Shown here piece by piece: positions 1 through 64,000 of a DNA stretch of 64,000 nucleotides. Origin of the DNA: Leucoraja ocellata (taxonomy: Eukaryota); the NCBI GenBank assembly GCA_036785375.1, contig JAWMAR010000146.1:1-64000 (forward strand), written 5' to 3'. Both the position numbers and the translations under genes were made by a program. Under the pieces are notes generated by a model that searched no databases, was not told the DNA's origin, and saw nothing but the letters and a program-made list of their open reading frames with translations. Numbering within the stretch: position 1 is the first letter of the stretch; each line of letters starts with the position of its first letter.

Positions 1-73
1 ATCCGACACATTAGGGACAATTTACAATTTACCAAAGCACTTAACTACAAATCTGCACATCTTTGGAGTGTGG
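1..73 (-). mobile_element. HE1-like SINE fragment (runs off window start)
   Basis: Reverse complement matches the body of the intact SINE at 36381 (cccacactccaaagatgtgcag...aaattgtccct). Confidence 0.65.
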
Positions 74-263
74 GGCAGGCAAGCCGACCTGGGCGCTACA
101 GACAGTCCCGGGGCACGCAGGCGACCTGGGCATTACAGCCAGACATGGGGAGTGAGCCGACCTGGGACTGGCTGTAGTGCCCAGGTCACAAACATGGGGG
201 GTGATTGTCCCCACCTCTCAAAACATGGGGGGGGGACAGGTGCCCCCAGGATTTCCGCCCATG
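74..263. mobile_element. One end of a GC-rich hAT-like non-autonomous DNA transposon
   Basis: Ends in ggatttccgcccatg after G-run/ggaca motifs, resembling hAT MITE termini from memory. Internal gacctggg repeats. The other TIR is not seen. Confidence 0.4.
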
Positions 264-1251
264 ATTGAAACAGTTGCATCTTTTCTCATCATGCAAGTTG
301 ACAGAATCGTAAACAGTAAATTTACAATATTCGCCCCTTCTTGCCCTTTAATATTTGTTAAAAATGTTGCATGTTGAATAATATTGATATTGACCTGGCC
401 ATGATTTCACTTTTCTAATGATAATGCAGTAAGGAAATCATCCTAATTAACTAATGTAGAAGCTGTCTTACAAGTACAGTGATATCGGCAAGCTGAGCAT
501 TCGCATTATTCATTCAGAAAGAGCCCCCCTTTCTCACTAATCATTAAAAAAGTTATATTCTTCTATACTTAACCTGTCTTACACATTATGAGAAATGTAA
601 CTAGTGCGATGAATACCAAGTCAAAGCAATGTATTACAATGCCTGAGGATCTGCTCCCGTGTCAATATAGGGACAACTGAACTTGCAATAAGATTAAAAA
701 CAATCATGTCCCGTCAGCTGACATGGAATTACAAAAACTTGTGATGATGGGAGTGCAAGGCCAAGAAAAAATTGTAATGTTTGAAATGAGACTTTCAGTA
801 TGAGTAAAGGCAAGCAGCCAAATTTATAAAGGAAAGTATCAGAACTAAATGTGGATTTGGGGGAAATTTGCTGTGGCTCAGCACAATCTTAGCGTGCTTA
901 TTTAAAGTGGCAGTTGCTCTGGCATTTTGAATTATAAGTAAGTAGTCAGCTGGAGTTTTTATATTTCTCTCTGCAGATCTCTAATCTCATCCTTCCTTGT
1001 GCTTGCAATCACACAGAAGCGCTTGTTCTTCACAGTCTATTTGCTCTCCAAGAGGATAAAAACTTGACATTTTCGGAGCCTCAATTATTTCCTGTTGCAA
1101 GGTTCAGTAGAGTTAGCGCAGAATTGATGCAGCCTGCAATTTTCAGCCCAAGGCAACAGATGCTTCTCTCCTGCTACCTGCTTTCTATCAATTACTCAGT
1201 AGAGGAACCCACTGTATAAGGAGGCACTGTAACAAACCTGTCATCTACAGG

Positions 1252-1407
1252 AGACCTGCACCATCCTGGCCACACACTCATCACACCATTGCCATCGGGA
1301 AGAAGGTACAGGAGCCTGAGAACTAACGTTCAGGTTCAGGAACAGCTCCTTCCCTACAGCCATCAGGCTATTAAACATTACAACATAAGCTATGAACTAC
1401 AACAGAC

Positions 1408-1461
<54 letters not shown>

Positions 1462-1600
1462 GTTATTGTTTGTTCTTTTTTCTGAGTTTTTGTTATATTA
1501 TTTATTATGATTACATATTCTGTTGTGCTGCAGCAAGTAAGAAATTCATTGTTCTGGGACATATGACAGTAAAATACTCTTGACTCTTGACGACTCTTGA
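1252..1600 (+). mobile_element. Rex1/Babar LINE 3' fragment
   Basis: Translates HPGHTLITPLPSGRRYRSL, the same C-terminus as the Rex1 ORFs at 29953 and 55462. Ends in a ctcttga repeat tail. Confidence 0.8.
1408..1461. repeat. (TAT)18 microsatellite
   Basis: Directly visible; explains the poly-I and poly-L ORFs. Confidence 0.97.
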
Positions 1601-1802
1601 CTCCATGATATAGTCCTTTGTGCAGTTATGCACAGCAGCAACAACGCGCTAGTCATTAGCGGACCTGCACTTACTGTTGTGCTAGTTCAACTATTGGTAA
1701 TTGTCTCAGGTTTAGGTATCAGCTTATATTGTTGACCACATGTCCACCACTCCTGTTAATTATATGCACATCATGAGAAGATAACCCATTTGGTTGAGAT
1801 CC

Positions 1803-1884
1803 GTCTGAAGAAATGTCTCAACCTGAAATGTCACCTATCCATGTTCTCCAGAGATGCTGCCTGACTTGTTGAGTCCAGCACTTA
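1803..1884 (+). mobile_element. Penelope-like element terminal repeat fragment
   Basis: ctgaagaa...gaaatgtcacctatcc...gatgctgcctgac matches the sequence after the GIY-YIG ORF at 59476. Confidence 0.65.
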
Positions 1885-2040
1885 ACATAGAAAGATAGAA
1901 ACATAGAAAATAGGTGCAGGAGGAAGCCATTTAGCCCATCGAGCCACACCACCATTCATTGTGATCATGGCTGATCATCCACAATCAGTAACCTGTGCCT
2001 GCCTTCTCCCCATATCCATTGATTCCGTTAGCCCCGAGAG

Positions 2041-2213
2041 CAGGGGTTCCTAACCTTTTTTGTTTGTTTACCTCTGGCAACATTAATAACACATAACAAT
2101 GTTATTTCACTTATTTATGAACACCTAATGATAAACCAAACACAGTCAGTCAATGAGAAAAAATATGTAAAAAATCCAGAATCAACAAATTTACTCCAGG
2201 TTGGGAACCCTTG
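2041..2213. mobile_element. hAT (Charlie-type) MITE nested in CR1
   Basis: TIRs caggggttcctaacct / aggttgggaacccttg (14/16). Degenerate 8-bp TSD cccgagag/ccttagag. Confidence 0.8.
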
Positions 2214-2626
2214 CCTTAGAGCTCCATCTATCTCTTTTAAATTCATCCAGTGAATTGGCATCTACTGCCTTCTGTGGCAGAGAATTCTGGGTGGAAAAGT
2301 ATTTCTCATCTCAGATTTAAATGACCTCCCCTTTATTCTTAGACTGTGGCCCCTGGTTCTGGATCCCCCCCCCCCCCCCCCCCCCCCACCCCATATTTGG
2401 GAACATTTTTCTTGCATCTAGCTTGTCAAGTCCTTTTATAATATACATATCTATAAGATCCCTTCTCATCCTAAATTCCAGTGAATACAAGCCCACTCTT
2501 TCCAATCTTTCCTCATATGAAAGTCCCGCCATCCCGGGAATTACCTCGTGAACCTATGCTGCACTGCCTCAATAGCAAGGATGTCCTTCCTCAAATTAAC
2601 AGACCAAAACTACACACAATGGTACC

Positions 2627-3101
2627 CGGACGCGGTGCCGACAGACAAGAGGCTGAAGCAAAGAAGCCAAAGCCAAAGAACCGAATAGAAATGAGGCTGA
2701 AACGCGAATGAACCGAAAGAATCCAAAGATGAAATGCTTACTAACCGAAAGGATGGGACGCCTAAATGCAAACTAACTGAAAGGGCGGACGCCTAAACGC
2801 CTATGAACCGAAGTGCGCTCAAATTGAAATCCCACATCTTTGTGAGTGAGGGATGGAATAGATGTAATCACTGGCTAAAACAAAGGCCGTTAGGACAGGG
2901 AAATAATGCCACCAGTTAATTAACCATGTTCCCGAATGTAAGAACGATTACTACATGTAATACATGATATACATACCCTATGGTTAGTAGGCGTTTCGTC
3001 TTCAGACTCTTTCGGTTAATTCGCGTTTCGGCCTCGTTTCTATTCGGTTCTTTGGCTTCGACTTCTTTGCTTCGGCTTCTTGTCTGTCAGCGCCGTGTCC
3101 G
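2627..3101. mobile_element. Foldback/Mutator-like MITE with about 120-bp TIRs nested in CR1
   Basis: cggacgcggtgccgacagacaaga... at 2627 is the inverted repeat of ...tcttgtctgtcagcgccgtgtccg at 3101. Duplication acacacaatg at 2612-2621 and 3177-3186. Confidence 0.75.
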
Positions 3102-3313
3102 CACACTTGGTTCTTGGTTCTTGATTTCTTGATCCTCCAAAATATTCCAAGTGGAATTTAAACTGGAGGTGACACGACACACAATGCTCCAGATGTGGTC
3201 TCACCAGGACCTTGTTACTCCTATACTCAAATCCTCTCGTTTTGAAGGCCAACATGCCATTAGCTTTCTTCACTGCCTGCTGTACCTGCATATTTACTTT
3301 AAGTGACTGGTGT

Positions 3314-3805
3314 CTGGGAGAACATGAGCTGCTCCATGCGGCTCAGGCGGCTGTCTCTGCTGCGTTCGGGTGGTGAGACGTCCCCATCTGAAGGGTCGGA
3401 TACCACCGGCCGGTTTGTCTTCTGTGTTGATTTACATCCAGCCCGCTGCTCATGCTGCGCTAGCGGGACTGGGTTCAACTCGGTGTCGGGGATGGCGGAC
3501 CGCAGGGTGTGTGGTCCTACCGCCTCCTGCCCCCCACTGATGGGACGCTCCTCTATTGGAGTCGAACGGGGGGCAGTCTCCTTTGCTTGCCTTGTTTTAC
3601 TCATGTTCCAGTTGTCTTGACCTGGTGAGACAAAACAAAGCAACTCTTTTCGGAAAAATGACCTCAGAATAAACTTACCTGACGGTAAGCTGTAGCGGGA
3701 GCGCCCTGTACTCCTGTTCGTCGCTGTTGCACTGCGTGAACGCTCATGTCGCGCTTGCGTGCTGGACGGGTTCTTCACGTAGTCACTCACGTGACTCCGA
3801 AGTAA
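3314..3805 (-). mobile_element. DIRS1-like tyrosine-recombinase retrotransposon 5' fragment (terminal repeat plus start of gag-like ORF)
   Basis: Abrupt GC-rich block replacing the CR1 RT core. Minus-strand start ttacttcggagtcacgtgagtgactacgtgaagaaccc resembles DIRS termini (from memory). ORF from ATG 3604 reads MSKTRQAKE...SRLSRMEQLM. Confidence 0.55.
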
Positions 3806-4022
3806 GTTTAAATTTCCCGTTTTCTCTCTCGCTCCTTTCTTGAAAAATGGGATAACATTAGCTACCCTCCAATCCACAGGAACTGATCCTGAATCTATAA
3901 AACTTTGGAAAATTATCATCAATGTGTCCACAATTTCTAGAGCCACCTCCTTGAGTACCCTGGGATGTAGATCATCAGGCCCTGGGGATTTATCAGCCTT
4001 CAGTCCTATCAGTCTACCCATT

Positions 4023-4880
4023 ACTATAGGAGCAAAAAGGCCCTCCTGCAGTTGTTCAGGGCCCTAGTGAGACCACACCTGGAGTATTGTGTGCAGTTTT
4101 GGTCTCCAAACTTGAGTAAGGACATTCTTGCTATTGAGGGAGTGCAGCGTATATGTTCACAAGGTTAATTCCCAGGATGGCAGGACTGTCATATGGTGAT
4201 AGACTGGAGCGGCTGTTAGCATTCATATCAAAAGGATTTGAGTATAGGAGCAGGGAGGTTCTACTGCAGTTGTACGGGGTCTTGGTGAGACCACACCTGG
4301 AGTATTGCATACAGTTTTGGTCTCCTAATCTGAGGAAGGACATTCTTGCCATAGAGGGAGTACAGGAAAGGTTCACCAGACTGATTCCTGGGATGTCAGG
4401 ACTTTCTTATGAAGAAAGACTGGATAGACTCGGCTTGTACTCGCTAGAATTTGGAAGATTGAGGGGGGATCTTATTGAAACTTACAAAATTCTTAAGGGG
4501 TTGGGCAGGCTAGATGCAGGAAGATTGTTCCAATGTTGGGGAAGTTCAGAATAAGGGGCACAGTTTAAGGATAAAGGGGAAATCTTTTAGGACTGAGATG
4601 AGAAAAACATTTTTTACAGAGAGAGTGGTGAATCTCTGGAATTCTCTGCCACAGAATGTAGTTGAGGCCAGTTCATTGGCTATCTTTAAGAGGGAGTTAG
4701 ATGTGGCCCTTGTGACTAAAGGGATCAGGGGTATGGAGAGAAAGCAGGTACAGGATACTGAGTTGGATTAACAGCCATGATCCTATTGAATGACGGTGCA
4801 GGCTCGATGGGCCGAATGGCCTACTCCTGCACCTATTTTCTATGTTTCTATGTTTCTATGTTTATTGTCTATTGTCTATT
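4023..4880 (+). mobile_element. Two fused CR1 3' fragments inserted antisense in the host CR1
   Basis: The LVRPHLEYC.QFWSP block occurs twice (about 4065 and 4282). A (tttctatg)n tail is followed by a (ctattgt)n tail. Confidence 0.9.
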
Positions 4881-7397
4881 TCTCGCCTAATGCAAATTTC
4901 TTTCAGTTCCTCTGTCACCCTAGATCCTCTGCCCTCTAGTACATCTGGTCGATTGTTTGTGTCTTCCTTAGTGAAGACAGAACCAAGGTACCTGTTCAAC
5001 TCTTCTGCCATTTTCTTATTCCCCATAATAATTTCACCTGCTTCGGCCTTCAAAGGACCCACATTTGGCACTACTAATCTTTTTTCTCTTAACATACCTG
5101 AAGAAGCTTTTACTATCCGTTTTTATATTCTTGGCCAGTTTACCCACGTACTTTATCTTTTCACCCCATATTTCCCTTTTTGTTACGTTCTGTTGTCCTA
5201 TGAAAGTTTCCCAATCCTCTGGCATCTCGCTATTCTTTGCTATTATATACTGTACACCTTTTCTTTTAGTTTTATTACATCCCTAACTTCCCTTGTCAGC
5301 CACGGTTGCCTCTGACTCCCCTTAGAATCTTTCTTCCTCTTTGGAATGAAATGATCCCGCTTCTTGTGGATTATGCCCAGAAATTCCTGCCATTGCTGTT
5401 CCACCATCATTCCTGCTAGGATCCTTTTCCAGTTGACCTTGTCCAGCTCCTCTCTCATGCCTTCATAGTCCCCTATGTTCAACTGCAACACTGACACTTC
5501 TGATTTATCCTTCTCCCTCTCAAATTGCAGATTAAAACATCATATTATGGTCACTTCCTCCTAGCGGTTCCTTTACCTTGAGTTCCCTTACTAAAACGGA
5601 TTCATTAGACAACACTAAATCCAGAATTGCCTTCTCTTTGATAGGCTCCAGTACATGCTGCTCTCAGAATCCATCTCAGAGGCACTCTACAAATTTCCTT
5701 TCTTGGGGTCCAGAACCAACCAGATTTTCCCAGTCTACCTGCATATTGAGATCTCCCATAACCACAGTGACATTACCTTTGTTACATGCCAATTTTAACC
5801 TGCTGTAACTTGCACCATATATCTAGGCTACTGTTTGGGGGCCTGTAGATAACTCCCATTATTGTCTTCTTACCTTTACAATTCCTCTATTCTATCCACA
5901 GCGACTCTTCCTCGTTAGACCCTATGTCACTCCTCGCAAGGGACTGAATTTCATCACCAACAGACCTACCCCACCTCCTCTGCCCACCTGCCTGTCCTTT
6001 CTATGGAACATATAACCCTGAATATTCCGTTCCCAGGCCCGATCTGCCTGCAGAAATGTCTCTGTAATCCTCACAATGTCATATCTACCAATCTCTAACT
6101 GAGCCTCAAGCTCATCCACTTTACTTCTTATACTTCACACATTTATATATAATAATTTTAATCCATTACTCACCTCATCTTTCACGTCAATTCCTATTTC
6201 ACTTGGCCATAGTCTCCTATCTCTTCATTAGCTTTCTGTCCCATTAATTCTAGTGTCTTTCTTAACTTTTCCAATACTCTCTTTCCCTTTAGCCATATCC
6301 TTATATTTCCAATTTGTCTCCCCCTCCCCTCCACCCCCCGCCCCACCTCCGCTATTTAGTTTAAACCCACCTGTGTAGCAGTGGCAAACCTGCTGTTCAC
6401 CACCTGTTAAGGTGCAACCATTCCCTTTTGTACAATTCACCCTTACCCCAAAACAGATCAAAGCGGTCTAAGAATCTAAATCTCTGCCCCCTGCACCAGG
6501 TATTCAGCCACTCATTCAGATACACTATCTACCTGTTCCTGCCCTCACCAGCACGAGGAACTGGAAGCAAACTGGAGATAACCACCCTGGAGGTCCTTCT
6601 TTTCAGCCTTCTTCGAGGTCTCTAAAGTCACACTGTGTCCTTTCATGAGAAGATAACATGACCCTCTTTCTGATCAAGAGGATAAAACTAGTCACTTGCA
6701 TGTAATGAGATGCAACCTGCTGTGACAAGTTCAAAATATGAAGATTACATGATTGCAGAATGATGGTACTGTCAATGTTTTAGAAATACTCCATGTATTT
6801 AAAGGGTTAGGTGGTTCCTTGTGCACAAATTATGAATAAATTAAGTTAATGCCCTCAAAATTATACAGCAAGGGCAGAGGTATGCTTCTGCCAAATTGAC
6901 ATGCCACAGTAATATAGTGTGTGTAACTCATTCCAATTGCTGCATCATTTTATAATGCATAAGTTCCAAGTATTGCATGCAATAAACCAGAGCCTACACT
7001 GTGGAATGCCTGCAAAAGGCTTTTGTCTGCACTAGCTCAAATAAGTCACAAGTTTTGTTTTGTGACTGCTGAATTCAATATAGTTAAATGGTTAATTTAT
7101 TGTTACATGTGTCTGGATACAGTGAAATGCATTGTTGTATGTAAAATACAGAAAATTCATACTGTACATACGTACAATCATACATAAAATTAAAAAGTGC
7201 AATGATTGTAGAGAAAAGAAAATTGTAGATTTTTTTCTGAGGCAGAGCACGAAGAATGTCTATGTTTCCAGTACCATCTTGTACCTTTTTAAAATATCGA
7301 GTCTATCTTAGCCTTAAAGGCCTATTGTCCCTGCGGCAGGAACTGGGTCGGTGATGTAGGATAAAAGTGGTGAATCTATCAAAGATTAAGAAAGTTA

Positions 7398-7959
7398 AGA
7401 GGCTGCCCCACTGCGACGACCTAATCCGCGAGTTCTGGCGAGTTTGCCCTCGACTCATACTCGCAGCATGGTCCACAAAAGGTCCGAGGAGGTCTTTGTA
7501 ACTCTCCTTCATGCTCGAGAGTAGTCCCCGTGTACTCGAGGCCTCAGCTTGGTTGCGGCGTTTTTTTCAACATGTTGAAAAATGCCTGCGAGTAAAAAAA
7601 GGTCGCCATGGAAAAAATCGATACTTTTTTTATTCGTAGGTTTAGTCGAAGTAGGTCGTAGTAGGTCGGCATGTTATTCGTAGGTAATCAGAGGTAATCG
7701 AAGGTAGTCAAAGGTAGTCGTAGATAGTCTTCAACATGGTCGAAGGGAGGTCGAAGGTGATCGAAGGAGGTCGTCTTCACACTCCACTATTCGGTGTCCA
7801 ATTTTCCCGCAGCTAGTCGAAGCTAGTTGAAGCTAGTCTTCAACATAGTCGAAGGAGGTCGAAGGAGGTCTTCTACATATTCGAAGGAGGTCTTCAACAT
7901 GACATTTTTTCAAACTCTTCTAAACTCATCAATTAGGTCGTCACAGTGGTACAGCCCCT
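7398..7959. mobile_element. PIF/Harbinger MITE
   Basis: TIRs agaggctgccccactgcgacgacctaat / attaggtcgtcacagtggtacagcccct, TTA on both sides, internal gtcgaag/gtag repeats. Confidence 0.85.
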
Positions 7960-8454
7960 TTAGTGCTTCAGTCCTGGGGGTGAGGGAGACTTCTGGTGGT
8001 CAGATCAGTGGGATTAACCATCAATTGTATGGGTTTGTGTCAGCAATGTGATCAGATAGAAGGGCGCTTTAGAATCAGGACTGAAAATAGAGTTTTAAAG
8101 AATGCTCAAAGTGAACTTGATTGGTTCCAAGCTCCTTGGACCCAATAAACCTGGACTTGATCAAGCAGGACTTCTTTAAGGCTTTCAGGAGCGGGTCTCA
8201 ATTTCATTTTGTGTCTGCATCCGGCTTTTCTCAAAGTAATATTAAAAGGTGCATAACATTGTTGAACATTGCAATGCATACCTAAGCACTGCCATGCACA
8301 ACCTTATCAAAAGCATGGAGAGCCTGGAAGATGTTCAACTATGTTTGAGGACAAAATATTTTCAGTAATTAGTTTTCCATTAAAATTCTATTAACCATCC
8401 TCAACAATCCCAATAGCTTCTCTTTGAAGGATCAGACTGTCTATGCCACCAAAT

Positions 8455-8585
8455 GTGTAAGAAGGGATTGCAGATGCTGGTTTACACCGAAGATAGACAC
8501 AAAATTCCAGAGTAACAGAGCCGGACAGCCGGTTCGGCTCAGTTACGCCAGCATCTTGTGTCTATCTTCAGTGTAAGCCATCTAA
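8455..8585. mobile_element. Penelope-derived inverted (hairpin) remnant
   Basis: Arms tggtttacaccgaagatagacacaa... and ...ttgtgtctatcttcagtgtaagcca. Confidence 0.7.
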
Positions 8586-8842
8586 AAGCAATTCCAGGCC
8601 TGTTCTTTCTTTCACTTTGCTTCCTTATAGAAATACATGAATTTCATAACAACATGTTCTTAGGTTGTGTATAACCCAGGTTGAATCTGAAAAATCGGAA
8701 AGAATATTGCTGAATCATATAATAGCCTCTAATAGCTGTGCAAAGAACAATCGGAAAATAAATTTATATACCATCTAATATAAATTAACAAGATAATGGA
8801 CCAGAAGTGCTAGGATTCAGCAACGATGTCAGCCGAATGCTA

Positions 8843-10513
8843 CAGGTGCACAACCTTTAATCCGACGATCCAAATAACGAAAAGCTCCGAATAGCGACAT
8901 TTCTTCGGTCCTTGAAGAAAGGTCCTTGAAGACGTTCACCGAGGGCGGCCCGCAGAGGTGACAGCGGAACCTCCGGTCGGTCCTCGAAGAAAGGGGAACT
9001 AAATCCCCATTCATAAAAGAGGTGAGGGTATATTGCGCGGGAGGGTTAATAATTTACAATCTGCTGCTGCCTGCCCGCTGAGTTAAAAAGTTCCCACGGT
9101 AGACTCACGATACACAGTGTATCGTGAGTCTTGCGTGGGAACTTTTTAACTCAGCGGGCAGGCAGCAGCAAATTGTCGCTCCCTTCAGTTTCACCCCACC
9201 TACACCCCTCTGCTTCCCGGCCATATGTGTGACCCCTTCCCTCCCCTCTCCAGCTCCCCGCCCATTGCACCGGCGTGGGGGCTTTGCACTGCCTTCACGT
9301 CGGAGCCAGTGCCAGTCACTGGAGACGTCAGGACCAACGGGACACCGGCCCCCAGGCCCACTGCAAGCACGGAGATCCCAGAGACCCACAGCCAGCAGCA
9401 GCCCAGCCACGTTCCAATTCCAGAGGAACACGCTCCCCGTAGGGACCGAAGCTGATGGTGTGCAAGGTGCGTCTTGGTCTTGAGGTTGCGGATGAGGGGG
9501 CACAGCTCGGGCTGTGACGTCTCCGGCCACCCCCCTGTACAGGAGCTGAGACTGGGAACTGTGGGGTTGTTTGCAGTTGCAGAGGGAGGGGGCAAGGGCG
9601 GTAAAGTTCCCAGTCTCAGCTCCATTCCAGGGGGGTGACCGGAGACGTCAGGACCAACGGGACACCGACTGCAAGCACGGAGATCCCAGAGACTCACAGC
9701 CAGCAGCAACTCTAGCCCAGCATCGCTCCAACTCCAGAGGAACCCGGGTTGCGGATGAGGGGGCGCAGCTCGGGCTGTGGGCGAACTGCCACTTGTCGCT
9801 GTAGCGGCGCATCGGGGAGCGGGTTCTTGTAGGTTCTGACGTCTCCGGCCACCCCCCTGGACAGGAGCTGAGAGATGTCAGGACCACCAGAAGCCGCTCC
9901 CCGATGGGACGCTACAGCGACAAGTGGCAGTTCGCCCACAGCCCGAGCTGCGCCCCCTCATCGGGACACCGACCCCCAGGCCCACTGCAAGCACGGATAT
10001 CCCAGAGACTCACAGCCAGCAGCAACTCTAGCCCAGCCCCGCTCCAACTCGGGTTGCGGATGAGGGGGCGCAGCTCGGGCTGTGGGCGAACTGCCACTTG
10101 TCGCCGTAGCGGCCCATCGGGGAGCGGATTCCTCTGGAGTTGGAGGGACAGGGAGACACAGCGGCTTTTGAGAATGGTGGGCAATCACTTCCAAAGTTCT
10201 GCCCACACAGTCAGTACACCTCTCCTACACTTGTCTCCCGCACTAAGATCATCTCGCAGAGAATGATCCCAGCCTAACCCTCCCTATTCTCTCCTATTCT
10301 GCAAGAAAAAACTACATTGAAGACTCAAACGTGATCGAGTAACTGCCGGGATCGAGGCGCAAACTCGCGACCTTGCGGATATGAGCCGAGCACTCTGCCA
10401 CTGCACCAGCCGTTAAAATCTACGCTAAAAATCTTCCATTCCGAAAGCCGAAAAATTCTGAATTACGAAAAGTGTCCGGTCCCAAGGCTTTCGGATAAAA
10501 GGTTGTGCACCTG
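8843..10513. mobile_element. Non-autonomous Tc1/mariner-superfamily (pogo/Tigger-like) DNA transposon, copy 1
   Basis: TIRs caggtgcacaacctttaatccga / tcggataaaaggttgtgcacctg, TA TSD, no transposase. Second copy at 45445. Confidence 0.9.
10344..10412 (-). ncRNA. tRNA-Met(CAU)-like cassette inside the MITE (pseudo-tRNA or SINE head)
   Basis: Minus strand tggtgcagtggcagagtgctcggctCATatccgcaaggtcgcgagtttgcgcctcgatcccggca: A box, CAT anticodon loop, degenerate B box; T6 about 30 nt downstream. The 5' acceptor strand is poor. Confidence 0.55.
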
Positions 10514-11959
10514 TATCAATCATTGGTAAAAAATAATCCAGGAAATTTCAGAGTTAAGGAGATTTCACAACTGCAATCATCTGCAATTAGCCAGGCAATT
10601 GACATCACTCCCCTTTAGCCTAGCCAAAGGCAATACACATTTGTTCTGCCCATGAATATCCCCAGTGAATTTATTTATGATTGTAAATGTTTTGGATTTA
10701 TAATGCTATTATAAATTTATTACAGTTGCAGCCATTTTTGGGCTGATAATTAATTTCCAAAGGCCTCCATGATGCCATTTCATTACTTTAAAGCAAATCA
10801 GATAGACTTCTTTTCAGGGTTTGGAATACAAATGTATTGGTTGGAATAATGGCACAGGTGTAATGTTGCTGCCTCACAGCACCAAGAACCTGTATGCAAT
10901 CCCAACAGCAGATGTATCTTTCGTGGAATTTGCACATGCTTGCTGCAATCGTGTTGGCTTCTTCCAGCAGCTCTGGTTTCCTTTCACACCTCAAACATGT
11001 GTTGGTACATTAATTGGCTCTTGAAAACTATATATTCTGTAGGTTAAAAGTTAAAAGGATCAAAGGGTAAAGTGATGGGCATGCAGAGGTGGGAGTGTTG
11101 CAGGTGTATGGAGGGGAAAGGAGAGACGGAAGAAGGTAAATGGATTATTCCACTAGGAGCTAGCAAATACTTGATGTGAAACAGCCATCTTCTGCCTCAT
11201 TTAAGGTACAAGAAGAAGACATGATTTCAAATATAATGGTTAGAAGAAGTCCCCAGGTTATGGCATGGCTCCATTCCTGCAAACTGTTTGTAACCTGAAC
11301 AGTTTGTTAGTCGGAAATAAACAAAACACATTGTGTGGAAGAAGCTCATGTATACAACCGTAATAGGAGAGTGAGTAGGCGCGGGCAGAGTAATTACCAG
11401 TCGGCCTCACTGACTGAGTCTGCTCTGAGTTCCCCCCTTAGCTAGGCTCGATCTAGCCCCTGATTATAACAGCTCAAAAGTGGGGAGAGAAGCCATGTGA
11501 AATTGCCCCACTCCTACCCAGCTGAAGATCAGTCAGGCAACAGCCAACAAATTCATCATCATCCATTACACTGGTCTTCCAAACACTCATTTGTATTTTC
11601 GGGGATTCCATAAATCGTGTGTTCCTCACCCAGGGAGGACCCGAATTAAGTTATAGATATTTGAGAAGGATTAAGGGTATAAGAAGGTTTGAAATTATTT
11701 CAGTATGTTCAAGCTTGGAGGAGAATATTTGGGTACAGAAATGGTGCTGTTGACTTGCTTGTGATAGATTGGATCTCAGACAAGGAGCAAGAGACTAACA
11801 TTGACTACAATAGCACCAGCAACATAATGATGATAAACCTTCAATTTCACAGCAAAACCAACAAATAAGTGAAAGGGTGCAGTGCAACTCACAGAAGGCT
11901 TTGCTCCTGTTACAGTATTTTTGTGGTCTGGAAAGCAGGAAATTGGACCTTTTGAAGGA

Positions 11960-12120
11960 CGGGTTGAGGTCTTTCGAAACCTTCATAACTTTGTACTATT
12001 TCACCGATCGGAACAAAACCTATTTGATTTGCCGCGGATGAGAATGAGAAATTTGTGCAAATTTAATTACAACGCAGACAGGAAGTGATCAAGATGCGAG
12101 TTTTAGTAATATAATAAATA
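11960..12120 (-). mobile_element. Fragment related to the terminus of the Helitron-like element at 57040-57252
   Basis: Shares ttcataacttt..tttcaccgatcgg and ggaagtg.tcaagatg.ga.ttttagta with 57080-57247. Confidence 0.6.
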
Positions 12121-12283
12121 ATGTTACCTTCATAAGGAGAACTGACAAGGGCATTCTGCTACATGCATGTTTGTCCAAATTACAGACATTCAGAGAGGGC
12201 ATTTTCCCCTTTGAAATCATGTCTTCTTCTTATGACACTCTTCCCAGGCAGCCATCCTGCGTGAAGAGTCCTTCAAGTCAGAG

Positions 12284-12523
12284 AAATAGACAGCATAAAA
12301 ACAGTCCCGTCTGCCCAACTCCTGCATGCTGACCAAGTTGTCTACCTGAACTAGTCCCATTTGCCTGCACTCTTATATCCTGACCATTTCCTATTCATAT
12401 ACCTGACTAAATGTATTTTAATCATTGTAATTGTACTTCCTCTATCACTTCCTCTGGTCCATATATCCACCACCCTCTGTGTGAAAACTTTGGCCTTTTT
12501 AAATCTTTCTCCTCGCACAATAA
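12284..12523 (-). mobile_element. CR1 3' fragment (older subfamily)
   Basis: FTQRVVDIW...GYKSAGKWD C-terminus on minus. Confidence 0.75.
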
Positions 12524-12617
12524 ACCTCTGCCAAAAGAAGCCACCAGGCCAGCAGGGCACACTGTTCTTCAGCAGCCTGTGCAGGTTATTCCGCTCCCTG
12601 GGATGTCTGCCAACTCC

Positions 12618-13262
12618 TGAAAAAGTTAGTTTTATAACAACTAAACAGGTTCGCTTCTTAATAAACAGACAACACACAAACTGTTTGGTAGACCAGTTCA
12701 AAACTTTACTTATTATCAGCCGATGGAAGGGAGGGAGAACTCCAGTCAAGTGACCAATGTAGACACTTCACTGTCCTCAGTCCACTTCTCTGAACAACAG
12801 AATTACATTGCATTATATAGTGTTTTTTTGTCACCTTAGCACATTCCACAGACATTAGTCAAGGTCAGAGGTACAGGAAAATAAAGGTTTCTACAGAATG
12901 CATCACATCAAAGGCATTTTGTCACACGGTACAAGATATATTAAAAACATTGTTCATTTGGTTCACGACATTTTATTTTTCAAATACATCAAAGAGATCT
13001 AGCTACTTCTCTGGTTCCTCTCTGTCACCCCGTCCCTCATAAACATAGGACCATTGGTTTGCAACATTTTACTTTTCACATACATCAAAGAGCAAAGAGA
13101 CCTAGCTACTTCTCTGGTTCCTCTCTGTCACCTGGGAGACAAATGCCTTTCTGTATTAATCTACTGGAGAAAAGCCTAATTCGGGACTAAATATAAACTG
13201 TAAGCTAGCCCAGGAATCATTTTAATATCTTCTTATATTTATAACTTAATTTGGCTTCATCA
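12618..13262 (-). mobile_element. Solo LTR (ERV1- or Gypsy-like), 645 bp
   Basis: TG...CA termini; 4-bp TSD CTCC at 12614-12617 and 13263-13266; about 60-bp direct repeats (12969-13030, 13064-13132); minus-strand TATA-like ctatataa near 12815 and AT-rich polyA-like signal near 12710. Confidence 0.7.
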
Positions 13263-13575
13263 CTCCTTCCTGTTAATGTATTGTGTATTCATTCCATGTC
13301 AGCCCGTCCCAGGAGTTAGAAGAGTGCTGCTTACATTTTGCATTGAGTCTTCATGGACTGTTGAGTTCAGAGTGGTAGCAATATGTTCTGGTAGCACAAG
13401 AAATCTGACCATCAATGCCGGCTTTTTATGATGAACAATCTGACAATTTAGACACAGTGAAAATACCAGAAGAGTTGTTGGTGGGATAGAGCTGGAAATC
13501 TGTCAAAGAACAGGTGAAAATAAATGCTCTATTTTCAGTTGATGCCATTGAATGCAGGTCCTCACTAAACAAGAT

Positions 13576-14244
13576 GCCTTTATAACAAGAGGAATCAAAT
13601 ATAGCCTTTATAACAAGAGGAATCGAATATAGGAGCAAAGAAGTCTTTCTGCAGTTGTACAGAGCCCCAGTGAGACCACACCTGGAGTATTGTGTGCAGT
13701 TTTAGTCCCCTAATTTGAAGAAGGACATTCTTGCTATTGAGGGTGCAGCATAGGTCTACAAGGTTAATTCCTGGGATTGTCATATGCTGAGAGAATGGAG
13801 CAGCTGGGCTTGTACACTCTGGAGTTTAGAAGGATGAGAGGGTATCTCATTGAAACATATAAGATTGTTATGGGTTTGGACACGCTAGAGGCAGGAAACA
13901 TGTTCCCGATGTTGGGGGAGTCCAGAACCAGGGGCCACAGAACATTAAGAATAAGGAGTAAGCCATTTAGAACGTAGATGAGGAAACACTTTTTCTCACA
14001 GAGAGTGGTGAGTCTGTGGAATTCTCTGCCTCAGAGGGCGGTGGGGGCAGGTTCTCTGGATGCTTTCAAGAAAGAACTAGATAGGGTTCTTAAAAATAGC
14101 GGAGTCAGGGGATATGGGCAGAAGGCAGGAACGGGGTACTGATTGGGGATGATCAGCCATGATCGCATTGAATGGCGCTGCTGTCTAGAAGGACCGAAAG
14201 GCCTACTCCTGCACCTATTGTCTATTGTCTATTGTCTATTGTCT
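13576..14244 (+). mobile_element. CR1 3' fragment with (CTATTGT)n tail
   Basis: SYAERMEQLGLYTLEFRRMRG; 21-bp duplication gcctttataacaagaggaatc at the 5' junction. Confidence 0.92.
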
Positions 14245-14264
14245 AAACAATAGGGATCAAGGTT

Positions 14265-14415
14265 CTTCTTCTTCTTCTTCTTCTTGCGTATAGGCAAGCA
14301 CAGCGTAAAGTTGTAGGACAACTTGTTCTATTTGATCTTATTTGATTGTGCACGCCAGGTTGATTGCATTCGCCGAAACAGGGCAGACCACGTGAAGGTT
14401 GCAATCTTCCACCCC
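14265..14415 (-). mobile_element. Short non-autonomous retroelement (RTE-type (GAA)n tail) headed by an HDV-like ribozyme
   Basis: Perfect 12-bp TSD gggatcaaggtt (14253-14264, 14416-14427); (AAG)7 tail; no pol III A/B boxes. Confidence 0.9.
14362..14415 (-). ncRNA. Minimal HDV-like (delta) self-cleaving ribozyme
   Basis: GGGGUGG AA GAUUGCA ACC UUCACGU GGU CUGCCCU GUUUCGG CGAA UGCAAUC: P1 7 bp with G1-U wobble, P2 7/7, P3 3 bp, canonical 7-nt L3, P1.1 C-G, UUCG mini-P4, J4/2 CGAA. Confidence 0.85.
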
Positions 14416-15224
14416 GGGATCAAGGTTAATCATTGAGCAACACCCGAGATATTATTAAAAGTTCCTCGAGAGAGTTGCAAGGGTTGGGGTCTGATTGTAC
14501 GGTGTCACAATCAGGATAGGGATCATTTCAAGGGATGGTTTGATCATGAGGCAGTGCTATGTGGAAGTCTGTGGAAATCTGTGATAATCAGTCTGAGAAA
14601 CAGACAAGTATTCTGGAGCAAGGTGTGGGGTAAACGTTTTGTATGACTGTTGTGGATTTTACTCGATAGCCTCTTGTAATAGGGGAAACATCCCTGCTCT
14701 TTCTGGCCCTGAAGTAATGCAGTAAATGCCTTCACATTTGATATACCATGAAATAGGAATAAAAACAAACTCACTGTTAATCCCACCCTCTTCACTTAAA
14801 ATTATTCCCTGCTCTCATCCTGCTCTCATTAAATAGGGAACTGGACTGCAACAAGTTGAATTCTGTTTCTGTGTTTCCAACACTGATCTGATCCCAATTT
14901 TCCCTTTTTTGGTGAGTCAAGAATCAGTCTTTAATATATAATAGCTGGATAAATATTGAGACGTTTCTATTAATATAAGAGTTGCCACATAGTTACAAGA
15001 TAAGGAGGTGTCCATTGAAAACCAGGATGCAGAAGATGGTGACATTCTCTGTCCTGGAGAGTCACAGTACCAAGACCATTGAGGGCATTTAAAGTTGAAG
15101 TGGTAAATTCCAATGCATTGTAATGTAAGAGGTTGCAGAGAGTATGATCTCAGCCTCACGTGCCTCAAGAAGATGTTAACTATCATTAACTATCATCAAG
15201 GATCCCCTCCATCTGGGTCATGAA

Positions 15225-16135
15225 TCAAGAGTCAAGAATGTTTAATTGTCATGTTTATCATGATTATACGATGAATATAGACGTACAAGTCAGACTCACT
15301 TTCTTGAAAACAGCGATGTATAGGTTTAGGATTTACATTTATTGGGATTGTAAATGCAGTTGACACCGTCACCTCGGTGGCAGCGGTGAATCTCGGCAGT
15401 GGTGGTGGGACCTTGTGGCCGACAGAGCCTTGCAACAGCAGCGGTGAATCCTCGTGGGTTGACCCGCAGTCAGTGGTGCGGCATTTGATGAGGGCGTGGG
15501 GGAACCACCATGAGGGTGGGAGGGGGTTGAACAATGGAGGAGCCAGTTGGGACACTTCATAACCTTTTCAACAGCGTATGTGGCGACTATTTGCAAGCAG
15601 AGAATTTCACTGTGCCTTGTCACATGTGACAATAAAGTATTCCATTCCATTCAATTCCATCCATTCCATTCATTAATGGAACAATGACATTTCTACTTGC
15701 AGTGACATAACTGGGTTGTAAACACAGTACTCAGAGATAACATAAAAAACAAAAAAACTTCAATAATTTGAAAAAAACCCAATATATTAGTGTAAAGTAA
15801 AAGCCCAAAGTTCTTAGTTCAATCAAGACAGTTTGTGGTTCGTAGTTTAGTTGGTGTTTGTATTGTACAAGAGCATGATGGTAGGGAAGATGCTGATCAC
15901 ATTGAATGGCGGTGCTGGCTCGAAGGGCCAAATGGCCTACTCCTGCACCTATTGTCTATTGTCTATTGTTCCTGAACCTGGAAGTCACAGTTTTCACACT
16001 CCTGTATCTTCTTCCCGATGGCAGGAGTGAAATGAGAGCATGGTCAGGGTGGTGTGGTTCATTGATGATGCTGGCTGCCTTTTAGAGGCAGCATCTCCTA
16101 TAGATTCCTTAGATGGTGGAGAGGTTAGTACCTAT
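15225..16135 (-). mobile_element. Rex1 3' fragment interrupted by a SINE-like insert (about 15365-15672, (CCATT)n tail) and a CR1 tip (about 15896-15967)
   Basis: caagagtcaag tail; ttcctgaacctgg...cttcccgatggcagg is the antisense of LPSGRRYRS. Confidence 0.7.
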
Positions 16136-16139
16136 GAGG

Positions 16140-16545
16140 CCATACCCTCTTCTCACTGCAACCGGCAGGCAGAAGGTACAGAGGCTTAAAGTACCACACA
16201 CCTAGTTCAGGGACAGCTATTTTCCTACAGCTTTCAGATTCATTAACCAACAAGCTCCAATCCTAATTCTAATTTAGCTTCGTAACATGACCGACCATCT
16301 CTTGCACTACTCTAGTCTTGTTTTTTAATTATGCACATTTATACCAATGTGTTGTTTTTAGCACAGCATATTTTTCTTTTCACTCTCTTGTGGAACTCAT
16401 TGTATTATATGTGTCATTTATGTGTAGTCTATGTTTTTATGTGTGTCTGAGTCTATGCACCTGTGATGCTGCTGCAAGCAAGATTGTCATTGTACCTTCT
16501 CCTTGCTGTAATTGTGCATTTGACCAAAACCTCCACTTGACATGA
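16140..16545 (+). mobile_element. Rex1 3' fragment
   Basis: HTLFSLQPAGRRYRGL plus tgtgatgctgctgcaagc...cattgtacct tail. Confidence 0.7.
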
Positions 16546-17569
16546 TTTATGTGTCGTAGCTACACAAATCTATGGGAATTCTAGGTCTGCAGCTTTTTGA
16601 ACAAATGGTATTTCTCCAGAAGAGACGTGGTTTACTCTGTGGGCAGCTTCAGTTGGTTTCTCTGCATGTTTCCTTCGCTGATTAATTTGCTTTGTACTCC
16701 TGGCAAAGTGTAATTTGTTCCTGCTGTTTTTATCTCCCTTAATTCCCCTCTCCCTCATTTAGACACATGCGAGGAGACTCAATGCAGCTTGGAGCTCTAG
16801 TCTTCTGCCCAGGTAATCCTGCCAAGTATGGAAATTACTAGTGTGAGTAATAACCTTAGGTGGATCAATAACTTCTAGAGCAATGGGTTATAATAATGTT
16901 TAATTAAAGTTGTTTGGGTGGTTATACCACTTTACAGATTCCGAGTCACCTTCAAAGAGGTGTAAAGAATATTGTTAATATTTTCTTATGGGCTTTTTTT
17001 AGTTAGAAACCTTGCCTGATTTACAGTTAAGCTTACAGCCTTTACATTTAACAGGAAACTTCCCATGCAGGCTCGTGTGAAAAAAATAAGCCCAGAGACT
17101 ACAAATGAAACCTATATATTTACTTACTTGATCACCTTTATTTGCAAAATGTCAAGCAAAGCAAATCTCTACAATTAGCAGAGGGGAGGTTTAAAATCAG
17201 TGAATATTACAGAGATGTCATGTTTTTTATAGTATTTGTGTGCAAGGGTACATGGCAGAAACATAAAAGACATTAGTTTAGTAATGAGATCCCACAAAGG
17301 ATGTGGAGGCTTTGGATAGGGCGCAGAAGAGATTTACGTATGCTGCAATTAGAGGGGTTAGCTATAAGGAAAGGCTGGATAAATTTGGATTGGTTCATCT
17401 GGAGGGTCGAGAACTGAGGCTAACCTAAACTAAACAGATTGGACCCAGTTGTTACCAATAATGCTGGTGATTGGCCTCTCCTGGCCAGTCAGCCAGTGAT
17501 AGGGATCAGAGCGGCATTCAAAGGAGGGGGCAATGTCACACTATGCAATGGGTTAGCGATTATTCTTGA

Positions 17570-18399
17570 GGAGTTGAGTATAGGAGCAAAAAAGACCTCC
17601 TCAGTTGTACAGTGCCCTAGTGAGAACATATCTGGAGTATTGTGTGCAGTTTTGATCTTCAAACTTGAGGAAGGACATTCTTGCTATTGAGGGAGTTCAG
17701 CGTAGGTTCACGAGGTTAATTCCCGGGATGGCAGGACTGTCATATGTTGATAGATTGGAGCGGCTGGGCTTGTATACTCTGGAATTTAGAAGGATGAGAG
17801 GGAATGTTATTGAAACATATATGATTTTTAAGGGTTTGGACATGCTAGAGGCAGGAAACATGTTCCCAATGTTGGGGTAGTCCAGAACCAGGGTCCATAG
17901 TTTAAGAATAAGTGGTAAGCCATTTAGATCGGAGATGAGAAAAAAACTTTTCACACAGAGAGTTGTGAGTGTGTGGAATTCTCTGCCTCAGAGGGCGGTG
18001 GAGGCTGGTTCTCTGGATAATTTCAAGAGAGAGTTAGATAGGGCTCTTTGGGATAGAGGAGTTAAGGGCCTGTCCCACTTTCACGTCCTAATTCACAACC
18101 TTTTTTACTCGTGGACATTTTTCATCATGTTGAAAAAATGCCCCATCCTACTTGATGCCACGAGTACCTATGACTAGCATCATGACCTACCTACGACCTC
18201 CTACGACCTCGTGATGACCATGCTGCGAGTATGAGTCAACGGCAAACTCGGCAGAGGTTGTGAAAGTGGGACAGGCCCTTTAAGGGATATGGAGGAACGG
18301 GCTACTAATTGTGGATGATCAGCCATGATCACATTGAATGGCGGTGCCGGCTCGAAGGGCCGAATGGCTTACTCCTGCACCTATTGTCTATTGTCTATT
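17570..18399 (+). mobile_element. CR1 3' fragment
   Basis: RKDILAIEGVQRRFTRLIPG; (ctattgt)n tail. Confidence 0.92.
18065..18279. mobile_element. PIF/Harbinger MITE nested in CR1
   Basis: TIRs agggcctgtcccactttcac / gtgaaagtgggacaggccct, TTA TSD. Removing it restores ggagttaagggatatgg. Confidence 0.92.
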
Positions 18400-19307
18400 A
18401 TGCAACATTGACACTAATGACTGTTTAATGCTGCAAGCAATGTAATTATTGTGGGGAGATTACTTCTAGTTGTTGTCAAGTGCCCAGTACATTTAATATC
18501 CATTTCCCCATATCCCCAAAGACGTGCTGATAGGTTACTAGACATGTCTGAATTGCCAAAGTGTTACTGAAGAGCCAAAGAGGTTGTAGGTGCATGGGGA
18601 GCATGTGGGAGAGAATAGATTTCAGGGAGGTATGTTGGGCAATGCGTCTGTTTGATGAAATTTGCAAACACTCAATGGACTTGTTAAATGAAAATGAAAA
18701 AGTGGAGATTTAATATCAGTGGCGCCCCACAACGCCAAATACCTGGATTTGACCCTACAGACTCTCTTTGTGACAGGGTGCTCCAGTTTCCTCCTACATC
18801 CCAGAAATATATGGGTTGGTAAGTTGCTGAACCATCCTACATTAACTGTAGAGCAGTCCTGACCTACCATCTACTTCACTGGAGAACCTCAGACTATATT
18901 TATTCAGACGTTACTGCACTAAATGCTAACTTGCACTAAATGTTATTCCCTTCATCCTGTATCTGCACACTGTGGACAGCTTGATTGTAATCATGTATAT
19001 AACATTTCCGATGACTGGGTACCATGTAGCAAAATGCTTTTCACTGTATCTCAATAAACATGACAATAAAATAACTAAACTAATTGGCTAAAGAGCTACT
19101 CGTTTGTAGTTAATGGTAGAATCTGAGGAGAGTTAATGAGTAAATAGGGAAAATAAAGAAGGGTTAATGTAAATAAGGGTTAATAAAGTGTTATAATTAA
19201 ACAAGGGTTAATGCATCTTCAGGAAGGAGTGTTTGTGTACTGACTTATCTGCAGTCAAATTTTGCTTAATACCTAATATGTCATCTTTCTTATTGCACAG
19301 TGATTTC

Positions 19308-19545
19308 ATAGAAACATAGAAACATAGAAAATAGGTGCAGGAGTAGGCCATTCGGCCATTCGAGTCTGCACCGCCATTCAATATGATCATGGCTGATCAT
19401 CCAACTCAGTATCCTGTTCCTGCCTTCTCTCCATACCCCCTGATCCCTTTAGCCACAAGGGCCACATCTAACTCCCTCTTAAATATAGCCAATGAACTGG
19501 CCTCAACTACCTTCTACGGCAGAGAATTCCAGAGATTCACCACTA
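19308..19545 (-). mobile_element. Young CR1 3' end
   Basis: (catagaaa)n tail; nearly identical to the reverse complement of 40725-40960. Confidence 0.92.
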
Positions 19546-21029
19546 TTTCAAGGCTTGGCAATGAGAAATGAAATGGGTGGCATCTTTTTTGTTTCAATGC
19601 TTAAGTGGTAGTGTTTTGTTTTATCTTTCAGATGGAATAACATTGCAAAGGATTGTAAAGAGGTTAAGTGTCAGTTGAGATTGACCAACTTGATTATTAA
19701 GAGCAAAGAAAGCCAGAAAGAAAGAGTAAATAGTTCAGCACACCGATCAGAAGCCCACAGGTTTTCAAACACAATTCCATGCTCCAGTAGCCCCATTTTA
19801 GCAAGCATTTGATTCTCTTTCTCAAGAGAGGTAGTGTTCAGGTTCATAAAATTGTTGACTGCGGAAAGTGTTGCCACAATATGACTTTATTGCACTGAGG
19901 TAGATGGCCAGGAAAAAAATCCACAAATGCTCATGTGCTCCTTCAGGAAGGGAATAAATATTGTGTAGAAAGTACATTTCTCTGTAATTTAGTGCATTAG
20001 ACATATACTAAAATGTTATAAATGTTTGTTTGGAGGACCTTAATACAAAAGTTCAAATTTTGCCTTGCAAATGTTGTTGGACTCCTTTTTACATAAAATA
20101 CTGTGTGATTTCCATCTGTATCTTGTGGACATTGAGGTCACCTCTGTCGTGCCCACCACAGAGTAGTATTGTAAGGTGCCATGGATCTGACAAAACAGTG
20201 ACTGAGGACATAAGCCAGCAATTTGCATGGTTACACGCCTCTGTTGTTTAATCATCCTTCCAAAATGAATTCAATATTATGAATGGCCCCAGATCACTGT
20301 GAGACAAGGGTTCATTATCCAATCGGAACATCACAGCATTATTATGGTCATGATTTCAATACTCTGTGAGATCCAGTTATAATGTAACAAATGTGCTTAA
20401 CATAGAAATGTATGGCAGCAACTCATTGCTCACCCGGTTATGTCCTTCACTTCACATTTCCCAACAGAATCTTTGGAGTGTTTGCTCTTTGTTTTGCTGG
20501 GGGTGGGGGGAGGGGGTTTCATTCTTCTGTTGACAAGGCAAAGTCGGACATTGTACATGCTGTCGATTGTCATTATGTCAACAAATGACACCAGATAAAT
20601 ACCATCATTTCAAAGGTGAATCGCATCCATAAATGGATGGTCCAATTTAATGGTATGTGGGATTACAATAGGAACAAAGCAAACAAAAGAACACATGGAT
20701 CAGGAGAAAGAGGTCAATTGAGACTTGGGACTTCTCTATCACTTACAGGTCATCCCAGGTTATGCCGGAGCTTTGTCCCAGTGAACTGTTCAAATCCGAG
20801 CAGTTTGCAAGTCGGAAATGCGGTTGCAAATCTAAATCCCACATGGAAGAAAAAGCAATCAGTAAATCCATTTTGCCAGTATCCCAAATGTCTTTATTGT
20901 GTGAATGGGGTAACACAAGTAAGTAGGACCTGTAATGATATCATGGATATTCTGACTGTAATGTTAACCATATTCCCATCTACCCTCAAACATGGCACGA
21001 TGATTATATCAGAAATCCATCTACCTCTG

Positions 21030-22100
21030 CCCTAAAATGAAATAATCTACTTCTGCCACTTTTGAGGGAGAGTTACTAAGTCATACAGCCATTTTAGAAG
21101 AAATATTTTGCCTATCTCTTTCTTAAATGGGTGATCCTTTATTTTTGAACTGTGACCTCCCCGCCGCCAATTTTAGAGTCTCCCATGACAGGAAACATTG
21201 TTTTTACATCCATCTTGACAAGACCCTCAGGATTGAAGATCATAGAAAGCTCTTAGCTCTGGATCTTGTATGTTTGAATCAAGTCACCTCTCACTCTTCT
21301 AAACTCCAGCCTATCCAGGTCTAGACTGTCCAATCTTTCCTCACAGACAACCTGCCCATTACATATATCAGTTCACTAATCCTGCCATAAACTGCTTCCA
21401 TTTCACTAGCAAATCATCTATCGTACTTATAGATTCATAGTTATGCAGCACAGAAACAGGCTCTTCAGCCTAACTTGCCTGTGCCAACCAAGATGGCCAT
21501 CTATGCTATTTCCATTTCCTGCATTTAGCGCAAATCCCTCTAAACTATTCCTATCCATCTATCTGACAAATCTGACTATCTCTTTTAATTGGTGTAATTT
21601 TACCTGTCTCTACCACTTCTTCCGACAGCTCGTTCCACATACCCACCATCTTCTGTGTGAAAATCAAGCTCCTCAAGTCCCCTTTGAATCTTTCCCCTTA
21701 CACTTTAAACTTATGCCCTCTAGTTTTAGACTCCCCTGCCCTGGAAAAAAAAACCCAGACTTTGACTATATATTCAATCTGTGCTTTTCATCATTTTATA
21801 ATCTTATATTTTAAGATCTTATGATCCCGCAGCCTCCTTCGCTCCAGGGAAAACAGCCCCATTCTTTCCAATCTGACTATGTAACTCAAGCCCTCCAGCA
21901 TTCTAGAGCACAAACTAACTCAACAGACCAGGCAGTATCTTATAGAACATAGCCAAGTGCAGCACAGACACAGGCATTTCAGCTCACAGTGTCTATGTTG
22001 AACATTATGCCAAGATAAATTAATCTGCATGCAACCAATATGCCTTCTTCCCCTGCATATCCATATGCTTATCCAAAAGCCTCTTTAAATGTGATAATCA
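21030..22100 (-). mobile_element. Cluster of old CR1 3' fragments
   Basis: Antisense of degenerate NFFTQRVV and GLFSLE motifs; several CR1-type 3' UTR starts. Confidence 0.6.
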
Positions 22101-22859
22101 TATGGAAAGAAATGGACAGACACTTTTTTGATTGGGACAGACGAAAGCGTATAATTCATTTTATGCCGCTTCTTCCCTTATCTCACAGCCTTTTGTTTTC
22201 TTTTCATCTCTGACCTTTGCTCCCCATCTGCCATTCAACACCCCTCACTTGTATCCAACTATCACACGCTTTGCTTTGTCCCCATCCCAGCCTTTCCTAC
22301 AGCTTTCTCACCCCCTGCTACAATCAGTATGAAGGAGGGTCAGAAATGATGACTGACCTGCTGAGCTACTCCAGCACTTTGTGTTTTTTTTGCTTTTACA
22401 AATCATGCACTAATGCACCAAGATCCCCCTGCACCCCAAAGCTCTGCAATTTCTTACAATTCACACAATATGCTTTTTTTTTTAAATTTTGCTAGCAAAA
22501 ATTGAGGTCTTCTCAATTTCCCACGTTATATACAATTTGACAATCATTGAATGCACACTAACACATTAAAGCAACCATAACATAGCAATTATACTTGATT
22601 TTGTTCCAATTTCCATGCCTATATTTCACAGTGGCTTTAATGACCTCAGTGCTCCACAGACCCACAGAACTACCTTTGAAATGTCATTGTACTGTACAAA
22701 ACTACAATGCCCACTTTGGGCATTGCATGTGTCTACAGATACCACAGAGAAACATTAATGCATTTTCTTTAAAACAAAAGACACAAAGTGCCGGAATAAC
22801 TCGTCAGGCAGCATCTTTGGAGAACGTGGATAGGCCATGTTTTGGGTCAGGTCTTCAGA

Positions 22860-23270
22860 GGCTGCACACTGGCGCAGTGGTAGAGTAGCTGCCTTACAAA
22901 GCCACAGAATTCAACCCTGACTTCCAATGCTGTCTGTACAGAGTTTGTATGTTCTCACTGTGACTGCGTGGGTGTCCTCCAGATTGTCTGATTTCCTCCT
23001 ACATTCCAAAGACATGTAGGTTTGCAGGTTCACAAAAATGCTGGAGAAACTCAGCGGGTGCAGCAGCATCTATGGAGTGAAGGAAATAGGTAACGTTTCA
23101 GGCCAAAACCCTTCTTCAGACTGATAGGGGGTGGTGGGGGTTTGCAGGTTAATTGACTTCAGTAAATTGTCCTTAGTATGTAGGATAAAACTAGTGTGTG
23201 AGTGCTCACTGGTCGACATGGACGCAGTGGGCAAAAGGGCCTGTTTCCACGATCTCTAAAACTAAATTTA
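22860..23270 (+). mobile_element. HE1-like SINE with nested Penelope insert
   Basis: A box tggcgcagtgg; CR1-type tail gggcctgtttcc...ctctaaaactaaa. Confidence 0.85.
23031..23138 (-). mobile_element. Short Penelope insertion with 12-bp TSD
   Basis: ggtttgcaggtt at 23019-23030 and 23139-23150; the insert matches the reverse complement of 59470-59570. Confidence 0.85.
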
Positions 23271-23599
23271 AAAAGTAAAGTTACTTCAGTACTGTTTTTG
23301 TACACCACCTTGTATCAACAAAGATTTTATTTTGGTTGCTTACATTTTTAATCTTTGCAGAACTATTGCAATATTTAAGTAATTCAATAGACTTTTTACC
23401 CTAACTGAAAAGATATCCTGCTGTCTGTGCTCTCCTCCTTTTTTTACTCCCTGTCACATGCAGAGGATATTGCAGGACTCCCTCATGCAAGGCTATGGTG
23501 TGGCCTCAGCTCTCAGCATTAATACATATATATAGGACCGCTGTTATATATTCTATCTATCTATACTATTGTATCTGTATACCAGTTCCACTAATTGCA

Positions 23600-24058
23600 T
23601 CCCTATGTCCCCCTCTTTATCATCTCTTCCCCAGCAAACAATGGGCCATTATGGGCATCACCCTTTCTCGGTTATCTGTTGCCAGCCCTGATTTGTTCTA
23701 GCCTTTTCTACCTCCAGTACTCCCCCCTCTACTATTAGTCTGGAGAAGGGTTTCAACCTGAAACATCACCCATCCTATTTCTCCAGAGATGCTGTTTGAC
23801 CCGCTGAGTTATGCCAGCAGACAAAATGTGTGGGAAGGAACTGCAAATGTTGGTCCACACTGAAAATAGACACAAAATGTTGGAGTAACTCAGTGGGATA
23901 GGCAGCATCTCTGAATAAATAAAATAGGTGATGTTTCAGGTTAGGGTTTCAACCCAAAACATCACCCATTCCTTCTGTCCAGAGATGCTGACTGTCCTGC
24001 TGAGTTACTCAGGCATCTTGTGTCTATCTTCAAGTTACTCCAACACTTTGTGTCTATC
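23600..24058. mobile_element. Penelope terminal-repeat remnants, direct copy plus inverted pair
   Basis: gtctggagaagggtttcaacctgaaacatc at 23739; inverted arms about 23860-23940 and 23945-24035. Confidence 0.7.
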
Positions 24059-24854
24059 ATGGATAAATATAGGTGATTTAGCTCAGAAGTACAATATTAA
24101 ACCAAGACTGACACCTTCTGGTAGGGGTATGGAAGTTGACTTAAATGCATATTTGTGGTTGAGCTAAATAAAAACAAAGGCTGCAAAACTGCGTGGCAAT
24201 TTGTTGCTTTCTCAGCGACAGTTTGCTTCCACTTTGACAACACATCCAGAGTGCAATATTTTAGAATTGGGCTGCCCGATAAATTGGCAGTGAGGTGGCA
24301 AAGTACACAAAGATGTGAAGAATCAGATCAACTGGAAGATTAGTACTATTGCACAGGGATTTGATGCCATCTTGGACTATTGTGAAGCAAGTAATCACAC
24401 AAGGGAACCTGGAGTTCAGCTGCACAGAGTAACATCAGAGTGCTTAGCATGAGAGTTGGCTGCATGATCCCCTGAAGTCACTGGATTTGGGTTTTTTACA
24501 GACACAAGAGTAGGCTTCAGGCTTCTTACTTGCCTGTGGACCACTTCTAATTTTGTATGAAAGAGAGAAGATGGGGGGGGGGGGGAGGTGAGACGTTTTC
24601 AGCAGGAGACCCTATTCTCAAAGAATCTGTCATGGTCCTAAACTAAAGAGAGAAGAAAGATGTTACTTCTCCAAGCAGATCCTAATGGAGATCTGAGCCA
24701 GTCTGCCAGTATATGTGAGTGCACACTGCACCCAGCTGCCATGTCACAGAGACTTTGCTTTTATTGATAGGTAAGTGCTTTTCACTTAGTATGGCTGTAT
24801 GAACTCAAATTTCACTGTACCTTAATTGGTTAAGTGACAATAAACGCAAACTTG

Positions 24855-27800
24855 AACGAACTTCAGCATGGGGCAGGCTCTTTGGCCCACCGTCCATTCC
24901 AGCCATTGATTACCCAATCACACTAGCTCTATGTTATCCCACCTCCTCAGATCATTTATCTTCTCGCGGTGAAGAGGCTTGCGTGCCCCCATGATTCCGA
25001 GAGTGATGCCATCGGAAGCACCAGCTTCTGATAGGGCCACCCATGGTGGTAAGGTCGAGGATGAAGGTCCAGACTAAGAACGATCCAACCAGGCGGACAA
25101 AGTTACCTTGAGCTCAACGTCTGTGAAGGTGGACGAAGGCTGCATCAGGTATATCAACTCCAATTGTCCAGGCTCCCATGCCATTGGAATTAGTTGATTG
25201 GTTTGTGAAGGACCGTGTGCTTCTTGAAGTGCAACATCAAGTGCACGTTAAACAAACACACGCACAGGCTTCTTCATTCTTTGGGCAGCCCAAAACTTCA
25301 CAAGACTTTCGGCGATCGGGGAAGGGCGACGGGAGCAGGCCACGTGATGGCTGGAAGCTCCTAGTCAAGAACCGGCACGGAAGTGGTGAATACTTGATTC
25401 AATCGCTCAACTTTGGACAGAAGCAGGAAAGTTGTTCGGTAGCAGTATTCATGTCAGAGCAGCCCTATTTAGGATCTATTCTGCTCACCCTAAACTGGGA
25501 AGGGGCTAGAAAAGGTGCCCTAAAAATAGCCTGCTTCGCCTCATCCTGTCTGGAAAACCGCATCCAGAGGGATCACCATCATGCGGTCGAAAACCATCAA
25601 GAAGCAAAACTATGAAACTTGGAATATATGAACTATGAAGGACAACCCAAACTCAGACCGACCAGAGAGAAGAGAAAGCTTTGTTGCTCGGGTATTCTAA
25701 AAATTCAGCTTTTACGTTTTTGCTTTGAGTGAGACCCACAGAGCTGGAGAAGGGCAACTAAAGGAAGAACAAGGTCAATACACCTTTTTCTGGAAAGGTT
25801 TTAATCCTGAACAACTGAGGATCCAAGGAATGAGTTTTGCCATCCAAAACAGCCTACTTCAGAAGCTGACAGAGCAACTACTGGAAATTAATGAATGTCT
25901 TATGACTCTACGAATCCAGCTCATCAAAAACCAATACACCACCATCATCAGCACCTATGCTCCAACTCTGGACACTGAAGACAAAGTAAAGGAGAACTTC
26001 TACGCCCAACTTGACTATGACCTTTCCTCTGCTCCCAACGACGACAAGATCTCTTAGGAGATTTCAATGGCAGAGTCGGGAAAGATCATAGACTCTGGAC
26101 CAGGACAATCGGCAAGGAAGGAGTTGGCAAGGTCAACGCCAATGGAACATGCCAAATGTGCTGAACACAACCTGGTGATTGCAAACATCTTATTTCGCCA
26201 GAAAAACAGGCACAAAGTCTCCTGGCAGCATCCACTTTCAAAACACTGGTACCTCATTGACTACATCATCATACGATTCCGTGATCAACAAGATGTACTG
26301 AAAACAGAGCCGTTACTGGTGCCGATGAGTGCTGGATAGATCATCATCACATCTTGTCCACCATGAGCATGAAGATTCGGCCCAAAAGGAAACATCAAAT
26401 CCAGAACAGCATCAAGAAATTCAATGTTGACGTCCTTCAAGGCATCGACCATGTACAGAAGTTTCAACAAAAACTTGAAGAACAACTGCCTCAACAAATC
26501 CCACCATCTGTCTTAGAACACTGAAATCTATTGAAGAACGCTATCATTGCCTCCTGCAAGGAAACAATTGGGTTCAAGTTAAAAAAAACATAACATCCGG
26601 ATTGGTTTGACAATAATGACAAACAACTGCAACAACTCATCGATGAAAAGAGAAAAGCTTTCATCACCTTACAAAATGACCAACAGTCAGCTACCAAAAG
26701 GAAGTGCTATCAGGAATGCAAGACTGCAGTCCAGAAGAGCAGCCGAAACCTGAAAAACTAATGGTGGATGGAAAAAGCTGAGGAAATCCAACAACTAGCA
26801 AACAGCAACAACACTCAAGGCTTTTTCAACGCAACCAAAGCCATTTTTAGTCCTTCCACTCACGGTCAAGCCTCTCTCAATAGCAAAGATGGGTCAACCA
26901 TCCTGAAGAGCAATGCTGACATCAATTCTAGATGGAGGGAGCACTTTGAAGATCTAAATCAAACCACCTCATTTGACAGGAATGTGATCAACAACATTCC
27001 AAAGCAGCCTGTTGATAACTCCCTAAGCAGAACACCATCACTTGAAGAAGTCAAGGAAGTAATCTAAACCTTGAAAAACAACAAGGCAGTTGGACCCGAT
27101 GGAATACCAGCCGAGGCCTACAAAATTGGAGGTAACCTACTCCATTACCAACTGCATCAACTTCTCATCAAGATCTGAATGAATACGTATCAGGAGATGA
27201 TAGGGACTCAACAATCATTACCATCTACAAAATGAAAGGCGATCTATCTGACTGCGTAACCTCTCGTGGAATTTCCATGCTGGCAACCACAGGCAAGATC
27301 CTTGCCCATATCATGAACAACCGACTCAAGCCTTTAGCCGAGAAGATCCTTCTGGATTTTAGACCATCACGTGTAACAGCCGACATGATCTTCACAATGC
27401 GTCAACTATGAGAAGAATGTTGCAAACAACTTCTACCGTTGTACATGGCATTCCTCGACCTCACTAAGACCTTCGATTCGGTATCAAAGGAAATTTTATG
27501 GGACATCCTATCCACCTATGGATGTCCTGAAAAGTACATTTGAATCCTGAGACTGCTCCACAATGACATGCTTGCCACAGTCATGGCCAGCAACAGCAAC
27601 TGTGAGCCGTTTCAAGTCAGATCAGGAGTGAAACAGGGATGTGTGAAAATCATCTGCAACAGATCCTGACTGCCTTCAACAGCGCATACACAAAACTTGG
27701 ACTTACCACCAACTCCAAGAAGACTCAGGTTATCTGCCAATCGTCACCACAAATCGGAAAGAACCATCAATTCAACTTGGTGTAACACCTCTGGAAAATG

Positions 27801-28820
27801 TGGATCACTTTCCGTATCTTGGAAGTCACCTCACCTCCAATGTTGACCTTGATGACGAGATCCACCACCGTCTTAAGTGTGCTGGAACAGCTTTTGGGTG
27901 TCTTCGAACGAGAGTCTTTCAAAATCGTGACATCCGAACAGACACCAAAATGTTAGTGTACAAGGCAGTGGCGATTCCAATGCTCCTGTATGCATCAGAA
28001 ACCTGGACAACATAGCGACACCATCAGAAAACACTTGAGAAGTTCCATCAACTATGTCTTCGAAGCAGCTTAAATATCAGCTGGGAAGACATAAGAACCA
28101 GCGTCAGCATGCTGAATGAAGCGAAAACATCTAACATCGAAGCCTTCGTCAACAAGAACCAACTAAAATGGGTCAGTCATGTTGTTTGGATGTAAGACGA
28201 GCGTCTACCAAAGCAAACCTTCAACTCCCAGCTTAAAGAAGGCAAATGTAAAAGAGGCGGACAAAAGAAGAGATTCAATGACACCTTAAAAGCCAGCATG
28301 AAGAAATGTGAAATCGACATCAACAATTGAGAAACCAATGCCAAGGACAGGAAACGCTGGCGAACCATCATCCAAGAAAGAACAGCGACCTTTGGAACCA
28401 ACAGATGCGCAGAATTAGAAGGAAAGAGAAGAAAACGGAAAGAGAGGCAGCAACAACCAAAGCCCGATCTGCCAGCTGGAATTACCTGTCCTGAATGCCG
28501 AAGAACTTTCAAAGCCAGGATTGGACTCATAAGCCACCAGAGAGTCCATAAAAACAACGGAACGTAGACCTTCATCCCCGACCTCGAGAGAGATAGCAAC
28601 GATGATTTTATCCAAGTATATCACCCATTCCAAACACACTGGAGCACTTTACAGATGCCAATTCACCTACAAAAGATCATGTCTTTGGGATGAGGGAAGA
28701 CACTGGCCCACCTGGAGGAAACCCATGCGACACAGGGACAGCGAGTAAATTCCATACAGACAGCACCTGAGGTCAGGATCAAACCCAGATCTCTGGTGCT
28801 TTGAGGCAGCAGTGCTACTG
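24855..28820 (-). mobile_element. HE1-like SINE split by the RTE insertion (pieces about 24855-24950 and 28615-28820)
   Basis: The two flanks join into the reverse complement of the SINE at 36381. Confidence 0.7.
24960..28606 (+). mobile_element. RTE (BovB-related) LINE, near full length, dead
   Basis: RTE-type 5' UTR; APE motifs LSETHRAGEGQL, STYAPTL, HWYLIDYII; RT motifs LYMAFLDLTKTFD and GVKQGCV; C-terminal C2H2 finger CPECRRTFKARIGLISHQRVH; many stops and frameshifts. Confidence 0.92.
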
Positions 28821-28959
28821 TGTCTGAAGGTCTGTGCCCAGGTTGTGCTGTGCTGGAGATGTAAGTTATGTTTGATTGAATGCTGGTACTCCACTCAGGT
28901 CAAACTAAATGTAAACCTTTTCCTTGCATCAAGATTAACAATGAGAAGTAGTGTTGCAA

Positions 28960-29505
28960 CTTTAAATTACTTTGTTCAGACAGCATTTGGAATATTGTGT
29001 GTAGTTTTGCTTTGGCTATTGTTAGAAATGTGAAGAATTTGGAGAAGATGCAGAAGGGTTTTGCCAGAATGGTGCCTGGATTAGAGAGCATTTGCTAAGT
29101 AGAAGTTGTCCAAATTTGGATTGTTTTCTCTGGTGTATCTAAGATCGAGGGAAGACATGACAGAAGTGTATAAGACTAGGAGAGATACAGATATAGTGGA
29201 CTGTCAAAACCTTTATCGCAGGGTGGAAATGTTAAAGACTAGTTGGTGTTGCTTTGTCAGAAGGATAAGCTTAATGGAGATGTTGGGATCAGGATTTTCA
29301 CACGGAGAGTGGTGTGTGCCTGGAAAGTGCTGCCAGAGGTAATGGTAAAGCAGATATGCTAGTGGCATTTGAGAGGCTTTTAAATATACAATACGCAAGC
29401 AATGGAGAGCCATGAATCTCATGCAGGCAAAACTTGGCATTATGTTTGGCACAGATATTATGGGCCAAACGGCTTGTTCCTTTGCTGCACCTTTCTATGT
29501 TCTAT
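28960..29505 (+). mobile_element. Old CR1 3' fragment
   Basis: LEYCV.F / KFGLFSL remnants; tttctatgttctat tail. Confidence 0.7.
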
Positions 29506-29745
29506 TTTGAGAACCAGATTACAAAATTGCTATCTTTGCAATTCAGACAGAACAATTCAATAAGAGATTAATTAGTTATAGAGGAAAATATACTAAACAA
29601 TAGAAAACAAAAGCAGTTAATTAGTTAAAGAGCTTAGAACATTGAAGAAAATTGAGCCCGGACAAAGCAAATGATTATCCTCAATAATGCAGTCATGAGT
29701 GGATGAACCAGATTAAAACTAAGTGTTGAGACTTTTGTTAACCAG

Positions 29746-31609
29746 ATTCAATTCAATTCAATTCAATTCAATTCAACTTTAATGTCATCGCACAAATACA
29801 AGTATCAGTACAACGAAATGCAGTTTTGCGTCAGTCCGTAGTAGTTGTACATAAAGAGAAAAAACAAGAAAAAAAATAGAAAGGGAGAAGATACAGAATA
29901 ATCAGGAAATACAGAATGATTAAACAAAGGGGGACGGAGGGACCAGAGAAGTCTATCGTCGGGACTCCGAGTTCAGCAGTGTGATTGTGTTGTTATAGAA
30001 GCTTTTCCTCATCCTGCTGGTACGTGACCTGAGGCTCCTGTACCGCCTCCCTGATGGGAGGAGGGCAAACAGTCCATGGTTGGGGTGTGAGGGGTCTTTG
30101 ATGATCTTCCCAGCCCGTCTCAGACACCGTTTTCGGTGGAGGGCATCCATGGCAGGGAGCGGGGCACCGATGATGTGCTGCGCGGTTTTCACCACCCGTT
30201 GTAGTGCTTTCCTGTCCGCAGCAGTGCAGCTGCTGTACCATACCGTGAAGCAGGTGGTCAGGATGCTCTCTATGGTACAGCGGTAAAAGTTGGTCAGGAT
30301 CTGGGGGGACAGGTGGGCTTTCTTGAGCCTCCTAAGGAAGTAAAGGCGCTGCTGTGCCTTTTTGATCAGCTTGGAGGTGTTGAGGGACCAGGACAAGTCC
30401 TCCGAGATATGCACTCCGAGGAATTTATAGCTGGAGACGCGCTCCACCTCAGTCCCGTTGATATGGATGGCGGTATGACTGCCTCCTCTGGTCTGCCTGA
30501 AGTCGACAATAATCTCCTTCGTCTTTTTGGAGTTGAGGATGAGGTTATTGTCGGCACACCAGGTGGTCAGGTGCTGGATCTCATCCCTGTAGGCTGACTC
30601 ATCGTTGTCGCTGATCAGTCCTACTACCGTGGTATCGTCAGCAAACTTAATAATGGCGTTGGATCCGTACTTTGGGATGCAGTCGTGGGTGAAGAGGGAC
30701 TAGAGGAGAGGGCTGAGCACACAGCCCTGTGGCACTCCTGTGTTCAGTGTTATAGTGGAGGAGGTGAGGTTATTGACCCTAACAGACTGTGGTCTGTTAG
30801 TGAGGAAGTCCAATGTCCAGTTGCAGAGGGAGGTGGAGATGCCAAGTCTGCTGAGTTTGGTGATCAAGCTGGCTGGGATGACGGTGTTAAAGGCAGAGCT
30901 GAAATCAATGAACAGCAGCCTGATGTAGGAGTTGTTGTGGTCCAGGTGGGTCAGGGCAGAGTGTAGGGCCGCCGATATGGCGTCCTCTGTAGACCTGTTG
31001 GTCCGGTAGGCAAACTGATGGGGGTCCAGTGTGGGGGGGAGGCAGGCTTTGAGGTGAGCCAAGATCAGCCGCTCAAAGCACTTTGCAATGACAGGGGTGA
31101 GTGCCACTGGGCGGAAATCGTTGAGACTCCCTGTAGCTGACTGTTTGGGCACTGGCACGATGGTTGATGTCTTGAGGCAAGTGGGGACAACACCCTGGGC
31201 CAGTGAGAGATTGAAAATGTCGGCGAGGACTGGGGATAGTTGTCCAGCACATGCCCGAAGCACCCGGCCAGGGATGCCATCGGGGCCGGCAGCTTTGCGC
31301 TCATTCACCTTGCTCAGTGCATCTTGTACAGCAGAGGTGGAGAGGCTGAGAGGTTGTTCATTCGGGGGTGGAGCAACTTTAATGGCTGGGGTTTTGTTGT
31401 CTCGGTCGAAGCGAGCATAGAAGTGGTTTAGCTCATCAGGCAGGGTGTCGTTGTCTGGGGGAGGGGTGTTAACTTTCTGATAATCGGCAAGGGATTTGAT
31501 TCCTTGCCACATGCGCCTGGGGTCAGAGTTGTTGTGGAGATGCTCCTCAATCCGCCGTTTATGATTTAGTTTAGCAGTCCTAATTCCCATTTTCAGATTG
31601 GCCCTGGAT
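29746..31609 (-). mobile_element. Young Rex1/Babar LINE, 5'-truncated; RT frame with a single nonsense codon
   Basis: ORFs 30700-31590 and 29953-30447 are in the same frame (84 codons apart), separated by one TAG after [17 protein letters not shown] intact; (ATTCA)6 tail at 29746-29775. Confidence 0.95.
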
Positions 31610-31629
31610 GAAGGCTCAGTGGATTATTC

Positions 31630-31950
31630 AAATACAGATGCACCATAGAAACCATCATATTGGGTTGCATCACAGTTTGGTTTAAGAACCGCTCAGCCAA
31701 AGACCACAAATGCAGAGTTGTAAATGTATCCCAGTCCATCAAACAGACCAGACTCCCCACCATTGACTCCTTCTGCACCTCACACTGCCACAGAAAAACA
31801 GACAACATAATCAAAGACTTGTCCCACCCAATTCATTCCTTATCCCTGCTTATGTCAGGAAAGAGGCACAGAAGCTTGAAGGTGCACATCACCAAACTCA
31901 GGACCAGCTTCTTCTCTTCTGTTATCAGACTTCTGAACAATCCTTCCATG
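31630..31950 (+). mobile_element. Older Rex1 3' fragment
   Basis: YRCTIETIILGCITVWF...SGKRHRSL. Confidence 0.8.
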
Positions 31951-33519
31951 TAGGAGGGTATTTTGTGCTAGACTGGTATCCTGTATCTGGTTTTACTCAG
32001 ATAGGCACAAACACAAAATAAAACAGCTCTTAGATCAGTCATGAGTCCATCGAACAAGTTGGTATATTGAAGGCCTTAACATTGTGCACTGCTAAACTCT
32101 CTGAGAGAACACAAAGTGTTTCAAAGATTCACAATACCTACAACGCTTTTATATTCTCATGACACAATGATTACGTGGATTTTAAATAAGTCGTCATTGA
32201 TCAATATCTCTGAAACCTTTCATCTTTGGCTTTTCCCATAGTTATCTCTAACCTTGTTTCCTGTTATTTAGTAAACAGCTCTTCCCATTAATACAAAAAA
32301 TATCAGTATCCCTGTATGAAGATTTGATGCGGTCAGATTATTAAAAAAGGCTGTTAATTGCTGGGTACAGTGACAAAGGGCAGCTGTAATCTCGAAGTTG
32401 CAATGGATAAGAACCTGAACTGCAAACAACTATCCCCCCAAAATAGGTAAGGAAACCTACTTTTCAGCAGTGAATTAGATTTAACTATTTTAATTAAGCT
32501 GTGCTGTGAAAGCTAATACATTTATTTACATAGAGACATAGAAAACAGGTGCAGGAGTAGGCCATTCGGCCCTCCGATCCAGCACCGCCATTCAATATGA
32601 TAATGCTAATCATCCAAAATCAGTATTTTTCAGGATTTCTCCCCACATCTCTTAATACCCTTAGCCCTAAGAGCTAAATCTAACTATCTTGTGTATGTAT
32701 AAAATATTATGAATGAATATAGTACCAGCAACTCGAGTGGCTGTACAAACCTTCCAATGGTGATGAACAAACACCTGTACAATCCAATGACCTTGTTCAT
32801 CAAACCTCTTTTCCTTTAGTGTGACTTCCAAATTCTTGTTTCTGCACTAATTGTCAATCCCATCAGTTCATTTGACATTAAATCAATGAGCTACAATTTT
32901 CTTCAAAAACTGTGCAGTCAAAAATATATCAAATGACTCAGAAAATTCATGAGCTATGCCCACATGTCAGAATTGAAGCTAGGTAATTTAGGAAAGAATG
33001 CAGGTAATATTTATCATTCAAGGGGTGGTAGAAATCTAGAATTCAATGCCCCAAACAGCTGTGAGTGTTCGAACAATTGGACACTTCAAGACCAACACCA
33101 ACAACAATTATGTGAAGGGATATACAGTAGAGCCATAGCAAGTAAACAGAGTTTAGCTACAAATCAAATATGTCAATTGAATCTTAAAAGATTCTTGCAT
33201 GAATTAATGGATTTCTGCATTACCAATGTTCCAGCATCATTTGTATATTCCAGTTAATACAAATGAGCTAATATTTCAGAAACGCTGACTGAATTTCCTT
33301 TTCCAATTTTTGTCCAGAAACAGTCGGAACAAACATGTGGACATCGAAGATGCAGTGTTCCGAGATTTTTATTTAACCCTGATATTCATATAATTGCAAC
33401 CTGGATCTGTTTGGAAATACAATCCTAATAAAAAGGTACAGTGAATTTTGTTACGCCTAGTGCCTTTATATGTTATTCTCTGATGGTCCCAATAATTACT
33501 GATTGAATATAAAGCACAT

Positions 33520-34190
33520 CCTGAGCACTAAGTCACATTGGGATGTAAAGGAGGCCACAATGGGAGCACCGTATGCAGTAGATGAGGCTGAGGAGATACA
33601 CATGAACCTCTTTCTCATCAGGAAGGATTGCTGGTATTACTGGATGGATACGAGAGACCAGATATTGGGGCAGGTGTCACATCTCCTACAGTGCAGAGGG
33701 AAGTACCTGGGGAGGAGGTGGTTTAGGTGGGAAGGTATGTGTGAACCAAGGAGTTGCGGACGGAGCAGAAAGGGGTTGGGAAGATGTGACTGGTGGTGGG
33801 ATCACATTGAAGGTGGCAGTAACTTTGGAGAATTATATGTTAGATGTGTAGGCTAATGGGGTGAAAAGTAAGGACTAGGGGAACTCTGTCCTTGTTCCAT
33901 CTGGGGGAGGGGAGCACTAGCAGAACTCTGATGACACACAGTAGACATTAATGAAAGGTCTATCTACAACAGCATAGTGAAAGCCACGTTTACAAAAGAA
34001 AGAGGAAATCTCAGATATTAAAGAAAGAGGGCATCTCCACATGGTATTGGCTAGTGTTGCTGGCTTAAGATTCCACAGAAGATTAGGTAAATGATGTCCA
34101 ATCTTCACACCTAGTGGAGTCAGCAGGACAGGCAGCCTCTTTAGGTAGAAGGAATGGATGACGTTTCAGTTCGGGACCCTTCTTCAGACG
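33520..34190 (-). mobile_element. Old Penelope fragments (endonuclease region and terminal repeat)
   Basis: Antisense similarity to 58650-59120; ctgaagaagggtcccgaactgaaacgtc motif at 34160-34187. Confidence 0.7.
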
Positions 34191-35684
34191 GAATGGAGCA
34201 GACTACTGCTATGTGAGTCAAGGGAACTGACAAATGGGACCACACTGTTGCATGAGGGTGAAAACCACTGTGTTGTGGGAATTGGTGGTCTGTGTTGCTT
34301 GAAATTCATGTCCTCTCTCAACCATCAGCCCACCATTGATTCCCAAGCAACACTCCCAGTTGTACTCTAGACTTCAGTCCCTGATGGTACAAGGCTGCAG
34401 AAGGAGACCACTCCAACAAGGTTAACAGCTGATCATGTTCATGCATCATGGACATCCATTCTCCGTCAAAGTTTTAGTTTCACCTTCAACCTGGCAGCAA
34501 CCACACAACTTTACAGTATTAGTCCGGATAAGCCTAGTTGGGTTAGTGTAAAGACTAGTGTGTGTGCACGTATTATAAATGTATAGCTAATAAGTTTTAT
34601 TTATAATTACCATGTGGTTTTGATTGAAATTTCAAATATTTTTCTTCCATTATTTAAGCTTCAGGAATCTTATAAGAGTTGCAGATGGAGTGCCTGTAGT
34701 GGCTTACAAAAGATAGACCAAAACCAGCCTTCAGTGCTTTCACTTAACTGAACTTTAATCCATTCTTTAATTGTCCGATGTTCTTTAAGGTTGAGGTTGA
34801 ACATTAATTATTCAATAGCCAATAGGTCAGCCACTTTATCTGGGAATTCAAATGTAATATGGCCGATGTTTCCAAACTGTATGATTTACAGAAGCTCCAT
34901 GATTGGTTAACGTTACATTTTGGGCACGTCTTCTTGTATCACATTGATTAGTGGAGAATGTGGACAATCATTGCTTGGACTTTGAGCACCAAAACGATTA
35001 TGTATGTTGGCTGCATTTCCACGACTCGACTTTGGAAGAAGTCTAAAAAGCCATGTATAATTGAGTACCCCTCTCCACTGGTTGAGATTTCATTCACTGT
35101 TCACAAAATAATTGCAATGGTGCCCCAAGACAAATACAAAATGATTCATTGAAAATGGGTCTCCTTCTCTGCTGGCTTCTTCTACAAGTTTTAGTCCAGT
35201 CAAAATGACAGGAAATGCAGGCTTCTTTCACACGCCTCTATTGGAACATTAGCCTCCAAAGGAAAATACATTTGAACTACATTTCTGTCCACATTACATT
35301 AATTACAGGCATTGCTTCTGGTTAAACTTCTTTGTTCTAGCTTCATATCGGATGTTAACGTTGTGTCAGATGTGCAAAATGCAACATTGATTTCTAAAGA
35401 TATTAATTATATCACCACAAATTCTCTCAGGTCAGATAGTAGAATATTCTGGAGTAGCACCTTCTGCTCCGTAGTTGATCACTTTGCACAGCTCAATAGT
35501 TGTACAATTTGTTGTGAACTAGCTGCACATCTAAAAATATTAGAGTAGTCTTGACAAAGGTAGTTGCCATTTACATCGCTAATATTAAATTCTCAGGTGT
35601 TCCCACTTTAATATTGCAAAATATCCTTAATTAAAGGAGTTAAGTGAAATCTGTAAGGACCCTTATTGAACATACATTTCAAAT

Positions 35685-35865
35685 GAAGATAAAAAGTGCT
35701 GGAGTAACTTAGCAGGTCAGGCGACATCTGTGGAGAACATGAATAGGGGATGTTTCAGGTCGGGACTCTGATCGCGATGGGGAGGGTGGAGAACTGGCAG
35801 AGAGGAGGGGCAAGACAAAGCTTGGCGAGTGATAGGTGAATACATGTTGGTGGGGGTGGGGTAAA
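35685..35865 (-). mobile_element. Penelope terminal repeat fragment
   Basis: aaagtgctggagtaact.agcaggtcaggc...gatgtttc signature. Confidence 0.7.
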
Positions 35866-36380
35866 TGATGACTGAATTTACTTTGCAAGCTCAGCATGAT
35901 GCAGCTGTGAATGATGAAGAAATAATTGGCCTTCTGGCTATTCATTGTCAACCAGTAGCACAGAGCAGCTGCTTAATACAGATAATACTTGAAAGGTAAG
36001 TGGCCTTAAGATGCTCTGTCTCTGAGTAGAACCCGCCGAAAACATGATAAATCATCATGAGATTCATGTACCTGTCCCTGCACATGTTTGTGTGAGTGCC
36101 TCTGAGTTCACTACATTGTCACGCGACTTACAAGTGATGACTGACATTTATTAACTTCTCTGTGTTTATCAATTTCCAATGTGCAAATACCCACCTATCA
36201 ATACAGGTCTGTTTGTATTTTAAAGAAGTAATATGGGAGATGATGCAGTTTGGGATTTGTGGGTGACACGGACGTCAGAGGTAAAATGTCGATCTGAGCA
36301 AGCTTATGGAAGTTTGTGGTACGGTGGAGATTGGCAGAAGATCAGGAGGTTAAATTAAAATGGTGTGCATCAAGGGATTA

Positions 36381-36692
36381 GGCAGTCACGGTGGCACAGC
36401 GGTAGAGTTGCTGCCTTACAGCAAATGCAGCGCCGGAGACCCTTGTTCGATCCCGTTTACGCGTGCGCTCTGTACGGAGTTTGTACATCCTCCCTATGAT
36501 CTGCATGGGTTTTCTCCGAGATCTTCGATTTCCTCCCACATTACAAAGATGTACAGGTTTGTAGGTTAATTGGCTTGGTAAATATAAAAATTGTCCCTAG
36601 TGGGTGTAGGATAGTGTTAATATGCAGGGATCGCTGGTCGGCGCGGACCCTGTGGGCCGAAGGGCCTGTTTGCGTGCTGTATCTCTAAACTA
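36381..36692 (+). mobile_element. HE1-like tRNA-derived SINE, full length
   Basis: A box tggcacagcgg, B box gttcgatcc, central body, CR1-like 3' tail gggccgaagggcctgttt...ctctaaacta. Confidence 0.9.
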
Positions 36693-36861
36693 TAAAGGAG
36701 ATGCAGGAGATTGTAAATGCAAGGAGAAGTTGTGAAGATTTGGTGGATGTGGAAAGAATGTCTGAGGGATAGAAAGGGATAGAGTGATGAATCTCTGGAA
36801 TTCTCTCCCGCAGAAGGTAGTTGAGGCCAGTTCATTGGCTATATTTGTTATATGGCTATAT

Positions 36862-37204
36862 CCGGTAGGCGGCGCGGCTCTGGCCAGCAGCGGCCTCTGC
36901 AGCCTGTCCGCGTTTTTATTATTTTTTGTCTGTGTTTTTATGTAGTTTTTGTTATTTTATGTTGGGGTGTGTGTGTGGGGGGGCGGGGGTGGGGTGGGAG
37001 GGGGGGGGAACTTTTTGAATCTCTCCCTGCACTGGAGACCCGACCTTTTCTCGTCGGGTCTCAGGTGTCGTTGAGGCCGCAACGAGGAGCGGCCTCCAAC
37101 AGGAAGAAGCCGGGGACTCAGGTGTCGACTCACCGTTGCCGTCGCGGAGCTGACCGGGTCCGGAGCGGGTGGAGCGGTGGAGGAGCGCTGCTGCTGCTGC
37201 TGTC

Positions 37205-37237
<33 letters not shown>

Positions 37238-37829
37238 GCTGCCGGAGAGTCGGAGGCTCCAACGACGGGTCTGTGGACGACGGCACCGGGAGCCCACGGC
37301 TCCCTGGAGGGAGACCGCTTCTCAGGGCTCCTGCAACGGCGACTTCTCCCGCCCGAGTTGCGGGGTTGAAGAGCTCCTGGAGCGGGGCCTGACACCACTG
37401 CCCCGCGCGGCTGGAATGGCCGCGGACTCTGCGAGCGCACACCGGGGGCTCTAACACCAAGACCCGGTGTGCGACCTCGCACCACCCGGCGTGGCTTTAA
37501 TGGCCGCGGGACAATCGCCATCGCCAGCCGGGGGCTATGACTTTGACTCTGACATCGGGGGGGGGAGAGTGCAGTGGAGAGATAAGTTTATTTGGCGGTT
37601 ACACAGAAAAGCTGGAGAAACTCAGCGGGTGCAGCAGCATCTATGGAGCGAAGGAAATAGGCAACGTTTCGGGCCGAAGTTTATTTGGCCTTCCATCACA
37701 GCTATGTGATGGATGTTTATGTTAATTGTAATTATTGTTGTGTCTGGGGTCTATTTGTATGTAATGTATGGCTGCAGAAACGGGGTCCAGGGGTCCAAAT
37801 GACAATTAAATTGACTCTGACTGACTCTG
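36862..37829 (+). mobile_element. GC-rich non-coding retroelement with Rex1-type 3' tail; contains (CTG)n at 37187-37242
   Basis: Cleanly interrupts CR1; ends gacaattaaattgactctgactgactctg; CpG-rich; no recognisable protein. Confidence 0.7.
37597..37676 (-). mobile_element. 80-bp Penelope insertion with 13-bp TSD
   Basis: aagtttatttggc at 37584-37596 and 37677-37689. Confidence 0.85.
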
Positions 37830-38982
37830 ATTTAAGAGGGAGTTAGATGTGGCCCTTGTGGCTAAAGGGATCAGGGGGTATGGAGAAAAGGCAGGTACGG
37901 GATACTGAGTTGGATGATCAGCCATGATCATATTGAATGGTGGTGCAGGCTCGAAGGGCCGAATGGCCTACTCCTGCACCTATTTTCTATGTTTCTATGT
38001 AACCTGGGAGAGTTCATGAATTTAGTGGTGATGTCTTTCCTGGACAAGAAGGGAATTGGAGATGTTATGAGGGTGGGAGCGATTGGTCAAGATCAAAATA
38101 TTGGTCAAGAAGGAAGCACCCCCATTCCTCCCACACTGGTGGTGCTGCCTCCTTTAATCTGCCATTTTTACAAAGCCTCGACCACCACACCTTCAATGAC
38201 TAAAAGCATGACTCTGCTGAAATTAGGGCTGCAGCCATCCGAGCAGCTACATTGACTTTACAGTGCCACACAAGCCCCCTGAATTTACTCTGTCAATGAT
38301 AACTGGTTTGTGAGAGATATCAATTAACCTTGCTTCCCACCCACCCACCCAGCAGGATCAAACTCCCCCATATTGATTCACTTCATATTGAGCCATTTGA
38401 GTCAAATCTGCCCATTAAATACAGGCCTTACATGTACTTTCAGATTGATTTGCAGTAAATATCCAAACATTCACTTTCATTGAGGCCAGATTCATTAAAT
38501 TAATTTAGCTACTGCAAGTAACAATTTCATTGTTCTGTTTCGGGCCATATGACATTAAAACACTCTTGAAATGTTGATCTATTAGCATCCATGTGCTTCT
38601 GGAGCTTGTGACAAGGTAACTTATATTAACCAGTGGCTTTGTGATACATGAACCATCAAATTCCATCTTTGTACTCCAGGTGCCAATTCCTTGTTATTGT
38701 ATAGGTTCAACCAATTATTACTTTTGGCCAGTTTCAAAATGAAAAGCTTTGTCAGCAATTTATTCATCATATCTCTCAAATGCACTCCATTTGTGGAATA
38801 GATTTGAACAAGTGAAAAGGCAAATTAGGACTGATCGCCAAAAGTGAGCCCAGAATTCATGCAGAACCAATTATACACTGCAATACACGAATTAAATTGT
38901 TTGGGTCTGTCATATCTTGTGTTATCCTACTTTTGCATTTCTTTCATTTGGCGTTAATAGCTATAGTTCCTCCATGGTAGGA

Positions 38983-39475
38983 CACAATAGGTGCAGAAGT
39001 AGGCCATTCAGCACTTCGAGCCAGCACCGCCATTCAATGTGATCATGGCTGATCATCCCAAATCAGTACCCCGTTCCAGCCTTCTCCCCATATCCCCTGA
39101 TTCTGTTATCTTCAAGAGCCCTATCTAGCTCTCTCTCTTGAAAGTATCCAAAGAACCGGCCTCCACTGAGGCAGAGAATTCCCCAGACTCACAACTCTCT
39201 GTGAGAAAAATTGTTTCCTCGTCTCCATTCTAAATGGCATACCCCTTATTCTTAAACCGTTGCCCCTGGTTCTGGACTCCCCCAACATCGGGAACATGTT
39301 TCTTGCCTCTAGTGTGTCCAAACCCTTAATAATCTTATCTATCAATATGATTCCCTCTCATCCTTCTAAACTCCAGAGTATACAAGCCCAGCCGCTCCAT
39401 TCTCTCAGCATATGACAGTCCCGCCATCCCGGGAATTAACGTTGTAAACCTACGCTGCACTCGCTCAATAGCAAT
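38983..39475 (-). mobile_element. CR1 3' fragment
   Basis: KIIKGLDTLEARNMFPMLGESRTRG on minus. Confidence 0.92.
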
Positions 39476-40539
39476 GATCAAAGACGCAATCCAAGATTTA
39501 TAAGGATGTGCTCACAGAATCATAGTTTTCTCACTTAAGGTCTCGGAAAAGCAGTGTGTTGTCTGTGGCCATCTATCTTGGAAGTCTCTTATTTTATCAA
39601 CCCATTTTAAAACAGAGGTTAATGATTCCATGTAAAATGCTGGGATTTGATACAAGTTGGCAACCATATAGAAGATAAATAAATCGTAGTAATGTACTGG
39701 TTATAATAAAGTCCATATATCAATGGCAGGCTACAGAACAGTAACTATAATGAGTTGAGCAGATATATGAGTTTTCTAATGCCAAGCATTGACTGAGTAT
39801 GAGAAGATCAACCTATTAGACCACAAACTATGGCTGATTAAACTTATCGAGTTTCAATCTTGGCCTGCTTCAGTCACAATGCTTCTTTGCAACAATAAAT
39901 GTAAAATAATTCTGAGAATGTGCCCATAAAAACGACTGCACAGATCAGTGAATGCATCACTGAAGCAGGTCCTGATCGAAGTTTTATGTGTTTAATTTGT
40001 TTTGGCTGGCAGCTCCGAATATACTGGGAAACAATCATTTCAACCTGTAATTCATCGCAGGACTGTGTGAGAAGCAGTGTCATTAGTATATCTCCTGAAA
40101 AGAAACACAAGAAATGTGTATTCACGGATGGAAATGCATTTTCTTTTTCTATTTATAATCACAAAAAAATGGATATACATCCACACAACTATAGTCTTGA
40201 ATTGGATTTGTTTTCATATTCTGTATGCACTGCCTAGATAACATGCTCCAATAAAAGCACCAACAATATGAATAGCATCTGAAAAGAGGTCAGAGTTCAG
40301 AAATAAGGAAAGTTTTATTGCGATTGTACAGGGTGTACACCTGGTATACTAAGGATAGTGTGGGTCCCCTTACCTAAGGCAGTCCAAAAGAATTTCTACA
40401 AGCTAATTCCTGGGAAAAGGAGGCTATCCTATCAAGAAAGGCTGAAAGGGTTGGTTCTGTATTCATGAAAGTTTAGAACTTTGAAGGATGATCTTATTGA
40501 TAAAGGCAAGACCCTAGGATCCTTACGGTAATATCCTTA

Positions 40540-41338
40540 TGGGCCTGTCCCACTTAGGCAATTTTTAGGCGACTGTCGGCGACTACAATAGTCGCCGACA
40601 TTATACCCTAGATGCAGGAAGATTGTTCCCGATGTTAGGGAAGTCCAGGACAAGGGGTCACAGCTTAAGGATAAGGGGGAAATCCTTTAAAACCGAGATG
40701 AGAAGAACTTTTGTCACACAGAGAGTGGTGAATCTCTGGAACTCTCTGCCACAGAGGGTAGTTGAGGCCAGTTCATTGGCTATATTTAAGAGGGAGTTAG
40801 ATGTGGCCCTTGTGGCTAAGGGGATCAGGGGGTATGGAGAGAAGGCAGGTACGGGATACTGAGTTGGATGATCAGCCATGATCATATTGAATGGCGGTGC
40901 AGGCTCGAAGGGCCGAATGGCCTACTCCTGCACCTAATTTCTATGTTTCTATGTTTCTATGTATCAGGTCGCCGAAAATCGGCGACTGGACTAATGGGCC
41001 TGATTTTTTTAGGCGACTGCCGGCGAATACGACAATGGAATTCACCAAAGTCAACAATGGCGACAACCTACGTCACTTGGCGACAACCTACGTTAACCAG
41101 GTGACAACCTATGACAGCACCTATGTCAAGCTACGCTCTTTGGCGTTAAACCCACGGTCGCCGAAAATGTTTCAACATGTTGAATATCCAGTGGCGACTA
41201 GAAAGAAGCTACAACTCTTTCGGCGACTGCGGAGATGACTCACGACCATACAGGCGACAGACACCCTGGTGGTAACCATGTGGCGACAGGCTAGTCACCA
41301 GCAGTCGCCTAAAAAATCACCTAAGTGGGACAGGCCCA
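40540..41338. mobile_element. PIF/Harbinger MITE, inserted in an old CR1 and containing a young CR1 (about 40609-40962)
   Basis: TIRs tgggcctgtcccacttagg / cctaagtgggacaggccca; TTA/TAA flanks; ggcgac repeats. Confidence 0.9.
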
Positions 41339-41624
41339 TAAGGGTGTGGGTCATAGTCATTGAGTTATATGGAACCAGGCCTTTTGAACCAACGTGCACA
41401 CAGCGACAAACTGACCCAGCAGTGAGGGGGTGCCAATTGTGGCTGCAGGCAGAAGATTGTTCTATTTGGTGAACCTTTGTAAATTTTGTCGGCACCAGAA
41501 ACGTAGTGACACTTGTGTACTGCCTAGGTGAGGTCTGCTATATGATTTTAGCGGGTTGTTAAACTAAGCCTTTCACTGTACCTAATACACATGACAATAA
41601 AGTATAATTGAATTAATTGACAGG

Positions 41625-42300
41625 TTGGACTAGTAACAGGATTCTTTTTCTTTATTATGTGTGATTCTTGCTGTCGAGATCATACATCGGCTTTCAGCTG
41701 ACGCCACCATTATATTGCCTTTCCTAATTGTCCTTGAGAAGTGAGTGGTGAGGTACTCACACATTCCTTTGGGCAAAGATGTCGCCTTCCAGACGCTCGG
41801 TTCCAGATTGGATGCCAAACTATCCCTAGATAAATAAAAATCTTCATCAGATAGATACTTTCTAGATTTCTTCCTCCTATACCTATATCCTCTGGTCTTG
41901 GACACCTTCACCATGGGGAAAAGCTTCTTACCATCTGTTCTTCCTGTGCCTGTCATAATTTTACATATCACAATCAAGTCTCACTTCAGTCTAGTCCATT
42001 CTAAGGAAAACAAACAGAACCAATCCAGTCTGTCCAATGTGTGAAACTTTAGATCGCAGTCCAGGTGTTCAGTTCAGTTTAGTTCAGTTTAGTTTATTGT
42101 CTTGTGTACCGAGGTACAGTGAAAGCTTTTGTTGCATGCTAACCAGTTAGCAGAATGGCAATACATGATCCTAGTGGATCTTCTCTGCACCCTCTACTGT
42201 GCAATCATCTCCTCCCTAAAGTGTAGTGACCAGATCTGAACAAAACATTCCAGATGTGAACTAAATATGTTTTATGAAGTTAGACCATCCCTGTTCTTCG
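41625..42300 (-). mobile_element. Old CR1 3' fragment with a short Rex1-tail insert (about 42068-42167)
   Basis: KIMTG..R.D.KKLFPMV.VSKTRG on minus. Confidence 0.65.
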
Positions 42301-43357
42301 GCTCTCTGCCCTGGCTTATGAAACAACCACCAACTTTCTGGACCAACTTTCTCACAGCAATAGAAACACAAATGGTGACTACAGATATGTTAATCTTGAG
42401 CAAACTGCCAAGGTGCTCAGTGGGTCAGACAGTATCTGTGGAGGGAAGTGCACAGAGGACGTTTCTTCAGAAGGGTCCTGACATGAACCAATGAGTTCCA
42501 CTCGCATTTTGTTGTTTTTCTCACAATTTTTCTTTCGAAATTAAGTGTGATGGAAGTGCTTAGCCTCTCCAAATAAAAATAAAGCAATTTGATTCTACAG
42601 ATGAGTCCCTGGAACAATTAGAAGCAAAACTACTCTGCCTGAAGATTGACAGATATGTCTTCCTTTGGTGCCAGCTTTGAGAGATCTGCTAATATAGTTG
42701 CAAATTCAAGCGGCGAAACGTGGTAATTGCTCTTCAACTGTCCTTTAGTTGTCACTCAGGTGAACAAAAGGGAGCCACACTCTCTACCCCAAATCCTGAC
42801 TGCTCATCACCTGTCTGACATGCAAGTCATGAAAGAAGTGCATTTAATTAAGAATGATAAAGGCCACGCTTCACAACTCTAATTAAAATGTGTGCACAGA
42901 CACAAGCAAACCATTAAGCCAATCGTCACAGTCCGGAAGGTAATTTATTTGACCAGGAGCAAATGAACACATTTTTAACGTGTCAATTCTTGTTTACTGT
43001 CTACACTCTTGTACTTGAGTATGATTGTGCCGAGTCTCGTAAGATTTATACTGAACTGTGTGCAAATGAGGGATTTCACTGTTCCTGGGTACGTGACAGT
43101 AAAGAACTATTGAACCATAAGGGAGAGGTGGAAAAATAACAAAATCAAGTAATCATTATCTTATGCAGGTTGGATTGAGTGGTGTGAACTTGGGTCAGAG
43201 CAGCTGAATCTAGCCAACAGATAGAGGTCTTTAAAATGTTTAATGTGTTTTAATGATTACTTTAAACATGCTTAGCAGAATCTGTGTTTCTGAGATGCTG
43301 CAACGTTAAAGGTAACTTAAAAATTGGTTTAGTCCCTTTATTTTAATGGGGTAATTC

Positions 43358-43555
43358 ATAATAATAATAATAATAATAATAATAATATATTTTATTGTCA
43401 TTGCACATAAGTGCAATGAGATTTGGGTATGCAGCTTCCATCCGATGTCTTAACTTAAATAACTAATACAATTTAGATTTAGATACCCCGAGAACATGGC
43501 GACGTGACCATCCGAGGGAGACAGTCCATGGGGGTGGGGAGCACTCAGCAGGGCA
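43358..43555 (-). mobile_element. LINE (Rex1-like) 3' tail with (AAT)n microsatellite
   Basis: (ata)n followed by ttttattgtcattgcacat. Confidence 0.55.
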
Positions 43556-43715
43556 GTCAATGTCAGTAATATTTAAATCAAACTTAAAAAGATGGAGTAT
43601 TATTTGGAAAATGGAGTATTATTGCTTTGGAAGATGTTGGTTGGGAAAGGATTGTTGTTGAAATCCCAGGCTATTTGTAGCACATGTACAATAAAGTAGT
43701 ACTTGAAGATCGAGC

Positions 43716-44030
43716 ATGGGTGGCATAGTGGTGCAGCAGTAGAGTCGCTGCTTCACAGCGCTAGAGACCCAGGTTCGATCCTGACTATGGGTGCTGTCCA
43801 TACAGAGTTTGTACATTCTCCCCGTGATCTGCATGGGATTTATTTCTCCGGGTGCTCTGGTTTTCTCCCACATTCCAAAAATGTACAGGTTTGTAGGCTA
43901 ATTGGCTTGGTATAATTGTAAATTGTCCCTAGTGTGTGTAGGATAGTATTAGTGTGCGGGATTTGCTGGTTGGCATGGACACGGTAGGCCTATTTCCACA
44001 CTGTATCTCTAAAACTAAAACTAAATTAAA
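43716..44030 (+). mobile_element. HE1-like SINE, full length
   Basis: A box tggtgcagcag, B box ggttcgatcc, (ctaaaa)n tail. Confidence 0.9.
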
Positions 44031-44349
44031 AGAAACATAATATGCTTATTGCTACGTTTCCAGCTTCTGCAGTGTCCTGTGTCACTCACAGTACTTGTAG
44101 CGCAATGAGTTCATCTCTGAATTTAATCCTCCAAAGTCAACAGTATTCAATTAAGAGATGGCTTTCTATCCGAGCAGTTTATTCAACTTTTTTGTGAGTG
44201 CTTTATCAGGAATTCACAACCGCTGACTATGCTAACACTAACTGTTTTTTGTTTTTACTCTGGGCACTTCCAACACTTCCTGACTACTGTAGCAATTGAG
44301 TATCTGAAACAGGAATAGAATGGAATATTATAATCCTTAATGTTAACTA

Positions 44350-44670
44350 AAACACAGAACAGTACAACACAGAAACAGGCCCTTCAACCCACAATGGTCT
44401 TGCCGAACATGATGCCAAAATAAACAAATCTCCACTGATTGCATGTGATCCATATCCCTCCATTCCCTGCATATGCATGTGCCTATCTAAAACCTCTTAA
44501 ATGCCACTATTGTAATCTGCCTCCACCACCACCCCTGGCAGAGCATTTCAAGCACACATTTGTTGAAAAACATTTGTCCCCACACATCTCCTTTAAATTT
44601 TGCTCCCCTCACCTTAAAATTATACTCTCTCGTCATTGACATTTCCACCATGGGAAAAAGCTTTCTGTTG
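44350..44670 (-). mobile_element. CR1 3' fragment
   Basis: FKVRGAKFKGDV.G..F on minus. Confidence 0.75.
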
Positions 44671-44865
44671 GTTAATTTACATGTATAACATTTCTCAATA
44701 GATAAATTTAAGCCATTATTAATCATTAAATTGTACTCTGAGAGTATATTTTATTATCATTTAAAAATTAAATTCAACCTGTTTAAAAATATATATTTCC
44801 ATTATGTCAGTGTTAATTGGCTGTTTAGTATATGATGGCCAGGTGGACAAATAGTGTATTTTATA

Positions 44866-45082
44866 GGTAGGAAGGAACTGCAGCTGCTGGTTTAAACTGA
44901 AGGCAGACACAAAAAGCTGGAGTAACTCAGCGGGACAGGCCGCATCACTGGAAAGAAGGAATGGCTGACGTTTCTGGTCGAGACTGGGTCTGAAGAAGTC
45001 TGAAGAAGGACTCGACCTGAAACATCACCCATTCCTTCTCTCCAGAGTTGCTGCCTGTCGCACTGAGTTACTCCAGCTTTTA
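44866..45082. mobile_element. Penelope-derived inverted (hairpin) remnant
   Basis: aaaagctggagtaactcag...gacgtttc versus gaaacatc...ctgagttactccagctttt. Confidence 0.8.
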
Positions 45083-45444
45083 ATGTATTTTATGTTCAAA
45101 ATTAGTTCCTGAATGATTTATTGAATCCACTAACTAAATTGAAGATTGTGCAAATATTTTGATTTGTAGATGTAGCGAGCACAAAAATAATGGAGTTACA
45201 GATCAGGAAAAAGGTGATGAAATTGGCACATGTGGCATTGGTTAGTAGGCTGTGGGCCGAGCATCAAAAATGTGTCTAGAAATCAGTTTTTGTGACCCAA
45301 GTCACCAAACTACATGAAATTTTCCACAGATTTAGATGAAATATAATTGAGAAGGATGTCATAACTCGTCATTGTTGAAAGTTGCACATTACATGATGGG
45401 CAGCCTATTTCCGTGTTGCAGTCCATTTAAACTATATCATTATA

Positions 45445-46769
45445 CATGTGCACAACCTTTTATCCGAAATTCCAAATAACGAAAAGCTCCGAATAGCGGA
45501 TATTTTTTCGGTCCTTGAAGAAAGGTCCTTGAAGACGTTCACTCAGGGCGGCCCGCTGAGGTGACAGCGGAACCTCCGGTCGGTCCTCGAAGAAAGGGGA
45601 ACTAAATCCCCATTCATAAAAGAGAAGGTGAGGGTATATTGCGCGGGAGGGTTAATAATTGACAATCTGCTGCTGCCTGCCCGCTGAGTTAAAATGTTCC
45701 CACGGTAGACTCACGATACACAGTGTATCATGAGTCTTGCGTGGGAACTTTTTAACTCAGCTTGCAGGCAGCAGCAGATTGTCACTCCCTTCAGTTTCAC
45801 CCCACCTACACCCCTCTGCTTCCCGGCCATGTGTGTGCCCCCTTCCCTCCCCTGTCCATTGCACCGGCGCAGGGGCTTTGCACTGTCTTCACGTCGGTGA
45901 TGCCAGCAGGTCTGTGCCAGTCACTGGAAACGTCAGGACCAACGGGACACCGACCCCCCAGGCCCACTGCAAGCACAGAGATCCCAGAGACCCACAGCCA
46001 GCAGCAGCCCAGCCCTGTTCCAACTCCAGAGGAAAACTGCAAACTGGCCGGAGACGTCAGGACCACCAGAAGCCGCTCCCCGATGAGCCGCTAGGGTGAC
46101 GTGGCAGTTCGCCCACAGCCCGAGCTGCACCCCCTCATCGGGAAACCGACCCCCAGGCCCACTGCAGGCACGGAGATCCCAGATCAGCAACTCCAGCCCA
46201 GCCCCGCTCCAACTCCAGAGGAACATGCTCCCCGTAGGGGCAGAAGCTGATGGTGTGCAAGGTACGTGGCAATGGGGTGGCACAGCTCGGGCTGTGGGCG
46301 AACTGCCACTTGTTGCCGTAGCGGCCCATCGGGGAGCGGATTCCTCTGGAGTTGGAGGGTGAGGGGGGTATTGTGCTTTTTAATCGCCCCCTGCTATCCC
46401 AGGGACAGGGAGACACAGCGGCTTTTGAGAATGGTGGGCATCACTTCCAAAGTTCTGCCCACACAGTCAGTACACCTCTCCTACACTTGTCTCCCGCACT
46501 AAGATCATCTCGCAGAGAATGATCCCAGCCTAACCCTCCCTATTCTCTCCTATTCTGCAAGAAAAAACGATATTGAAGACTCAAACTCGCGATTGAGTAA
46601 CTGCCGGCATCGAGGCGCAAACTCGCGACCTTGCGGATATGAGCCGAGCACTCTACCACTAAGCCAGGTTAAAATCTACGCTAAAAATCTTCCATTCCGA
46701 AAGCCGAAAAATTCCAAATTACGAAAAGTGTCTGGTCCCAAGGCTTTCAGATAAAAGGTTGTGCACCTG
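45445..46769. mobile_element. Non-autonomous Tc1/mariner-superfamily DNA transposon, copy 2
   Basis: Same TIRs, TA TSD and terminal blocks as 8843-10513; 1325 bp versus 1671 bp. Confidence 0.9.
46602..46668 (-). ncRNA. tRNA-Met(CAU)-like cassette, copy 2
   Basis: tggcttagtggtagagtgctcggctCATatccgcaaggtcgcgagtttgcgcctcgatgccggca. Confidence 0.55.
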
Positions 46770-46980
46770 TACACCTATATATATTCCAGATAGTAATATA
46801 GGTATAATAATATAATATATATATAATAATAATAATAATATAATATATAATATATTATTATACCTATATATATTCCAGATAGTAATATAGGTATAATAAT
46901 ATAATAATATAATATATTATTATATATGTAGGTATAATATAATATATTATTATACCTACATATATTCCAGATAGATATAT
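46770..46980. repeat. AT-rich tandem repeat (about 90-bp unit anchored on atatattccagatag, 3 occurrences)
   Basis: Directly visible. Confidence 0.8.
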
Positions 46981-47294
46981 TCCTCCATTTTCCTGAAAGC
47001 GGCAGCTACAGATGGCTACGGACTATGTACACTACCCCCCACCCACCCCCCCCCCCCCCCGCCCGCGGAGAAGATCCGTGGCTCCGCGTTCACGAATCGG
47101 CCGCTTTTTAATTGAGAACGCGGCTTCACTATGTTAAATACATAGGCCCCGCGATCGGAGCACCTTTTCCCGGTAAGTTATCGCAGGCAGCTCCGAGATT
47201 AGATCATTAAGACTTATTACTCTACAAAAAGCTGGCATTAGTGAAAATGTTTAGTTTACCTTGTTATTGATACATATAGTTTAGGCCCTCAACT

Positions 47295-47590
47295 TCATGA
47301 ATGTATGAATAAGTGAGTGAGTGAATGCATGAATGAATGTATGATTGATTGAATGATTGAATGTATGAATGAATGATTGAATGATTNNNNNNNNNNNNNN
47401 NNNNNNNNNNNNNNNNNNNNNNNNNNNNNNNNNNNNNNNNNNNNNNNNNNNNNNNNNNNNNNNNNNNNNNNNNNNNNNNNNNNNNNNNNNNNNNNNNNNN
47501 NNNNNNNNNNNNNNNNNNNNNNNNNNNNNNNNNNNNNNNATGAAGGAAGGATTGAAGGATTGAATGAGTGAGTAAATGAGTGAATATACA
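47295..47590. repeat. (GAAT/GATT)n microsatellite spanning an assembly gap (N 47387-47539)
   Basis: Directly visible. Confidence 0.9.
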
Positions 47591-50500
47591 GCCTCTAAAT
47601 CTCATTTTTTCACATTATAAAGGGTGCAATTAAATTAATTAAAGTCCATACAGATTAATTTTCATGAATTCAGACTTTAGATCTTATCTTTCAGTTTGAG
47701 TTGATTCACAAAGTTTCACAACTTTGTGTTGCAGGGACTTTGCTTTCAAGACTTTCTTCCGCTTCTATCCTTCTTAATGCTTTTCTCACTAAATTCAATT
47801 ACCCTGCTGCAAGTTTCCACGACAAAGAACCTTCATCGGAATCTCCAGTAAAACAGGCATCAGTGAAGCCCTCTCAGCTATGATGTGTGCTAGCCTGAAA
47901 CAAAGCGCATGATTGGCCAACTGGCAGACAACTCAATGTTAAACGTGCTTTGATTGGACTAAAAATACCCGAAATGTTTCCGGTTTTTCTCTAATTTAAT
48001 AAAAATGTGCAAGTCTTGTTCATGACGAGTTTCAGGGGTGATTTATATAATATTTTTACACAATATGTGAAAATCTCATGTAGTTCTGTGACTTGGATCA
48101 CGAAACACTGGAATAAAGCTCCTCGGCCCACAGCCTATAGGTACTATGCCTGGCAAATTAGCCTTGCAAAAGGTGACTATTTTCCGGTGAAATGCTTATC
48201 AACCTGAATATGGTGGTGTTGTGGATTTGGTCACGGAATTGAACATGTCAGTTTATAGTATTATCCTTATGCAGCACAGATTGAATGCACACCCTGCTAA
48301 ATCAAGTCACATCCATCCAACTAATGCACAGAGTGGTCAACACACAGAAAATATAGATTTAAAAAACTGCTAATGCAGGAAATCAGAAATGAAACAGAAA
48401 ATGCTGGGACAAATCATCAGGTCTGGCAGCACTGTGAATAATTTTGCCTGGGTACATCGTCCATTTTTCATCCACAATCCATTGTCACTGGTGTATCCAA
48501 AGCTTTGTTTGTGGTGGTTGAATTTCCAAACAATCCAGAATGGAAAAGCCTCTTCCAAAGGAATTCAGGACAATTTTTTTTTTGTTAAATTGGCAAATTA
48601 AAATGGCCTTATTTTATTATTATCTAATTAGAGAAAGTTCATTGTTCTGGGTACAATTAACGTTTTGCCTGGGAGTTTCGCAACCTGCAGGATTCAATAC
48701 AGAAATCTATAGGACATTGCTTCCTTTTGCTTGTTTCCAACTGGTCATTTTTGCCTGCCATCCCTTTCTCCCATTTTTCTTTTCTTTGGTATATTCTGGT
48801 CTTTGAGGACTTCCTCCCTGAACTTGCTGAAACACCCAGAGTGGCAGCAGAAAACTGAGTTGCTCACTCTCTTCCATGCACTGTCATGGCTTGCCCCAGC
48901 ATTCCAATGTTAAGAATGATTTTGAGCAACTTTTGGGCCCATTAAGCACCTGCCATTTAAGAGGTGCATTTATGGCCTCAATCAGTACAAAATGGCCCCA
49001 AAGTTGTGTTAAACAGCACAGTTGATGTTGGTTGGAAGAGAATGATGTTAGCGTACAAATCTTACATTTGACCAAATTGTTTTAAGGTGGTCCCAGATTG
49101 TGATTCCAGTTCATGCTTTCCACTGCAGTCCAATTTCTCCTCAAAATCTTCAACGTAGATTGCTCATCAATATAAGCAATGGAACAACTGTCTTGGCTGT
49201 GCATTATGTTGTGTTTTTTAATAATTGTCTGTCTTAACTGCAATTCATGTCTCGGATAATGCAATCTAAAAGTGCCTTCCACTGGAAACAGCTGTACAAC
49301 GAGTCCCACGTGCATCGTAGCATCTGTCCCTTTCAAACATAAGTCAGTCTTCTGAAGACAAACGAGGCACAGGCCGTGCATATTTAAAAGAAAACAAGCC
49401 GTTACAAACGTGTGTCAGTTTTTCTGTGTTCTTTCCAATGTTTCTGCAAAGGAAATATAATGAGGTGCCATGTTTGCAGACATTGCCTATTCCGGTTCAA
49501 AAAGTAAAGATTTGTAAAACAAGCAACAATGAATGTTTATCTGATAATCTCATTGATATATTCAAAGAGAGATGCAACATAAAAACAGACCCTTCTGGCC
49601 ACCAGGCACCCATATTTAACTAATCCAATCTTATTCTATTCCATTTCATTCCCTAATTACTCAACAATGACTCAACCCCCCATCCCATTCCAAATTATTT
49701 TACACGTTCAGAGTGGACAATTAACAATAAAACCATGTGAGATCCCATTTGAGAAATGTTATTGTTAAAATTATTGAGTTGTGATGGAACATAGTTCCCT
49801 TCAGCCAGGATTTTCTCTCATTAGATGTTGGTAAGGCAAACCCATTTTATTTTGTTAATGTGATTTAAAAAAAAAAAACATTGTCCTAGATTCCTTCCCC
49901 AGTCTGGCTTTTCCAGATTGAATTATTTGTAAATTCAGCCACCACAACAATGCTTTGGATGTACGAGCAATGGTAAGGTTTGCTCAGTTCCTTCACCGGC
50001 ATCCATTTATTCTTATCTTACCTTTGGTGACATTAATTTATTGAAACATTATTTATATGATTTGCGTTCTTCACTGCACTATTCAACAGTCTCCAGACTT
50101 GCCTCTACACTACTTAGCTGGCTTAACTCTCTGCCACTACTGTCCTGTCCCTGAGTGAGTGCCTTTTATCCTTCTGCCTGTTCTTTCCAATGAGAGTAAT
50201 CTAGCGAGAAATATAAAAACAGACTTTAAAAGCTTTTTATGATCATGTAGAAACAACAGGGAAAGAAACATAGCAATTATTAATGTCTGCTCTATACAGA
50301 CAGAGACGATATGGGGAATACAGAAATGACAAAAAAATTAAATTTATATTTTTTGTATGTCTTCATAGAAGATGACACAAGCATACCCTGTAGACAGTTG
50401 CGAACAAGAAGCCTCGAGCAATTGAGGAGCTGAAAGAATTTACCATTAATAAACACTAGCTTTGATGAAATTCGTAAAACTGAAATAAATCCCCAGGATC

Positions 50501-50865
50501 TGTTGAGCTGGTATCCAAGGTTTTGGATGAGATGATGATGGATGCATGGGTCGTCACTTCTCAAGGTTCTACTTGGGGCACTTAGAAAGGAATAGCAGGA
50601 CTAATGGTTTCAACGGTCTTTTATTGTCACATGTACAAATTAAGGACCAGGCAACCTCAACAGGAATTGACGAGGAAATTTACATTTCATGAATCCATTG
50701 GAATCTTTCTACATAGTGTCAAGCAGAACAGACATTGTGTACTCGAACTGCCAGACATTAAAAAAATGCATATTATAGGAGATCACAAAACATAACCAGA
50801 GCATGTGGGGTTGAGGGTCATATATGAGTTTGGAATTAGGATTAGTTAGTAGTTAAAAAATGGAA

Positions 50866-53800
50866 ATAATAATAATAATGCCATTTTATTATCACTATAC
50901 ACATGTACAATGAGATTAAAATCAGCTCCTACTTAGTGCAGACATGTAATTAATCAAAAAACAAAGACAAAAACAAAGGGGGGGGGGGATAAGGTACACA
51001 GTTCTGCGGCGCTATATACATATCTATAAAAAGACAATGGATGAATAGAGTGAATAAATAGGATTCCTATAAAAAGTATGGGTACAATTACAGTACAAAT
51101 TACAGTAGGTGGATAGATGGAAGTTCGGGAGTTTGGCTGTGAAGTCAATACATGTATGAGTTCAGGGAGTTTATGGCTTTTGGAAAGCAACTGTTTTTGA
51201 ATCTGTTTGTCCTTGTTCTGATGCACCTATAGCGCCTCCCTGAGGGCAGCAGGTCGAACAGGCCAAACGCAGGATGGGAGCTGTCCTTGATGATTGATGG
51301 ATAATGAAGAGGATTTCCAAAGTCTACAGAGTGATTTAGGCCATTTGGAAAAATGGGCTGAAAGATGGCAGATGGAGTTTAATGCTGATAAATGTGAGGT
51401 GCTACACCTTGGCAGGACAAATCAAAATAGGACGTACATGGTAAATGGTAGGGAATTGAAGAATACAGTTGAACAGAGGGATCTGGGTATAACCGTGCAT
51501 AGTTCCTTGAAGGTGGAATCTCATATAGATAGGGTGGTAAAGAAAGCTTTTGGTATGCTAGTCTTTATAAATCAGAGCATTGAGTATAGAAGCTCGGATG
51601 TAATGTTAAAATTGTACAAGGCATTGGTGAGACCAAATCTGGAGTATGGTGTACAATTTTGGTCGCCCAATTATAGGAAGGATGTCAACAAAATAGAGAG
51701 AGTACAGAGGAGATTTACTAGAATGTTTCCTGGGTTTCAACAACTAAGTTACAGAGATACGTTGAATAAGTTAGGTCTTTATTCTCTGGAGCGCAGAAGG
51801 TTAAGGGGGGACTTGATAGAGGTCTTTAAAATGATGAGAGGGATAGACAGAGTTGATGTGGACAAGCTTTTCCCTTTGAGAATAGGGAAGATTCAAACAA
51901 GAGGACATGACTTCAGAATTAAGGGACAGAAGTTTAGGGGTAATATGAGGGGGAACTTCTTTACTCAGAGAGTGGTAGCGGTGTGGAATGAGCTTCCAGT
52001 GGAAGTGGTAGAAGCAGGTTCATTGGTATCATTTAAAAATAAATTGGATAGGCATATGGATGAGAAGGGAATGGAGGGTTATGGTATGAGTGCAGGCAGG
52101 TGGGACTAAGGGGAAAAAAAAGTCGTTCGACACGGACTTGTAGGGCCGAGATGGCCTGTTTCCGTGATGTGATTGTTATATGGTTATATGGTTATATGAT
52201 GTTCTTCGCCCTGCTGAGGCAGCGGGAGACGTATATGTCCATCAGAGAGGGGAGAGGGCAGCCAGTGATCTTCTGTGCTGTCCTAGTTACCCTCTGAAGC
52301 CTCTCCCTGTCTGCCATGGTGCAGCTGCCATACCATGCTGTAATGCAGTTTGTCAGCAGGCTCTCAATGGACGAGTGGTAGAAGGTCAGCAGCAGGTTGG
52401 AGTCCAGGTTGTGCTTCCTGAGGACCCTGCAGCCGCCGCTGAGTTTTCTTGATAACCACCGTGATGTTGTCTGTCCAGGAGATGTCAGCGGAGATGAGGA
52501 CTCCAAGAAACCAGAAGGTGTAGACCCTCTCCACACACTCGCCGTTGATGTATAGGGGGGCTAAGTCGGTGCTGTGCCTCCTGAAGTCGACAATTGAGCT
52601 CTTTTGTTTTCTTGGTGTTCAGAGCCAGGTTGTTTTCTGAGCACCAGGCTGTCAACCTCAGGACTTCCTCTCTGTAGGCTGCCTCGTCTCCCCTTGAGAT
52701 GAGTCCGACTACTGTAGTGTCGTCAGCAAACTTGACGATGTGGTTGTTGTTGTGGGCCGGACTACAGTCGTGGGTGTAGAGACAGTATAGGAGGGGGCTT
52801 AGCACACAGCCCTGTGGGGAGCCGGTACTCAACATGCGAGTGGAGGAGAGGTGGGGGCCGAGTCTCACAGTCTGGAGCCGGTTGGTGAGAAAGTCCTTTA
52901 TCCAGGCACATGTGAGATTGGGGAGGCCAAGAGTGACCAGTTTGTCGATGAGAATGTCCGGAATGATAGTATTGAAAGCTGAGCTGTAATCCACAAAGAG
53001 CATCCGGACGTAGCTCTGCACAGATGGCTCAGCACAGAGTGGAGAGCTACGGTAATGGCGTCTTCTGTGGATCTGTTTGTGCGATAGGCGAATTGGTGAG
53101 GGTCGAAGTCTGGAGGGAGATAGTCCTTGATGTGCTGGAGGACCAATCTCTCAAAGCACTTCATGATTACCGGAGTGAGGGCCACGGGACGGTAGTCATT
53201 AAGGCTGGTGATGGGAGACTTCTTCGGCACTGGGATCATTGTGGCTGATTTTACGCAGGACGGAATAACTGCCTGGTCCAGGGAGAGGTTGAAGATTCTG
53301 GTGAAGATGACGGTGAGCTGGTGGGCACACGCTTTGAGCAGCTTACCAGGTACTCCATCTGGGCCGGAAGCCTTCTTGGGGTTCACTGCCAGGAGCACCC
53401 GTCTGACATCGTGCTCCCTGACAGTGAGTGGGGTAGTACAGGAGCCAGGTGAGGGTGGGAACAGGGCTGTAGCAGATGAGTGCTGCTGTTGTGATGTTTC
53501 AAAGCGGGAAAAGAAGCAATTTAGCTTCTCTGCCAGCGGCGCACTCAGGTCTTCTGTCGTTGTGGCACAGCCTCTGTAGTTTGTGATGTCTTGTATGCCC
53601 CGCCATACCTCCCGTGTATTATTGCTGGACAGATGAGACTCTATCCTCCTCTTTTGGTCCGCCTTGGCTTTTTTAATTCTACATTTCAGACCGGCTCGAG
53701 CAGCCCTGTACAGAGCTCTGTCACCTGACCCGAAGGCAGCATCGCGGGCTCTGAGGAGTGTGCGGACCTGGCTGGACATCCAGGGTTTCTGGTTTGGTAA

Positions 53801-54865
53801 AACCCGTATGTTTTTGTCCACAGTCACGTTTCCGATGCAGAACTTGATATAGTCCAGTACCGTTCCTGTGAATGTTTCCAGATCCTGATGTTCAAATATG
53901 TCCCAGTTTGTCTGTGTAAAGCAGTCCTGTAGTTTGGAGAGTGCATTTTCAGGCCAGGTTGTAACAGACTTTATGTTGGGCCTGGCACTGCGTCTGAGGG
54001 GGGTGTAGGCTCGGGAGAGCAGGAGGGAGAGATGATCTGACTGGCCGAGTTGGGGGAGGGGAATGGCTCTATACGCGTGCTTAATATTGGTGTAGACATG
54101 ATCCAGCGTGTTCTCACCTCTAGTAGAACACTTGACATGTTGATAAAATTTCAGCAGTACAGTCTTCAAGTTGGTCTTATTAAAGTCTCCTGCAATTATG
54201 TGAACACCATCGTGGTGGGCCCGCTGCTGTTCGTAAATGGTGTTCAGCAGGAGAGAGAGCGCCGTGCTTACATTGGCGTCGGGTGGAATATACACAGCCG
54301 TGACAATCACTACTGTTAGTTCTCTCGGTAGAAAAAAAGGCCGGCATCTTACAGACATGTACTCGAGGTCAGGGGAACAATGTTTGTCTATGATTGTCCC
54401 GTTGTTACACCAGTTCTCATGCACATAGATACAGAGGCCCCCTCCCCTGCTCTTACCGGAGTCCATAGTCCTGTCCCTGCGGAGCAGAAAGCGACCTGCT
54501 AGCTGCATGCTAGCATCCGGTATCCCCGGGTGAAGCCAGGTTTCGGTGATAATCAAAACACAGCAGTCACGAACATATCGATTTCCAGCGAGTTGTAATT
54601 CCAGGTCATCCATTTTATGAACCAGGGATCTGGCATTGGAGAGATACAGGCTCGGTAGAGGTGGCTTATGCGGTTGTTTTCTTAGCCTTAGCAAGACACC
54701 GGACCTACGGCCTCGCTTCTGCTTCCTCTCCCTCCTCCGTCTGCGCCGCCTCCTAGACCCGACAACAATCCATGGAGAGCCCAATGGCCTCGCTATGTCG
54801 TCTGGGGTGTTATGCGTGTGGTGAAAGACACTCAAAACAGATGTCTGATGCTGGTCACCGATGTC
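50866..54865 (-). mobile_element. Rex1/Babar LINE with nearly complete APE+RT coding region (frameshifted)
   Basis: 656-aa ORF with LSNARSL, ITETWL, AGDFN, SDH and RT N-term; adjacent frames give [13 protein letters not shown] and the C-terminus; (aat)n tail at 50866. Confidence 0.95.
51295..52195 (+). mobile_element. Young CR1 3' fragment nested antisense in Rex1
   Basis: Uninterrupted 271-aa ORF2 C-terminus; (ggttatat)n tail; atgat duplicated at 51290-51294 and 52196-52200. Confidence 0.95.
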
Positions 54866-55156
54866 CATAGAAATAAATGGGACAATTTCTGGTTGAGATG
54901 TTGTAATTAATTGGGCAATTGGATTGTGGATGAAATCTCAGCCACTTATAATTTATACTACTCAGACGCTTATAATTTATACTAGGCAGGAGGGCTGGTT
55001 CCCCAACCCAATATTCCACCTCCCCACCAATTCCAATAATGGTGGCCATTGCGGGGGGGGGGGGAAGCTTTCTGGAGCGCTAGTATGGGTGTTGTGTGCC
55101 GAAGGGACTGGTTTCCAGAGGGCTAGTATGGACATTGTGGGTCAAATGGATTCTTG

Positions 55157-56307
55157 GGCTGACAGCTCAGTCACTCAGGCCTGGTGGGCTGGCAGCACCA
55201 CAGTCACTCAAGCCTGGTGGGCTGGCAGCTCAGTCACGCAGGCCTGGTGGGCTGGCAGCACAGTCACTCAAGTTCAAGCAAGTTTATTGTCATGTGTCCC
55301 TGTATAGGACAATGAGATTCTTGCTTTGCTTAAGCACACAGAAAAATAGTAGGCATTTACTACAAAACAGATAAATGTGTCCATATACCATGATATAAAT
55401 ATATACACACATGAATAAATAAACTGGTAAAGTGCAAATAACAGAAAGTGGTTATTAATAATCAGAGTTTTGTCCGAGCCAGGTTTAATAGCCTGATGGC
55501 TGTGGGGAAGTAACTATTCCTGAACCTGGTTGTTGCAGTCTTCAGGCTCCTGTGCCTTCTACCTGAAGGTAGCATGGAGATGAGTGTGTGGCCAGGATGG
55601 TGTGGGTCTCTGATGATACTGCCAGCCTTTTTGAGGCAGCGACTGCAATAAATCTCCTCGATGGAAGGAAGGTCAGAGCCGATGATGGACTGGGCAGTGT
55701 TTACTACTTTTTGTAGTCTTTTCCTCTCCAGGGCGCTCAAATTGCCGAACCAAGCCACGATGCAACCGGTCAGTATGTTCTCGACTGTGCACCTGTAGAA
55801 GTTAGAGAGAGTCTTACTTGACAAACCGACTCTCCGTAATCTTCTCAGGAAGTAGAGGCGCTGATGAGCTTTTTTGATAATTGCGTTAGTGTTCTCGGAC
55901 CAGGAAAGATCTTCAGAGATGTGCACGCCCAGGAATTTGAAGTTCTTGACCCTTTCAACCATCAACCCATTGATATAAATGGGGCTGTGGGTCCCCCTCC
56001 TGCTCCTTCCAAAGTCCACAATCAGTTCCTTGGTTTTGCTGGTGTTGAGGGCCAGGTTATTGCGCTGGCACCATATGGACAGTTGCTCGATCTCTCTTCT
56101 ATATTCTGACTCATCCCCATCAGGCCTGGTGGGCTGGCAGCACAGTCACTCAGGGCTGGTGGGCTGGCAGCTCAGTCACTCAAGCCTGGTGGACTGGCAG
56201 CTCAGTCAATAAGGCCTGGTGGGCTGGCAGCTCAGTAAATAAGGCCTAGTGGGCTGACAGCTCTGTCACTCAGGCCTTGTGAGCTGGCAGCTCAGTCACT
56301 CACTCAC
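55157..56307. repeat. About 30-bp minisatellite (ggcagctcagtcactcaggcctggtgggct) split by Rex1
   Basis: Units at 55157-55270 and 56121-56307. Confidence 0.9.
55270..56120 (-). mobile_element. Rex1 3' fragment nested in the minisatellite
   Basis: 185-aa ORF FKFLGVHISEDLSW...LPSGRRHRSL. Confidence 0.95.
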
Positions 56308-56654
56308 NNNNNNNNNNNNNNNNNNNNNNNNNNNNNNNNNNNNNNNNNNNNNNNNNNNNNNNNNNNNNNNNNNNNNNNNNNNNNNNNNNNNNNNNNNNNN
56401 NNNNNNNNNNNNNNNNNNNNNNNNNNNNNNNNNNNNNNNNNNNNNNNNNNNNNNNNNNNNNNNNNNNNNNNNNNNNNNNNNNNNNNNNNNNNNNNNNNNN
56501 NNNNNNNNNNNNNNNNNNNNNNNNNNNNNNNNNNNNNNNNNNNNNNNNNNNNNNNNNNNNNNNTCTCTCTTGAATCTACTCATGTGGCTGAGCATGGCCT
56601 CTCCACTGAGTGGGACTTCCGGAGTGAGTGCGACCTTTGGACTTAGCATGGCAC

Positions 56655-56930
56655 AGACTCACAATTCAGTTCAATCAGCACAGTGTAGACCAACAGTTCA
56701 GTTCACTCATTGTGCAGACTAATAATGCAGTTTACTCACGGTGCAGACTAATAATTCAGTTTACTCACGGTGCAGACTAATAATTCAGTTTACTCACGAT
56801 GCAGACTAATAATTCAGTTCACTCACGGTGCAGACTAACAATTCAGTTCAATCACAGTGCGGACTGACAATTCAGTTCACTCACAGTGCAGACTCACAGT
56901 TCAGTTCACTCATAGCGTAGACTCACAGTT
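56655..56930. repeat. 29-bp minisatellite (gactaataattcagtttactcacggtgca)
   Basis: About 9 tandem units visible. Confidence 0.9.
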
Positions 56931-58635
56931 CTAGTCTCAACTCTCACTCACGGTCTTCCGGGGTGACTGACTCATGTCTGGCCTCCGGGGCTTTATTCTC
57001 CTGGCTCCCCGGTAGGTGTATCATCATGGTGACTGACGGGCGAGAAGACCAATCTGCTGATCTCACAATTTTTTAAACATTCATAACTTTTTTATTATTT
57101 CACCGATCGGTAAAAACCTTAGGGCACTTGGAGGAAAGGAGGACGGTGAGTAAGATGGTGAAAAAATCATAGCGATATACGGTAGCGTTTTTTCTAAAAT
57201 GTATTTAAAACGTAGACCGGAAGTGGTCAAGATGAGACTTTTAGTAGTTGTATATATTAATGATTAGGAAGAGGGGATCAAGTGTAATATTCCTAAGTCT
57301 GCTAATGATAGAAACCTAAATGGCAACATGAGTTGTGAAGAGAATGCAGGAAGGCTTCAAAGGATTTGGACAGCTTAGTTATATGGAAGTGGACTTGGAA
57401 CATGGAATATAACAGGGGATAAAGTGAGGTAATCTGCTTGGTAGAAAAAAATAGAAAGGGGAATTTTTTTTTAATTGCAAGAGATCAAAAGATGGTAATG
57501 TTCAAAGGGATCTGGGTATCCTACACAAATCAACGAAATACTAGAACATTGAATACAGGTACAGCAAGCAATTAGGAAGGTGGACATTGTGTTGGCTTTT
57601 AATGCCAGCTATTTGATTGCAAACATTGATGCCTACCTTAAAATTATGTTGACACCATGTGACTAGGTGTGGAACACGGTGCACAGGTCTAGCTTCCTTG
57701 TCTAAGAATTGATATACTGCCATAATATAGTGTGGTCCAAGCTCTCTAGATTGATTCTTGGCATGATGGTGTTGTTGTGTGAGGAGAAATTAAGCAGAAG
57801 CCTGTAAACTGCAAGGTTAGAAGAATGAGAGCTAATCGTGTTGAAGGGTGCAAAACTCTTACAGGGTTTGAAAAGGAATATTAAAGATCATGCTCCACAC
57901 CTGTGCTGTTTATTGGAGTGTCAAAATAAGGGGTCAATCATTGAGGATAGTGATGAGAACAAATGTCTTCACCAATATGAATAGTGAATCTTTGGAATAC
58001 TCATCAAAAGTGGGATTGGTCCGTTGTTGAGTGTATTCAAGACAGGTGCTCAAAGATTTTAGTTCAAGTAGGGAATAGTGATAAAGGGTCAGCTGTAGTG
58101 GAGCAGGCATCAAGGGACAAATGGTCTCTGCTTATGACCAAGGGGTTTGAATCTAAAGTATGTAAAATGATTTGTACAAACCATGTGCTTTCTTGGAGTT
58201 CCTCATATCTCCCTGTCCTTTGACCCTCTAACCCAAACCCCAGTAGTGCCAGCTTACTATTATCTGATGCCGGTAAAAGATGCCTTATTTACAAAACTCT
58301 TACCTAAATTCCTTAATAATGCTGTTTCGTTATTAAGAGCTTTCCGGTATTAAACCTCTCCAAGCTTTCATTTACTTAGAATTCATATCTCCGCAACAAG
58401 ACCTCGGGGTGTTTTGCTCTATTAAAGGAATTGTGTAAATGGAAGTGCTTTGAAAGTTTCAGACATTTCTAGGGCTTGCAATCACAGCGGGAGGTAGTGT
58501 TAATGACAATCTTTGAAAAATATTTGCATTTAGTCTCGAGACAATAACTTTCATGATTGGGATTGGATGATTCCACAATGACAGTGTCTACAAATGGGGT
58601 GTGATCACTGGTTTGTTTATGTTAATAATTTACAG

Positions 58636-59605
58636 ATACTTGTTCCAGGATGAGGTGTTCCACACCAGGACATCGGAAATGTCCTCATTCTTCAGGGAAC
58701 GGGGGTTCCACTCCCCCACTATAGATGAGGCTCTCCAGGGTCTCTTCCATATCCCGCTACACTGCTCTCTCTCCCCATCCCCCCCCCCCCCCCCCAACTC
58801 GGAATAAGAGCAGAGTCCCCCTAGTCCTCATCTTCCATCCCACTAGCCGTCACATACAACAGATAATCCTCCGTCATTTTCGCCACCTCCAATGTGACCC
58901 CACCACTTGCCACATCTTCCCATCTCCCCTCCTGTCTCCTGTAAATCAAAGACCATTCCCTCCATAACTCCCTGGTCAATTCTTCCCTTCCCATCCCCGG
59001 GTACTTTCCCTTGCAACCGCAAGAGATGCTACACTTGTCGCTTTACCTCTCCCCCTCGCCTCCATTCAAGGACCCAAGCAGTTGTTACACCTTCACCTCC
59101 TCCAACCTCATCTATTCCATGTGTTGGTCTAGATGTCAGCTGATATATATCGGTGAGACCAAGCATAGGCTTGGCGATCGTTTTGACGAACACCTCCGCT
59201 CGGTACGCATTAACCAACCTGATCTCCCTGTGGCTGAGCACTTCAACTACCCCTCCCATTTCAAATCCAACCTTTCTGGCCTGAGCCTCCTCCATAGCCA
59301 GAGTGAGTACCACCGGAAATTGGAGGTGCAGCACCTTATATTCCGCTTGGGCAGTCTGCACCCCAGCGGCTTGAACATTGACCTCCAATAGCCCTTGCTG
59401 CCTCCTCCCCTTCTCAGCTCTCCCTCATCCCTCTGGCTTCTCCTCTTCCTTTCTTCTTCCCCCACCCACCCTACATCAGTCTGAAGAAGGGTTTTGGCCC
59501 GAAACATTGCCTATTTCCTTCGCACCATAGATGCTGCCGCACCGGCTGAGTTTCTCCAGCACTTTTGTCTACCTTCGATTTTCCAGCATCTGCAGTTCCT
59601 TCTTG
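58636..59605 (+). mobile_element. Penelope-like element 3' part: RT linker, GIY-YIG endonuclease, terminal repeat
   Basis: SSNLIYSMCWSRCQLIYIGETKHRLGDRFDEHL...VAEHFN...LGSLHPSGLN. Confidence 0.92.
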
Positions 59606-60199
59606 TACAGATACTTGTCGATGATTATTATGCCAGCCCATTCAGGCTTTTTGAATGTGTCCTAAAATTAGAATGAAATTTCCCTAAATAATTAAGCCAA
59701 CCCAATTCAAGTCAAGGCAAGTGGTCATATGCACAAGTGTGGTGGAAATCTGGTTACAGCAGCATTACACACAAAATCCTAAATTATACATGAATGACAC
59801 ATAAATTCTGCAAGGCTAACACTAAAATGACATTAGTGTAAAACCCAATAAGAAAACAAATCCCTGGTAATGCCATTTCTTTCAAGAAATCAAAATATTT
59901 TAGAGGTTATCACTGCAACATTTATTTATCAATTTGTTTGCAATAAATGCTGTTAGCATGAATATGATCCATGTACACTGCATAAAATTGATGAACTGTA
60001 CAGAAACTTGATTGATTCTCCACAAACTTTAAAATGTATTTATAACTGTGCATAGTTCCAAAGAAACCACTGTCTGGGCACCTAGCTATTGGTTCTTCTG
60101 CTTATCATGGCATCCCTCCGTGATGGAAGTTTCCACAGTGAGCAATTATGAAACTTTGTGTTGGTATGTTTATCAAAGTACCAGATAAGTCTGAAGATG

Positions 60200-60700
60200 T
60201 GTCAAAAGCTTATAAAGTCTGCGTCAATTTTAACATGATGTTCCCAGGTGATTCTGTCAGAGAATTTGTATATAGCCTTGGTCTGAGGCCCTCCATTTAT
60301 TGTTGGGCATTACTTTGCAGAAAGGATAGAACAGCTTTGGTGCAGTGCATTTAGGGCAATGATATCAGGCTTTCCAGGTCAAACTACGAGCACAGATTGA
60401 ATTAACTTGATGTATTTTCTTTTGAGTGCAGACAGATTTGGAATGATGAAACTCTGGTTCTGAACTATTAAAATGAGTTGACAAGGTAGATTCGGATAAA
60501 TTATTTCTTCAAGCAAAGAAATGCAGAAACAAATTTGCTGGAAACAGGAAGCCCATTTATTCTCGCAAATAGAAATAAAATTCAGTAACTCTACCACCTT
60601 GGAGGCAGTGGATGCTGAGGAATCGAAACCTTCAGCATTGAGAAAGATAGCTTCTTGCTGGGTTCGAGAATTGAAGAATATTGAACACTTGGACTTGGAA
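60200..60700 (+). mobile_element. Very old CR1 remnant
   Basis: Degenerate LY.SLVRP..Y / RKD..AL..V motifs. Confidence 0.5.
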
Positions 60701-61129
60701 AGTCTGCCATAGGTTAACTATTATATTTGTTTTCATTAATTCAATGTCAAATCTGTTCTGTCTAGATGGATTCTAATTGCATTTTACAGCAATTCTACAT
60801 TGGTTTTTGCCTGTGTAAAGCTGGTCTCAGGTTGTGTAAATATTATTGCTTATCACAGCAGTAAAATTGTTTATCTTATGTGCAATATTCCCCCCTATGG
60901 GGCTGAAAATCTTTCTTTGTGTTTTGCTATCCAGTTGTTAACATATATTACAGCTTACATATAATATGCATGGATCCTGATTAAATCTCTTACAGTGAAA
61001 ATTTTCATCCGACAAAGTTAAGACCTAGAATTTACTGCAGTCAAGCTATATTTAAAATTGCCCTTCAGAAAGTGTTGGAGTCATTTCCCTAAATGACTGG
61101 TCCTCTCACTGATGATAATTGAAGTCAAA

Positions 61130-61400
61130 GAGGCCCTTCAGCCCATTGGGTTTGTGCTAACCATCATCCACTCATTTACACTAACCCTACATCAACCTCA
61201 ATTTTTATTCTCCCTCTATTCTCATCAATTCCATGTAGATTTTATCAATACATGAGGTGCAATTTACCTACCAACGTGCACCACTTTGGGATGTGGGAGG
61301 AAACCGGAGCACCCAGTGAAAACTTGTCCAGTCACAGACTGCTCCAGAGGTCCTGATTGAACCTAGATCAGTGTCTCTACCAGTTCTATCACTGTGGCAC
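61130..61400 (-). mobile_element. HE1-like SINE, degraded
   Basis: ttgggatgtgggaggaaaccggagcaccc signature. Confidence 0.7.
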
Positions 61401-61604
61401 TCACTATCTTTGCGCAGAGAGTTCTAGCATTTGACATAGTAACACTGAGGGAACGTAAAGGAATCTCCTAATCCGTATGGTCTATGACACGGAAAGGAAT
61501 TGCATGCCTGCATCCTGTAGCCTTTCTCCTTTGCAGGTTTGGAGTTATCGTCTGAAAACTCAGCATGTCTTCTCTTGATTTTGCTCTGCCAGCATATGCT
61601 TGAA

Positions 61605-61885
61605 AGGCCTGTCACATTTAGGCGATTTCTTTCGGTGACTGCCGGTGACTGCCGGCGACTATGCTGCCGCCACACTGTCGCAGGCGTGTTGCCTGTATGA
61701 TCATAAGCAGTCTCCTCAGTTGCCCAAAGAATCGTCGCATTTTTCTGGTCACAGTTGAATTTGGAAATCTTCAAAACTTTTTGGCGACAGTCGTAGACCG
61801 TGGGCTTGTCCTAGCTTGCTTGGCCTGTTGTAGGTGCTGTCTTAGGTTTTCGCCAGGATGTATAGGTTGTCGCCAGTAGCGACTT
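61605..61885. mobile_element. Truncated Harbinger MITE related to 40540-41338 (opposite orientation)
   Basis: ggcctgtcacatttaggcgattt TIR; body resembles the reverse complement of 41050-41338. Confidence 0.7.
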
Positions 61886-62177
61886 TAAAAAAACACGGCC
61901 ACAGCTCACGTGATAAGGTAAATAAAAGTGCATGGACTAGCTGATTTTTGTGTTTGAAACAATGCTACATAACTTCTCCCAGCAGGGCAGTATTTTTTGT
62001 GGAATTTTGGGAACATTTGACTATAATGTTTGACCTTAAAATTCATGTTTTTGTATGAAATATTCACAATGAATTCATGTGTGTTGCAGGGTTTGCAGCT
62101 GATGGGACACATGGGACAGCAATAGCTAGGACAGCCACAGATGGGACTGATGAGACCACCCGAACAGGACTCTTCAT

Positions 62178-62760
62178 AGAGCGGCCAGCTCTATGAAGTG
62201 TCCCGATGGTTCCAAAGTTCTGCCATTTAAGAATGACGGAGGCCACTGTGCTCTTCGGGACCTGCAATGCTGCAGAAATTGTTTTATACCCTTCTCCAGA
62301 TTTGTGTCATGACACAATCCTGTCTCGGAGGTCTACGGACAATTCCTTCGTCTTCATGACGTGGTTTTTGCTCCAACATGCACTGTCAACTGTGAGACCT
62401 TATATAAACAGGTGTGTGCCTTTCCAAATCATGTCCAATCAATTTAATTTACCACTGGTGAACTCCAATCAAGTTGTAGAAACATCTCAAGGACAATCAA
62501 TGGAAACAGGATGAACCTAAGCTCAATTGTGAGTGTCATAGCAAAGGGTCTGAATACGTATGTAAATGTGATATTTCAGTTATTTCTTTTTAATTACTTT
62601 GCAAAAAATTCTAAACATCTGTTTTTGCTTCTTCATTCTGCGGTATTGTGTGTAGATTGATGATTTAAAAAAAATGAATTTAATCCATTCTAAAATAAGG
62701 CTGTAACGTTTGCAAAATGTGGAAAAAGTGAAGGAGTCTGAATACTTTCTGAATGCACTG
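62178..62760 (-). mobile_element. Tc1 (IR/DR-type) transposon 5' fragment with transposase N-terminus
   Basis: TA plus cagtgcattcagaaagtattcagac TIR with an inner gtattcagaccc direct repeat. ATG 62357: MKTKELSVDLRDRIVS*HKSGEGYKTISAALQVPKSTVASVILKW..FGT...RAGR. Confidence 0.92.
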
Positions 62761-62784
62761 TATATCCAATTATCATGCATAGAT

Positions 62785-63095
62785 TGGGTAGACAGCATAA
62801 AACTTTTTTCTCCCAGGATATAAATATCAAATACGAAAGAGCATGGCTTTAAGGTGAGAGGGGCAAAGTTTAAAGGAGATGTGCTGGGCAGGTTTTATTA
62901 CACAGACGGTGATGAGTGCCTGGAACACACTGTCGAGGGTGGTAATTGAAGCAGATACGTTAGTGACATTTAGATATGTAGATGAAGGGATATGGATCAT
63001 GTGCAGGCAGATAAAAGTTGGTCTTGGCATTATGTTCAGCATAGACGTTGTGGGCCGAAGGGCCCATTCCTGTGCTATACTGGGTTTTTTTCTAT
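62785..63095 (+). mobile_element. CR1 3' fragment
   Basis: FKVRGAKFKGDV; TQTVMSAWNTL. Confidence 0.75.
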
Positions 63096-64000
63096 GATCT
63101 GCAGCATAGTAGGAAAAGAAGAACATTGTCAAGAACCTTTCTATTCCATTTTCTCTGAATTTAATTTATGTGGACCAAGTACAAAGTAATACAAAAGCCA
63201 CCAAGGTTTATTTAAAGAAAGTACACCTACTCTATGAAATGGCTTGGGAGCACATTCTGACCAGAGGCTGTGACACATCCACATTATAAAGCACTATAGA
63301 GTGCAATAATCTTTTGCTATCTTCCAATTATACATGTGAATTTCATCTCAAACATTCCCTTGGCAAAACCTTCATGAAAACAGATGTTACACTGCTGACC
63401 TTCAGCAGGGGTTTGAACAGTTATCTTCTCTTTATGCTGAATGAGATTATATAAATTGAGTGAATTTAAATATTGATGTATCTATTGGATTTTGAAAACA
63501 GATGAACTGGCACTTTTTTCCCTTCACCCTGTTAATTCTGTCAGTTTTAGGAATCATGAATAAATAGAGCAAATTATCTTTTGTTGCTTTGTTTGAGCCA
63601 CAGCAGACAAAAAACCTATCAATAGCCTGCGGAATTCAATGTAATAATTTCTGTAGCACGTCCTTGGTCTCTTTAATTAATAGTTTGAACTTCTTCACTG
63701 TATTATTATTTCACACTGCAAAAGCCCCAGATATTTGTGAAATGCAGTGAGAAATTCCAGCTGAATGCAAACCCTGGATGTTTTGAGTTTTGTCTTTGCT
63801 TACCATGGCATTGTCAAGAATCCCGGAATAGTCAGCAGGAAGAAATTGCATTAACTTTGTATTGACAACACCAATGTTGCACATCTTGTTTAATTTATAT
63901 TTTGTTAATTACTGAAAAAATATATTTTTGAAGGCATCTTGATCTGTTTAAATCGGCCAACATTAACAAAAACTAATTAAGATCTACCTGCACATAACAG

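Follow-up and report, generated by a model that had tools for sequence, protein, structure and literature searches.

A short two-ended derivative of a probable Vingi LINE with a predicted P4-less HDV-like ribozyme at its head

In the 64-kb stretch of DNA that we analysed (the window), a 151-nt retroelement lies on the minus strand at positions 14265-14415. In our view it is probably a short non-coding derivative that retains just the two termini of a LINE of 3.1 kb, itself likely a member of the Vingi clade, and the first 54 nt of the element are predicted to form an HDV-like ribozyme that lacks P4 and would cut directly before nucleotide G1. The parts of the element are collected in Table 1.

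The element and its ribozyme-like head

The element is bracketed by an exact target-site duplication that abuts G1 (offset 0). The first-pass annotation of this DNA had described a minus-strand element with a perfect 12-bp duplication, a (AAG)7 tail and a first base set directly against the duplication, and all of these are present as described. We searched 117 of the 172 open frames of at least 75 aa in the window and found no host gene among them; the sole match was a transposase fragment, at 62067-62306 on the minus strand, which is the helix-turn-helix part of a Sleeping Beauty-type enzyme (PF25787, E 6.5e-15). Adjoining the element, at 13800-14250 on the plus strand, is a LINE 3' end with a tandem 7-nt tail that has very high depth in all four sequencing runs, and which we take to be CR1-like.

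Table 1. Parts of the element and its flanks, in window coordinates
Feature	Position	Strand	Remarks
Target-site duplication, copy 5' of the element	14416..14427	-	12-bp exact match, ends directly before G1
P4-less HDV-like ribozyme (predicted)	14362..14415	-	element nt 1-54
P1	14415-14409 with 14386-14380	-	element nt 1-7/30-36
P2	14406-14400 with 14368-14362	-	element nt 10-16/48-54
P3	14399-14397 with 14389-14387	-	element nt 17-19/27-29
L3	14396-14390	-	UUCACGU
Loop at the P4 position	14377-14373	-	5 nt
G1	14415	-	predicted cleavage site; observed 5' boundary of the family
C44	14372	-	predicted catalytic cytosine, first base of J4/2
Rest of the segment from the partner LINE 5' UTR	14336..14361	-	nt 55 to ~80; aligns to the 5' end of L313
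Junction region	14322..14335	-	~14 nt, including a short tandem duplication; stands for ~2.9 kb of LINE; boundaries approximate
Segment from the LINE 3' end	14286..14321	-	final codons of the ORF, the region around its stop and the 3' UTR as far as the CATACG-type motif at the end
(AAG)7 tail	14265..14285	-	
Target-site duplication, copy 3' of the tail	14253..14264	-	

The head fits the nested double pseudoknot of HDV-like ribozymes, with P1, P2, P3, L3 and P1.1, the last being a single C22-G37 pair as read from the sequence. J1/2 is 2 nt long, P2 consists of seven Watson-Crick pairs, G37-U38 follow P1, and J4/2 is CGAA, with C44 first and the conserved positions A46 and A47 present. A strict HDV descriptor run over both strands of the window gave one match, at the element head, which bears out the earlier proposal of an HDV-like fold of nt 1-54 with the C75 equivalent at 14372. 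Two details of that proposal required revision. The G1-U wobble in P1 (1-36) is there, but it is joined by two more (5-32 and 6-31), which leaves four Watson-Crick pairs in the P1 of this copy; and the vestigial P4 with a UUCG cap is not a stem, since G43 is nearly private to this copy (68 of the 69 copies sampled have A there), so that the region between G37-U38 and C44 is better described as a loop. Against Rfam, the head matches two HDV-like families, both far below their gathering thresholds: CPEB3 (RF00622) with 13.5 bits and E 0.22 (threshold 35 bits), and HDV-F-prausnitzii with 16.7 bits and E 0.23 (threshold 44 bits). By score, the head is thus outside both of these specific families. 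Pseudoknot-free folding of the element is unremarkable (z 0.78), a measure that is uninformative on the pseudoknot. Base pairing is possible in this particular copy between the flank upstream of the element and the 5' strand of P1, which may slow the predicted cleavage.

A dispersed family and the LINE that shares its ends

A 21-mer covering nt 10-30 has 8,200 exact matches in the 3.44-Gb assembly, and its reversed control has none; because the assembly holds duplicated regions, the figure is not a clean copy number. We fetched 83 copies from the first 100 listed places, all on one contig and with most of a tandem array skipped, and reduced them by flank to 69, a sample that is selected for an exact nt 10-30 and in which two or more duplicate pairs persist. 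Of the 69 copies, 59 have G at position 1, and the nucleotide preceding it varies. We detected a duplication in 42: it stops at G1 in 25 of these, reaches one base into the element (where the G is ambiguous) in eight and ends elsewhere in nine; the remaining 27 gave none. The duplications vary in length, from about 8 to 15 bp, and the tail is a simple repeat. These counts uphold the dispersed family with target-site duplications and 5' ends fixed at G1 that had been proposed from the single copy. A pattern search found no recurring foreign sequence upstream of the element, and no empty orthologous site was seen among the contig joints listed. All 14 sampled words of the family occur in sequencing runs of seven organisms, and most of the words in an eighth; contigs have many unrelated loose ends at 14415, as listed for three of four runs.

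The median divergence from the column-majority letters is 6.5% (64 copies). C44 is C in 64 of the 69 copies, and 38 of the 69 keep every pair and the core. The common changes of the family relative to the LINE-type head, at positions 8 (unpaired), 31 (G-C to G-U), 32 (U-A to U-G) and 45 (CUAA to CGAA), all fit the fold, and the other variants that reach at least 10% are CpG substitutions at loop positions 41 and 42. After insertion, C44 has decayed at the ordinary CpG rate (5/43, against 8/67 for C41), a measure that gives no indication of selection acting on individual insertions.

Several further observations concern the arrangement and shape of the copies. Between 19261560 and 19431509 of G000:C1, elements cluster at a spacing of ~2 kb, likely as a tandem repeat that carries a copy, and nine consecutively numbered copies (L040-L048) have common flanks, as a copy amplified inside a larger repeat would. 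In typical copies nt 60-69 and 114-123 (window 14293-14356, minus strand) form a 10-bp stem that joins the 5'-derived and 3'-derived parts; one copy, L140, is without almost exactly the region enclosed by this stem, yet has a 12-bp duplication. Pairing between the 5' and 3' ends of the LINE in general was considered and found no support, since shuffled sequences did as well in 53-185 of 200 cases for three partner copies and in 13-103 of 200 for seven relatives.

Judged from its sequence, the element is an internally deleted LINE, and the same genome holds the ~3.1-kb LINE with a single ORF whose two ends it keeps: element nt 1 to ~80 correspond to the LINE 5' end, and nt ~95 to the end correspond to the LINE 3' end. 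A DNA search with the 3' half of the element returned short copies only; the partner was traced with patterns that exclude the short element, by selecting copies preceded by the end of an ORF and walking upstream stepwise. On a first look there were 1,037 candidates for the LINE 3' region, which shares nt 95/100-140 with the element. Two pairs of copies are near full length, L313/L314 and L312/L315, the latter measuring ~2.8 kb and carrying a 330-bp deletion. They open with the head seen in the element and are flanked by duplications of their own, which end at nt 1. The partner ORF begins ~105 nt after G1 and runs straight into an AP endonuclease domain, followed by the reverse transcriptase (RT) and a C-terminal Cys/His motif; there is no ORF1. 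None of the nine long copies that we translated has an intact ORF. The closest intact protein, P0001 (1,019 aa, AP endonuclease and RT), is 71% identical in the RT; no chain closely related to it was found in the PDB. We found no RNase H domain in P0001 or in the C-terminal frame of L235, whereas L392 and L404 do have one.

An RT tree with 32 rows, built without one RTE-like and one CR1-like locus, places the partner in a clade of 23 rows (95/95), with the deep node left open; the clade labels were assigned in this analysis, with no named Vingi or Ingi reference in the tree. At the RT level, P0001 shares 35-37% identity with three Ingi-like rows, of which two were shown to have RNase H, 26-27% with Nimb-like rows and 20-25% with RTE-like rows. 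Elements called Ingi in Ruminski 2011 may include Vingi-type ones. PMC13708176 describes Vingi elements as having a single ORF with AP endonuclease and RT, no RNase H, and a position sister to Ingi, and from its architecture and RT distances the partner likely belongs to the Vingi clade. The first-pass annotation envisaged an autonomous RTE sharing both ends; the partner found does share both ends, but it is a Vingi-like LINE. "SINE" is a loose label for what is an internally deleted LINE whose head does not come from a small RNA.

Other LINE copies came to light during this work. Partner candidates derived from PF14529 were discarded, being two-ORF Nimb/I-like elements with similar AAG tails and no shared ends. 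Three Nimb/I-like copies (L091, L092, L093) end in AAG-type tails and retain uninterrupted ORFs 1,246-1,268 codons long, and their sequences suggest recent activity. Many of the 5'-truncated copies of the partner itself (L184, L233, L248, L255/L261, L268, L281, L155, L095/L096 and L330) carry at the truncation an inverted piece of the LINE 5' head, joined head to head and usually without its first 4-15 nt, so that the extreme 5' end has been captured repeatedly. These joints resemble twin priming as described for L1.

Heads of related LINEs and the origin of the sharp 5' end

Since copies of one family cannot show covariation, we used relatives of the LINE to test the fold. Related proteins are encoded at 75 metagenome loci, and we examined the 30 whose match reaches the N-terminal region. 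The strict descriptor matched six of these 30 loci, none of the reverse strands and none of 300 shuffled sequences; the relaxed descriptor matched nine loci, again no reverse strand, and one of 300 shuffles. Every relaxed match is in sense orientation, 117-384 nt upstream of the protein match; the nine include two identical sequences and three closely related ones. Of the 21 loci with no match, some lack the 5' end and others have heads that look degenerate by eye. With L374 and L390 dropped, seven distinct heads remain, and 11 of their 15 stem pairs occur as more than one Watson-Crick type. We stress that this count is circular, since the descriptor selects for pairing, and that the weight rests on the strand, position and shuffle controls; a MAFFT alignment of the heads, which was out of structural register, was left out of the pair counts. 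The covariation in the stems by which the first-pass annotation proposed to judge the fold is thus seen across the seven heads, within the pairing that the descriptor preselects. One relative, L336, is flanked by a duplication of 11 bp that directly adjoins the G1 of that copy. All 17 LINE-type heads have A32, C44 and U45. Because the P4 region is 14-33 nt long in the relatives with a descriptor match and only 5 nt in the partner LINE and the short element, the loss of P4 is likely derived.

Six of the distant relatives (L336, L359, L387, L394, L401 and L402) end in the same CATACG-type motif before varied microsatellite tails; this 3' motif is likely a recognition signal for the RT. On another related LINE, at L383:3617-3690 and L384:2199-2272, there is an HDV-like head whose P1, P2, P3 and L3 are closely like the Rfam consensus of CPEB3, a resemblance that may be relevant to whether the CPEB3 ribozyme came from a retroelement.

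By analogy with R2, L1Tc and related systems (PMC6765202 and PMC4035085), the most likely route would be that transcription begun in the host sequence or a neighbour reads through a copy of the element, and that predicted self-cleavage releases a unit-length RNA starting at G1. The endonuclease/RT protein of the LINE would then bind, in trans, the 3' end that the element RNA shares with it, and target-primed reverse transcription at a new site would leave a duplication of 8-15 bp abutting G1.

The head can also be read in other ways. A dual promoter and ribozyme, as in Pr77 of L1Tc, would by analogy be the main open alternative: the head would also, or mainly, be an internal RNA polymerase II promoter that drives the element's own transcription, with the role of the ribozyme limited to trimming or protecting the 5' end. 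We regard this as possible, at a probability clearly below that of a ribozyme acting on read-through transcripts. It draws on the sister clade, where the first 77 nt are a promoter in DNA and a ribozyme in RNA (PMC4035085 and PMC3383444), and on the retention by the element of ~80 nt of LINE 5' end, which is more than the 54-nt ribozyme; what speaks against it is that the stems of the relatives differ in sequence yet keep their pairing, which points to a constraint on RNA structure. To call the element promoterless is nonetheless unsafe, because the 5' segment of that sister clade combines both functions (PMC4035085). We judge it unlikely that the fold, having lost P4, is now a relic that has ceased to cleave, in which case the sharp 5' end would reflect a promoter or the template end. 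Such a relic would agree with the 14-33 nt that every relative with a descriptor match keeps at P4, with the three wobbles in P1 of this copy and with the rate of C44 decay in inserted copies, which is that of ordinary CpG sites. Dead copies, however, are expected to decay neutrally once inserted; the 5-nt loop is already present in the heads of the parent LINE, and the element reached thousands of copies with it; the changes at the subfamily level avoid the pairs and C44; and natural P4-less ribozymes cleave in vitro (PMC10879173).

The reading as a classical polymerase III SINE, or as the RTE-mobilised SINE of the first-pass annotation, is in our view highly improbable. RTE-like elements (PF20049) do occur in this genome, at least one of them seems to end in an AAG-type repeat, and RTE elements yield two-ended derivatives and carry such ribozymes (PMC5786205). 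Yet none of 10 RTE-like loci, taken at 3 kb each and covering the 3' parts, shares sequence with the element, and both element ends match a LINE whose closest intact relative has the low RT identity to RTE given above; an RTE-type RT as the partner is therefore not upheld. Nor does the element have a tRNA match: its best A-box has two mismatches and lies downstream of the best B-box, and the head is not derived from tRNA, 5S or 7SL RNA but from the LINE. A two-ended LINE derivative with a P4-less head that is predicted to cleave remains our preferred explanation.

Relation to known systems and significance

Ribozyme-headed derivatives with internal deletions are already known as NARTc, RIME and SIDER, which belong to the L1Tc/ingi clade of trypanosomatids. 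The present element differs from these in its animal host with a ~3.4-Gb genome, in a partner without RNase H, and in a head of 54 nt that has no P4 and whose ribozyme is predicted. Also comparable are the Vingi LINEs and their non-autonomous derivatives (e.g. Vingi-1_EE and Vingi-1_Acar), for which derivation by internal deletion is reported (PMC5786205). R2 SIDEs and the bipartite RTE derivatives Bov-A and RTESINE are likewise two-ended and non-autonomous (PMC5786205 and PMC3414825), but they belong to a different LINE clade, and R2 is site-specific.

As for the ribozyme, the minimal HDV-like forms (drz-Mtgn, theta) resemble our head in having no P4, a short J1/2, the catalytic C first in J4/2 and a similar length, and differ in that ours sits on a retroelement. 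According to PMC10879173, nearly 99% of the reported minimal ribozymes are in Caudoviricetes phages, many of them beside tRNAs, and the eukaryotes screened were human, mouse and protists. The minimal head described here likely has an origin separate from that of the phage forms, by loss of P4 from a LINE head. In the Rfam alignment of the mammalian CPEB3 ribozyme (RF00622), L3, the GU after P1 and the CGAA of J4/2 are identical to those of the element head, but the CPEB3 ribozyme has P4 and occupies a single conserved intronic locus. In the full-text literature as represented by titles and the beginnings of abstracts, a body outside which most subscription papers lie, we found no P4-less HDV ribozyme in a eukaryotic retroelement, no Vingi ribozyme and no description of this element family. 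By that literature, the P4-less head in a eukaryotic retroelement and the HDV heads on Vingi-type LINEs would be new here, and the family itself may already be catalogued in Repbase or Dfam with no ribozyme noted.

In its strongest form, which we put forward only tentatively and think rather doubtful as a whole, the interpretation would be that loss of P4 in a Vingi-type LINE gave rise to an unreported eukaryotic family of minimal HDV-like ribozymes, which a 140-nt derivative has amplified to several thousand intact and active copies in one animal genome; that copies lying sense would cut host pre-mRNAs with sufficient frequency to be selected against; and that HDV heads are general, and overlooked, in Vingi LINEs, including those used for gene writing. 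The HDV-like heads on relatives of the partner would bear on Vingi-based gene-insertion platforms that retain the native 5' UTR (PMC13708176), and they suggest why Vingi-type elements give two-ended derivatives. The family would place a minimal ribozyme in an animal retroelement, with P4-bearing relatives showing its origin. With 38 of the 69 sampled copies intact, thousands of potentially active sites may lie scattered in one genome, and counting them could test whether hosts select against self-cleaving insertions in the sense orientation of introns.
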